60,000 nucleotides of DNA from Malacoraja senta (lineage: Eukaryota): NCBI GenBank assembly GCA_038087875.1, contig CM075989.1:16184001-16244000 (forward strand), read 5' to 3'. Positions within the stretch are counted from its first letter, which is position 1. The number at the start of each line of letters is the position of its first letter. Position numbers and translations under genes: made by a program. The notes beneath the pieces are model-generated. The model ran no database searches. It worked only from the letters and a program-made list of their open reading frames with translations, and had not been told where the DNA came from. Below are positions 1 through 60,000 of this stretch, in pieces.

Positions 1-120
1 TCACGCGGAGAATGTACAAACTCCGTACAGACAGCACCCGTAGTCGGGATCGAACTCGGGTTTCTGGCGCTGCAAGCACTGTAACGCAGCAACTCTACTG
101 CTGCGCCAATGTGCCGCCCA
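1..120 (-). mobile_element. tRNA-derived SINE (HE1/V-SINE-like), 5' part
   Basis: The minus strand reads GGGCGGCACATTGGCGCAGCAGTAGAG (A box) ... GTTCGATCCC (B box). Same family as 52495-52800. Confidence 0.75.
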
Positions 121-1819
121 CACCACAAAGGCTGCCTCAATTGTTGGGGACCCTAAGCTCGAATGATTCGGCTTCAGTCTCTAAAATAACTCAGACCTGC
201 ACTTCACAGCTTTCACTCGTCTTGTTTCCTTTATCAACATGCCCTCATTAATCTATCCACTAGACTGGCTTGTGAACATCATATCCTCCCAATAACTCTA
301 ACCTAAATTTATCAGAAATATTCCCTTTGTATCCCTCACCTTCTCTGCAACTTAAAACTAGTTTAACTTAAAACACTTTTTCCAGTTTTGATGAAATGTC
401 ACTGATTCTCTTTCCATGGCTGTTCTCTGAGGTGCTGAGTGTTTCTAATATTCACCATTTTAATTTCATCCTGGAATTTTTTTATGACAGATTGTCATAT
501 GCATTTAAAAAAAAGCCATAATAAACACTTAACACCAATAGTTTCCACGGATGGTATCAAGTATTTACTTTTTGATCGAAGTCGCTTTCCAAGTATTCAG
601 CCATAAATACTAATTGAATAGCTGTACATGTCTGGCATTTTACTTTTAATTTCCTCATTTACTGTTTCTTAGCAATTGATTAAGTAGAACAAATCAATGT
701 TAATTTAGTATTAGTGCGATCATACATATTGAATGGATACCGCATCAATTGAAGGTTTACTCTAAAAACATTTAAAGAATTAGTACACTGAGGAAAAACC
801 ATCAGTATGGCTAATGAGTTACACAGTGTAGCTTAAAAATTGTTTGATTACTTTATCAATACCTCTGGGTTCAAGATTTCAATTTAAACATGGATAAAGT
901 ATATTGTAGATTCTCAAGAGAAACAGATTTTCAATAATTTGTTGACTCCTGACATTTCTGCAACATTTGTAAAAAGTTTAGATTTGCAAAGGAGTGAAAA
1001 GATATTCTAGATTATCTAAATGTTACTAAAATTGTGTGTGTAGGCGTGAGTGCGTGACGTTTCAAAACTCCGCCAAAACGGTACACGATAGCGCTACAAT
1101 TTTTGGCCCACCTTACTCACCATTATCCTGGGATGTAAAACGGACAAGTTTTGTTATGATTGATGTTTTATTTTAAAGGTTATTGACATTTTAAACTTTA
1201 CAAAAGGCACTTTAACACTTTTCCACTTGCCCTTACCATCAGCCGCGTCATAATGAAGTCACAATGGGACCCCGAATCTTATTTACATAAAAAATCTTGA
1301 TTTTTAAAAAATCCGTCTTAATCAAATCTTCCGTTTTCATTAACAGCTAACATTGTGTTTAGGTTTCTAAAAGAAAAAATGCAATATTTAAATGCAATAG
1401 CGATTTTCATTGTGGGGGGGGGGGGAGCTTTAAAAAAAAACACCACGATTTTTATTGTGGGGTGGGATGGGGAAAGGTGAGGAGTGGGGAAGCAGGGGGA
1501 TAGAGGAGGAGGAGGGGGAGGGAGGGGAGAGGGGTTATGGAGGGAGGGAGGGACTGAGGGTATCCGTGTGTGCGGATTTTAAATTAACTGAAAGTCTCCC
1601 CGCGCATGCGCAGTGGGCCCGGTATCCGCGCGTGCGGGATTTGAAATGGCCATGGTGCTGAGGCTGGAGCGAGGTCTGGGGACGACGGCGTCCGGGCCCG
1701 CAGGGAGGGCGAGGAGTGGGACCTGGGGCAATGACTAAGCCGCAGCATCGGCATCCCGCCGGCTCCAGGCCGCTCGGCCCGGCCCCCCGACAGCCACCGC
1801 CTCAAGTACGGGATTTGAA

Positions 1820-2061
1820 ATGACAGCGGCCCTGAGGCTGGGACTAGGTCTGGCAGCAGTGGCGTTGCTGCTCCGAGCCCGCGGGGAGGGAGAGGAGCAG
1901 GACCCAGGGCAAGGACTAGGCCGCAGCCTCGGCTTCTCCCTCCCCCGGCTGCAGTCCACTTGGCCCGTCCCCCCCGACAGCCCCCACCTCAAGTACAATT
2001 TCATCGCCGACGTCGTGGAAAAAACGGAGCTGGCAGTGGTTTACATCGAGATCCTGGGGAG
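1820..2061 (+). pseudogene. HTRA2: HTRA2-like exon 1 fragment (transmembrane segment plus start of protease domain)
   Basis: Encodes [12 protein letters not shown]...[28 protein letters not shown], resembling HTRA2 [28 protein letters not shown]. Followed by donor AG|GTGAGG. No downstream HTRA exons seen. Confidence 0.8.
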
Positions 2062-2495
2062 GTGAGGAGAGAGAGTGGGGGGGATAGGGGAAGAGGAGGG
2101 GGATAGGAGGAGAGGAGGGGGGAGTGGGGGATAAAGCGAGAAGGGGGCAGTGGGGGAGTTGAGGAGGGAGAAGGGAGGGGAGAGGGGTTATGGAGGGAGG
2201 GAGGGAGGGAGTTGCTGAGGGTAGGGGAAAGGAGAAGGAGGGAGGTGAGGGAGGGAGTGGGGGAGGGGAGGAGCAGAGGGGAAGGAAGAAGGAGGGTGGA
2301 GGAGGAGGAGAGAGTGCTGGGGATGAGGGGGAATGGAGGAGGATAGGGGTAGGAAGAAGGACGGTGAGGTAATGGAGGAGGCGAGGGGGAAGAGAGAGGA
2401 GGGGGGTGAGGGGAGGAAGCAGAGTAGGATTTGTGGAGGGTGGGGAGAGGGAGGATAATGGAGGAGGGGAATAGGGGACTGAAGCGGGAGAGTGA
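2062..2495 (+). repeat. Polypurine (G/A-rich) low-complexity tract
   Basis: About 430 nt of almost only G and A. It explains the spurious Pro/Leu/Ser-rich and Gly/Glu-rich ORFs here. Confidence 0.9.
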
Positions 2496-2801
2496 GATGC
2501 GTTCACATTGATCTTATATTTTACAAGTTATTGCCATTTTAAACTTTAAAAACGTCAACCGCGCCTGCGCATTTGGGGGCTTTGGGCGAGTGGTGGAATT
2601 TTGCGTTGGGGAACGGGACCCAACGGGTCCGCACTTGGTCTAGTGTCTAATATAAAAGACATCTGGAGTAAACCAACTTCTGATTAAAACTATTTTGTTG
2701 CTTAAGTTTTAAAATTACCAGCCTGGTTGAACATTTAAAAATAGAGGCCAATACTTAGCACAAAACCTGTCCTTTTCCCCTGGACCATCACTCCCAAAGA
2801 T

Positions 2802-3908
2802 TAGTCTAGTCCAGTCAAGTCACATTTATTTATATAGCACATTTAAAAAACAACTCTCGTTGGCCAAAGTGCTTTACATTTGTTATAAGAATAGCATAAA
2901 CAAAACAAACTACATACAAATATACATGTAGCCCTCACTCAGAGGACGTCAGGAAAGGCTTAGGAGTATAGATACGTTTTTAGTCTTGACTTAAAAGAGT
3001 TGATGGAGGGGGTAGTTCTGATGGGAAAGGGGATGCAGTTCCACAGTCTATGGGCTGCAACCGCAAAGGCGCGGTCGCCCCTGAGCTTATGCCTAGACCG
3101 TGGGATATTCAGCACCCCAAGTCGGCCGATCTGAGGGGCCTGGAGGTGGAGTGGTGGGTGAGAAGACTTTTTATGTAGGTAGGGGGCAAGCCCATTGAGG
3201 GCTTTGTAGACATGGAGGAGGATCTTGAAGTTAATATGGAACCGCACAGGGAGCCAGTGGAGAGAGGCCAGGATCGGGGTGATGTGGTCCCTTTTTCGGG
3301 TGCCCGTCAGGAGTCTCGCTGCGGCGTTTTGGACCAGTTGCAGGCGGGACAGGGAAGATTGGCTGATGCCAGTGTAAAGGGAGTTGCAGTAATCTAGGCG
3401 GGAGGAGATGAATGTGTGGATGATCTTTTCGAGGTCATCAAACTGGAGGAATTGTTTTATTTTAGCTATCGTCCGAAGCTGAAAGAAGCTAGCTTTTACC
3501 ACGGCATTGACTTGTTTGTCAAATTTCAGTGCTGAGTCAAATATCACGCCAAGGTTTTTGACGTGAGGTTTGAGTAGTGGGGTAAGGCTTCCAAGGCTGC
3601 CTGCTATCATTTTGATTGAGTCCGAGGGGCCGAGAAGGATGACCTCAGACTTACTCTCGTTTAGTTGGAGGAAGTTCTGGGCCATCCAACACCTTATATC
3701 CTCGAGGCAGTGGGTAAGGTTAAGCAGATTTGATTGTTTTTTGGGCTTCAGGGGGAGATAGAGTTGTGTATCGTCTGCGTAGCAATGGAAGGAAATGCCG
3801 TGCCTTTCAATGACTTGGCCTAAGGGGGGGCATATACAGGGAGAAGAGTATGGGGCCAAGGATGGAACCTTGTTGAACCCCACAGCAGAGATTAGCTGGG
3901 GAGGAGAA
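2802..3908 (-). mobile_element. L2-clade LINE, 5'-truncated RT plus 3' UTR
   Basis: RT motifs GVQQGSILGP and FHCYADDTQLY, L2-type SRLDYCNSL and HITPILASLHWLPV, a tandem TGACT-like tail, and frameshifts. Confidence 0.92.
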
Positions 3909-4237
3909 AGAGTCTAAGCACTGCATGCTTCCAATGCAATAATGGATGCACCAGAGTTCCGAATAATTCATTCAATTCTTCTCAGCAGTGATGAATCAAA
4001 ACACTTTTGGTAAAACCATACTCGATATAGGTTAAAATAGATACTAAAAAACGGACTAGAAATCTTCATCCTCTCTTCTCCGCCCATAAATACATGCAAT
4101 AACTTGAAAATCTAAATTAACTACTACATGGATCATATATATATATATATTTTTTAAAGAAAGATATTATACAGGTTCTGACAAGGTAATTGTTTTTAAA
4201 GAAAGACAAAATGAAATTGTTCATGCTTGTTACATAC

Positions 4238-4388
4238 CGGCCATGTGCATGGAAATCCAAATAGACAAACTGGTCGTCATGCAAAATTGACCTCTTGGCA
4301 CGTTGATGTTTCTGATGTAGTACATCTGTGTCATACGATAAACCTTCATAATGTCTAATGTACTTATTCAAAGGATTGCCCAACTGCC
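4238..4388 (-). CDS. ADAM10: ADAM10 coding exon 2 (prodomain start)
   Basis: Encodes [51 protein letters not shown], matching the ADAM10 prodomain. Acceptor tttgttccacag, donor CG|gtatgt, 151 nt. Confidence 0.96.
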
Positions 4389-7300
4389 CTGTGGAACAAA
4401 CAAACTATTAGTTGTGCAATCAAAACCAATGGCCATTAAACAGGGCAACTACCAAGTTCAGAGTGTCCCAAAAGTCATTGATTATGGTAACATAATAAAC
4501 TGGATCAAACTAAAATATGCTGAAATTAGTAATCCAACCCAAATATGTATTATGCATTCAAGAACCAATTGGATGCTCAAAATATATTCCTACTTTCTGA
4601 TTATTGGAGTAGATAATGTACATATTATTCATGTTCATCATGCCCCATGTCTAGTTTTCTGCTGGTGACAAGTTTTCACCTGAACAGAAGGCTCTGTTTA
4701 AGGAGTGATTATGTTGCCAGCATGACTTTGTCAGCCAGTTGAAGTCCCACCCGAAAGCTGTTGAAACAGTCACCGAAACCAAAATGTTTGTTCCTGTCAC
4801 AGCCATTCACACATCCAAAAAGTTCAAAGTTTTTTTTTAAATGAATAAAGTTAATTAAAAAACTAATTCATATTAGTACAATTAAACTAAAAGATCAATT
4901 AACATTTCTGTACAAGACTCATGTCTCCTATTCACCAACAGACCGCTGCATTTGTGCCAAATTACGCTGGTTACCTCGGCAAAAACTTGTTGATCTACAA
5001 GGGTGTATGACTTGTGGAGCATGGATTTCTGAAAGCCAGAACCGAACTGCAGTGGAAAGCTGCACTTTGGACTATATTTGTGAATATTGATTCATTTGTA
5101 TTAAAGTCAGCAGAAGAAAGCAATTTTCAAACAGTGTCTCTGTCAACTTGTTTTTTATTCTGTATAGAACTCATCTATAATAAAACAGAAAATGCCAGAA
5201 ACACTTAACAGATCAGGCAGGCAGGCAGCATTTGTGGCGAGGAACTTTTTTTTTTAGCATTACAGTTTCAAAGTACAAACTGCTGGAGGAACTCAACTGG
5301 GCAGGCAGCATCTGTGGAGAGAAGTGGACAGATGATATTCTGGGTCAGGACCCATCATCGTACTAATTGTAGGGGTGACAAGATAGTGCTAAACAAAAAA
5401 ACAAAATCAGAGGCTAAAGTATTATATGCAGGAGAGGAAATTGTCAAGGGTGAAGTGGATAAAAGGATAATTTCAAACTTAAGTAGCACTCAGTGGACAT
5501 AGGAAATCCAAATCAATAATGCTTTTTTTTTCTGAATGGTATACAATTTGTTATTGGCATTCATAACCAATTGAATGTAACACAAAGTATCCAATTTTAT
5601 TGTCTCTGCCTCCTTTCTTCATCTATATCATTTTAAAAGCCAAACTGTACTGTACCAGCAGTGCAGATGACTTTTTCTAAAACAAATAATTAATACGGTG
5701 ACTGATCACAAGGGAATTTGGGGAGTACAGAAGCAGCAATAAATACTGTAAATTAATCTTATTACATCCTAACATTCACTTATGCCTCGATACAGCTGTC
5801 AGAAAGATATTTCATAAAAATGAATTTCTAACTATATATTATATTGTTTTTTGAATTGTGTAATATTTCTTAATCCAGGAAACCAAGTAGTCAAAACCAA
5901 AGAAACATGACACGAAAGTTGCCCAAGCTTGCTTCCTGAATCAGAAATCACAAAGGTTGCATTTTTGTTTGCTTTGTTTTAAAACTACTGATATCTTTGA
6001 CATTACAAGAAAAACATTAAGTTAATCATCCCAAGTCTGTCTTCAAGAATAAAAATGTAAGTAAAAATTCACTTGGCCATAAACAGTTTAGGAGCCTGAA
6101 TGGGAAAGCACAAATGTGAAGAGGTAAGAAGGGCTTGTTACATCTCTGACTCTACAATATAAATCTGTTAGTCAGTAGTACATTGCCTATCAAGAAAGAC
6201 CCATACTTTAAAATCCATAAACAATAGTTGTTCTAGTACGTCACAAGGAAGTGCATGCAATACACATCTTTTCCTGTTTTGCTTAGTAAATTACTGGATT
6301 TGTTGACTTACATTAAACAGCAAAAATATTTGGGTTAAAATGTTGATTACATTGCTGGAATCGTTACCATTACAGGAGCTATTACAACAGCTTCGGGATA
6401 AGTTATTTAAGATTGGACATGGGTGTCAATGTTAATTCTATGTTCAATTTTCAAATGGGATTTAAAAGGGCGTTAGGCGATGTTGCTGATTACGTACTAT
6501 GTATGCGGAGCGTTCTGTTGGTGGACATTAACAGAGCTCTCACAGAACAAACTGCTGGAGGAAATGTGGGTCATGTAGCATCTGTGGAGGGAAATGGATG
6601 ATCACATTTGGGTCGAGACCCTGCTGATTGCTGACATGAATTGCCCATTTGCCTCCACAGATGCTGCCTCAGCTACTAAGTTGCTCCAGCAGTTCATTTT
6701 TTGCTCCAAATTCTAATATCAGACATCTCGTGCTTACAAAGAGATTTCAAGTTCATAACCTTGGAAACAATGTAGGGTGTGGAATCATTCAGATAAGCCA
6801 ACTTTTCAACGTGGAAATAGTTAGTGGCATGTTCAGAGCATGCAAGTAATGAAAATAGCTGGAGAGTTCAGGAGTATTGGGAGAAATAAATCAATGTCCT
6901 GGAATTCAGCAGAAAACAATCATTGAGTGTGACTGCCAAATCTGAGGGCCTTTCATTATTGAGGCACTGTTGAATGTACAGCTGTTGGAGAGCCAGAGTT
7001 ATAGATGGGTGAAGCACAGAAAACTGCCCTTCAGCCCACCACATCCATGACAACTTTTATGCCAATCTATGTTAATCCCATTTGCCCATATTAGGTCAAC
7101 ATACTTTTAGGCCTTATACAAGTGTCTGTCTAAATGCCCCTTAAACTCAGAGATCTTTTCCGATTCTACCACCTCCTGTGTCATTGCATTCCAGATATTA
7201 ACCACCAGGAGAAAAAAAAGTTACACTCACACCCCCTTTAAAACTCCTTCCTCTAACACAAAACCCATGGCCTCTTATTTTTTAAATTCTGATCATCCAT

Positions 7301-8001
7301 GCCTCTCAACATCTTATATAGATCGATCAGGTCACCTCTCAGCCACCTTTGCTTCAGGGAAAACAAACCAGCCATCCCATCTCTCCCGGCTATTGGAATC
7401 GTCCAATGTGAGGCAACTTGGAGTCTGGTAGAATGCCAAGAGATTGCAGGTGAATAAAGCTTTTAATCTTCAATGCAATCTAGGGTGGGGATGAATCAGT
7501 CAATTTCACCAGCAATTAATCAGAATTCAAAGTAACTTGCAGCATTACTGGCATGGACTAGGTTCTTGCTGATGGGATACAGTGCACCGTGTCAGCATAC
7601 AGTGGCTACCCAGTCACATGCAATGCAGAAACTAGCTATTTTCTGTGAAGCTGCAAAATAACTACGTTTTCACAAGCTGTTAGGCATTAATGCTATGGGA
7701 TCACACCCTCCACTAAGCCGCAAGTCATGCTTTATCATGCTGGTATCATCCCACCAACATGGCAGACTTTTCATGACTCATTAACTACTTGTAATTTACT
7801 TTTCGATGCCCAACATTTATGACTACTGCAGGTTGACCTTTTAGATTGTTAAACAAGCTAAAGTATGATTATGAACAAAATTTCTTGCACATGAATATAC
7901 AATGATAGTGTTAAAACAGATAGCAAAAGGTTTCACGGCAAAATAATATCCAAATCTGACCTTTACCCAAGCCAACTATGATCTCTTTTCTTGCAGACTT
8001 A

Positions 8002-8320
8002 AAGCCCTGTCCCACTGTACGAGTTCATTCAAAGAGTTCGTCCGAGTTTGCCCTGATTCGAACTCGGAGATTTACGGTAATGGCCGCTCGTCGGTACTCG
8101 GGGCTCTCGAGGACATTTTTCAACATGTTGAAAAATCTTCACTAGTTTTCCCGAGCTTACCGCGTTTCCCGAGTACCTGCCGTTAGTGTTACGAGCCGCT
8201 AAGAGACGTCCCCGAGCTCCAACGTAACCGCTACGTTCATTCTCCGTGCTTAACACGAGTTTGATTTTTTTAAAAACTCGGGAGAGCACTTGAATGAACT
8301 CGTACAGTGGGACAGGGCCA
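8002..8320. mobile_element. PIF/Harbinger-type MITE
   Basis: TIRs GCCCTGTCCCACTGTACGAGTTCATTCAA, flanked by TTA on both sides (7999-8001 and 8321-8323). Confidence 0.85.
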
Positions 8321-8344
8321 TTAAAGTTCTTTTAGAACTATATA

Positions 8345-8512
8345 CTGTGTCCTCCATAATGTTTGGGACAAAGACCCATCGTTTATTTATTTGCCTCTGT
8401 ATTCCACAATTTGAGATTTGTAATAGAATATATCACATGTGGTTAAAGTGCACATTGTCAGATTTTATTAAAGGGTATGTTTATACATTTTGGTTTCATC
8501 ATGTACAAATTG
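8345..8512 (+). mobile_element. Truncated Tc1-like TIR fragment
   Basis: Matches the left TIR of the element at 58060-58586. Confidence 0.8.
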
Positions 8513-9032
8513 TGACGTCTACTTTCATTTAATGAAATGAAAAGTGTGTATAAAAAAGAATCAAGTTAAGATTTTCAGAAACTTCAACATACAGGCAAAT
8601 TATAAAACTTTTTGTAGCAGTACAATATTTTTTTCTAAGAGATACCAAGTTGTCAAATGGTATTTTATCTGTTCCAACTAAATTAGACAATGTCTAACTC
8701 ATGAGAAGGTTGGGCAAAACCAGTCTTATCGTGAGCTAGACATTGTCTAATTTAGCCATTCAAGATTGAGCCTGTTTATTGGCAACTGGTTAGGACCAAG
8801 CCTCATTTCCACACTTTGAATAATCAAATAAACCAGACAAATATTTGTTTTGCTACCGTGATGTATAAATAACGCATGCATCTCAGTTACTTTACTGGTC
8901 AAATAACTAGTGCAATGTGAAGGGTATGGAAAGTTAGACTTGGGGGTGAGTTGGGGGTGAGATGGGGGTGATGAAGAAAGAAAAATAGAGGGAATATATC
9001 ACAAAGAATCAAACTATATCACAAAGAATCTA

Positions 9033-9541
9033 TCACTTGCACCTCCTCCAACCTCATCTACTGTATCCACTGTTCCAGGTGTCAACTTCTCTATATCGGC
9101 GAGACCAAGCGCAGGCTCAGCGATCGTTTCGCTGAATACCTCCACTCAGTCCGTCTTAACTTGCCTGATCTCCCGGTTGCTCAGCACTGCAACTCCCCCT
9201 CCCATTCCCAATCTGACCTTTCTGTCCTGGGCCTCCTCCATTGTCAGAGTGAGGCCCAACGCAAATTGGAGGAACAGCACCTCATATTTCGCTTGGGTAG
9301 TTTGCACCCCAGCGGTATGAACATTGACTTTTCTAACTTCAAATAGCCCTTGCTTTCTCTCTCCATCCCTCCCTCTTCCCAGTTCTCCCACCAGTCTTAA
9401 TGTCTCCGACTACATTCTATCTTTGTCCCGCCCACTCCCCCGGACATCAGTCTGAAGAAGGGTCTCGACCCGAAACGTCACCCATTCCTTCTCTCCAGGG
9501 ATGCTGCCCGTCCCGCTGAGTTCCCCCAGCATTTTGTGTCT
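9033..9541 (+). mobile_element. Penelope-like element fragment (GIY-YIG end plus terminal repeat)
   Basis: Encodes TCTSSNLIYCIHCSRCQLLYIGETKRRL; near-identical to 25115-25628. Confidence 0.85.
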
Positions 9542-12500
9542 ACAAAGAATTAAACTCTCTGACGTGATGAGTGGAAAACTTCAAGCTACAAATTCTAAAG
9601 GTCAATTAGAATGTGTCATTCTATTCTAGACCACAATGCTAGGTCAGAAGCTGTTTTATTGCACTTGATTTCTGGCCTTTTAATCAAGTTCAGGTTTTAT
9701 CTAAAACAATTTGCAATGAGATACAAGATTTGCTCAGACTCATTCAAGATGAGCACAAGTGGCAGGAATTAGAAACTCCAACCATCCAGCTGAGAAATTG
9801 AGATCGTTTAGCATCCGGCTCACTAAAACACCAGTCCCACATGTTCTTTAAATTCACCTGGTTTAATGGAAGATTTATTATGCAGCCATGTAACATCCAA
9901 AAATAGCCAAATTAAAAGCATTTTTGTGTATTAATAGGAGCAATATCTATTGGTCCAAACAGACCCATGTATGCCAGATGATATTGTTCTGGCTTTAGTG
10001 AACTTAAATTTGATATACCATTGCTATACTCTTCAATCTGTTGCTCAGGCCCAATGTAAATGGAGAGACGCTAGACTTCTGCTGGTGCCTTCGGATAAAG
10101 GCACATTCCCCATATCTCAATCTGGAAGATCAATGATTGGAAAAACATGCAAATAAAATAGGGCAGAAAGGAGTCACTAATTAAAATATCAAATTAAATT
10201 ATTGTGTATGCACATTCAGAATGGGAAATCTTATTATCCAATAACTTCAGCAACATTAGCGCAACATTGCACACTAGATAAAGACATATATCAAGAGTAT
10301 ACGTGTAATTGGTCAGTAGATCCCACTGTTAGATTCCAGAACCTCTTAGCACTCAGTTGGTCATAGAGAGAGACAGCACAGAAAAGGCCCTTCAGCCTAC
10401 CTGCTCCATGCCAACAAAATTGGTGAAGACCCGTTTGGCAAACAACCCTACAACCCCTTCCTATCTATAAAGCTGTCTAAATGTATTTTTGCAGTGCAAA
10501 TGCCAGGTACACTTTCACCTTGGTAAACCAGCACCTGCAGTTCCTTGTATCTACATTTTCATCTTTGTGTTTTAATGGTAAAAATAATTGAACAGCAGGT
10601 GGAAAAAGTGTTTGAATGTTTATCCGTTTGCTTCCTTCGTGAATTGTGATAGGTTTAAGGATATATTTAAAAATGCATTTACTTACATTGAGTACATGCA
10701 AGACATAACAAATGTATGACACAATACCATCTCTACATCATATTAGGAATCAGCTGACATGTTTCACAACAGAAAAGAGTTTTATTTAAAAAGTCATCTC
10801 CATTTCTCAGAAACTAGTTAAAAAAGTAATGGGAAGTCGGAAAAGAAAGCAAATTTCAGCGTGCCATTTACAATAGAGAGATAAATTAATATCAAAATTA
10901 ATATCAAAGAATATATAAATCATTGCGATGAGAAAGTTGTCTAATGTTTTTGAGAGGATATTGCAAGGCAATATTACCAAAATGAAAGTCAATAACGTGA
11001 TACAAATTTTAAGATTGAAATGGGCAAATATCAAGCATCATGCATTAACTCATTTAACAATTTAACCAACAACACACTAAATAGGCCAAAAAACTGAATC
11101 AATCCATGTGGATTGACGATGAGATTTTTCTAAATCAATCTTGATGATTTATTTGTAATTCACAAATTTCTATGACCTATATAATGTTAGCTTCAATGGG
11201 CGACAACCAATTTCTGCCATGATAATCTTTTTAAGGCACAAGTTCCTACACAGTAGCAGTGACAAAACACAACACAGCTTATGTACAGATTGAGATCTTA
11301 AACCGCCAGAACATGAATCAGCATGTGGGTTTCAACTGCATCATGTGTCATTTCCAGGAAATACTAACATTTTCCACTGTTTGCATGAAATTAGCAGATC
11401 TGTTTGTTATCAATGCTACATTGAAAAGGAAAAAGTACTTGTCCATTGTGTCAGGAACTCATGCAAGCAGAAATTGTTTCACTCTTATGAAGCATGGTCA
11501 TTTGTCATCATGTTCAAGAAAGTGCAATTAAATGAATGTAGTAACAAGGAACTGCAGATGCTGGTTTACAAAAAAGGATACAGAGTGCTGGAGTAACTCA
11601 GCGGATTAGACAACATCTCTGGAAAATACAGACATGGTTTGGAAATGTTTAGAGGGATATGGACCAAATGAGGGTAGGTCGGACTTGTAGACGGGGCATT
11701 TTTGTTGGCGTGGGTATGATGGGTCAAAGGGCCCATTTCCATGCTGTATCTCTATAACTCTCTTGGCACTATGCTACCCAACTCCATGTCGTGCTGATTA
11801 ACAAATTACTTCCGGTCATGTTCTGACCTGAAACATCACCTATCCATGTTCTCCAGAGATGCTGCCTGGCCCACTGAGTTACTCCATCATTTTGTGTGCA
11901 ATTAAATGATCACCCAGCTGGTTCACAGCCAATTCCCACAAATCACATGAATAATCAAATAACCCATTTAGTTCCTGGTGATTGGAACATCAGCAGAACT
12001 CATTGTATCCAAATATTTACACCATTTGAACAAGCAGCCCACACCTCACTAATACTTCTGCAAACAGACAACAACTTTGACAGCGATCTCACTCACACAG
12101 CAAAGTATTGATATGCCAGTCTTGATCAAGTATTCAAGCCGATAAATCAGTCTTGAACCTAGAGTCTTCTGTTTCAAATTACTAATAACAGACTCGGGAT
12201 AATACAAGAATGAAAAGCAATAACATAACGATTTCTACTGCTCTCATTCCCAATGACATCAATGGTAAGACAAACCACTTCAAGAACTCAATAAAATACT
12301 GCAAATGTTCCTGATGGCATGCATGGATGCAGCTTGGCACAGCTGTGACATCGCATTGCCACTCTTCTACAATTGTGCTTGACATCTTAGATGGAGGAAA
12401 AAACAAAAGAAAGACCAAAGCTCCCAGTGCAACCCATCCAGTTCATAGTCATCATGAAGATAAAAACTCAATGGTGAAGAGCTCAGTAACCACAATCTCA

Positions 12501-12950
12501 CATCCTACAGAAGTGGAGAATATACTCAGGAACCTCACATGCAGCAATTGTGAAAAATCCAACTGCAACAAAGACACAGGAGTGTCTCAGCAAAAGGAAT
12601 ATAACCACCAGCTTCCTCCTTCCATAACCTGCTCCCTGAAATGAACTGCAAATTCCTTCCACCAAGACAATGGACAGGGCTTTCACCGCTGACAATTCCT
12701 TGAAAAATACAGGGAGCAGCACATCCTTTAAAAAAAACAACTCACTGAAGCCAGTGTCTCCATCAATGAAGGACAGTGGAATTGAAACAGGATTGTAGAC
12801 AGGCTTCAAACTAAATACGACAATGGGAGGGCTCTGAGAACTGGATGTTTAATAAATCTAGAGGAAATTATTGGCATAGCACGAAAAAGAAATGGGTAAG
12901 CCAAGTGCAACAGCGTAGAGTGAATATGCAAGCAAAAGCGCGCAGCTCAG

Positions 12951-13483
12951 AAACATAGAAAATAGGTGCAGGAGTAGGCCATTTGGCCCTTCGAGCCTGC
13001 ACCGCCATTCAATATGATCATGGCTGATCATCCAACTCAGTATCCTGTACCTGCCTTCTCTCCATACCCCCTGATCCCTTTAGCCACAAGGGCCACATCT
13101 AACTCCCTCTTAAATATAGCCAATGAACTGGCCTCAACTACCTTCTGTGGCAGAGAGTTCCAGAGATTCACCACTCTCTGTGTGAAAAATGTTTTTCTCA
13201 TCTCGGTTCTAAAGTATTTCCCCTTAATCCTTAAACTGTGACCCCTTGTCCTGGACTTCCCCAACATCGGGAACAATCTTCCTGCATCTAGCCTGTCCAA
13301 CCCCTTAAGAATTTTGTAAGTTTCTATAAGATTCTAGCGAGTACAAGCCGAGTCTATCCAGTCTTTCTTCATATGAAAGTCCTGACATCCCAGGAATCAA
13401 TCTGGTGAACCTTCTCTGTACGCCCTCTATGGCAAGAATGTCTTTCCTCAGATTTGGAGACCAAAACTGTACGCAATACTCCA
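12951..13483 (-). mobile_element. CR1 LINE 3' fragment
   Basis: Encodes YCVQFWSPNLRKDILAIEGVQRRFTRLIPG and TRGHSLRIKG...FFTQRVVNLWNSLP, typical of the CR1 ORF2 C-terminus. Confidence 0.9.
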
Positions 13484-13519
13484 GTAACAATACTACAGTA
13501 ACTAGAACAAAGTAAAAGC

Positions 13520-13800
13520 CCTGAAAGTATTTATTTAAATGCATGAAGCATTTGTAGTAACATTGATAAGTTGACAGTACATAGCAACATACGAGTGAGT
13601 GCGACCTGATTGTAGGGTGACCAGTACTGGCTGCTCAATATTCCAGGTTATCCAAGGTTCCAGAAAAGAAGGCAGAATAGGTAAAAGGGACAGACTAGTG
13701 TCATCAATAACAGGCAGCAGATCAGTATTGATCCTGATAGTGAAGACAGTGGGATAGTAATGTAGAATCAGGACTGGGATCGGAGATGTTGAGAAAAAGA
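13520..13800 (+). mobile_element. Old CR1 ORF2 endonuclease remnant
   Basis: Degenerate YLNA(R)SI..IDKL and WLLNIPGY motifs of the CR1 APE endonuclease N-terminus. Confidence 0.55.
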
Positions 13801-14447
13801 TTACCAGGCAAGCAGAGAAAAAAACGTTAATGACACACTCAAACCCTCTGTGAATGAAGCAACACCCGCGGTAATCCCCAACTTGCAACCACTCAAATCA
13901 GAGCAACAACATTGGGGGTGGTATTCAGGTCCATGGCATGGCTCAAGTCTCCTGCCCCATCTGTGTTCCCACACTAGCCTCATCTGTCTCGCTGTTGAAC
14001 ACAGAAACAGAATGAACATGGATTATCTCTGATTCTAAGAGGCAACCTCCAAAAAATGATTACCCCAATATCCAAAGCACTTGACTAGGCCTATTAAGTT
14101 TTAGGCAATCCTTGGAGCAAACCTTAACAAATGCAGAAAGATCTTTTTTAATCTAGTTCTGGAACGGTTTTGAAGTGCAATCACAATTTTTCATAAGACT
14201 CCAATAGTCATCTGTCTTATTATTATTATTCAGAAAACCTGGGGTTCAGCAACTGATTCATTATGTGATGATTCAGAACTTCCAGTCTTTTAATTCTATT
14301 CCACTCTTAACATCTGAGCAATTATAAATGCAATTCCTAGAAGTTACATATTCAATGATCCAAAATATTTATTGTTGGACAGCTGAGCATGGAGTGCCAA
14401 CTAGGCACTCCTATTATTTCTGATGGAAAAAAAAAATCAATCTTTTT

Positions 14448-15040
14448 TTTCCCGACACCTCCAACGGGATCCCACCACTGGCCACATCTTCCCATCTCCT
14501 CCCCTTTCGGCTTTCCGCAGAGACAACACCCTTCATAACTCCCTGGTTAATTCGTCCCTTCCCACCCAAATCCCCCCTTCCCCTGGTACTTTCCCTTGCA
14601 ACTGCAGGAAATGCTACACTTGTCGCTTTACATCAGCACTTGGCTCAGCACTTCAACTCCCCCTCCCATTCCGTATCCGACCTTTCTGTCCTGGGCCACC
14701 TCCATGGCCAGAGTGAGTCCCACTGCAAATTGGAGGAGCAGCACCTCATATTTCGCTTGGGTAGTTTACACCCCAGCAGTATGAACATTGACCTCCAATT
14801 TCAGGTAATCCTTGCTTTCTCCCTCCTTCCCCTCCCCAGCTCTCCCACAGCCCACTGTCTCCGCCTCTTCTTTTCTTCTTCCTACCCCCCCCCCCCCAAC
14901 ATCAGTATCAGTCTGAAGAAGGGTCTCGACCCAAAACGTCGCCTGTTCCTTCGCTCCATAGATGGTGCCTCACTGCTGAGTTTCTCAAGCATTTTTGTCT
15001 ACCTTTGATTTTTCCAGCATCTGCAGTTCTTTCTTAAACA
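14448..15040 (+). mobile_element. Penelope-like element fragment, internally deleted
   Basis: RHLQRDPTTGHIFPSPPLSAFRRD...CNCRKCYTC; homologous to 24810-25628. Confidence 0.85.
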
Positions 15041-17619
15041 GTCTGTTTTTTTTATACCATCAGACCAGTCTGAGAAATTTAACTTGCATGAATACATACA
15101 TTTCTGTGCAAAATGTATTATTTCATGCAGTATAGATTTTATATTTGTCTGTAGATATTTGAAATGGAAAACCTAAATAAGCTTAAAATGTTACTTAAGT
15201 GCCAAGTTACACATCTTGACAATTGCCTCTTATTAGGGTATGGAGCGTTAAAACTCAGATTTACAAGCAGCCGTATCCTGCTATATTGGGCGACACCTCT
15301 TAAACTTGACAATACATGCTGCGAATCTCCAAGATGAGCGACAGCACATGAACAGAGACTCTGGAAAGGATGACTCTCAGATAATTCCACGCCGATTAGT
15401 CTTCTGGAGGTCAAGTGGGTACAAGGGGCATTTCCCACCTTCGAGGGAAATGGTAATCTGCTAGGCAGGCTTATCTGCATTTGTCTTTAAGTCTATTTGC
15501 AGCAGTTGGTAAGTGTGCTGGAAACAAGCCACTTTGCAGCTCTCTTGTTCAGGAAACGGCTGGTGCCAAATTTGAAATCAGAATTAAAAACAAAAGAATA
15601 GATGAAAAACAGCAAAAATATATATATTTTTTAAACAAACAGGTTTCATACAAGGAACAGGTAGCAAATTAACCCTTTGGTTGTAAGTCCAAGTCATAGG
15701 TGTGTGTTACCCCATTATTAGCCACTGATGTATGCTGAGGTAAGCTCCATTCATACTACATAGACTCTACCTTTACTTGGCTGCTTTTCCTACAGCAGAT
15801 CAATGCACGCTACTCCAAAATTATAACTACATTGAAGAAACAATCATCCCCACATCACTGCCAAGAAAAAACAAATGGATAAATGAAAATTGGCCCCAGG
15901 TGTAGGTGTGACATTGGTGACACTGACAGAAAACAACTGTGGGCACTCCAGGCAAAGCCACTTCCAGGATAGGTTCAGTGTGTTCAATTACTCTAACATG
16001 TGCTTACTTAATGGGATTTCTGTTGACAGTACACCAAACATTAGAGCTTATCCGGGAAAGTATATGAAGCACCAAACGATCTAAAACAGCATGGCAGGAG
16101 ATGAAAATGTCTGGAGCAAAGGTGAAGCAACTGCAAATTGAAAGATGTTTTTTGGGAAAGTAGATACAAATATGAAAAAGGGACAGGCATCAGCTTAGGA
16201 TGCTATGCTCCCCACTGCAGGTTTAATAGACAGCCAGAACACCATTTCGTCAGAGTGAAATCAGGGAACGGAAATTGCATTTTATTTGAATAGGATTTTT
16301 TTAACTTAGGAAAACCAAAATAATCTTTCCATTGTAGCAATTCTTTGGATGTAGAGCAAAGTTAAGTGACCTGTAAAGGGTCATTTCTTCCAACTTCTGT
16401 ACATTCAAATATATCTTTCAATAAATAGATGCAGTTAAATGTTTAGTGGTATAGCAACATATTGCTTTAATTTCAATAAATTGATGACGCATACTGCTGA
16501 TAACCAAATGATAGAAGCCTATTCAAAATGTCATTGCATAATTACACTGAGGATTCAACTATAGTTTGTAAAATAAATTCATTTAAATTCACTAGAAAAT
16601 GTGCTCCTGGAAATTTTGCAGAAGTGAGCTTGGCTGGGAATTCAGAACTCATTCCCCAGCCACTCTCTCATAAATAAAAGGAGACAGCCAATGGTGCAAG
16701 CCAGGAAAGGAATTATTTGCCTTCGTACCAAACACAGGGTTTTTTTAAGCCTGAAAACTAAAGAGAGCGATTATCAAGATAAAATTCTAACTGAGGTTAA
16801 TAATTATTTCTCTAAACTCATCTGAATTCTATAATGACAAGAGACTGCAGATGCTAGAATCCAAATCAGAATACTGGAGGAACTCAGCACATCAAGCAGC
16901 ATCCGTGGGGGAAAATAGGTGCAAACAGACATCGCAAGTCTGAAGAAGTCGACCAGAAACGTCACCCATTCCTTCTCTCCAGAGATGCTGCCTGACCCGC
17001 TGAGTTACTCCAGCATTTTGTGTCTACCTTCGATTTAAACCAGCATCTGCAGTTCTTTCCTACACATCGCAAGTTAAAACCTAGCATCAGGACTGAGATG
17101 GAACAGGAATCATTACCAGTATAAAACAGTAAGGGGGGGGAGGGCACAAAGAGAATTAGGGAATGGTAATAGATGGATTCAGATGGGGAGGACATAATGG
17201 GCAGATGGAAGTAGGTGGGAGGGTTGGGGGAGAAAGGATGCTGGATAGATAGAAGCATGTTGGGTTGGGTGGGGTGAGGGTAAGAGATAACAAAGGGAGA
17301 AGAAAACTAGGTGAACAGAGGAGCGTGTGTGGGAGGAGAGCACTGGAATGCAGGTTGCCCAAAATCAGAAGATTCAACGTCAGTTCTGGAGGTCGTAAGC
17401 AACCCAAGTAGAATAGCAGATGATCGTTCACATTGTTTAGGCCTGTCAAAGCAATGGATAAAGCAGAAGACAGTGTGAGATTGGGAAGGAAAGTTAAAAT
17501 GATGTACAACTAACTGGAAGATTGAGGTGGTTGGTGCAGACAGCGCACAGGTGCTCCGCAAAATGGTCGCCTAGACTATACTTAGTTTCACCCTTGTAGA
17601 GATCTTCACAATAAGCCAG

Positions 17620-18540
17620 TTCGGTATTGCGACTGCGCATGCACAGGTCATAGGTCACTCGGGCTAAACACTCGTGGCGGCCGTGCCGCTGCATGGGGGC
17701 AGACCTGCATCTCATCCCAATCCAGCGGCGGCTGGGCCGTCGCCGTCCCCTCCTGAGTGTCCCGTCGGGGGGGCGGCCCCGGGCCGGCAGGAGCCGGACA
17801 GGAGCGGCAGAGCGAGGAGGGGGTGGGGCGCCGCTTCCAGCTTGGCTCTGCCTGTCCCGTGTTGAGCTGGGGCCGGTGCCTCCCCTCCTCACTGGCTGCG
17901 GGCCTGGGCCGACACTCCCGCCCGCGGACCTCTGGATAGAAGACCCTCCTTCAGACTTCCTACACATTAGACTTTTGCGCCGTGGTTGGGATGGATGGGA
18001 GCAGGGATTTCGATGGGCGCAAGGAACAAATGACCTAAAGTTTGCGTTGAGTGATCTGAGTGTTCTTAACGTCCTCGTCGTACACCGCCGTTTTGTGAGA
18101 GTGGTTGGATCCTAGCTTCAGCTCAACCAACGTCGGTCACATTATCCGGACAGGCGGCGGGGGAATCAGGAGCTGATGTGAGGCATCGGCGATGCTCTGG
18201 AATCCTAGTCGCCCGCCGCCGAGTAGCGGGGTCGAAGAGGTAGCGCCCGACCTGGGAGTAGAGGTGTCAGTTCATCCAGCGGCGAGTGGAGAGGCACCAG
18301 CGGCCGCAGACCGCTCACCTGTCGGGCACTGACTCCTCGATCCCGGGATCCAACCACTCTCACAAAACGCCGGTTAACGGCGAGGACGGTAAGAACATTC
18401 AGTTCACTCAATGCAAACTTCAGGTCATTTGTTCCTTGCGCCCGTGGAAATCTCCAGTGCGGTTGAGACGAGGGGGTTCTGAAGTTGCATTCTCTCGATG
18501 GAGGACATTTTCTCGACTCTCCTAGAAGCAACGAGCCATG
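17620..18540. promoter_or_regulatory. Orphan CpG island in ADAM10 intron 1
   Basis: Abrupt GC- and CpG-rich block with NRF1-like TGCGCATGCA (17634-17643), DR1 AGGTCATAGGTCA (17645-17657) and GC boxes. Confidence 0.55.
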
Positions 18541-20606
18541 GCTTTACCAGTGGTTGTCTGTCTAACTGAAATCTCTCTTCCCCACCTCTCACCGTCACTC
18601 CCACTCGTATCTACCCCCCTCTCTCTTGCTGTTACACCCCGTTCGCTTTTTTAAATTCTCAAATGACCTTTGAAAAATCCCATGATTCCTTGCATTTTTC
18701 GGAATACCGAACTGGCTTATTACAGAACTAAGAGTCAAAAGTATTTCATTGTTATATGACAGTAGAACAATGATATTGTTACTTGCAGCAGCATGAGTGG
18801 CCAGTTATTAAATTACAAGTCAAATATCAAGTCATCTGCCTTATAAAGATGTGTTTCAGGTGGAAAAACTTCAGCGAGGATGAACCATAACAGTAGCTGG
18901 GGAAGGCAAAATGAATCCTCGAGGAGTTTTATTTCCCTGCAATGAACAGAAAGCTAAGAAATGGGTAAGAAATAGAGGGAACTACACATAACCCTCTAGT
19001 CCAACAACCACCTCAGAGCCAGAGGTGTGTACCACCATCATTCTTGTCTGCACTGCAAGATTTGTTTAGATACTATTCAAATGTTAGATGGAGTTTAGAA
19101 AAACACATAAATCCACTTATCTCTTACACACAGGAGGAAATGCACACAAAGAGGATCATTCAATTTTACAACACCCTGAACCGTTCACATGTTGTTAAAG
19201 ATTGATAGCTGTGAAACCTAGTGAATTGCGTAATGTTTCTTCTTTGAGCGAGGTAAGATGCCGACCTACATGTAAAACTTCTACATTTGCCTATTAAATC
19301 CTTTGGACACAGCCTGTCATCATTGCGGTTTTATTGCCTCTTCTGCACATTTATGATGATAACCCAAGTCAAAGAGCAGATCTCTTCATTTACCGAATAG
19401 ATAACGGGACTGTGACAACAAAACAATATGTATATATACTACTGTACATGACAAGTGCAATAGAATATCCGCCATTAACATGTGCTCCTCCAACCTCAAC
19501 GATGTCGGAGTGACAGACGGGAATAGCAAAAATCATTTTTAAATACATTGATACCTTCCCTAAAGTACCGTAGGACAACATGTTACGGGTGAGCAAAACT
19601 AAAAGATAAATAGGTAATTGACATGAATGTTAAGAAAGTCCGACACGTAAACACACGCAAGAATCGGTCCGTTTCCTGGAATAGTCATTGCTTCGAACTG
19701 GATCACATCACAGGGTGTGGACATGCACCAGCCGCTGAGATAACATAAACCAATACTGCCCGGGGAAAATATTACTGTGCAAGAACCAAGTGCCGTGGAA
19801 CAAGAGCCATCAGACTGGAGTTTACGACTAATGATTTGGTCACAGAAATTTAGTGCCACTTCTCACGTTCCTTTGTAAGCTGTGTACGGGGATATATTCT
19901 TTCCCCATCAACTAACGTTATAAACCGATATGATCTCACACAATTATAATCGCGTTGAAAACCTCGATCATGCACATAAATAATGTATTTTTTTAAATCA
20001 CTCAATTGCCTGCTGTAGCCTAATGTTTACCCCCCACCTCCCAGAATAAACACCTGTCTGGATCCTAAACAAACTGCAGTCTATCTTTGTTTACCAGCAC
20101 AAGCCCTTTTACATTAATACACTAATTAAAATTTAAAATGCACACGGTGTGGATGAGCCGAGAGTGCTCCGACAGAATGTGACGTTAAACCCCACACGCT
20201 GGAGCAAGTGATGGGGGAAAAGGGAGTGCAAGGCCGGCCGTGCAACAGGAGGGAGCTGGGGCAACGGGAGAGGGATCGGGCCGGCGGGGGGGAAACAGTG
20301 GAGATCGGCCCGGGCAACGGGAGAGAGGGATCGGGCCGAAGAGCTGCGAGAGCCGGGTGCCGGTACTCCAGCAGCGGAAGGCGGGCTCAACCCGCTGCCA
20401 AGGGAACAACACGGCCTCCAACGTGGGTGAGAGGGCTGGGGTGGGGACACTCCGGCGCCCGGGCCAAGAGCCGTGCACCCCCCGGCAGCCATGGCACGGA
20501 GAGCGCCGGGCTTTAGGCCAAGGCCTCGGGAGTCCGGTGATTCCCTGGGCGGGAACAAAATAAAAGCATGGCATCGCAAGCCCGCCGCCAGCCCAGCCTC
20601 TCTTAC

Positions 20607-20673
20607 CCCGCAAACTCGATGGCCAGCACAGCAGCAGCGCGGCTCCGAACCACCGCATCGCTGGAGCCCGCAT
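20607..20673 (-). CDS. ADAM10: ADAM10 coding exon 1 (signal peptide MRAPAMRWFGAALLLCWPSSLR+G)
   Basis: ATG in a CpG island, hydrophobic signal peptide, and donor G|GTAAGA at 20606. The 67-nt exon ends in phase 1 and joins exon 2 in frame ([10 protein letters not shown]). Confidence 0.88.
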
Positions 20674-20710
20674 CCCGGGGCCTCCCGTCCGCCCGGCCCG
20701 GCCCGGCCCG

Positions 20711-20765
20711 CACTCACTCCCTCACTCCCTCACTCCCTCACTCCCTCACTCCCTCACTCCCTCAC
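20711..20765 (-). repeat. (GGGAGTGA)n tandem repeat upstream of the ADAM10 start codon
   Basis: Six GGG tracts spaced every 8 nt on the sense strand. Confidence 0.9.
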
Positions 20766-23531
20766 GGCGGGATTAGATCGCCGACGCTCAGCCCGGCTGC
20801 CCAGCAGAGTCAGCGGCTCTCGGAGCCCCTCGCCCTCGGTGCTAAGCGAGCGCCAGCTGCCGGTTCCTGCCTTCCTGAAAACGCCGCTCCCCGGCCCATC
20901 CCGCCCCCGCTGCCAGATAAGGAGCCCGCTAGCCCTTAAAGGCGCCGCGCCCCAGCTCACAACTGCACTCGTTGTTGGACCTGCTCCAGTCGGAAAGCGC
21001 GTTGCCTCTTGTCTTCGCCCTTTGTAAACACTGTACATGCAGAGAATGAGGTAAAACTGAATGAGAAATACAATCACATAGCTCTCACTGCGAACGTGAA
21101 ATAGCAGCAGGTGGGCCATTCGGCCCGTCAATAGTGTTTAATTGTTATAACACCGAGATCTAAATAATGATGTTCTTGCTTTCTGCAGCTTTACAGGCAC
21201 ATTAATGCAACCAAGAAATGTACAATAGACAATAATACTATCGACTATATATCAGGTAACCCGACTATGGGTATACTAGGTAGTGGACCTTATACAAAGT
21301 TTATAGTAGTTCGGTGCTGAGGTAGACTTGTGGTTAGTATTGTGCAGGTTGGTTCAAGGAACTGATGGTTGAACCTGGAGGTAATGGTTCCTAGGCTCCC
21401 TTCCTCCAGTGAGATGAGAGCATAGCCAGGGTAGTGTGATTGCTGTTCTGCCGTTTATGACTGATCTTCACTCTCTTTCAAATTTCTTACGCTATCCCTT
21501 TATTCTTTAGACATCCAGACATCTATATTGATATCTGTTTTAGCTCCAGCAATGACTGAACCTCCACTGTCCTCCAGTGCAGAGAATTCCAAGGACTCAT
21601 CCACATTAGAATGAGGAACTTGCTCATCATCTGAGTCAAAAATGATACATCCCTTACTTTGAGACTGTGAACCCAGACTCCATAGCCAGGAAAACATTAT
21701 TCCCATGTCCCAACTCTTCGCCCTGTCAAGCCTCTAACAGTACTGTATGTTTCAATGTGGTCACCATCATTCTTCTCAGCTTGAGAGCAGACATTTTGTA
21801 CCTCCCAATTTTAATGCAATAGTTTTCCCACATAACCCATATGCAGTATCATAAGAACATATATATTTCTGTGTTAGTGGATTCTCTCTCCCCCCCCCCC
21901 CCTCCCTTCTCTGCTTCTTAAAACATGCTCATCTTCAAATTTATCCCAATCCCAACAGAAGTTAACCATCACAAAAGCCTTCAGTTTCTTTCCAGCAAAG
22001 TATCAATACTAGCACTGAACAATATAGGAAACAATATCAAATTAACCCTGACCCCTGAAACTCAGCACCAAAGCAGCTGGTGTATTAACTGTTTAATGAA
22101 ATGCATTATAATATCAAGACAAGTCAAGTTTATGGCCTATGCACAAGTACAACAATGAAAAAGTCTATAGCATTTCTATTATGATAAAATTTTAGAAATA
22201 AAGTGGTCTTGTTGGGAACATGATGAAAATTATCAAAATTGACCATACAAACTGCCAGATCAAAATAACAAAAATCATTAATATATTATATATACCATCA
22301 TTATATTATAAACTTTTAAACATATTCGATATCATGCCATACAGTACATTAAAAATGTACACAAATCACATGATAATGCAGTGTATTATTCAAGAAACAA
22401 GAAACAAGAAATATGTGAGGTAATTTTGCTTGAAAGAAGCAAGAAATATCCAACATAGCAAAACTCATGAACAACACAATGATTTTCACTTTGGTATGGA
22501 TGGCTTTACAATTTTAAAGAAATATTTTTACTTTTACCACTGAACCACAGTGGATACAATGTTCAGTGCATCCATCACCACGTTCAGAAGATACATATTT
22601 GTTACACCGTTCCAGTTTATTCACCTATACTTAATTTGAAAACCATAATAGCATTGGATCTATTCCACATCCTGTATTTCTATTCTCATTCCTGCTCCAA
22701 TAACCAGCATAAAAGGCTCCTCTTGCGATCTTCTTCCACAACAGCAGCCTTCACATTTGTTATATAATATAATCCTCCAAAATGTCAGCACTTCCATCTG
22801 ATGACAAACATCAGTTGTGCCTTCTCCTTCTCTCTCTTGTTTCATCATTTCATGGTTTTCTCTCTTGCATTATAAGATTCCTTCGGAGTCTGAAGAAGGG
22901 ACCTGAACCGAAACATCACCTATCCTACAAAGTACTCCAGCACTTACTGTCTTGTTTTGTAAACCAGCATTATCAGATCCTTGCATCTCTATTATTCCTT
23001 CTTTCATTTCTATCAATACTCAATATCTTCTGAGTTGCATCTTAACTCATGTTAACTCTTTGCACAATCAGCAATTTATTTCTAATTATTTTCATTCAGA
23101 ATGCTGTACTCACTACCCATGCTGATGTCCCTGCTACACTCAAACTGGTGACTACTTCTTGGAACAATTCTGTTCAGTCTGCTGTTGTAACTTGAGGTTT
23201 CCACTTGCCTATCACTCCACAAGCACTCTGACCTCTCCATCTATGCTTCCAACACTGCTCCAATGACATTCAAAGAAAACTCAAGGACCAGCAGCTTGTC
23301 TTTGAAATGGAGCATTAGAACTTTCTGTGTGGGTTGGTTGTTTATTTGCCCCAAGGTAGAATTTAGGAGTAGTTGATGAGATTGCAAGTGGAATTAAAAA
23401 TGAATTCATGTTTGTAAATGGGTAGTTGATGGTCAGTGTGGACTCGATGGACCCAAGGGCATGTTTCCTTGCAGTATCTCTGACTACTACAATGGCAAAG
23501 GATCAGATTGAAGCTCTGCAAGATTATAACA

Positions 23532-23835
23532 TCTAATATCCCGCGGTCTAGGCATAAGCTCAGGGGCGACCTCACCTTTGCGGTTGCAGCTCCTAGACTG
23601 TGGAACAGCATCCCCTTTCCCATCAAAACTGCCCCCTCCATCGACTCCTTTAAGTCAAGACTAAAAACGTATCTATACTCCCAAGCCTTTCTTGACGTCC
23701 TCTGAGCGAGGGCTATATGTATATATGTATGTAGTTTGTTTGTTTATACTATTCTTATAACAAATGTAAAGCACTTTGGCCAAAGAGAGTTGTTTTTTAA
23801 ATGTGCTACATAAATAAATGTGACTTGACTTGACT
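23532..23835 (+). mobile_element. L2 LINE 3' end
   Basis: Near-identical to the 3' end of the L2 at 2802-3908 in the opposite orientation, with a TGACT tail. Confidence 0.88.
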
Positions 23836-24799
23836 ATCATAAATGGTGATGTACAGATAAGTACTTCTGGGAGTAAGAGAGACTCTAAGAAAATGCTCCT
23901 CTGCAGTAATGGTAGGGCTAGACATTTGAACAGAATTATGTTCAGCCAGAAGGGCAGAATGGACGCTCTGTCTTGGCTTCACCCAGAGCTCCCTGTCGTC
24001 ACAGTAAAACGGTCTTCAACCAATTCGGTGCACATGATTTGCATTGCGTGGTCAAAAAATGGTTGACAGCATCTGAACAGCAAAAGCTTTGAGAGCAAAC
24101 ATTTGAGCTGTAGCCCGAAATACTTGAACTACAGAACAAGCTGCAACATGAACCAAGCTGCAATCATGTAGTTACAACATAGGCATCTATCCAATTAAGT
24201 GGAAAATTGCCCAGACATGTCCTACTCACAAAAAACAACAAATCCAGCCGAGCTGTACAATCAGTCTATTCTTAATCATCAGCAAAATGATGGAAGGTGT
24301 CATCAAGCCTTACCAATAACCCAATCAACGATGCACAATTTGGATTTTTCGAGGATTACTGGCTCTAGACCTCATCACAATCCGAGTCCAAATATGGACC
24401 TAGAATTCAATTACAGAGGTATGTAGAAAGTTACTACCTCTAACATAAAAGCAGCATTTGAATGAACATAGAGTCATGGATTGAACTAAATTTAATGGCC
24501 ATCAAAGGGAAAATACTTCACTGGTTGGAGTCATAAAGTTTTGGTCGCTGAAAGTCCATCGTTCCAATTTCATGACATTATTACAGGGGTTCCTCAGGGC
24601 AGTGTCCTAGTCTATTCTTTCCATTGTAATGTCGGAAATGGGAATGTTTATTGATGATTGCACAACATTCCATTCCATTCCATTTGCAACCCATTAGCAA
24701 ATTTACCAGCAATGTCTACACTTGACATTCACTAGCATTTATTTCACCTGGTCCCCATTAACAACCTGGTGGGATGATGGGGTGTCTTGAATGACCACA

Positions 24800-25628
24800 A
24801 ACTGGTCAGAGTCCCCATTGTCCTCACCTTCTACCCCATCAGCCGTCACAAACAGCATATAATCCTCCAACACTTTCGCCACCTCCAACGGGATCCCACT
24901 AGTGGCCACATCTTCCCATCTCCACCCCTTTCTGCTTTCCGCAGAGACCGTTCCTTCCGCAACTCCCTGGTCAACTCGTCCCTTCCCACCCTTCCCACCC
25001 ACTCCCCAGGTACTTTCCCCTGCAACCGCAGGCGATGTAACACCTGTCCCTTTACCTCCCCCCTCGACTCCATCCAAGGACCCCCACAATCTTTTCAGGT
25101 GAGGCAGAGGCTCACTTGCACCTCCTCCAATCTGATCTACTGTATCCGCTGTTCCAGGTGTCAACTTCTGTACATCGGTGAGACCAAGCGCAAGCTCGGC
25201 GATCGTTTCGCTGAACACCTCCGCTCAGTCTGCCTTTACCTACCTGATCTCCCGGTTGCTCAGCACTTTAACTCCCCCTCCCATTCCCAATCTGACCTTT
25301 CGATCCTGGGCCTCCTCCATTGTCAGAGTGAGGCCCAGTGAAAATTGGAGGAACAGCACCTCATATTTTGCTTGGGCAGCTTACACCCCTGCGGTGTGAA
25401 CATTGACTTCTCTAACCTCAAATAGCCCTTGCTTTTCCTCTTTCTCCATCCCTTCCCCCTTCCCAGTTCTCCCACCAGTCTTACTATCTCCGACTACATT
25501 CGATCTCTGTTCCGCCCACTCCCCTGACATCAGTCTGAAGAAGGGTCTCGACCCGAAACGTCACCCATTCCTTCTCTCCAGAGATGTTGCCTGTCCCGCT
25601 GAGTTACTCCTGCATTATGTGTCTACCT
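24800..25628 (+). mobile_element. Penelope-like element: GIY-YIG endonuclease region plus 3' terminal repeat
   Basis: ORF 24787-25341 has the CxxxxCxxC motif and NLIYCIRCSRCQLLYIGETKRKLGDRFAEH (GIY-YIG), with a premature stop. Confidence 0.9.
25535..25562 (+). ncRNA. Minimal type I hammerhead ribozyme motif in the Penelope terminal repeat
   Basis: CUGAAGA-A-GGGUC-UC-GACCC-GAAAC-GUC: both catalytic core boxes, stem II, palindromic ACGU stem III and a GUC triplet. Stem I is very short. Identical copies at 9452-9479 and 26111-26138. Confidence 0.6.
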
Positions 25629-25981
25629 TAGAAGTATATCTTCAATCCTTCATCCTCAGCAGGTACTTCCTTCTCAAGAACATTTGGGATTACTTTCTCA
25701 CAGAAAAAAGAAGTTCAGCATCACCTTCTCAAACAATTGGAGATAGGCAATAAATTCTGGTCTTGGACATGATGCCCAGATCTGAAAAATAATCCTCAAA
25801 AAGTCAGTGTCATTGACATAAAATGGTAATAAAGCTATACGTGGAGGAGTTATTGTCAGTGCCAAAATATTAATTCCACTGGAACACCACAAACATTGAC
25901 AAAAATAAGGTATTGCAGGCTAGACTCATTGTGTTCTATAATTATAATATAACAACGTAGAACACCATAACATAGCATAAT

Positions 25982-26186
25982 TGTTTAAGAAAGAACTGCA
26001 GATGCTGGAAAAATCAAAGGTAGACAGAAATGCTGGAGAAACTCAGCGGGTGAGGCAGCATCTATGGAGTGAAGGAATAGGCGACATTTCGGGTTGAGAC
26101 CTTCTTCAGTCTGAAGAAGGGTCTCGACCCGAAACGTCGCCTATTCCTTCGCTCCATAGATGCTGCCTCAACCGCTGAGTTTCTCG
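25982..26186. mobile_element. Palindromic Penelope-terminal-repeat insertion with TSD
   Basis: Inverted arms centred near 26110, flanked by the direct repeat AACATAGCATAAT(TGTTT) at 25969 and 26187. Confidence 0.8.
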
Positions 26187-27359
26187 AACATAGCATAATT
26201 GTTTTGTTTTGAACATTCAATAAATTGGAGATGGATCCAATTTACAAAATTAAACAAACATATCGAAAGAATTGTTCATTAACAGTCCTTGTGTGTACTA
26301 ATATTACGCATTGATTAATATTTCCCTTACAAGTTGAACGTTTTTAATAACTTTGAAAGACCACAAAATAAATGTAAAAGGTTGCAAAAAGGTAGATTAG
26401 TAGATCAGGAACACACACTTACCTTGTGAACAGTCTGTTCAGGAGACCTGATAACAGCAGGGAATAAGCTGCTCCTGAATCTGGTTGTAAGTGGTTTCAA
26501 GTTTTTGTATTTTCTGCCCAACAGGAGAAGGGAGAATGATCGTTGTGCAAGTGAAGCTTGATTAGGTTGACTGTTTTGGCAAGCCAGCGTGAAGTGAAAA
26601 TTGAGTTGATGTGGGAGGGAAGGAGGGAGGGGAGGCTGGTTTGTGTGATGGACCAGTCTGTATCCACAACGCTCTGGAATTTTCTGTTGCCTTCTTCATC
26701 TTGAGTCAACAACGTTGGAATATCCCCCAAACACTTCACAACTAATGGTATATTTTTGAAGTGCGGTCATTTTTGTAATATAGATTGACAGGTTCCACGA
26801 ACAACATGGAGGTTAATTCCCAGATGCGATAGTTTAATGGCGTTTGTAATTACATGTTCTTGAAAATAGTGCTGCAGAATCTTGTTCGTCCACGTGAAAG
26901 GAAACTTTAATTCAAAAGATGACACAAAGGTAATATTTTTGGTTTTATTCTCAATTCCTCTGGGTCTCTCGTATCTCACAAACGCCACTGAGCTATGATT
27001 TCAATGCAATTCGTGTGTTTTAAATAAGTTACCATGTAAAATTCTGAACGCGCCAGAATGAGCTAAACTTTGATTCCACGACTTTTTTTTAGATGTACAA
27101 CAGTTGCTGTAGATTATTGTTATTGCCGCTTTAAGAAAGCGGGCGGGTTTACCATGGCGCATGCCTACAATCGCTAATCACAATTTCCTGCCAGATAGTG
27201 TTCCTTTGTTTTCTTTTTTTTTGCATTAACGAAGAAGGCTGTAATCCTCCACATCACCAGAGCTATCAAAAAGCAGATATCTCTCCAGAGAAAAAAAAAA
27301 TATTGACACTATTGCAGGCACTTGTTTTTCCATTTAGTATGTAAAAAATGAGGTCGACA

Positions 27360-27900
27360 TCACGTTTATCGGAAGTACGCTCTAAGCACTTGCTGCATAA
27401 TATATATATTTGAAATTGTAATAATAAAACTAAAAGGCTTGTCACTTGGAGGGTGGTTTGCAGTAAATTTCAGGGCACGTTTAGGTGCCTGGAAGGCGGA
27501 GTGTGTAGCACGCATGCGTGCTCCGGGCGCCTGACGTCACGAGCTGCTGGCAGTGTCATGGCGGCTGCCTGTCAGCGGCTAGAAGCCTCTTCCATGTAAA
27601 CACCTCGACATTTCCTCCTCTCCTTTCCCTCCCTCTTCCCTCCCTTTCCCCCCACCCACACACCCCGCTTGAAGGCACATGGAAAGCAATGTCAGTGTCG
27701 AGCGGGGCGGCGTGGCCGTGGAGTTAGCCGGAGCTGGGCCGACTGTGGCGTGTGGCGATGGCAGCTTCGAGCGGCGGAAGGGATCGGACAGCCCGGGGAG
27801 CGGTGCCGTGGGCCCGAGGGCCGGGGAGGCGAATAGAGGGGCCGGGACTGCTGCAGGTGGCGATCATCCGTGTTCAAGCTCCGTGACACGCCTGCAAGAG
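27360..27900 (+). promoter_or_regulatory. MINDY2 CpG island promoter
   Basis: CpG-rich. ETS-like CGGAAGT (27370-27376), NRF1-like CGCATGCG (27511-27518) and a perfect CRE TGACGTCA (27532-27539) lie upstream of the ATG. Confidence 0.75.
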
Positions 27901-28452
27901 GGTGAAGATGCGGTGGAGGTGGATGTGGAGGACGCGCCTACTGGGGAGGAGAAAGTCAACAACGGCCCCCAACACAACTTGGTAAACAAGATGGGCGAAC
28001 TGAGTGAGGAGTCTGCGAGCGGGCTGAGGAAGGACCTTCTGCCCGGCCTTGCTCAGCAGCAAGCGGATAATATGCTGCCGGAAGAAAGTAGCCCGAGTAA
28101 AAACCACGAGAGTGACAGGAACCACAGCGCCAGCGATCAAAGCATGCCTGGCGAATCGCGAAGCATCGACTCCCTCGAGTCCTTTTCCAATTTGAACTCT
28201 TGTCCTAGCTCTGACTTGAACAGCGAGGGGACTGAAGACCGAGCCTTGGCTCTCGCTTTACAGAGTGAAGAGTATAACTGCAAGGACGGTGTTGCCAAAC
28301 CATCTGGTTCGAAAGAAAGATTCCCTGGGCAGTCAGTTTATCACATTAAGTGGATCAAATGGAAAGCGGAGAACACACCTATTATTACGCAGAATGAAAA
28401 TGGTCCCTGTCCTCTGCTTGCAATCATGAACGTTCTTCTTTTGGCATGGAAG
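27679..28452 (+). CDS. MINDY2: MINDY2 (FAM63B) deubiquitinase exon 1
   Basis: 258-codon exon with a disordered N-terminus, SIDSLESFSNLNSCPSS, and the MINDY catalytic Cys motif YHIKWIKWKAENTPIITQNENGPCPLLAIMNVLLLAWK. Donor AAG|gtataa. Sits head-to-head with ADAM10 as in other vertebrates. Confidence 0.95.
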
Positions 28453-28876
28453 GTATAATTTAAAATAGTAAAAATCTCTTAATAATATAGTGATGCCTGA
28501 TTAGCTGACAGCATCGTGTGCTCATTGACAGAGGAGCCTAGGTTTGTCTATACCTCAAATTAGAAATTGAGATCTTCATATTCAAAGATCTACACGTCCT
28601 TGTTGTTAGTATCTATGTATTTTCCTCCAGGCTACAATGCTTTGATATGCTTAATTTTGGAGCTTGGCCAAGAAGGCATGCTTGACAGTGGTGGGTACAA
28701 GAAAGTAGGGGAATCTATAATATTAATGAGTTGAAGTAACTCTTAAACTTCTGTGCTTTTTCTTTTAAGATGCTCTTTATGTTGTCACTATGTAGCAGCT
28801 TTCGTATGTGTTACTTTCGTAAGCGCTATAGTTTCTACCTTTTTATCTGATTTAAGAATATCCATTTTTATTATAG

Positions 28877-28934
28877 ATTAAACTACCACCCATGGTTGAA
28901 ATTATAACAGCAGAGCAGTTAATGGAGTACTTGG
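28877..28934 (+). CDS. MINDY2: MINDY2 exon 2 (IKLPPMVEIITAEQLMEYL+G)
   Basis: Acceptor ttattatag, donor G|gtaaga, 58 nt, continuing the MINDY domain in frame. Confidence 0.95.
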
Positions 28935-31059
28935 GTAAGATGGCTTTTATTTTTGGCTGATCCTGAAGAGAATTTTTACTCATCTGAAATGTTGCTTCAT
29001 CATATTGTTCTTAATGTAAAGCTACTACTAATTGTTTATTGTAATCCTTTTAGTTTTGGGCTTTGTTAATTGAAAGACTGAAAATAAAATCGTCAGCATT
29101 GAGTGTTTTTGAAATATTTTATTACAAAGTTATGAGTTGCTTCTGTTGAACTATGAACACACTCTTTTGAAAAATATACCTTCTGCGGAACTTTCTCATA
29201 TTAGTACCTTTGACTTCAGATACTTCAGCTACTTTCATTGACTTAGAATCAACAGTGGGACTGCTGACTGTACCTGAATGACACTGTCCATACCTAGATA
29301 CATTAGCGTCTGTACAGTAGCTGAGTTTAAGGTGACATGTTACAGATTCTACTTGGGCTGTACCAGTGCAATCAATGCCATTTCCAACAGGAGATAATCT
29401 AACCTACTCTTTGTTACTCAGTGGCAATACCATAATCGAGGCTTCCTACACTGACAACTTGGGTGTCATTGTTAACTAGACTTATTTGCAACAACCACAT
29501 ACAGAGAGTGGATATTTAGGTGGTGAGTGATTCATCTACATTTTGCTGCTACCTACAATGCATAAATCTGGAGTGCAATCGAATATTCACATAGAATAAC
29601 AGCATTCTGTCCAATACTGCGTAATAAAAAGCTGTCCACTTGCTTCAGTACTTGGGTTGTGTCTGCGCACTGTAGTAACTGTAGTATTCACACAAATAGT
29701 TGGAGCTATTAGGAAAAGTCACAAAATCTGTTTTATTTTAAAAAGTCAGTGGAATCGTTGGCTTTATCAATGATAACTGGGGACGAGGAGCTACCATTAT
29801 CAGAGAGAAACAAAGAAAAGTGATTGTTCTCATTAATGCAGAGGAGGTTTGGAGTGTTTTAAGTGTGATTTAGTGACAATAAAAACGTCAAAATTCCTTC
29901 CAGACAGGAAATGGCAAGACACCAATTTAGGGTAATTGGCAAAAGAACCAGAGGGCAGAAGAAAGATCTTTTTCATGAAGTAAATGACGATCTGTAATGT
30001 AATGCCCGAAAGCATAAAGCGAATTATGCTTCAGTCTGAAGAAGGGTCTCGACCCGAAATGTCGGCTATTCCTTCTCTCCATAGATGCTGCCTCACCCGC
30101 TGAGTTTCTCCAGCATTTTTGTCCACAAGCGAATTAGATATATCAGCCCTTGAGTGAAAACTGTTGGAACACAACTTTGATATGTAGCAGTGTTAATGTC
30201 TTGGAGATGGTATTTGTAGAGCTTTGAAGGTCTATTTGAACTATTTGTTGGTAATCTAGATTTTAGATTTATGTGGAGAATAGTAAATCCACATCTATTT
30301 GATAAGATTGTAAAGCACAAATGTCAATAGACGATCTTTGCATTGAGTAATTAGACGAAAGTAGTCGGAGCTAGACTTCTAATCAATGTTAAGATATTCA
30401 GTTGTAACACAAAAGATAGCTTCAATTAAATAGTTCTCTATAAATAGTATGCATGGAAGAAAATGTCCATCTGGAATTGAAAACTAGTTTTTTTTGCTGT
30501 TTTAAAATATGGAGCGTAGAACAAGTTGTGGTTTAGTCACTACATTGCAAGGAGTGAAGATAATGATTATTGACATAATCTAAAGGAAGCTGAAAAATGT
30601 GGAATGTAATGATGAACAAAACAAGGGAGATGTAGGTGTGTGGATGAGATTTTTGATAAGATGCACGAAAATGCACCTCCTGACAAAGAGCTATCAACCA
30701 CAAAACCAAATGACTTACAGGAATGTAAATAGTCAGAAACTTAGTAGAGTATCGTGCAGTTATAGATTATATGAAAGTACAAGGTGTCAAATCCTGGTAG
30801 TGACTTTGGATTCTTCAGTGCTTTGATAGTAATTATTTTTGGAGTTGGTTTATTATTGTTACATGGTTACATGTACCACAATGCAGTGCAAATCATACCA
30901 TACATGAGTACTTTGGGTAGTGCAAAGGAGCAAAAACAGATTGGAGAATTTAACTACAGAGAAAGTACAGGTTTTCTTTAAGTGCAAGGGCAACACTTGG
31001 AATTAGATTGGAAGATCAGGAATTCATCCTATGTGGAAGCTGATAAGAGGGTGGAAGAT

Positions 31060-31410
31060 GCTGTTCTTGACTCTAGTTTTAGGCTTTTGTATCTTCTGCC
31101 CGATGGGAGAAGGGAGAAGAGGGAATGAGTATGAATGATCCTTGATTATGCTGGCTACATTCTTGAGGCAGCGTGAGTGCAGATGGAGTAAATGTGGTTG
31201 GTGGATGCTGATTATCATGATGGATGAGGCTGCACCACGACTGTGCAATTTCTTGCGGTGGTAGGTAGAGCAGTTGCCATACCAAGCTGTGATGCATCCA
31301 ATAGTACACTTTCTATAAAGCATCTATAGAAATTGCTAGGTGTTGTTGGAGACATGCCAAATTTTGTTAGGCTTCAGAGAAAGTAGAGCTTGGTGTGCTT
31401 TCTTGGCCAG
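31060..31410 (-). mobile_element. Older Rex1/Babar fragment
   Basis: LYRKCTIGCITAWYGNC...RCLKNVASIIKD on the minus strand. Confidence 0.7.
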
Positions 31411-31929
31411 AGCAGCAATTCTTTAGTCAGAGGGTGGTGAATCTGACAAATTCATTGCCATGGAAGACTGTGGAGGCCATCAATGGATATTTTTAAGGTG
31501 GAGATTGATAGATTCTTGTGTAGTATGGGTATTGGGGGTTAGGGGGAGAAGGCAGGAGAATGGGGTTGAGAGGGTAAGATCAGCCATGATTGAATGGTGG
31601 AGTAGACTTGATGAGCTGGTTGGCCTAATTCAGCTCCTACAATTTTTGAACTTTTGTGGTTGGTCCCAGTACAAATTGTTGGTGGCGTTACAACTATGGT
31701 CAAAAGGTTTGGCAGGGAGTGCAGGATCTAACTTGAAATGAACATTATCAAAGCTCTCCCGATAAGACCAGAACTTTAAATTCCCCACACTTTGAATTAA
31801 GACAATTTGTTTATTTCTCTAGAATTATGTAATGTGCATGAAGACATAATTTGTCCATTGTAATATAAGACATGAAGCGATAAACTGCAGATTACTTCAA
31901 CTTTACACGCTGGTCAGGAGCTGATAAAG

Positions 31930-32400
31930 ATTGCAGCGAATTGTGGATGCAGCCGAGAACATCACACAAACCAACCTCCCTTCTATTGACTCCATTTATA
32001 CCTTACGCTGCCTTGGCAAGGCCAGCAGTATAATCAAGGTTGAGTCGCACCCTGACCACTTCTCCCCTCTTCCATCAGGCAAAAGGTGTAAATGTGTGAA
32101 AACGCACACCTCCAAATTCAGGGACAGTTTCTTCTCAGCTGTTATCAGGTAACTGAATCATCCTAAGACAACCAGAGAGCAGTGCTGAACTACTATCTAC
32201 CTCATTGGTGACCCTCGGACTATCCTTGATCGGACTTTGCTGGCTTTATCTTGCACTAAATGTTATTCCCTTATCATGTATCTATACTCTGTAAATGGCT
32301 TGATTGTAATCATGTATTGTCTTTCTGCTGACTAGATAGCACGCGACAAAAGCTTTTCACTCTACCTCGGTACACGTGACAATAAACTGAACTGAACTGA
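31930..32400 (+). mobile_element. Rex1/Babar LINE 3' fragment
   Basis: LQRIVDAAENITQTNLPSIDSIY...FSPLPSGKR, ending in ACAATAAA followed by (CTGAA)n. Confidence 0.8.
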
Positions 32401-35400
32401 TTTCCACAGTCTATTGCCGCTATCAATTGTCTTCTGAATTAAAATCTTGTTTATTTTACAATGAATTTTTCAAAATGTTGAATATTTCTTAAACATGAAA
32501 AGCAAAATAACAGTTATTTCTTGCCTTAATTTAACAAAACTGCGCAGAAATTTTGAAGATTTTCTTAAGGCTTTTAAACGTTTTCACAGTGCTTTTCTCT
32601 TTGCTGGAGTTACCCAGTGGGTCAGTAGCACTCCAGTCTATGGACACCCACTATAATCTAAGGACACCCACTCCAATCTCACTCCCTCTGAAACTCCCAG
32701 GTGGGACCATTAACTGTATTCAACACATCCAACCCCCACAGCCACTGACTTTGCAGGCCCTTGCCTGTTGCCCACAGGTCAGAGCCACTGACCCCTTCCC
32801 CCCTTCCGGCGACAGCAGCCTGTGATTGTTGACCCACATCCAGGCCAGGATCCTCCATGCTTCTGGCTCCAACTGCATCACATTAACTGACTCTCCTGGG
32901 TCCTACTTCACTCCCCTTGCAACCAGGGACCTCAATTCTGACCACTAGGTTCTGCTGCCCTTCAACCAATGTCAATTATGCCACCTCTCCTAACCTCACC
33001 CTTCACACACCCATCCCCTCTAAACCGCCATCCTCCTTCCATGGTACCTCCCCGGACCCGCACCCCATTGCCCTCCTCATTTTTATTCCACATTCCAGTA
33101 TCTATTTTGACTTGTATTGGCATCTTCATTGGATGCTTGTATTGGCATGTGGTGCACATCCTTTTTCTGGGAGAGGCACTTGTAAGAAGAAACATCATAC
33201 AATTTAACTATACATCTCCAGATGCAAATATTATTAGTAATTTTCAAAGACAAAAAAAGACCAGACAAGGAACTGCAGATGCTGGTTTACAAAGTCTAGA
33301 CTTGGTCTACAAAAGAGACCAGTCTAGACTTGTGCCCAGTGTCAGTTGGAGTGTGAGGACAACACTTGCAAGCTGGACGTTCTGCATTATGAACCAATGG
33401 CCTCCATAATAAGCCTGATCAATGATTTTATCCAGGAGCCTTAAGCCTGTTTACTGACGGAAATGAATATTTATTTGTGGATACGTAATGGAGTAGGTGC
33501 ATTGCCACTGCTCTTCTGCTTCTCGGCTGTAAGCTTGCTCAGCTGGGATGTACTGTTTCCTGTGAGAAATGACATTAGTCTGTCTCATTTCAAATGTACA
33601 AATTAACAAATTAAGCTGTCTGTGTTGCTGCAAAGTGGAATTTTAATGTAACTTATGAACTCTTGCCACATTTTGTTTCTGCAGGATGAAGGCATGTAGG
33701 TAATGATGTGAAGATATGCTTGCAGTGTTTTTATTTTTAGTTCAATCTATAAATGTTTTATTCCAGCCTAAATAGATGTCATATATTCCAGCACTACCAT
33801 TCACTTTGAAGCAGAAAACATTGTTGTTAAAATGACAAAGAAGTGACAAGCCCACTAACCTTCATTTACATGAGATGACATGATTATTAATTCAGTGTTA
33901 CCAATTGAATGCTTATTCATGGTCAAAATCCATATAACAGGATGCGAAGTGTATATGTGGGTTTTATTTGATGCAAATTTGCAGCAAGTTGATTAAGGTG
34001 TAAGTAATTCATGATAAAATATCAAATGTTTTAGTAATATATTTTTATAGTGCAGGAGAGGTTCATAGCAATTGAGGTACAGCACCAAAATGGCCTCTTT
34101 GATCAGTCTGAAGAAGTGTCCTAACCTGAAACGTCACCTATTCGTGTTCTCCAAAGATGCTGCGTGTCCGCTGAGTTACTTCAGCACTTTGTGTCTTTTT
34201 TGCATTAAGCCAGCATCTGCAGTTAATTGTATCTCATCTTCTATATATGGTGGTTATCTGTAAAAAGTTAATTCCTGTGTTATAGACTGCTCAACTTATG
34301 ATGACCCCAAATTACAAACAAGCTCCCATAATGTTATTAAATTCAAAAGTCTGACTTATGTACATTCACTCCAAAGGATGGCAGAATTATTTTCCTCTCT
34401 TTCTCCACCTTTAGTAATCATTCTTCCTTATCTGTCTTATGTGCTTTTGATGTTATTGGTTTTAATATAGTTACCATATCAAGTGACGTATGAATATTTT
34501 CCAACATACGGACAAAATTTACTTTAAAAACAGAACCCTTTCATTAACTGGGGATGCTCTATATTTTATGGTTAGGGATTAACAATTTTTTTAAATGTAC
34601 GTCAGAATTCTCAGATGAAAACCAGCAATTTCCATGATATACTCCTGTAAATCATCCAATATTTATTGTAATATATAGCATCAAGCCCCCATGTACAAAT
34701 AACCTGCTGAAGAACACAATAAATTAAATGGCTGTTAAAAAATTAGGCTTTTAAATGTTGTCATCTCTCTCTCTTCAGTTTAGTATTTTATAGCCATAAA
34801 GGTGCAATTTCATTTTATTTAGTGTCACTACCTCAAATCAACAAACACTCTCCAATTAAGTAAACTTAAATCTGACAAACAGAGAATCTGTTTCAAGTTG
34901 CATGAGGCAGGTATTATTAAATCTTGGGAACACTCCACAAATTGCACTGCAGGGATTGTTTCAAATACCCTGTTCATTGTTTAATCACAGTTTCCAATTA
35001 CCAATCTAGGCCTGCAGGTTGTTTTGTCCATCAAATAGCAACAAATTGAAAGTAAATTGAATTCCTCAACATATACATTTTGCACTTTCAATGGAACAAT
35101 GTTACTTATCATCCACGTCAAATTATAATATTTTGATGTTATCAGCCGAGTAAGTGAATCAAATAGATTTCACTCACCCTATTGTCTAACACCTCCATCA
35201 CATGTCAGCAGTTTCACGAAGGGTCCTTTTGGTTCATTCTCTGCCTTCAATTAATTAATGATCCATGCACGCATGAATACCGATGGTAAAATTCTGAACC
35301 TTGAATTATAAGCTAGATGAGTTGTTGGTAAGTCTGGTTAGACGATCAACTTGTTAGAATACCACAGTATATAAATGATATTATTTGTATTCCCAAATAG

Positions 35401-35898
35401 TTCAGTTCGTCATTCACTGATTCTCCCTTTTTAGTTATTAGTACAGTTTAAACAAGTTGACTATTAGAGTTGTTCAGGTTTCTTTTTGCTTGCATTTAGC
35501 TTAGCGCTGTAGTGAAATATTGCAATTTTATTGTTCTGTTCAAGGAAGATATAAAATAAACTTTGCAATAAGCTAACAATTTACATTGGTCATGTTTCTT
35601 CATAGACTAAGATACTTTTGACGGAGACTAATTCTGAAAACTATTAAATTGCTACGGTGATATTGGTACACAATGTGATGATTTTGTGTGTTGCTCCAGC
35701 CTTTTTACTTATGGCACTATTCATTTCATGATCAATCTGGTTTATTATTGATGTTGGTGTAAATTATTGAAAAAATTGTTTAATTCAATAATTATAAGTG
35801 GGAATGTTTAAGTGTATGGAACCTAATTTAACTAAAAATTGAAGTGGTTATTAATGAGCATTGACGATCCTGAGAATATTTTTTTACTTAATTCACAG

Positions 35899-35963
35899 GT
35901 GATTATATTCTTGATGCAAAACCAAAAGAAATCACAGATGCTCAGAGGCTGAACTATGAGCAG
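35899..35963 (+). CDS. MINDY2: MINDY2 exon 3 (GDYILDAKPKEITDAQRLNYEQ)
   Basis: Acceptor attcacag, donor CAG|gtacta, 65 nt, phase 1 to phase 0, matching the MINDY2 sequence. Confidence 0.95.
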
Positions 35964-37246
35964 GTACTAATCTGTTAACTATATGTGTTTTGTGGATGGA
36001 GCCCTAAAGGAAAAGGACAGCAAGTAATGTTAATGCACATAATTCTGTAATATTTTTCGTGCATTTCAAAAATGCCCCAAAAGGAACAAGATTCATAAAG
36101 CTTTTATTCACCAAATTGTTTGGCCAATTTTGATATGATTTCACAGAAATCATAGCCAACATATTAGTTTTGATTTGGACATATTGAGTTAAAAATATGT
36201 GAAATCAATTGGTGCACTTGTGGAATTGTGTGGTAGGATGGGCTTGTAATAAAGGTTTTAAATGCCAAACCCCAGGGGAATGAACTGAATGTGGAGAATA
36301 GAGCAAAATGATTCTTGAAAAGACTGCTGTGATTGGTGGAGAGAAAGGCTGAGTTTATTATATTTTGTGGCTTTGCCCCACCCTGCTTTAAAAACATTTA
36401 AAATATATTTTCAGAATGGCGGGGAATCAGTTTTTTGCGAAAACTACCATGTTTCCCTCTTGGATTTGATGTAAACTTTTCTGCATGTAAATGTACTAAC
36501 TGCTCCAGAATCAGGTGTGTCATACAGCTTTCCCAGTTTTCCTTCAAGTATGGGCTAGATTTATTGTAGTTTATCTTGGAAGTGGAAAAGGAAGTGAATT
36601 GGCTTGGAGCAATCTGCTTGGATGAGTACTTCAGCAGATTTTTTTTAGTCAAATATGTGGAGTATTACTTTCAGAACAACTTGTTTAGTGCATTCAGTTC
36701 ACAATAAATATACATAAAATTGTTTAAAGCACCTATAAATAGAAGGAAACAATTAGTTTTTGTCATGCTCTGTTTCTAAAATATAATTTGAAACAGATCA
36801 GGCAACTCCATTAGTTGCTGTTTTCACTTGGAGCTTTTGCAGATTTTTGTAAGGGCACCAAAATGTCTGCAGCCTAAGCAATTTTGGATTTTCATTGCCG
36901 ATTAAACTGAAAACATGAAACCCTTTAGATGTAAACTGAAAAAACGATCTAATAAACAGAAGAGGTAGTAAATGTTCAGAACACAAGAACTTAAGTAGGT
37001 TAGTTGAGCCTGCTGTACCATTCATCGATATTGTGGCTGCCTTCTTCCTCAATGCCATCAACACTACATGAATAAGTACTAAGTCTCTATCCTGTCACTG
37101 CTTTTGTACAGAATGACTGAACTGAACGTCCACAACTATGGGGCTAGCAAATTCCAGATTGGCCACCCTTTGTGTGAATAAATTTCTCTTCATCTCTGTC
37201 CTAAATAACCTATTCCTTATGAAACTATGCCCCCCCCCCCCCACCA

Positions 37247-37446
37247 NNNNNNNNNNNNNNNNNNNNNNNNNNNNNNNNNNNNNNNNNNNNNNNNNNNNNN
37301 NNNNNNNNNNNNNNNNNNNNNNNNNNNNNNNNNNNNNNNNNNNNNNNNNNNNNNNNNNNNNNNNNNNNNNNNNNNNNNNNNNNNNNNNNNNNNNNNNNNN
37401 NNNNNNNNNNNNNNNNNNNNNNNNNNNNNNNNNNNNNNNNNNNNNN
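37247..37446. other. Assembly gap (200 N)
   Basis: Run of N directly after a poly-C tract. Confidence 1.
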
Positions 37447-38316
37447 TTCATCCTGTGAACTGAGATGCCCTCAGATTGCGGGAGGATGGTGTAGAAAGAT
37501 GCAGTCCAAATGCAAACAAATGAGATTAGTGTAGCTGGCAAAAGGGTCCACATGGACCTGGTGAGATAAAGGGTTGATTTCTGTGCTCTTTAAGTCCATG
37601 AATAATAATAATAAAATACTTTTCAGGCATAATAGGTTTGAACAGAATTGGCATTGATTTATGAAAGGAAAATTATGTTTGGATTTCTTTGAAAATGTGA
37701 CTGGTTAACAATTAAAGGAGAAGCATTGAATAAAAGGAGAATTAAAGGAGATTTCTTGATATTCAGAAGGCTTGCATAAGGTCCCATAGAGGAGATCAGT
37801 CAACAAGGTTAGATTAAAATTGGGAGTTGCCAATTGTAACTGAGCAGCGATCAATGCCTGTGCCCCAGCTTTTCATGACCTATATAAACTGGTGATTTGG
37901 CTGAGGTGAAGAAACGTAATATTTCCAATTTGGTTATTATACCAACTCAAGGGGATTGTGAGCAGCAAAGTGGATGTGAATTGGCTTCAAAGGGTGGGCA
38001 AGAAACATGGTGGATGCTATATATTAATGGAAAATATATTCCACTTTGGTATGAAATGGTGACAAGTTGAATAACTTTGAGGTTCAAAGAGCTCTATGTG
38101 TCCTTCTACACAACTCATTGAAAGTCAACATATGTGCTATTGATGATGATCTTAGTAGATTGATGTGAACACAAATCTTCACAATGGAAAAGGAGCGAGC
38201 TGATAGAAAATGTTTCTGAATATATATTTCGATTCCCAATGAAAGACTGATGCCTTATTGTCGCTTTTGATAGTTGGTAATGATATATCTGATAGAAAGA
38301 ATAATTTCTTAAATAT

Positions 38317-40390
38317 ATGAATGAATAAGTTTATTGGCCAAGTTTTCACATACAAGGAATTTGCCTTGGTGCTCTGCCCACGTGACAATATGACATTCAG
38401 TGACAGTTAAGAATGATACATAAAATACACATGTTGTGGATAATGAAGTAGATTTTCAAAGTCTACAGAGAGATTTAGGCCATTTGGAAGAGTGGGCTGA
38501 AAGATGGCAGATGGAGTTTAATGCTGATAAATGTGAGGTGCTACATCTTGGCAGGACAAATCAAAATAGGACGTACATGGTAAATGGTAGCGAATTGAGG
38601 AATGCAGTTGAACAGAGGGATCTAGGAATAACTGTGCATAGTTCCCTGAAGGTGGAATCTCATGTAGATAGGGTGGTAAAGAAAGCTTTTGGTGTGCTGG
38701 CCTTTATAAATCAGAGCATTGAATATAGAAGTTGGGCTGTAATGTTAAAAGTGTACAGGGCATTGGTGAGGTCAATTCTGGAGTATGGAGTACAATTTTG
38801 GTCGCCTAATTATAGGAAGGATGTCAACAAAATAGAGAGAGTACAGAGGAGATTTACTAGAATGTTGCCTGGGTTTCAGCAACTAAGTTACAGAGAAAGG
38901 TTGAACAAGTTAGGTCTTTATTCTTTGGAGCGCAGAAGGTTAAGGGGGGACTTGATAGAGGTCTTTAAAATGATGAGCGGGTTAGACAGAGTTGACGTGG
39001 ATAAGCTTTTCCCATTGAGAGTAGGGAAGATTCAAACAAGGGGACATGACTTGAGAATTAAGGGACAGAAGTTTAGGGGTAACATTAGGGGGAACTTCTT
39101 TACTCAGAGAGTGGTAGCTGTGTGGAATGAGCTTCCAGTGGAAGTGGTGGAGGCAGGTTCGATTTTATCCTTTAAAAATAGATTGGATGGGTATATGGAC
39201 GGGAAAGGAATGGAGGGTTATGGTCTGAGTGCAGGTAGATGGGACTAGGGGGAAGAAAGAAGGGGGAAAGGAGGAAAAAAAAAAGTGTTCGGCACAGACT
39301 TGAAGGGCCGAGATGGCCTGTTTCCGTGCTGTTATGGTTATATGGTTATAAAACATTAAACATTAATAATAAAACATTATTGATTAAACATGTGAATTAA
39401 ATAAAATACCAGAGCAAAAGGAGGCTACAGATTTTTGGTTATTGAGTAGAGCTACTACTCGTGGAAAAAAGCTGTTTTTATGTCTGGCTGTGGCAGCTTT
39501 GACAGTCCGGAGTCGTCTTCCAATGGGAAGTGATTCAAAGAGTTTGTGGCCAGGGTGAGAGGGGTCAGAGATGATCTTACCCGCTCGCTTCCTGGCCCTT
39601 GCAATGTATAGTTCATCAATGGAGGGAAGGTTGCAGCCAATAACCTTCTCAGCTGATCGAACGATTCGCTGCAGCCTCCGGATGTCGTGCTTGGTGGCTG
39701 AGCCAAACCAGACCATGATGAAGGTGAGGACAGACTCTACGATGGCCTTCTAGAATTGGACCATCATTGCCTGTGGCAGATTGTGCTTCCTCAGCTGCCG
39801 CAGGAAGTACATCCTCTGTTGTGCCTTTTTGACTGTGGAGTCGATGGTAGCCCCCCACTTAAGGTCCTTGGAGATGATGGTTCCCAGGAACTTAAAATAC
39901 TCCACAGATATGACTGTGGTGTTGTTGAAGGTGAGTGGGAGGAGGGAAGGGGGAGCTCTCCTAAAGATCAATTCCACTATCTTAAGAGCATTGAGCTCCA
40001 GGTTGATGCGATGGCACCAGGACGCCAGCTGTGACCCTTCCTGTCTGTAGGCAGATTCCTCCCCATCCTGGATCAGTCCAATCAGGGATGTGTCGTCCGC
40101 AAACTTGAGAAGCTTGACAGAGGAGTCTGTGGACGTGCAGTCATTGGTGTAGAGAGAGTAGAGGAGAGGGGAGAGTACGCAGCCTTGCGGTGCTCCTATG
40201 CTGAGGGTTTGCGGGTCCGAGATGTGCTTTCCCAGCCTCACATGCTGCTTCCTGTCTGTCAGGAAGCTGGTGATCCACTGACAGAGTGGTTCAGGCACAG
40301 TCAACTCGGAATGTTTGGAGTGTAGTAGCTCTGGCACAATGGTGTTGAATGCAGAGCTAAAATCAACAAACAAAATCCTCGCATAGGTCA
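38317..40390 (-). mobile_element. Rex1/Babar LINE, 5'-truncated, interrupted by CR1
   Basis: YARILFVDFSSAFNTI, GAPQGCVLSPLLYSLYTNDC and KFADDT. The 3' UTR resumes at 38317-38425 with a (TTCA)n tail. Confidence 0.88.
38432..39348 (+). mobile_element. Young CR1 LINE, 5'-truncated, nested in a Rex1/Babar element
   Basis: Uninterrupted 270-aa ORF (LQRDLGHLEEWAERWQMEFNADKCEVLHLG...FFTQRVVAVWNELP), followed by a 3' UTR with a (TATGGTTA)n tail. Confidence 0.93.
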
Positions 40391-43300
40391 TAATCCTCGC
40401 ATAAATATATAGCATGTCAACTCTTGACAGTTTTGTATAATATCACATCGGTAGCTGACACTACTCTTGGCATAATTTGGGATGTGATGCGAGTTGTCCC
40501 GCTAAAATCCTTTTTTATCCCAATCTTCCAATGGATTTGACTGATGGGAGTAGCCAGTTTCCTTCCAGACTTGTACATGAAACTGTAGATCAGCCCTACA
40601 GAACTTTAAAAGCATACCAATACTTAAAACTATGAAGAAACCTGTAGTCGGTAGAGCAGCCTCTACAGACAACTGCTGGAATTAGTTGTGATGGTTACTT
40701 AATGGAGAGCTTGGGAAGAATGAACCTGAGAGCCATTGGCGTTGTTCTTCTGGTTCAACAGTGAGTGATTGAGGTTGTCACTCTGTTCTTCAAAGCTTGC
40801 TGTTCAATTGGTTTGTTAATAAAGTAGTTTAATACAATGAATAGTAAAGGAAGCTTAATTTTAATTAATTACATTTAAATGGAGAGAACATAACAGCACT
40901 GAAATTTTGGTACAATTTACAGCACTAAAGTACAATGGAATTTTAAATGTGGGGTTGCTAGGCGATTTCCTTGGGTTTACCACAGTATAAATTATTTTTT
41001 GTGGGAAAAGGAATATAAAAATGCATAAACTGGCCATTTTAATTCATAGAACCTGTAGACAATGTTTTGTCATTTGTATCTCGCACACCTACTTAGTTTC
41101 TTGCCTTGTGCTCTCATTTAGTTTCTCTCCTCTTGTTCTTACAATCTCTTGCTTTCATTACATGCAAATCTCTTGCACTTGAATCATCTAAATAGAGAGA
41201 ATTTGTGGATGAGCAAGTACAGAGGTGTTCTCATCAAGGTGTTCTTGTGCATGAATCGTAAATTGTTAACAGGTAGTTGAGAAGGCAAATGGCACACTGG
41301 TCTTTATTGCAAGAGGTTTGGAGTTTAGACAAGGAGAAGTGTTGTTACAGTTGCGAACAGTACTGGTGAGACCACAGTTTTGACCCCTGTTTTTAAGAAA
41401 GGGTATACTGGCATTGGCAGCAGTCCAAAATGCTTTCACTGGGCTAATTCTTCAGATGAAATGGCTGTTCTTTCATAACCAGCTGCAAAATATTGTATTT
41501 TATTCTTTGGAATTTAGAAGAATAAAGAGTGATATTATGGAAATTCTTAGGGACATGACAGGGGAGATGCTGAGATTTTCTACTTGTGAAAGAACCTCAA
41601 ATGAGGTGACATAGTTACAGGATTAGGAAATTTCATTTAAAACGGAGTTGTATAACAGCTTCTCGCAGGGAATGGTGAAGCTCTGAAATTGTGAAGGTAT
41701 TTAAAGAGGAAGTAAATAATTTTTTGAAGGGAACTGATGGGTGTGGAGAATTTTCTGAGGAGGAGATGAAGACCTAAGGCAGGTCAACCATAATCATATT
41801 GAATGTAGGGGAAGACTTGAGGGGCTACCTTACCTCTCTTGTTTTCTTATGTGCAGCCTTTGTCTGCTGCATGTCTCCATCCATGAGGTTTGTGCACTTG
41901 CCACTTACACCATTGCTGCCAGGTCAATTACTGAGGATAAATTCGTGTAGGTTTCTCAATTTGTGTTATTTTTTCATCACCTGCTGCACACTGGTTTAGC
42001 AACCGTTTATATTTTTGAACTCTCTCGGTACACTCAATGATACTGCAGCTGAGTCACTGTGGATGAAGGGTATTGAGGTCTCCACTTGTTGTGCATTCTG
42101 TGCCCTTGTTGTCTTTGGTCCTTCCAGGTGTTGCTTTTCATCAGCACTAGCTTAAAGGGTTTGAAATGGAAAGAAAATTAGAGCTGAAACCAATCCTCGC
42201 CACACTCAGGCATTTACCAGCAAGTTTGAATGTGGCTGATACTCAGAATTGATTCAATTTTTCCTACCGACACCCATATTCCTAGGTTCCCTTTTAGAAT
42301 ATTTAAAAAATTGATGCCAGGACTGAATATAACTGTTACTGGGCCGGATAGCCCTCTGTGTCTAGATTTTGAGATTTAATTAAATTTTTGCTCATCCGAA
42401 TCCATAATAGTTTACCCGATGTCCCAAGATTATGCATCCGATGTCAAACTTCCTGGCTTGAGGAGAACACTTCTCGACAAATACCAGATCTGTCTCTTAA
42501 AATATCTGTACATTTCTGTCGGGTAATCTTAATTTCCAGAAAAGCCAATCTTAGGAACGAATCCAAGTGCAGGTGCCGAAAATAAAAACAGAAAATGCTG
42601 GAAAAAGTCAGCAAGTTGGACAGTATCTGTGAAAAGAGAATGACATTTTAACTCTTTCTCCACAGATACTACCAGATCTGTTGAATATTTCCAGCACTTT
42701 CTATTTTCATTTTACAGTTTCAGCATCAGCGGTTTTCTGATTATTGAGAGTTTCCTCTCCTGTACCGTTGTGCCTTCACGTTATCTTTCTGCATTTCATG
42801 ATGGTATATTAAGATCTATATTTGCTTAAACATAGGAGGACGTTTTGGCTCTAGTCTCTGATGGCTCAGAGTAATCTCATCTCCCCTGCTAATTCTCCCC
42901 ACATTCCCATCATCTCCATCCAGATTCCACCATGCACCAAAACAATGGGCAATTTATAATGGCCAAGTATGACCTGCTATCATTCATATTTCTGAGAAGT
43001 GTGAGGAAACGGGAACAACCACGGAGACCCACATTGTAATCGGGAGAACATGTAAACTTCATGCAGATAGCACTGGAGACCACCACTGAATCCTGGTCTC
43101 GGGGCTGTGAGATCATAGATCTACAAGCTGCTCAAATCCTCTTTGACAATGTCATTACTTGTCCTAACCATGGGAAATATTTTTCTATTTTTCTGTTTTT
43201 CTTACCAGAATGATTAACTTTGACTTTTCCCATGTTTCATTTCATTTGCCATTGTCTTAAATCCTCACTTAATTTCTCCACATTTGTTCATATGATCTTA

Positions 43301-45719
43301 TTATCAACCATGACTTTGTATTATAAGCAGATGTTCATTATTCATCTTAGTTCCTGTAATAGGTTGCAAATAGCCAAGAGCATTGTGGCATCCCACCATA
43401 ACAGCTTGCTAGTTCATGAGGTCATTATTCTTAACTTTTTTCTAGTCCTTTAACCAACACTGTCCAGCTTAATGCACGTTATTTTGCTCCCTTTTGCTTT
43501 GCATAGTGGCATATTGGATAGTGCTGCCACCTCAGTTTTAGTGGCTTGGGTTTGATCCAAATTCCAGGTTCGCTCTGCATGGAGGTTGTAAGTTCTCCTT
43601 GTTATTGCATGGGTTTTCTCCAGGTCCTTCAGATACTCTGGTCTCCTTTCATAGGAAAATAGGTGCAGCACCACCATTCAATATGATCATGGCTGATCAT
43701 CTAAAATCAGTACCCCCGTTCCTGCTTTTTCCCAACATTTCTTGATTCCGTTAGCCCTAAGAGCTAAATCTAACTCTCACATTCCAAAGTCATGTTGGGT
43801 GATGGATTAGGGGCAATTTACAGTTGCCAATTAGTGCATAGATGGATGTTACTAGTAGAATTGGTGAGAGTTGAGGTTTGTAAGAAAGAGGACATGTTAC
43901 TAGGGTGTAAATGGGGGAATAGGATAGATGAAATAGTACTGAGATCTTGCATAGATTTGATAGGATAAATGGCCTCATGTGTCGTGAGAAATATGAATAG
44001 TATTATTCACTGGGAGCAGTTCCAGCAGCTAATGCTTTTGAAAGATCAATATTAATGCATTTGCCATTTCTGTAGCCACCTCTTCTGGAAACAAATTATC
44101 AAAGCCAGGAAATATATTTTTTAAATCCCAGTTTCTTCAGTACTTCAGTCATTTGAAATTCATCTTTTTTTTATTAATCTCTTGATTCCCAATTATTTCT
44201 ACAAGTTTTTGTTTTCCAGGATGAGAACATGTAAAATATATTTATCCAAAGTCTCACTTTTATTTATTCCTCTCGTTCATTTTTTTTTAATCCCTTGCCT
44301 CTATATGAACTATTTTTACATAAATATGGAAGCTCCAACAATCCTATACTATATTTCTTATTGATCTGCTCTCATATTCTACCGCCTTGGCCTTTATCTT
44401 TTTTTTGGTCCCCAGTTGCTTGTTCCTAAAATATCATTTCCTCAGGCTTATAATCTACTAATGTTTTAAGCCTCTAATGCTTTTTTTAAAACTCTTTAGT
44501 TAGCCACAGATGCATTATTTTTCCCTGTTCACTTTATTTTTCAGCGAAAGGAACATCTGCAAATTATGAAACACTCCCATAGGTGTTTGTTTGCCTGCAG
44601 GGAAACTTTTCAATCTGAAGTTCCTATAACTTTAAAATAAACAATTTACACAAGTGTAAGGAGGGAATTACTCAAAGGTCAAAACTCTACTTTGTAACTG
44701 AATGGAATATTGACTGTGTTTTCTCTAGTAAATTCCTCATTATAAGATTAGGAATTAACCCTGTCCCCATGCAATATTAAACTCTGATAATCCATGATCC
44801 GATTATTCAGAAATCCTGATCGTGTGGCATTGGCTCACAGGGTAATATTTCAGTAACTTCCTTTCAACTCATCAGGTCCACCTTTCACCAACTCCCATTA
44901 AACCTACTGGGTTCACTGGAAAACATATTGTGATACCAGGATAGGAAGGAACTGCAGATGCTGGTTTACACCAAAGATAAGACACTAAAGGGTCTCAACC
45001 CAAAACGTCACCCATTGCTTCTCTCCAGAGATGCTTCCTGTCCCGCTGAGTTACTCCAGCATTTTGTGCCTATCTTTTGTGTTACTCTGTAACATGTATA
45101 GAAAATAAATGAATTATATGTTAGTTGGAGTAATAGTCAATAGTCTGCAAAAAATGCCAACCAAGCACTACCGAATCCCTGCATGCTCCATTAATGGAAT
45201 TTTACTGCTTGAATTGTTGTATATAATTGTCTGGATATCAAATAAAACAGTACTGGAAGTAGTCAGCAGGTCAAGCAACATTTTGTGGCGAGAGAAACAA
45301 AGTCAATGTTTTATTTTATTAGTCGACGTCACACTTAGAAAGTAGTACTCCTACCTCTCAATTCCAACAACCCACATTTGGTCCCTTGGTGCGGTCTGAG
45401 TGGAGTGTGCTTGTTCTCCCTGCAAGTGTTTGGGTTTCCCCCCTGAATCCTCTTGTTTCCTCTCGCATCCCAGCGATACGTTGTTTGATTGGCTAGCTTG
45501 CATTGCCCATAGTATTGGTGGGTGGGAGGAGAATTGGGGTGGAGATGATGGGCAGGTGAGAGAAGCCAAATTGCATGGAAATGGTGAAATGGATTATTCT
45601 GAGAACTGGTGTAGATTCATTGGGCTGAATGGCTACATTTATTGTAAGAAAATGGAAACAATGAAGTCAATGCCCCTGCATCATAACTGGAATATAAAGC
45701 AAGCAGGGAAGAGCTTAAA

Positions 45720-46860
45720 CAGGCAATCAGAAGCACTAAAAAGTGCCACGAAGTATCCATGGCGAGTAAGATTAAGGAGAAATGAAGGCATTTTATGCAT
45801 ACATTAAAATCAAGAGGGTCACTAGGGAGAGGATAAGGCCCACCCGAGGACAAAGGAAGGAATTTATAACTGGAGCTGGAGGAAATGGCTGAGAAAGTAA
45901 ATGAGTACTTCATATCAGTATTCACCAAGAAGAATAACATTGAGTATAGTGGCATCATGGAGGGGAATGTTATTATTCCTCTATAAGAAGAGGTGTTGGG
46001 TCTCTGGTGGAGCATAACAGGCCCCCCAGGCCCACAACATTTGTGCCGAACGTGAAGTCAAGACAATCTCATCCACCTGCATACAATCCACACACCCCCA
46101 TTCCCTGCATATCCATATGCCTATCCAAAAGTGTCTTAAATGCCACTATTATATCTGCCTCAACCACCAACTCCATGATGGAGGGGTGTGTTTCAGTCTG
46201 GAAGTATGTGACCAGTGGTGTTCTGTAAGAATCAGTGCTAGCCTCTGTTGCTTGGTATATAAATGTTTTGGATGAAAATATAGATGGGCTGATTAAGTTT
46301 GCAAATGACACAAAACTTGGCAGAGTTGCCAAAGAAGGTTGTCAAAATGTCCAGCAGGACATAGATCAGTTGGAAATATGGGTGGATGGAGTTTAATTTG
46401 GCCAAGTATGAGGTCTAGTATTTGGGTGGATTAAATGTAAACATATAGGAGCTTTAATGTATGGAGATCTTGGGATGCAAGCCCACAGTTGCCTGAAAGC
46501 GGCAACACAAGTGGATAGGGTGGCAAAGAAGGCGTATGGCATGCTTGCTGCCTTTGGTCAGGATATTGAGTATAAAAGTTGGGAAATATCCTTTGGAGAA
46601 TATGCAGAAAAGGTTCACCAGGATGTTTCCTGAATTAGAGAGTATCAGCTGCAAGAAAAGGCTGGACAGATTTAGATTGTTTTCTCTCAAGCGTCAGAGA
46701 CTGATCGGCAACTTGATGGAACTGTATAAAGTTGAGAGGCATAAATAGGGTGTATAATGTTTTTCCCAGAGTAGAAGTGTCAAATACCAGAACACACAGC
46801 TTTAGGGTAAAGAAGATGTATTTTACAGAGTAGCAGGTGCCTAGAATGTACTGCCAGTGG
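45720..46860 (+). mobile_element. Degenerate CR1 ORF2 fragments
   Basis: KFANDTKLG and MQKRFTRMFPEL...LDRFRLFSL remnants with many stops. Confidence 0.7.
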
Positions 46861-46863
46861 ATG

Positions 46864-47175
46864 TTTAGTTTAGAGATACAGCACAGAAACAGTCCCTTCG
46901 GCCCACCGAGTCTGCACCGACCAGTGTTCCCCGCACATTAACACTACCTGACTCACACTAGGGACAATTTACACTTATTCCAAGCCAATTTACCGACAAA
47001 CCTGTATGTCTTTGGAGCGTGGGTGGAAACTGAAGATCTCGGAGAAAACCCACGCGGTCACGGGGAGAAAGTACAAACTCCGTACAGACAGCACCAGTAA
47101 TCGGGATTGAACCCGGGTCTCCGGCGCTGCAAGCGCTGTAAGGCAGCAACGCTACATTGTTGTGCCACTGTGCCG
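46864..47175 (-). mobile_element. HE1/V-SINE-like SINE
   Basis: tRNA-like head, central conserved body and (TAAAC)n tail; homologous to 52495-52800. Confidence 0.8.
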
Positions 47176-47307
47176 GATGTGGTGGAAGCAAACATGATAG
47201 CGATGCTTGAGAGGCACTTAGACAGGCACCTGAGTTGACAGGGAATGAAGGAATATTGAATGCGTGCAAACAGGTGGGATCATGGTCTGAATGGCCTATT
47301 CCTGTCC

Positions 47308-48148
47308 AATTACAATTCAATTTATTTGTCATTTGGACCCCGTTGAGGTCCAAACGAAATGTCGTTTCTGCAGCCATACATTACAAACGAAAAGACCCGA
47401 GACACAACACAATTTAAACATACATCCATCACAGCGCTGTGATGGAAGGCAAAAAAACGTATCTCTCCACTGCACTCCCCCCCCCCCCTCCCCCCCCCCC
47501 GATGTCAGAGTCAAAGTCAAAGCCCCCGGCGGACGATGGTGATTGTCCCGCGGCCATTAAAGCCATGCCGGGTAATGCAAGGTCGCGCACCGGGTCTTGG
47601 TGTTAGAGCCCCGGCGCGCGCTCGCAAAGTCCCGCGGCCATTCCAAGCCGCGCGGGGCGATGATGTAAAGCCCCGCTCCAGGTGCTCTTCAACCCCGCAA
47701 CTCGGGCGGGAGAAGTCGCCGCTGCGGAAGCCCTGAAAAGCGGTCTCCCACCAGGGACCCGCGGGCCTCCGGTGCTGCCGTCCGCCAGACCCGCGGTTGT
47801 AGCCTCCGAATCTCCGGCGGTCGGGTCGCAGCAGCGCTCCACCCGCTCCGGACTCGGCCAGCCCCGTGACGGTGAGTAGTCCGCAGCTCCGCAACTGGAG
47901 CCCCAGGTCGTTCCTGCTGGAGGCCGCTCCACGTTGCCCAGCCCCAACGACAACGGAGACCCGACAAAGAAAAGGTCGGGTCTCCCGTGCAGGGGAAAGA
48001 TTTTAAAGTCCCCCCCCCCCCACCACCCCCACCCCCCCACACACATACCCCGACAAAAAAATAAAATAAAAACTACATAGAAACGAGACAAAAATAATAA
48101 AAAGACAGACGGACTGCAGAGGCCGCTGCTGACGAGAGTCGCGCCGCC
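47308..48148 (-). mobile_element. GC-rich non-coding retroposon-like insertion
   Basis: Sharp boundaries inside a CR1-type 3' end. The minus-strand 3' end has a hairpin, ATGACAAATAAA and a (TTGAA) tail. Confidence 0.6.
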
Positions 48149-49059
48149 CACACAACTGTGCTGGGCTGCACTGTTCTATGGAGAAAGCAGTCCATCTCCT
48201 GTTGGTTCCATGGCATTATGCCCCAGGAAACTATCTTGAATGCATTCAGTGAAGCCATGTCCCAACTACTTTTGCTGGTTTCAGTATTTCAGTCTACATG
48301 TAGATGAAAGCCTTGCCCCATTTCCATTTAATTGCTGCCAGTTTTACCAGAATATATTTCTTGGTTAATATTCTTTCCAATGTTATGGTATTAGGAGTTG
48401 CACAGTGGCACAGCTGGTGAAGCTGCTGCCTCATGGCACCAGAGACCTGGATTTGATCTTGACATTGTGTGTGTGAAGTTTGCACATTCTCCCAGAGTCC
48501 GCTTGGACTTGCTTGCTATTCATTCAGGGCCAGATCACCTCTCTGGTCATTGTTATTATCAAATCTACCCCACACCACTTCCTTTTTGGATGTGTTTTCC
48601 AAATCTGGGAATATTTTTTGCATTCGCTGGTCACCATGGAACTGCTGCTTGGTCAAATGTATTTATAATTATTCTTGTAATTAGCTTGTCTAACCTGTTA
48701 ATGATAGAAAATGGGTTAAGATGCAGTCAGAATTACAAATTAGAGATTTGGCCTTGATCTTTCCCCGTCAATGTATTTCTACTTGAACTGTCCTCTACTC
48801 CAAACTCTTTCCAGAACACAGATATGCTCTGTCAGAAATCTAAGGTAAGAATCACTGGTCATACCACATGTTTAACTATGTCTTGCAATCTATCTTGTGT
48901 GGAGAGACTTCATTGTTCAAAAGATTTTGATGTATGTGCTTTTCTTGTTGGTAAGATTTAGTCGGTGTATAATCAAATAATCTCAACAGTTTAGCATTAA
49001 GCAAATGTTAAGGGCATATTTAAAATACTATCTGTGATCTAATGTTAAATTACAGCTTT

Positions 49060-49260
49060 TTCTGTCTGCCTAGGAGGAAGTAAAAGATCCCATGGTGTTG
49101 TTTAAAGATCAGTGAGTTTTCATGGTGGCCTTGCTAACATTTGTCCGTAAATTAACCACGATAAACAGATGTTCTGGATTTTTTTATCTATCCTGTTTGT
49201 GTAACCTATACTCCACTTACTCCCGTCAGTATCATAAATGACTGCATTTCTTTTGAAAAC
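49060..49260 (+). mobile_element. Possible ancient DeuSINE (SacSINE1/AmnSINE1-like) remnant
   Basis: GTAAAAGATCCCATGG...GGTGGCCTTGCTAACATTT...AAACAGAT resembles the Deu domain as I recall it; not checked by alignment. Confidence 0.45.
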
Positions 49261-49606
49261 TAACCCATAGGTGGTAAAATGCTAGCCTGCTTCACTTGCT
49301 TCTCATCAAATGCTTTATTAGGTTTAACAGTTATAGGTTTTCCATTAGTTCTCTTTCCATTAGTTCTATTTGCATGCCTGTGTCTATTGTTTATTTCTTG
49401 ATCAAAGTTTACAAGTTTCTGCACCAGTGCTTTGCAAATTGATTTCTTTTTAACAATTCTTGTTCTGCATAGAATTATTAATTTATATAATCGATTAGAC
49501 TTTATGGCCGATTAAGTCTATGCTTGAATAGATCAGATATAATTAATGAAAATCCCAAAAACTGCATATGCTGGAAAACTCAAATAAAAACGGAAAATGC
49601 TGAAAT

Positions 49607-50000
49607 AGTTTAGTTTAGTTTATTGTCCTGTGCATCAAGGTACAGTGAAAATCTTTTTTGGTTGCATGCTATCCAGTCCGCGGAAAGATTACATGATTAC
49701 AATCAAGCTGCCCACAGTGTGCAGGTACAGGATAAAGCCAATAATGTTCAGTGCAAGTCCAGTAAAGTCCAATCAAAGATAGTCCGAGAGTTTCCAATGA
49801 GGTTGATGGTAGCTCAGGACTGCTCTCATCTGGTTGGTGATAGGATGGTTCAGTTGCCTGATAACAGCTGGGAAAATACTGTCCCTGAATCTGGAGGTGT
49901 GCGTTTTCACACTTCTGTACTTCTTGCCTGATGGGAGAGGGAAAAAGAGGGAGTTTCTGGCGTGAGACTCGTCCTTGATTATGCTGGTGGCCTTGCCGAG
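49607..50000 (-). mobile_element. Rex1/Babar LINE 3' fragment
   Basis: Reverse-complement homolog of 31930-32400 with a (TAAAC)n tail. Confidence 0.8.
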
Positions 50001-52494
50001 GAGTCAATAAACAATCAGCAGCACAGGCAGCATCTGTGGCAGGAGAAACAATTTAACGTTTCAGATCGCATCTCTTCATCAGACTTAATAGCAGAACTGA
50101 GGAATCAAAAATAACAGATCAAATGAAGAGACTCACCCAGACCTAAAACTTCAATTATTTCTTCCATCTCTTCCAGATGCTGTCTGACATGCTGAGTCTT
50201 TTCCAGCCTTTTCTGTTAAAAATATAATCAAATTTCTTTCCTTTTCCCCATTTTTGTATGGCTTTCCCTGCTTCAATTTTTTATCAGCTCTTTATTTGCT
50301 AATATATGGGTCTGCCTCAGCTACTCCAAATGACAAACGGGGACGATGATTCAACACCTCTAAATTAAATAAAATTATCCTTGATTTTAATTTTGTTTGA
50401 ACACTACACAACACTAACCTCAGCAAATGTGAACTTTGATGAATTGTATTTGGTTGATCTAAGAACTTCACGTATTATGGTTATTAATTTATTGCATGTT
50501 TAACAATTATAGTATATTATCTTTGTGTATTGTGTTTATGGGCTTGTTAAGATTAGTTTAGTTTAGAGGTACACCGCGGAAACAGACGCTTCGGCCCACC
50601 GAGTCCCCGCCGACTAACACGGCCCTACACGCACTAGGGACAATTTACAGTCTTTACCGAAACCAATTAACCTACAAACCCGCACGTCTTTGGACAAAAT
50701 AATAATTTCATTGTTCTGTTGTCAGTACATCTGACAACTAAACATTACCTTAACTCTTGTCTTGACTTGCTGTTACACCAGCAACAATTCCCAGCCAAAG
50801 CAAATAGTCTTTACCATTTCTTCTTTAAAAAAACTCTCCATGACGTATGGTAATCACTAAACTTAATTTTGTTCGTTGCAAGAATATTTTAAGTATCTTA
50901 GAATGTTCTTCATAGTACAACAGGTTTATCAACATTCATGGAGAGAAAGAGACAGTTTAACCTTTCAGACAGGATGTGGTAGAACTGAAAGATTAAGTAT
51001 TTCAATAGAAATTAAAAAAAGGGGCTGTTGCAAATTCATTGGATTTATTACACATTTATAATAATATTAAATGATCTTACACTAACTCTGAATCTTTAAA
51101 ATGACTTTGGATTATATTATTTGCCTCTTTTAGCTTTCCAAATTTTGCTAAAATACTGTATTTTTGGTCCACATTTTCAGTAAGAGCATAATAAATATCC
51201 AAAATAATATCTATTTTTCCTAATTGCATTTGTTAACCCTCTCTCACGTCCTTTTTAATTTTAGATCCAATATTTGCATACTTTGTGTGTCTTTATATAT
51301 CATTAAAATATGGAAATGCTTTGGGTTTTAGTTATGTTTAACTTAACAACAAATGTCTCAAGAGGCGAGGTCCACAAAAGCTAAAGCCATACATCTTCAA
51401 TTCCATCTGTTCAGAAATTCAGAGAAATCTGTTGTCTCGTTGTTTTTAGAGAAGAGTTACCTATTGGAACGAAGAACATTGGAGCATCAAGGTTTTTAAA
51501 ATTTATAGTGGATGCAACCAAATTGCACTGGCCTAGCACACGAGTGAAATTACATTTGCAGGTTTCTGCTAACTGGTAACCTTGCGGTGACAATCTATTT
51601 AGAGTAAGCCAAATACAACGTGAGTTTCCTTGTTTTGAACTTTTTAATCGGCTGACATTTTGCCAATCTGATCAGTGCAAATAGCATTCACTCCTGTGGA
51701 TTAAAATGCTGTTGTTTATGTTGAATAGCAGTCTGGCAGACTGCACCATATGGCAATTTAATCTTCGGTAGGCCATAAAAAAACAGACCTTTAGCAGGAT
51801 GTTAGTGTTTTCTGCAGGTTTGGACTTCTGGTGATTGGTACTACCTTTTTATGAGTAGTGCCAGTTTATTTTCTGTTTTGGGCATAGCCGCTGAGCATAA
51901 ATAAGAGGAATGAATTACTTTCATCCTTCATTTGCTTGTACATTAAAGTGGACATGAGTGAACAGAAGTTGCTCATTAACAGTGAAAATTCCAGGAAGCA
52001 GATGTTTTATTAATGAATGTTTTGGAACCCATATTAATGCGTTTCATCAGTTGAGTGAATATGTAGTACAACATTTTAGTTTTGGAGTTATTTCAGGAAT
52101 TACTATCCTTTAAAAAACAATGATTTTAGAAGCAGGAGTGCACGAGAAAGTTATTTAATCCAGGAGATTTTTGCAGAATTCCATTGCTCTTGGTTCTTTA
52201 AAAAAAAAATTGGATATAAGTTTGATGTGCACGTTGTTTTCAAGGTAGATATTTTTTTCTATTTGGATCTCTCAATTTCTTTTACTCAGGCTTTATTTGA
52301 GAAATGAGCCCATTATTAGTATATACAGAAGCTGATCGAGAGCCTGTTTCAGGCCAATCACTGAGATTTATATGACCTCAAGGTTGGATAATTCATTATT
52401 AAAACTGGTATATTAATGGAATACAATTACTGCATGTTGTCAAACTTCCTACTGTTTTGGCAGATTGACAGTTTGAAATTCAGCCTCTAACCAC

Positions 52495-52802
52495 CCGGCA
52501 CGGTGGCGCAGTGGTAGAGTTGCTGCCTTACAGCGCTTGCAGTGTCGGAGATCCAGTTTTGATCCCGACGGATGCTGTTCTGTACGGAGTTTGTACATTA
52601 TCCCCGTGACCACACATGTGTCCTCCGAGATCTTCAGTTTCCTCCCACACTCCAAAGACGCACAGGTTTATAGGTGAAATGGCTTTGGTATAAGTATAAA
52701 TTGTCTCTAGTGTGTGTAGGATAGTGTTAATGTGCAGGGATCGCTGGTCGGTGCGGACTCGGGCCGAAGGGCCTGTTTCCGCGCTGTATCTCTAAACTAA
52801 AC
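52495..52802 (+). mobile_element. Full-length HE1/V-SINE-like SINE
   Basis: A box TGGCGCAGTGG, degenerate B box, CR1-like 3' end GGCCGAAGGGCCTGTTTCC and TAAACTAAA tail. Confidence 0.85.
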
Positions 52803-55658
52803 CCATATGACTTTAATATGTTATTTAAATAGCTGATGGAATATCACTCCAAATAATACTGAATTATGATTTTGTTTAAGTTCATGCACAGACAGCATGG
52901 GAAGACAATGGTTTATTTGCTATCAACTTTAGATGATTGGCTTGTTTATGCTTAAGTTGCAGAATGGATTTTGCAGATTTTCAATCAGCACACTAAAGCG
53001 CAAGTTTAAACATAAGAGGTTAGATGCTGAAATTACCAGATAGTCGAAATAAAATTTAATGTTCATTTTGATAGCTGGATTTCATAGGTCAACATAAACG
53101 TACACAAACCTTTGCTCAACAAACGAAAATAAATTCATCTGATTTCATGCATCGTTTACATGCTTATTTTGCATACTAAATTATGGCTTTTTCATGGCTA
53201 AACCTTATTTGGCTTAAGTTTCTTATATGACTGAAAATGGGAAAGTATTAATGCAGATTATTTCCACTCCCATCAAGATTGCAGTTTACTTTCAGAGGTA
53301 AGGGGACAAATACAACTAAGTTTGAATATGCTTTCATTATAAGACTTTGGATGTATGTAGTTTCATCTGTTTCTTTATTACTTCTATAGTGTTGGACTGA
53401 GTCGATGACTTCCAGTCAGTCTTTGCCATATACTTTAAACACCACATCATTCATAAGATGAACATGGGCTGTTTGCAGACTTCTTGCCAGCCATAACCAA
53501 ATGCTTCAATTTCTCTTAGCCTTTGGGAAAGTTGGCATCACTATTTCTGAAAGGTTAATGACCTCATTCATTGTGCTGTTTAAAAAAATAATTGCAGAAG
53601 GCTGGCCGAGGTGGGAGAGCGGTTCTATACTTGACCAGGCCTCCTCTGCCACATTTTGAAAACACCCAGAACACACATTGATCGTCTTGAAGCTCATTGC
53701 TGTTAAGTTATTCAAAAAGACTAACAATTAAAACTAAATAATGGAAACAAGTTAAATTAAGTTTAAATGACAGGTGCTCCACAGCTTACAAATGCCCGAC
53801 TTATGTCCTGCCTGTACATACAAGTGAGCGTTTGGGAGACTAATGGGATGGGTTTGGCAGATTCTGCAGGAATGCAGGTATCTACTGCCGTCTGGGAACT
53901 TGGTTAGTGTCTGGCATTTTCAACGTGAACTGTTTGGGTTACGAACAGTTCGCAAGGATGGAACCGTGCTGTAACCCGGTGGACCTAAAAGTCATAAAAT
54001 AATAAGTAATTCAAAATAAGAATATAAGTAAAGCAATGAATCACCAACATTTTTTTCCACAGGGTCTTTAAATCTGTTCACAAGTTGGCTTGTGCTAATC
54101 GGTCATGGCGGGCATACAGCTGAGGGGACGGGACGGCTGAGGGATGAGATGACTACCAAGTGATCCAAGATCTCAGCTCAGCACATCATAGTTCTGGCCC
54201 TGGCCTTGCTGGTGAGTCTAGCACTGGACCACCAGCTGGCCCCCATTCATGTACTTCAGTACAGAATGGAAGTTGAATGGGGGTTGAACAGAAAGCAAGA
54301 GCTGGCTTGCATTTTCTGTGTGGACTTACTATCAAAAAGTAAATACAATTTGGCTTGATGACAAAATGGAAAATCACTGTGGTGCGCGGCTAGCAGCTAT
54401 GCTTTATTAAACATTGCTTTATTTGGTGTCGCAAAGGCGAGCTTTTAAAAGGTATAAACTTGTAAAAGATATTCAGGTATGTTCCACGGTTGTGATAGAA
54501 TATATTATGGTGGGAGTAAACAAGAGAAGATTCATCCCTTTAACTGTTGTGTAGCTACATTTATAGAGTTTTCCCTATAAATAAATTAAGATAACCTCCC
54601 TTTTTTCCTTTACACGTATTGTACTTTTATACATTTTCTAATTCATAATTGTAACTTAGATTTTACGAACTTTGAAGTTTAGTTTTCCCTACTTGACATT
54701 AAATGTTTCAAAACGTAACAGCATAGTTATTATCTGGAAGTTTAGGCAGCTGTTATCAGCTCCATCATGCTTAATCTCCATCCATACACAGTCTGTCTGA
54801 CTCAGATGTAATTTCTGGTTGGGAAAAAGAACATGAATAAGTTCCTGAGTTTATACTGGATTTGTTTAGCATAAACATTTATTTGACAGTGGAACACTAA
54901 GGAGGACAAAAACAGCCAAATGTTATAAAAGGAAGGAAGCTAGGCATGTGGAAAGGTTAATTAAGCAAAACCAGGGCGGAGAGAGGAATGAATATTGATG
55001 GAGTTTGCAAGGCACCATGCATGAACTTTATGATCCATTAATCGTTTAGAATGTGGTCTTTGTGTGGGAAAGCGACTACAAAATCAAAGATCAAAACAGG
55101 AACAAAATTATGAATCTTATAATGGAGAACACCCATTTTATTTTTTAGCTCTGTATTTTTGTAATTTGTGACAAAGTATTAACACCTTAACATTTATTTT
55201 CCTTATTGTCTTTGGGAACTTTTTTTTCTCCCTCAGTCATCAACAATATTTTGGTGAAGTACTATTACAAACAGTGTCTTAAATACACCTACAGGTGAAG
55301 CCTGTTTAATAATCGCCATGGAGTAACACAGTGATAATCATGCCTGTTGTGTCAATGACTGCTCTTGGAAAATATTACTCAATTCATCCCAATTCCTGGT
55401 CTTTTGCCTGCAGTTCTGTAAATTATTCCTGTTCCCTTTTGAAAGATAAATCCCCTCAAGATTTGAACAGCTCTGTCGAATCTCTCCTTAACCTTTTCTG
55501 TATTAATGAGGCCAGTTGTTCTTGTGTAACTGAAGGTCTTGATCACTCAATAATTTGTATAAATACTTGGATGTGTTAGAAGGTGGTGCCCAGATTTAGC
55601 AGCAACAGTCGGTGAACAAGAGATCAGTTTTGGCAAAGAATTACTAAACTTGTTGAGG

Positions 55659-55849
55659 TGTTTAAGAAAGAACTGCAGATGCTGGAAAAATCGAAGGTAG
55701 ACAAAAATGCTGGAGAAACTCGCGGGTGAGGCAGCATCTATGGAGCGAAGGAATAGGTGACGTTTTGGGTCGACCGAAACATTGCCTATTTCCTTCGCTC
55801 CATAGATGCTGCCTCACCCGTTGAGTTTCTCCAGCATTTTTGTCTACCT
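55659..55849. mobile_element. Palindromic Penelope-terminal-repeat insertion with 12-bp TSD
   Basis: Inverted arms centred near 55770, flanked by AACTTGTTGAGG at 55647-55658 and 55850-55861. Confidence 0.8.
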
Positions 55850-58059
55850 AACTTGTTGAGGCATCGGTAGCTGAATCATAACATGAGGGAGATGACCTGT
55901 TTGAACGCCAGTTGGTGGTGCATCATCAACAATAGCCAGGATAATGTGGTTATTGTCATCTGCCTCAACTACTTTCTCTGGCAATGTAGGAAGGAACTGC
56001 AGATGCTGATTTAAACCAAAGATAGCATGTCTGGAGAGAAGGAATGGGTGACGTTTCGGGTCCAGACCCTTCCTCAGACTAAAGAGGTGCTGCCTGTCCC
56101 ACTAGGTTACTCCAGCTTTTTGTGTCTATCTTTAGTCATTAAACTGCCTGGTATACCCTCCAGATGAATGTGAAATATCCAGTGATTCTATTTCAAACAT
56201 CTGTGTGGATGAAATTCTTTAAAGAAGGATCTCGACCCGAGACATCACCCATTCCTTCTCTCCAGAGATGCTGCCTGTCCTGCTGAGTTACTCCAGCATT
56301 ACGTGTCTATCTACCTTCCCTGGCAACATGTTAAATAATAGCTGTATTCCTGTTGACCACAATTTCCCATTTTCTGCTTGTAGCTGCAAACCACAATTCT
56401 AGTCTAGTTCTATTTTTGTGTTTATACTTGAACAAATCAATCATTCTGGACTCAAATTTTTGGTCATTCATTTAATAAACATGCATTCACAGTGAAACAT
56501 TTATTTGCAATTGACACAACACTGTTTAAATAGCCATGTTTCTTTTGTTCATATCAACTCTTCCAATGGACAAAATCAGGATTGGGACAAGGAGTGTTAA
56601 AATTAATAGTTGCTCAAATCTTTCCCCTGGAACCTGCAAAATAATGGAATAATTGAAGAGAATTTGAGGTAAATGTTTTATTGCAGTGAGTGGTTGATAT
56701 CTGCAATGCTCTTTTGATGTGATAGTGGGATTGGATAAAATCATTTATATTGAAGCTACATCTGGGCAGACATAGGCAAGGCATAGAAGGGATTAGTCTA
56801 TATGGGGGGATGGGGGGTACAGGGGAAAGGTTAGCATGGATGTGGTGGGCCTGTACAAATCTGGCTTTTATGGACATTTTATAGGAAGACTAAAAGTTTA
56901 ATTCTGTATCTCCATCTAGAGGACTTTATTTGTTTTGCAATTATCTGTTCCAAGCTTGGTCCATTTCTGTGAACAATGTTCTTACTTTGAAATATATTTC
57001 ACCTTCTTATTGCTTCATATTCACATCATGGAACTTTGAGTTTGAATTTAGTTTATTGGTAGCTTACCTTATAGATCAGTAATATTCTCGGGTTAGAAAA
57101 GTCATTGTCTTCTGTCGTCCCCAATTAAAATGTCCAGAATAGGAAAAAAGGGCGTAGATTTGAATTATGTTCGATGTTCAAGTGGAATTCGTTTTAATCC
57201 TGAATCCTAACAATACAGTTATCAAAACTTACAAAGCATGAGCAGTTTTTTTAATGGAATATTCAAATAGGTTAAATCACCAATATTTCTTATTTTATTA
57301 TTGGATAGGTGTTGCATGCTAAAGTATTAAATTACATTGCAGATAGACAAATTGCTTTTTCATTTCATATAAATGTCAACTGAATATCAAATTTTTAAAA
57401 TCCAATTTTTTCATAGAAATAGATAACAATTGAGTCAGTCAAAATGGCATCTCTTTAAGGTTCTGCTTATTGGTAATAGATCTCCCTGATTTAGCAAGAA
57501 CTACAATTACAGCGTTGAAGTAGAAGAAAATGTAATCTACATCTCATTTGAGCGGGTTGCCTGAGAGGGGTGGGTGAAAAGAATATGTAATTTACGATGA
57601 TGAAATCTGTCATTGCCATCTGCTTATGGTATCTTTTGAAGACAACAAATGAGTTATTAATTTGAGTACCGGCCAGTATACTTCCTCCCCCCTGCATCAA
57701 TGACAAAGTGGATTATCTGCCTCATTAATTAATTTGCATTCAAATCTCAATGTTGTGTGAAAATTGTCTGCCGCCTCTGCTTGTGTAGCTGGCGGGACAT
57801 CAGTGACGCCCAGCTGGCAGTCCCATGGAGAATTGCTGGTAACCTGTAGTGTGTTCCAGACTTCAGTGCCTGCACAGCGCAGAGGTACAGAATGTGTTGG
57901 AGGTCAGATGTGCTCACATCCAGTTTCTCACTCTGTCCCAAATGGAGTATTATGTTCAGGAATGTTATGTAACTTCATGGAAAAGCAAAATTCCCCAGAT
58001 GGGCACACAGTGCTGGAGTAACTCAGTGGACCAGGCAGCATCTCTGGAGAATAGAGATA

Positions 58060-58586
58060 CAGTGCCCTCCATAATGTTTTGGACAAAGACCCATCATTTA
58101 TTTATTTGCCTCTGTACTCCACAATTTGAGATTTGTAATAGAAAAAAATCACATGGTTAAATTGCACATTGTCAGATAAAGGCCATGTTTATACATTTTG
58201 GTTTCACCATGTAGAAATTACAGCTGTGTTTATACAGGCCTGGCAGAGCATCACCAGAGAAGACATCCAGCAACTGGTGATGTCCATGAATTGCAGACTT
58301 CAAGCAGTCATTGCATACAAAGGATATGCAACAAAATACTAAACATGACTACATTCATTTACATGTCCCAAACATTATGGTGCCCTGAAATGGGGGGACT
58401 ATGTATAAACACTGCTATAATTTCTATGTGGTGAAACCAAAATGTATAAAAATGGCCTTTATTAAAATCTGACAATGTGCACTTTAACATCATGTGATTT
58501 TTTTCTATTACAAATCTCAAATTGTGGATTACAGAGGCAAATAATTAAATAAAAGGTCTTTGTCCCAAACATTATGGAGGGCACTG
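58060..58586 (+). mobile_element. Non-autonomous Tc1/mariner element
   Basis: TA TSDs, long TIRs starting CAGTGCCCTCCATAATGTTT, and an internal transposase C-terminus QAWQSITREDIQQLVMSMNCRLQAVIAYKGYATKY* (58235-58342). Confidence 0.92.
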
Positions 58587-58819
58587 TAGGTGATGTTTCG
58601 GACACTTCTTCAGACTGATTGAAGTGGCCATTCTGGTGCTGTACCTCTCCTGCTATTAATATCTCCTGCACGATAAAAATATTTCGCTATTCAGATTGAT
58701 GTTTTGTCATGAATTGCTGGTTGGATAATTCGTTTTGATCTATTATTCAAAACTTTGTTTTAATCAACTTGCTGCAAACCTGCAACAATAAAAGAAACCC
58801 TGCATATACATTTTGCATC

Positions 58820-59320
58820 CTGGAGTAACTCAGCGTTGTCAGGAGAATATGATAGGTGACATTTCGAGTCAAGAGCCTGCTTCAGACTGATTGTAGGAGT
58901 GTGTGTATGTGAGGGGGGGGGGAGGAAGGAAGCTGGAAAAGGTGAGAGGCAGGACAAAGCGTGGCAGGTAATAGGTTTACATAGGTGGTGGGGGGGGGGG
59001 GGTGATAGGCAGATGATTGGAACAAAGCCAGAGATAAGAAAGGGAGCTGCAAGACAAATATGAAGAACCAGATTGTAGTGTCCGAGGGAGGAAAGTAGCA
59101 GGAGGTGGGGAGAGAGGTAGGCAGTGGAGAGAAATAGGTGAGAGTCCAGGGGATGGGGCGGTCCCTAAAATTGGAGAAATCAATGTTCATACCATTTGGT
59201 TGTAAACTACTCAAACGGAACATGAGGTACTGTTCCTCCAGTTTGGGTGTGGCCTCACTCTGGCAATGGAGGAGGTCAAGGACTAGAAGGTCAGTGTGGG
59301 AATGGGAAGGGAACTTAAAA
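58820..59320 (-). mobile_element. Older Penelope-like fragment
   Basis: The minus strand encodes LDLLHCQSEATPKLEEQYLMFRLSSLQPNGMNIDFSNF, followed by the terminal repeat. Confidence 0.75.
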
Positions 59321-60000
59321 TGTTTCTATAAAATGCTCCAGATGTGGGAAATCTGAAACAAGAACAGAAAATGAAGGAAATGCTCAGCAGGTCAGACGAT
59401 ATCAATGGAGAGAAATGGTGTGAACACGTGTGGATGAACTATTGTAAGGAGATTTTGTAACTTATTGACCTAGCGTACTGCCCATCTGGGCCCTCTGCTT
59501 TATCCCAGCTATGACTTGCACTTGGGAAGAGCCATTCACCTGAATGGAGTCAACAAAAATACGTATTTTAAAGTAGTTTTAATTGTTATAGTTATTTAAA
59601 TCCATTTGAACTATTAACTCCCTGGTTAACTCATCCCTTCCCACCCAAACCTTAGTTTCACTGTCCACCTGATTAATTTTACTGTTTGTGTGCCTCATTG
59701 TCAGCTTCCCCTCAGCTAAAGATGAACCATTCGACATTTCCTTGATCAATGTCCGCCCTGATCTGTCGTTTTCATACCTTGCCCTTCCATATCTCTAGTT
59801 TCCATCTCCCCTGACTCTCAGTCTGAAGAAGGGTCTCAACCCGGAATGTTACCCATTCCTGCTTTCCAGAGATGCTGCCTGTCCGGCTGAGTTACTCCAG
59901 CATTTTGTGTCTACAACTAATTAAAAGTCTGATTATCTGCGACATTTAGCGGTGGAAAAGCTTTGACAAAACAAGCTGCTGAAGCTGTCAGGGCAGGGCC

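Follow-up and report, generated by a model that had tools for sequence, protein, structure and literature searches.

The skate Malacoraja senta carries, antisense within an intron of its ADAM10 gene, a canonical non-autonomous Helitron that holds a fragment of HTRA2 exon 1. Coordinates below are those of the window, the whole 60,000-nt stretch of CM075989.1 that was analysed, and relatives were sought in the 1.94 Gb assembly. The element occupies 1015..2643 of the plus strand (1629 bp). Taking all of the evidence together, we consider it quite likely that it belongs to an old non-autonomous Helitron family which acquired HTRA2 exon 1 as DNA, through a composite end-bypass capture, and which later decayed without function.

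The element in ADAM10 intron 2

The preliminary description had proposed Helitron-type ends at 1015 and 2643, with a TC start, a 3' hairpin, CTAG, insertion between A and T and no target duplication, and each of these was found as stated. The left border reads A1014|T1015C1016, and the right border is the CTAG at 2640-2643 followed by T2644. The 5' end, consisting of the TC start and the family's 5' core, spans 1015..1158 (+), while the 3' half spans 2500..2643 (+) and includes a hairpin at 2616-2630 with a 6-bp stem (2616-2621/2625-2630) and a 3-nt loop, placed 13 nt from the 3' end. This hairpin is weak by itself (z -1.58, with 8 of 200 shuffles equally good), and its position is conserved among family copies. 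No terminal inverted repeat was seen among the 25 longest of the 48 repeat pairs in the element, no target duplication flanks it, and there is no poly-A at the end of its cargo. Elements of the Helitron2/Helentron class insert at T|T and have sub-terminal inverted repeats; we rejected this class, as the insertion is at A|T with TC and CTAG ends.

The ORF and splice donor that had been placed between these ends also stand, but two features of the interior had been overlooked. The first is a tandem duplication of the cargo (1632-1809 and 1806-1996), and the second is a 51-nt internal Helitron segment, X, located at 1159..1209 (+) and repeated within the 3' half as X' at 2507-2557, the two copies being 84% alike and flanking the cargo on both sides. 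Cargo unit 1 (1632..1809, +) is degenerate, stops after the Lys-Tyr codons and matches unit 2 at 75%. The HTRA2 exon 1 fragment at 1820..2061 (+) encodes the transmembrane segment, the processing region and the start of the mature protein, and it is followed by a phase 2 splice donor within an Arg codon (2062..2067, +) and by a purine-rich tract B (2066..2495, limits approximate, +), which may be the captured start of HTRA2 intron 1. Another purine-rich stretch, tract A (1456..1555, limits approximate, +), probably duplicates, secondarily, the one that follows the donor, and it is missing from the least rearranged copies described below. Joints from 1130-1139 to 2500-2516 were considered as proof of a short element and set aside, because the X/X' repeat can generate such joints.

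A GC-rich segment at 1556..1645 (+) resembles the Helitron's own sub-terminal repeats, and a captured promoter at this place is not shown. An NRF1-like word at about 1601-1612 was likewise rejected as a sign of a captured promoter: allowing one mismatch, it occurs in 8 of 28 copies, and it is similar to the 3' core of the Helitron itself.

The exon boundaries of ADAM10 were read from splice sites. Exon 2 (151 nt) lies at 4238..4388 (-), exon 3 about 24 kb to the left of the window (-), and the coding part of exon 1, which would encode the signal peptide, was placed at 20607..20658 (-) from its translation, its donor and a phase match to exon 2. The host gene is 94% identical to Amblyraja ADAM10, and its exons gave no match in PDB or Pfam. 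The element lies in the 28-kb intron following exon 2, and because exons 1 to 3 are on the minus strand, it is antisense to its host; the earlier assignment to intron 2 was right, but this orientation had gone unmentioned.

At the 5' junction, contigs from two compared organisms, C and D, read across with 29+7 and 28+5 differences over some 585 nt, and organism A matches it exactly; the 3' junction is spanned by no piece among those listed. Since the 5' junction is common to C and D, the insertion is older than their split. The empty site that had been proposed as a check was not seen, the 5' junction being present in organisms C and D, and spanning matches considered as empty sites were merely self-matches of loci L022 and L023.

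Other features of the window are as follows. Adjoining the 3' end of the element, positions 2800-3913 (-) hold a very abundant LINE-like fragment with a 317-aa frame that looks reverse-transcriptase-like by eye and with deep coverage in all runs. Positions 1-130 are presumably a tRNA-derived SINE of cartilaginous fish, and an assembly gap (Ns) lies at about 37240-37450. Long stop-free frames rich in Gly, Arg, Pro and Ala occur at 17500-18540, 20130-21140, 27580-28455 and 47300-48175, and ADAM10 exon 1 falls within the one at 20130-21140.

The HTRA2 cargo and its source locus

Protein comparisons bear out the original identification of the cargo as HTRA2 exon 1. The HTRA2 peptide closes the ORF at 1739-2062, in which an ATG is present at 1820. 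Among PDB matches HTRA2 is best (E 3e-7), ahead of HTRA1 (2e-3) and with HTRA3 also well behind, and of 16 longer proteins sawfish HTRA2 scored highest (E 1.6e-17), ahead of HTRA2s from other sharks and rays. One match to protein P0001, at C9:18190491, reaches residue 193 at 43%, with stops.

The donor falls at 2061|2062 and, because it splits an Arg codon, a TGA comes directly after. The HTRA1 and HTRA3 genes of the same genome have an acceptor at the identical codon and phase, and two shark gene models (P0009 and P0017) terminate at the same Arg or one residue past it; from these coincidences, we take the end of the cargo to be an intron boundary of the HTRA family. The preliminary description had put the first intron of HTRA2 at this very position, and the position and phase in HTRA1 and HTRA3 agree with this, but the HTRA2 intron itself was not found; the literature searched yielded no publication on the intron position in human HTRA2. 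The whale shark model P0009, named HSPA12B-like, ends with HTRA2 exon 1 and is probably two neighbouring genes merged in annotation.

All 36 distinct copies compared halt at the donor and then run into a purine tract, with none entering exon 2, and this supports well, without proving, the earlier preference for genomic capture over retrocopying. The sequence AG|GTGAGG is kept in 25 of these copies and the GT in 29. The copies differ more widely at the other end of the exon. The element at 1015-2643 lacks a start codon and most of the presequence, its cargo beginning at the transmembrane segment, and other subfamilies retain more of exon 1, so that the coding piece ranges from about 80 codons in this element to about 170 in the longest copies. 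The majority frame of these longest copies stays open over some 90 codons as far as the transmembrane segment, where it joins the little skate protein. Presequence similarity, in sequence of low complexity, exceeded shuffles for only 6 of the 11 proteins compared from sharks and rays. No native-type start codon is present in the 6 longest copies. The ATG at 1820 was also considered as the native start and is probably not one, as longer copies run in frame upstream of it without an ATG.

Efforts to locate the source gene in the assembly returned only relatives. A sawfish query covering HTRA2 from exon 2 onward (protease and PDZ) gave 7 matches of 13 candidates, all of them HTRA1 or HTRA3, and a skate query for exon 2 found nothing in the assembly. 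HTRA2 is absent from the first 20 kb of contig C1602, and the HSPA12B part of the whale shark fusion model, a query without a positive control, gave 0 candidates in the assembly. Only three lysyl-oxidase loci were found, where five are expected, and LOXL3 is a neighbour of HTRA2. In the little skate, HTRA2 sits on a 63-kb contig. These neighbour tests suggest that the absence of HTRA2 is probably an assembly gap, with GC-rich regions missing, rather than a loss of the gene.

A genome-wide family and its capture of exon 1

The suggestion that the fragment is spread through the genome as a gene-carrying family was upheld. First-look candidates numbered 3445 for the 5' end, 567 for the cargo and 1826 for the 3' end, with 40 scored for each, and the 40 scored relatives of the 5' end showed 80-86% identity. 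Over the whole assembly, a 25-nt terminal pattern marking the 3' end was found at no fewer than 7,773 sites at up to 2 mismatches, and a 32-nt exon-end/donor pattern at no fewer than 219 sites at up to 3 mismatches, with 0 sites for either reversed control; both counts are lower bounds, and segmental duplicates may account for some of the sites.

The boundaries of these relatives are consistent with those in the window. CTAG|T was present in 43 of 54 projected 3' ends, and T was the next base after CTAG in 60 of 60 ends chosen for an intact CTAG. Among 29 classified 5' ends, 13 lie head-to-tail behind another element, 9 are solo, 3 are unclear and 4 have no motif. The solo elements start with TC in 9 of 9 cases by the script's rule, have an A before the TC in 8 of 9, and share at most 2 bp between their flanks in 9 of 9, i.e., they show no target duplication. 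The check that had been proposed on whether the ends and the cargo co-occur came out in favour: in a sample of 33 rows with both ends, biased towards cargo, 27 hold the exon end. These 33 rows contain one cargo unit (15 rows), two (12), a partial unit (1) or none (5), and one of the cargo-less rows, L046, is a slicing artefact.

Could the cargo instead be a processed or partial retrocopy, or a segmental duplicate, of HTRA2, flanked by Helitron ends merely by chance? Some decayed cargo fragments have indeed been multiplied by segmental duplication on unplaced contigs, but the cargo and both ends are found together at many unrelated sites with differing flanks, the exon end is in most of the rows with both ends, and poly-A, target duplication and exon-exon junction are all absent. 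We regard this reading as largely refuted already and as extremely unlikely.

Two further observations concern the arrangement of copies. At 24 of the 60 3' ends, the family 5' end follows without its first letters (e.g., L012, L013, L025, L049 and L079), and the remaining right flanks are rich in A and T, having A at positions 10 and 11 in 27 and 26 of 36, like the element's own 5' end; such head-to-tail arrays suggest insertion into the family's own 5' end, or rolling-circle concatemers. In addition, larger segmental duplicates have amplified a decayed piece of cargo that lacks the exon end (L102-L105, L109, L111-L112 and L114-L121), which are mostly on unplaced contigs and 82-99.9% alike over kilobases.

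An autonomous partner is present in the same genome. The Helitron Rep domain PF14214 (HUH nuclease) has 112 matches in the assembly, in open frames of up to 1766 aa, and in these RepHel elements a PIF1 helicase domain lies behind it. Their ends are related to those of the cargo family, with 96% identity to the family's last 27 nt and similar 5' ends, and the terminal stems are paired variants as read by eye (CAGACCC/GGGTCTG in RepHel versus GGGACCC/GGGTCCC in the family). Autonomous loci with frames of 1727-1766 aa are G000:C4719:110868-115985 (L079-L080), G000:C3619 (L083-L084) and L066-L075. Ten RepHel copies agree with one another at about 99%, which marks them as younger relatives and not as the mobiliser of the cargo family itself; they are very young and possibly active.

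The route of capture can be read most clearly from six loci, L097-L101 and L108 (L097 and L098 being near twins), which are the least rearranged copies. From left to right, they contain the 5' end, X, a terminator-less beginning of the 3' core, exon 1, the donor, the purine tract, X' and the remaining 3' core. The purine tract behind the donor is 451-581 nt long and 85-88% purine, and upstream of the exon no such tract was found in these six, the maximum being 27 purines in 40. L097 and L098 continue straight into the hairpin and CTAG; L099 and L100 reach them later, and in L101 and L108 they are broken or interrupted. This anatomy is what one expects if replication runs past one Helitron end and on to a second element, and it fits end-bypass, a model with experimental support from Helraiser in the available portions of PMC4778049.

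The steps would be the following. A short Helitron without a working terminator would have been located at or within the 5' part of HTRA2 exon 1, and rolling-circle strand displacement would have carried on across the exon, its donor and roughly 0.5 kb of intron 1, rich in purines, before stopping at the hairpin and CTAG of a second, 5'-truncated Helitron copy. The composite would then have been mobilised in trans by a RepHel protein, with subfamilies arising by internal deletion and duplication (a shorter exon, a doubled unit, a tract copied upstream, or loss of the exon). The copy at 1015-2643 would have entered ADAM10 intron 2 antisense before the split from C and D and decayed without function. 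Because the source HTRA2 locus was not found, we only infer the intronic origin of tract B, and we likewise infer which protein mobilised the composite and in what order the events took place. A tree of the 27 of the 33 both-end rows that have sufficient 5' core leaves 11 of 24 inner branches open, and the order of events is therefore not fixed by it.

A different account of the donor junction is that a piece of exon 1, from DNA, pre-mRNA or cDNA, was copied as filler by template switching into a Helitron that already had the purine tract, with microhomology at the exon's G-rich end making the joint, so that the intact-looking donor is partly coincidence. We consider this unlikely. It stays alive because the exon-end/donor word recurs 2-3 times in the purine tracts of three cargo-less rows (L009, L011 and L049), which group together in the tree (93/93); the autonomous elements also contain similar low-complexity tracts (in reverse orientation, 66-70%), and the absence of a native start and promoter fits as well. 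Yet a break exactly at the homologous intron position would require luck, the tract of the least rearranged copies is confined to the donor's downstream side, and the cargo-less group falls amid cargo-bearing rows under midpoint rooting, a weak placement. Furthermore, LINE-made cDNAs usually lose their 5' end rather than keep it, according to the portions of PMC12001565 available. We thus retain end-bypass capture of genomic DNA as the preferred reading.

Decay, expression and comparison with known captures

The copies look close to neutral decay in their sequences. Divergence from the majority ranges from 6 to 25% over 36 copies, with a median of 10% and 9% for the element at 1015-2643. The frame from ATG to donor is open in 6 of 24 copies with the ATG context, this element included. 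Distinct alleles comprise 42 synonymous and 95 non-synonymous changes, a synonymous fraction of 0.31 versus 0.30 expected under neutrality. Pooling the copies gives a pN/pS of 0.57, lower than the 0.75 that neutrality predicts from the mutation spectrum, in a comparison whose copies share ancestry and were partly chosen via protein search.

Expression was looked at in one poly-A RNA run of organism C, of which 6% was read; among the joints and loose ends listed there, none fell at the donor, and 495 joints and 3885 loose ends exist besides those. Depth over the cargo was low, with 2.7 versus 0.3 at 1974-2107, and the reads there are apparently mostly antisense if the library is stranded as usual. 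Since ADAM10 exon 2 was barely covered too, this run is weak as a test of splicing. No RNA runs with the element are listed among the indexed runs, and no batoid fusion protein with the cargo appeared among the longer or near protein matches.

These data bear on whether some sense copies have been co-opted, their exon and donor serving as a mobile exon that adds a transmembrane and processing module to downstream genes. The GT kept in 29 of 36 copies, the open ATG-to-donor frames and the lowered pooled pN/pS would be in keeping with this, and HelibatN3 works as an exon trap in the available portions of PMC4778049. Against it, the element at 1015-2643 is antisense to ADAM10, neither a captured promoter nor a native start was found, the RNA run listed no donor joint and its reads point to antisense under usual strandedness, the protein searches gave no batoid fusion, and the distinct-allele counts look neutral. 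Co-option is, in our judgment, very improbable. Also very improbable is the more specific idea of a long-lived skate exon-shuffling cassette, in which some sense intronic copies would join their HTRA2 exon, with presequence, transmembrane segment and processing region, by splicing to exons of host genes and so retarget the proteins to mitochondria. Neutral decay following a DNA capture remains our preferred reading, and there is no sign so far of a function for the family copies.

High-copy capture of gene fragments by Helitrons is well known in maize. The available portions of three papers allow a comparison with vertebrate cases. HelibatN3 of Myotis lucifugus carries the NUBPL promoter, 5' UTR, exon 1 and part of intron 1 in about 1000 copies (PMC4224331, PMC4778049). 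As far as those portions go, the Malacoraja family is alike in being a non-autonomous TC...CTAG Helitron that has brought a first exon and donor to hundreds of copies in a vertebrate, while it differs in gene and lineage, in having no promoter, UTR or native start that we found, and in the size of the coding piece, given above, which is 6 codons in HelibatN3. It is known from genomic copies, whereas HelibatN3 is known with chimeric transcripts. HelibatN539 is a composite capture at KCNQ5 whose parental locus, with both halves, has been seen (PMC4224331, in the part available). In that description, as here, one Helitron's 5' end and another's 3' end surround host DNA, as in the end-bypass, chimeric model; unlike there, the composite in Malacoraja is read from the element's internal duplication, the parental locus being absent from the assembly. 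Lastly, the available part of PMC12001565 describes Heli1Xen1 of Xenopus laevis, a young, horizontally moved family with 19 captured CDS fragments in 64 insertions, 17 of the 19 from 5' ends, and at most 17 copies per fragment. The two families are alike, on that account, in the capture of 5' coding pieces by a Helitron of a non-mammalian vertebrate, and unlike in that the Malacoraja family has one fragment at 219 or more sites, is old by its median divergence and is shared between species.

That Helitrons take up first exons together with the donor and multiply them has thus been described before, and what is new is the lineage. In the literature searched, we found no report of a Helitron with HTRA2, of Helitrons in skates or Leucoraja, or of a Helitron capture of this sort in cartilaginous fish; Repbase or Dfam may hold an unnamed consensus.

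The family extends high-copy Helitron gene-fragment capture to cartilaginous fish. The unexplained first-exon bias recurs here, apparently without a promoter, and this apparent lack argues against a captured promoter being the only reason such cargo amplifies. The subfamilies keep the steps of capture readable, with two Helitron halves around an exon and then deletions and duplications, and so offer a natural example of end-bypass. On the practical side, hundreds of HTRA2 exon 1 look-alikes will mislead HTRA2 annotation and primer design in these fish. Finally, a naturally active Helitron of vertebrates may be sought among the candidate RepHel copies that are intact and 99% identical, and if the cassette idea were true, such near-identical elements with related ends could still move cassettes.
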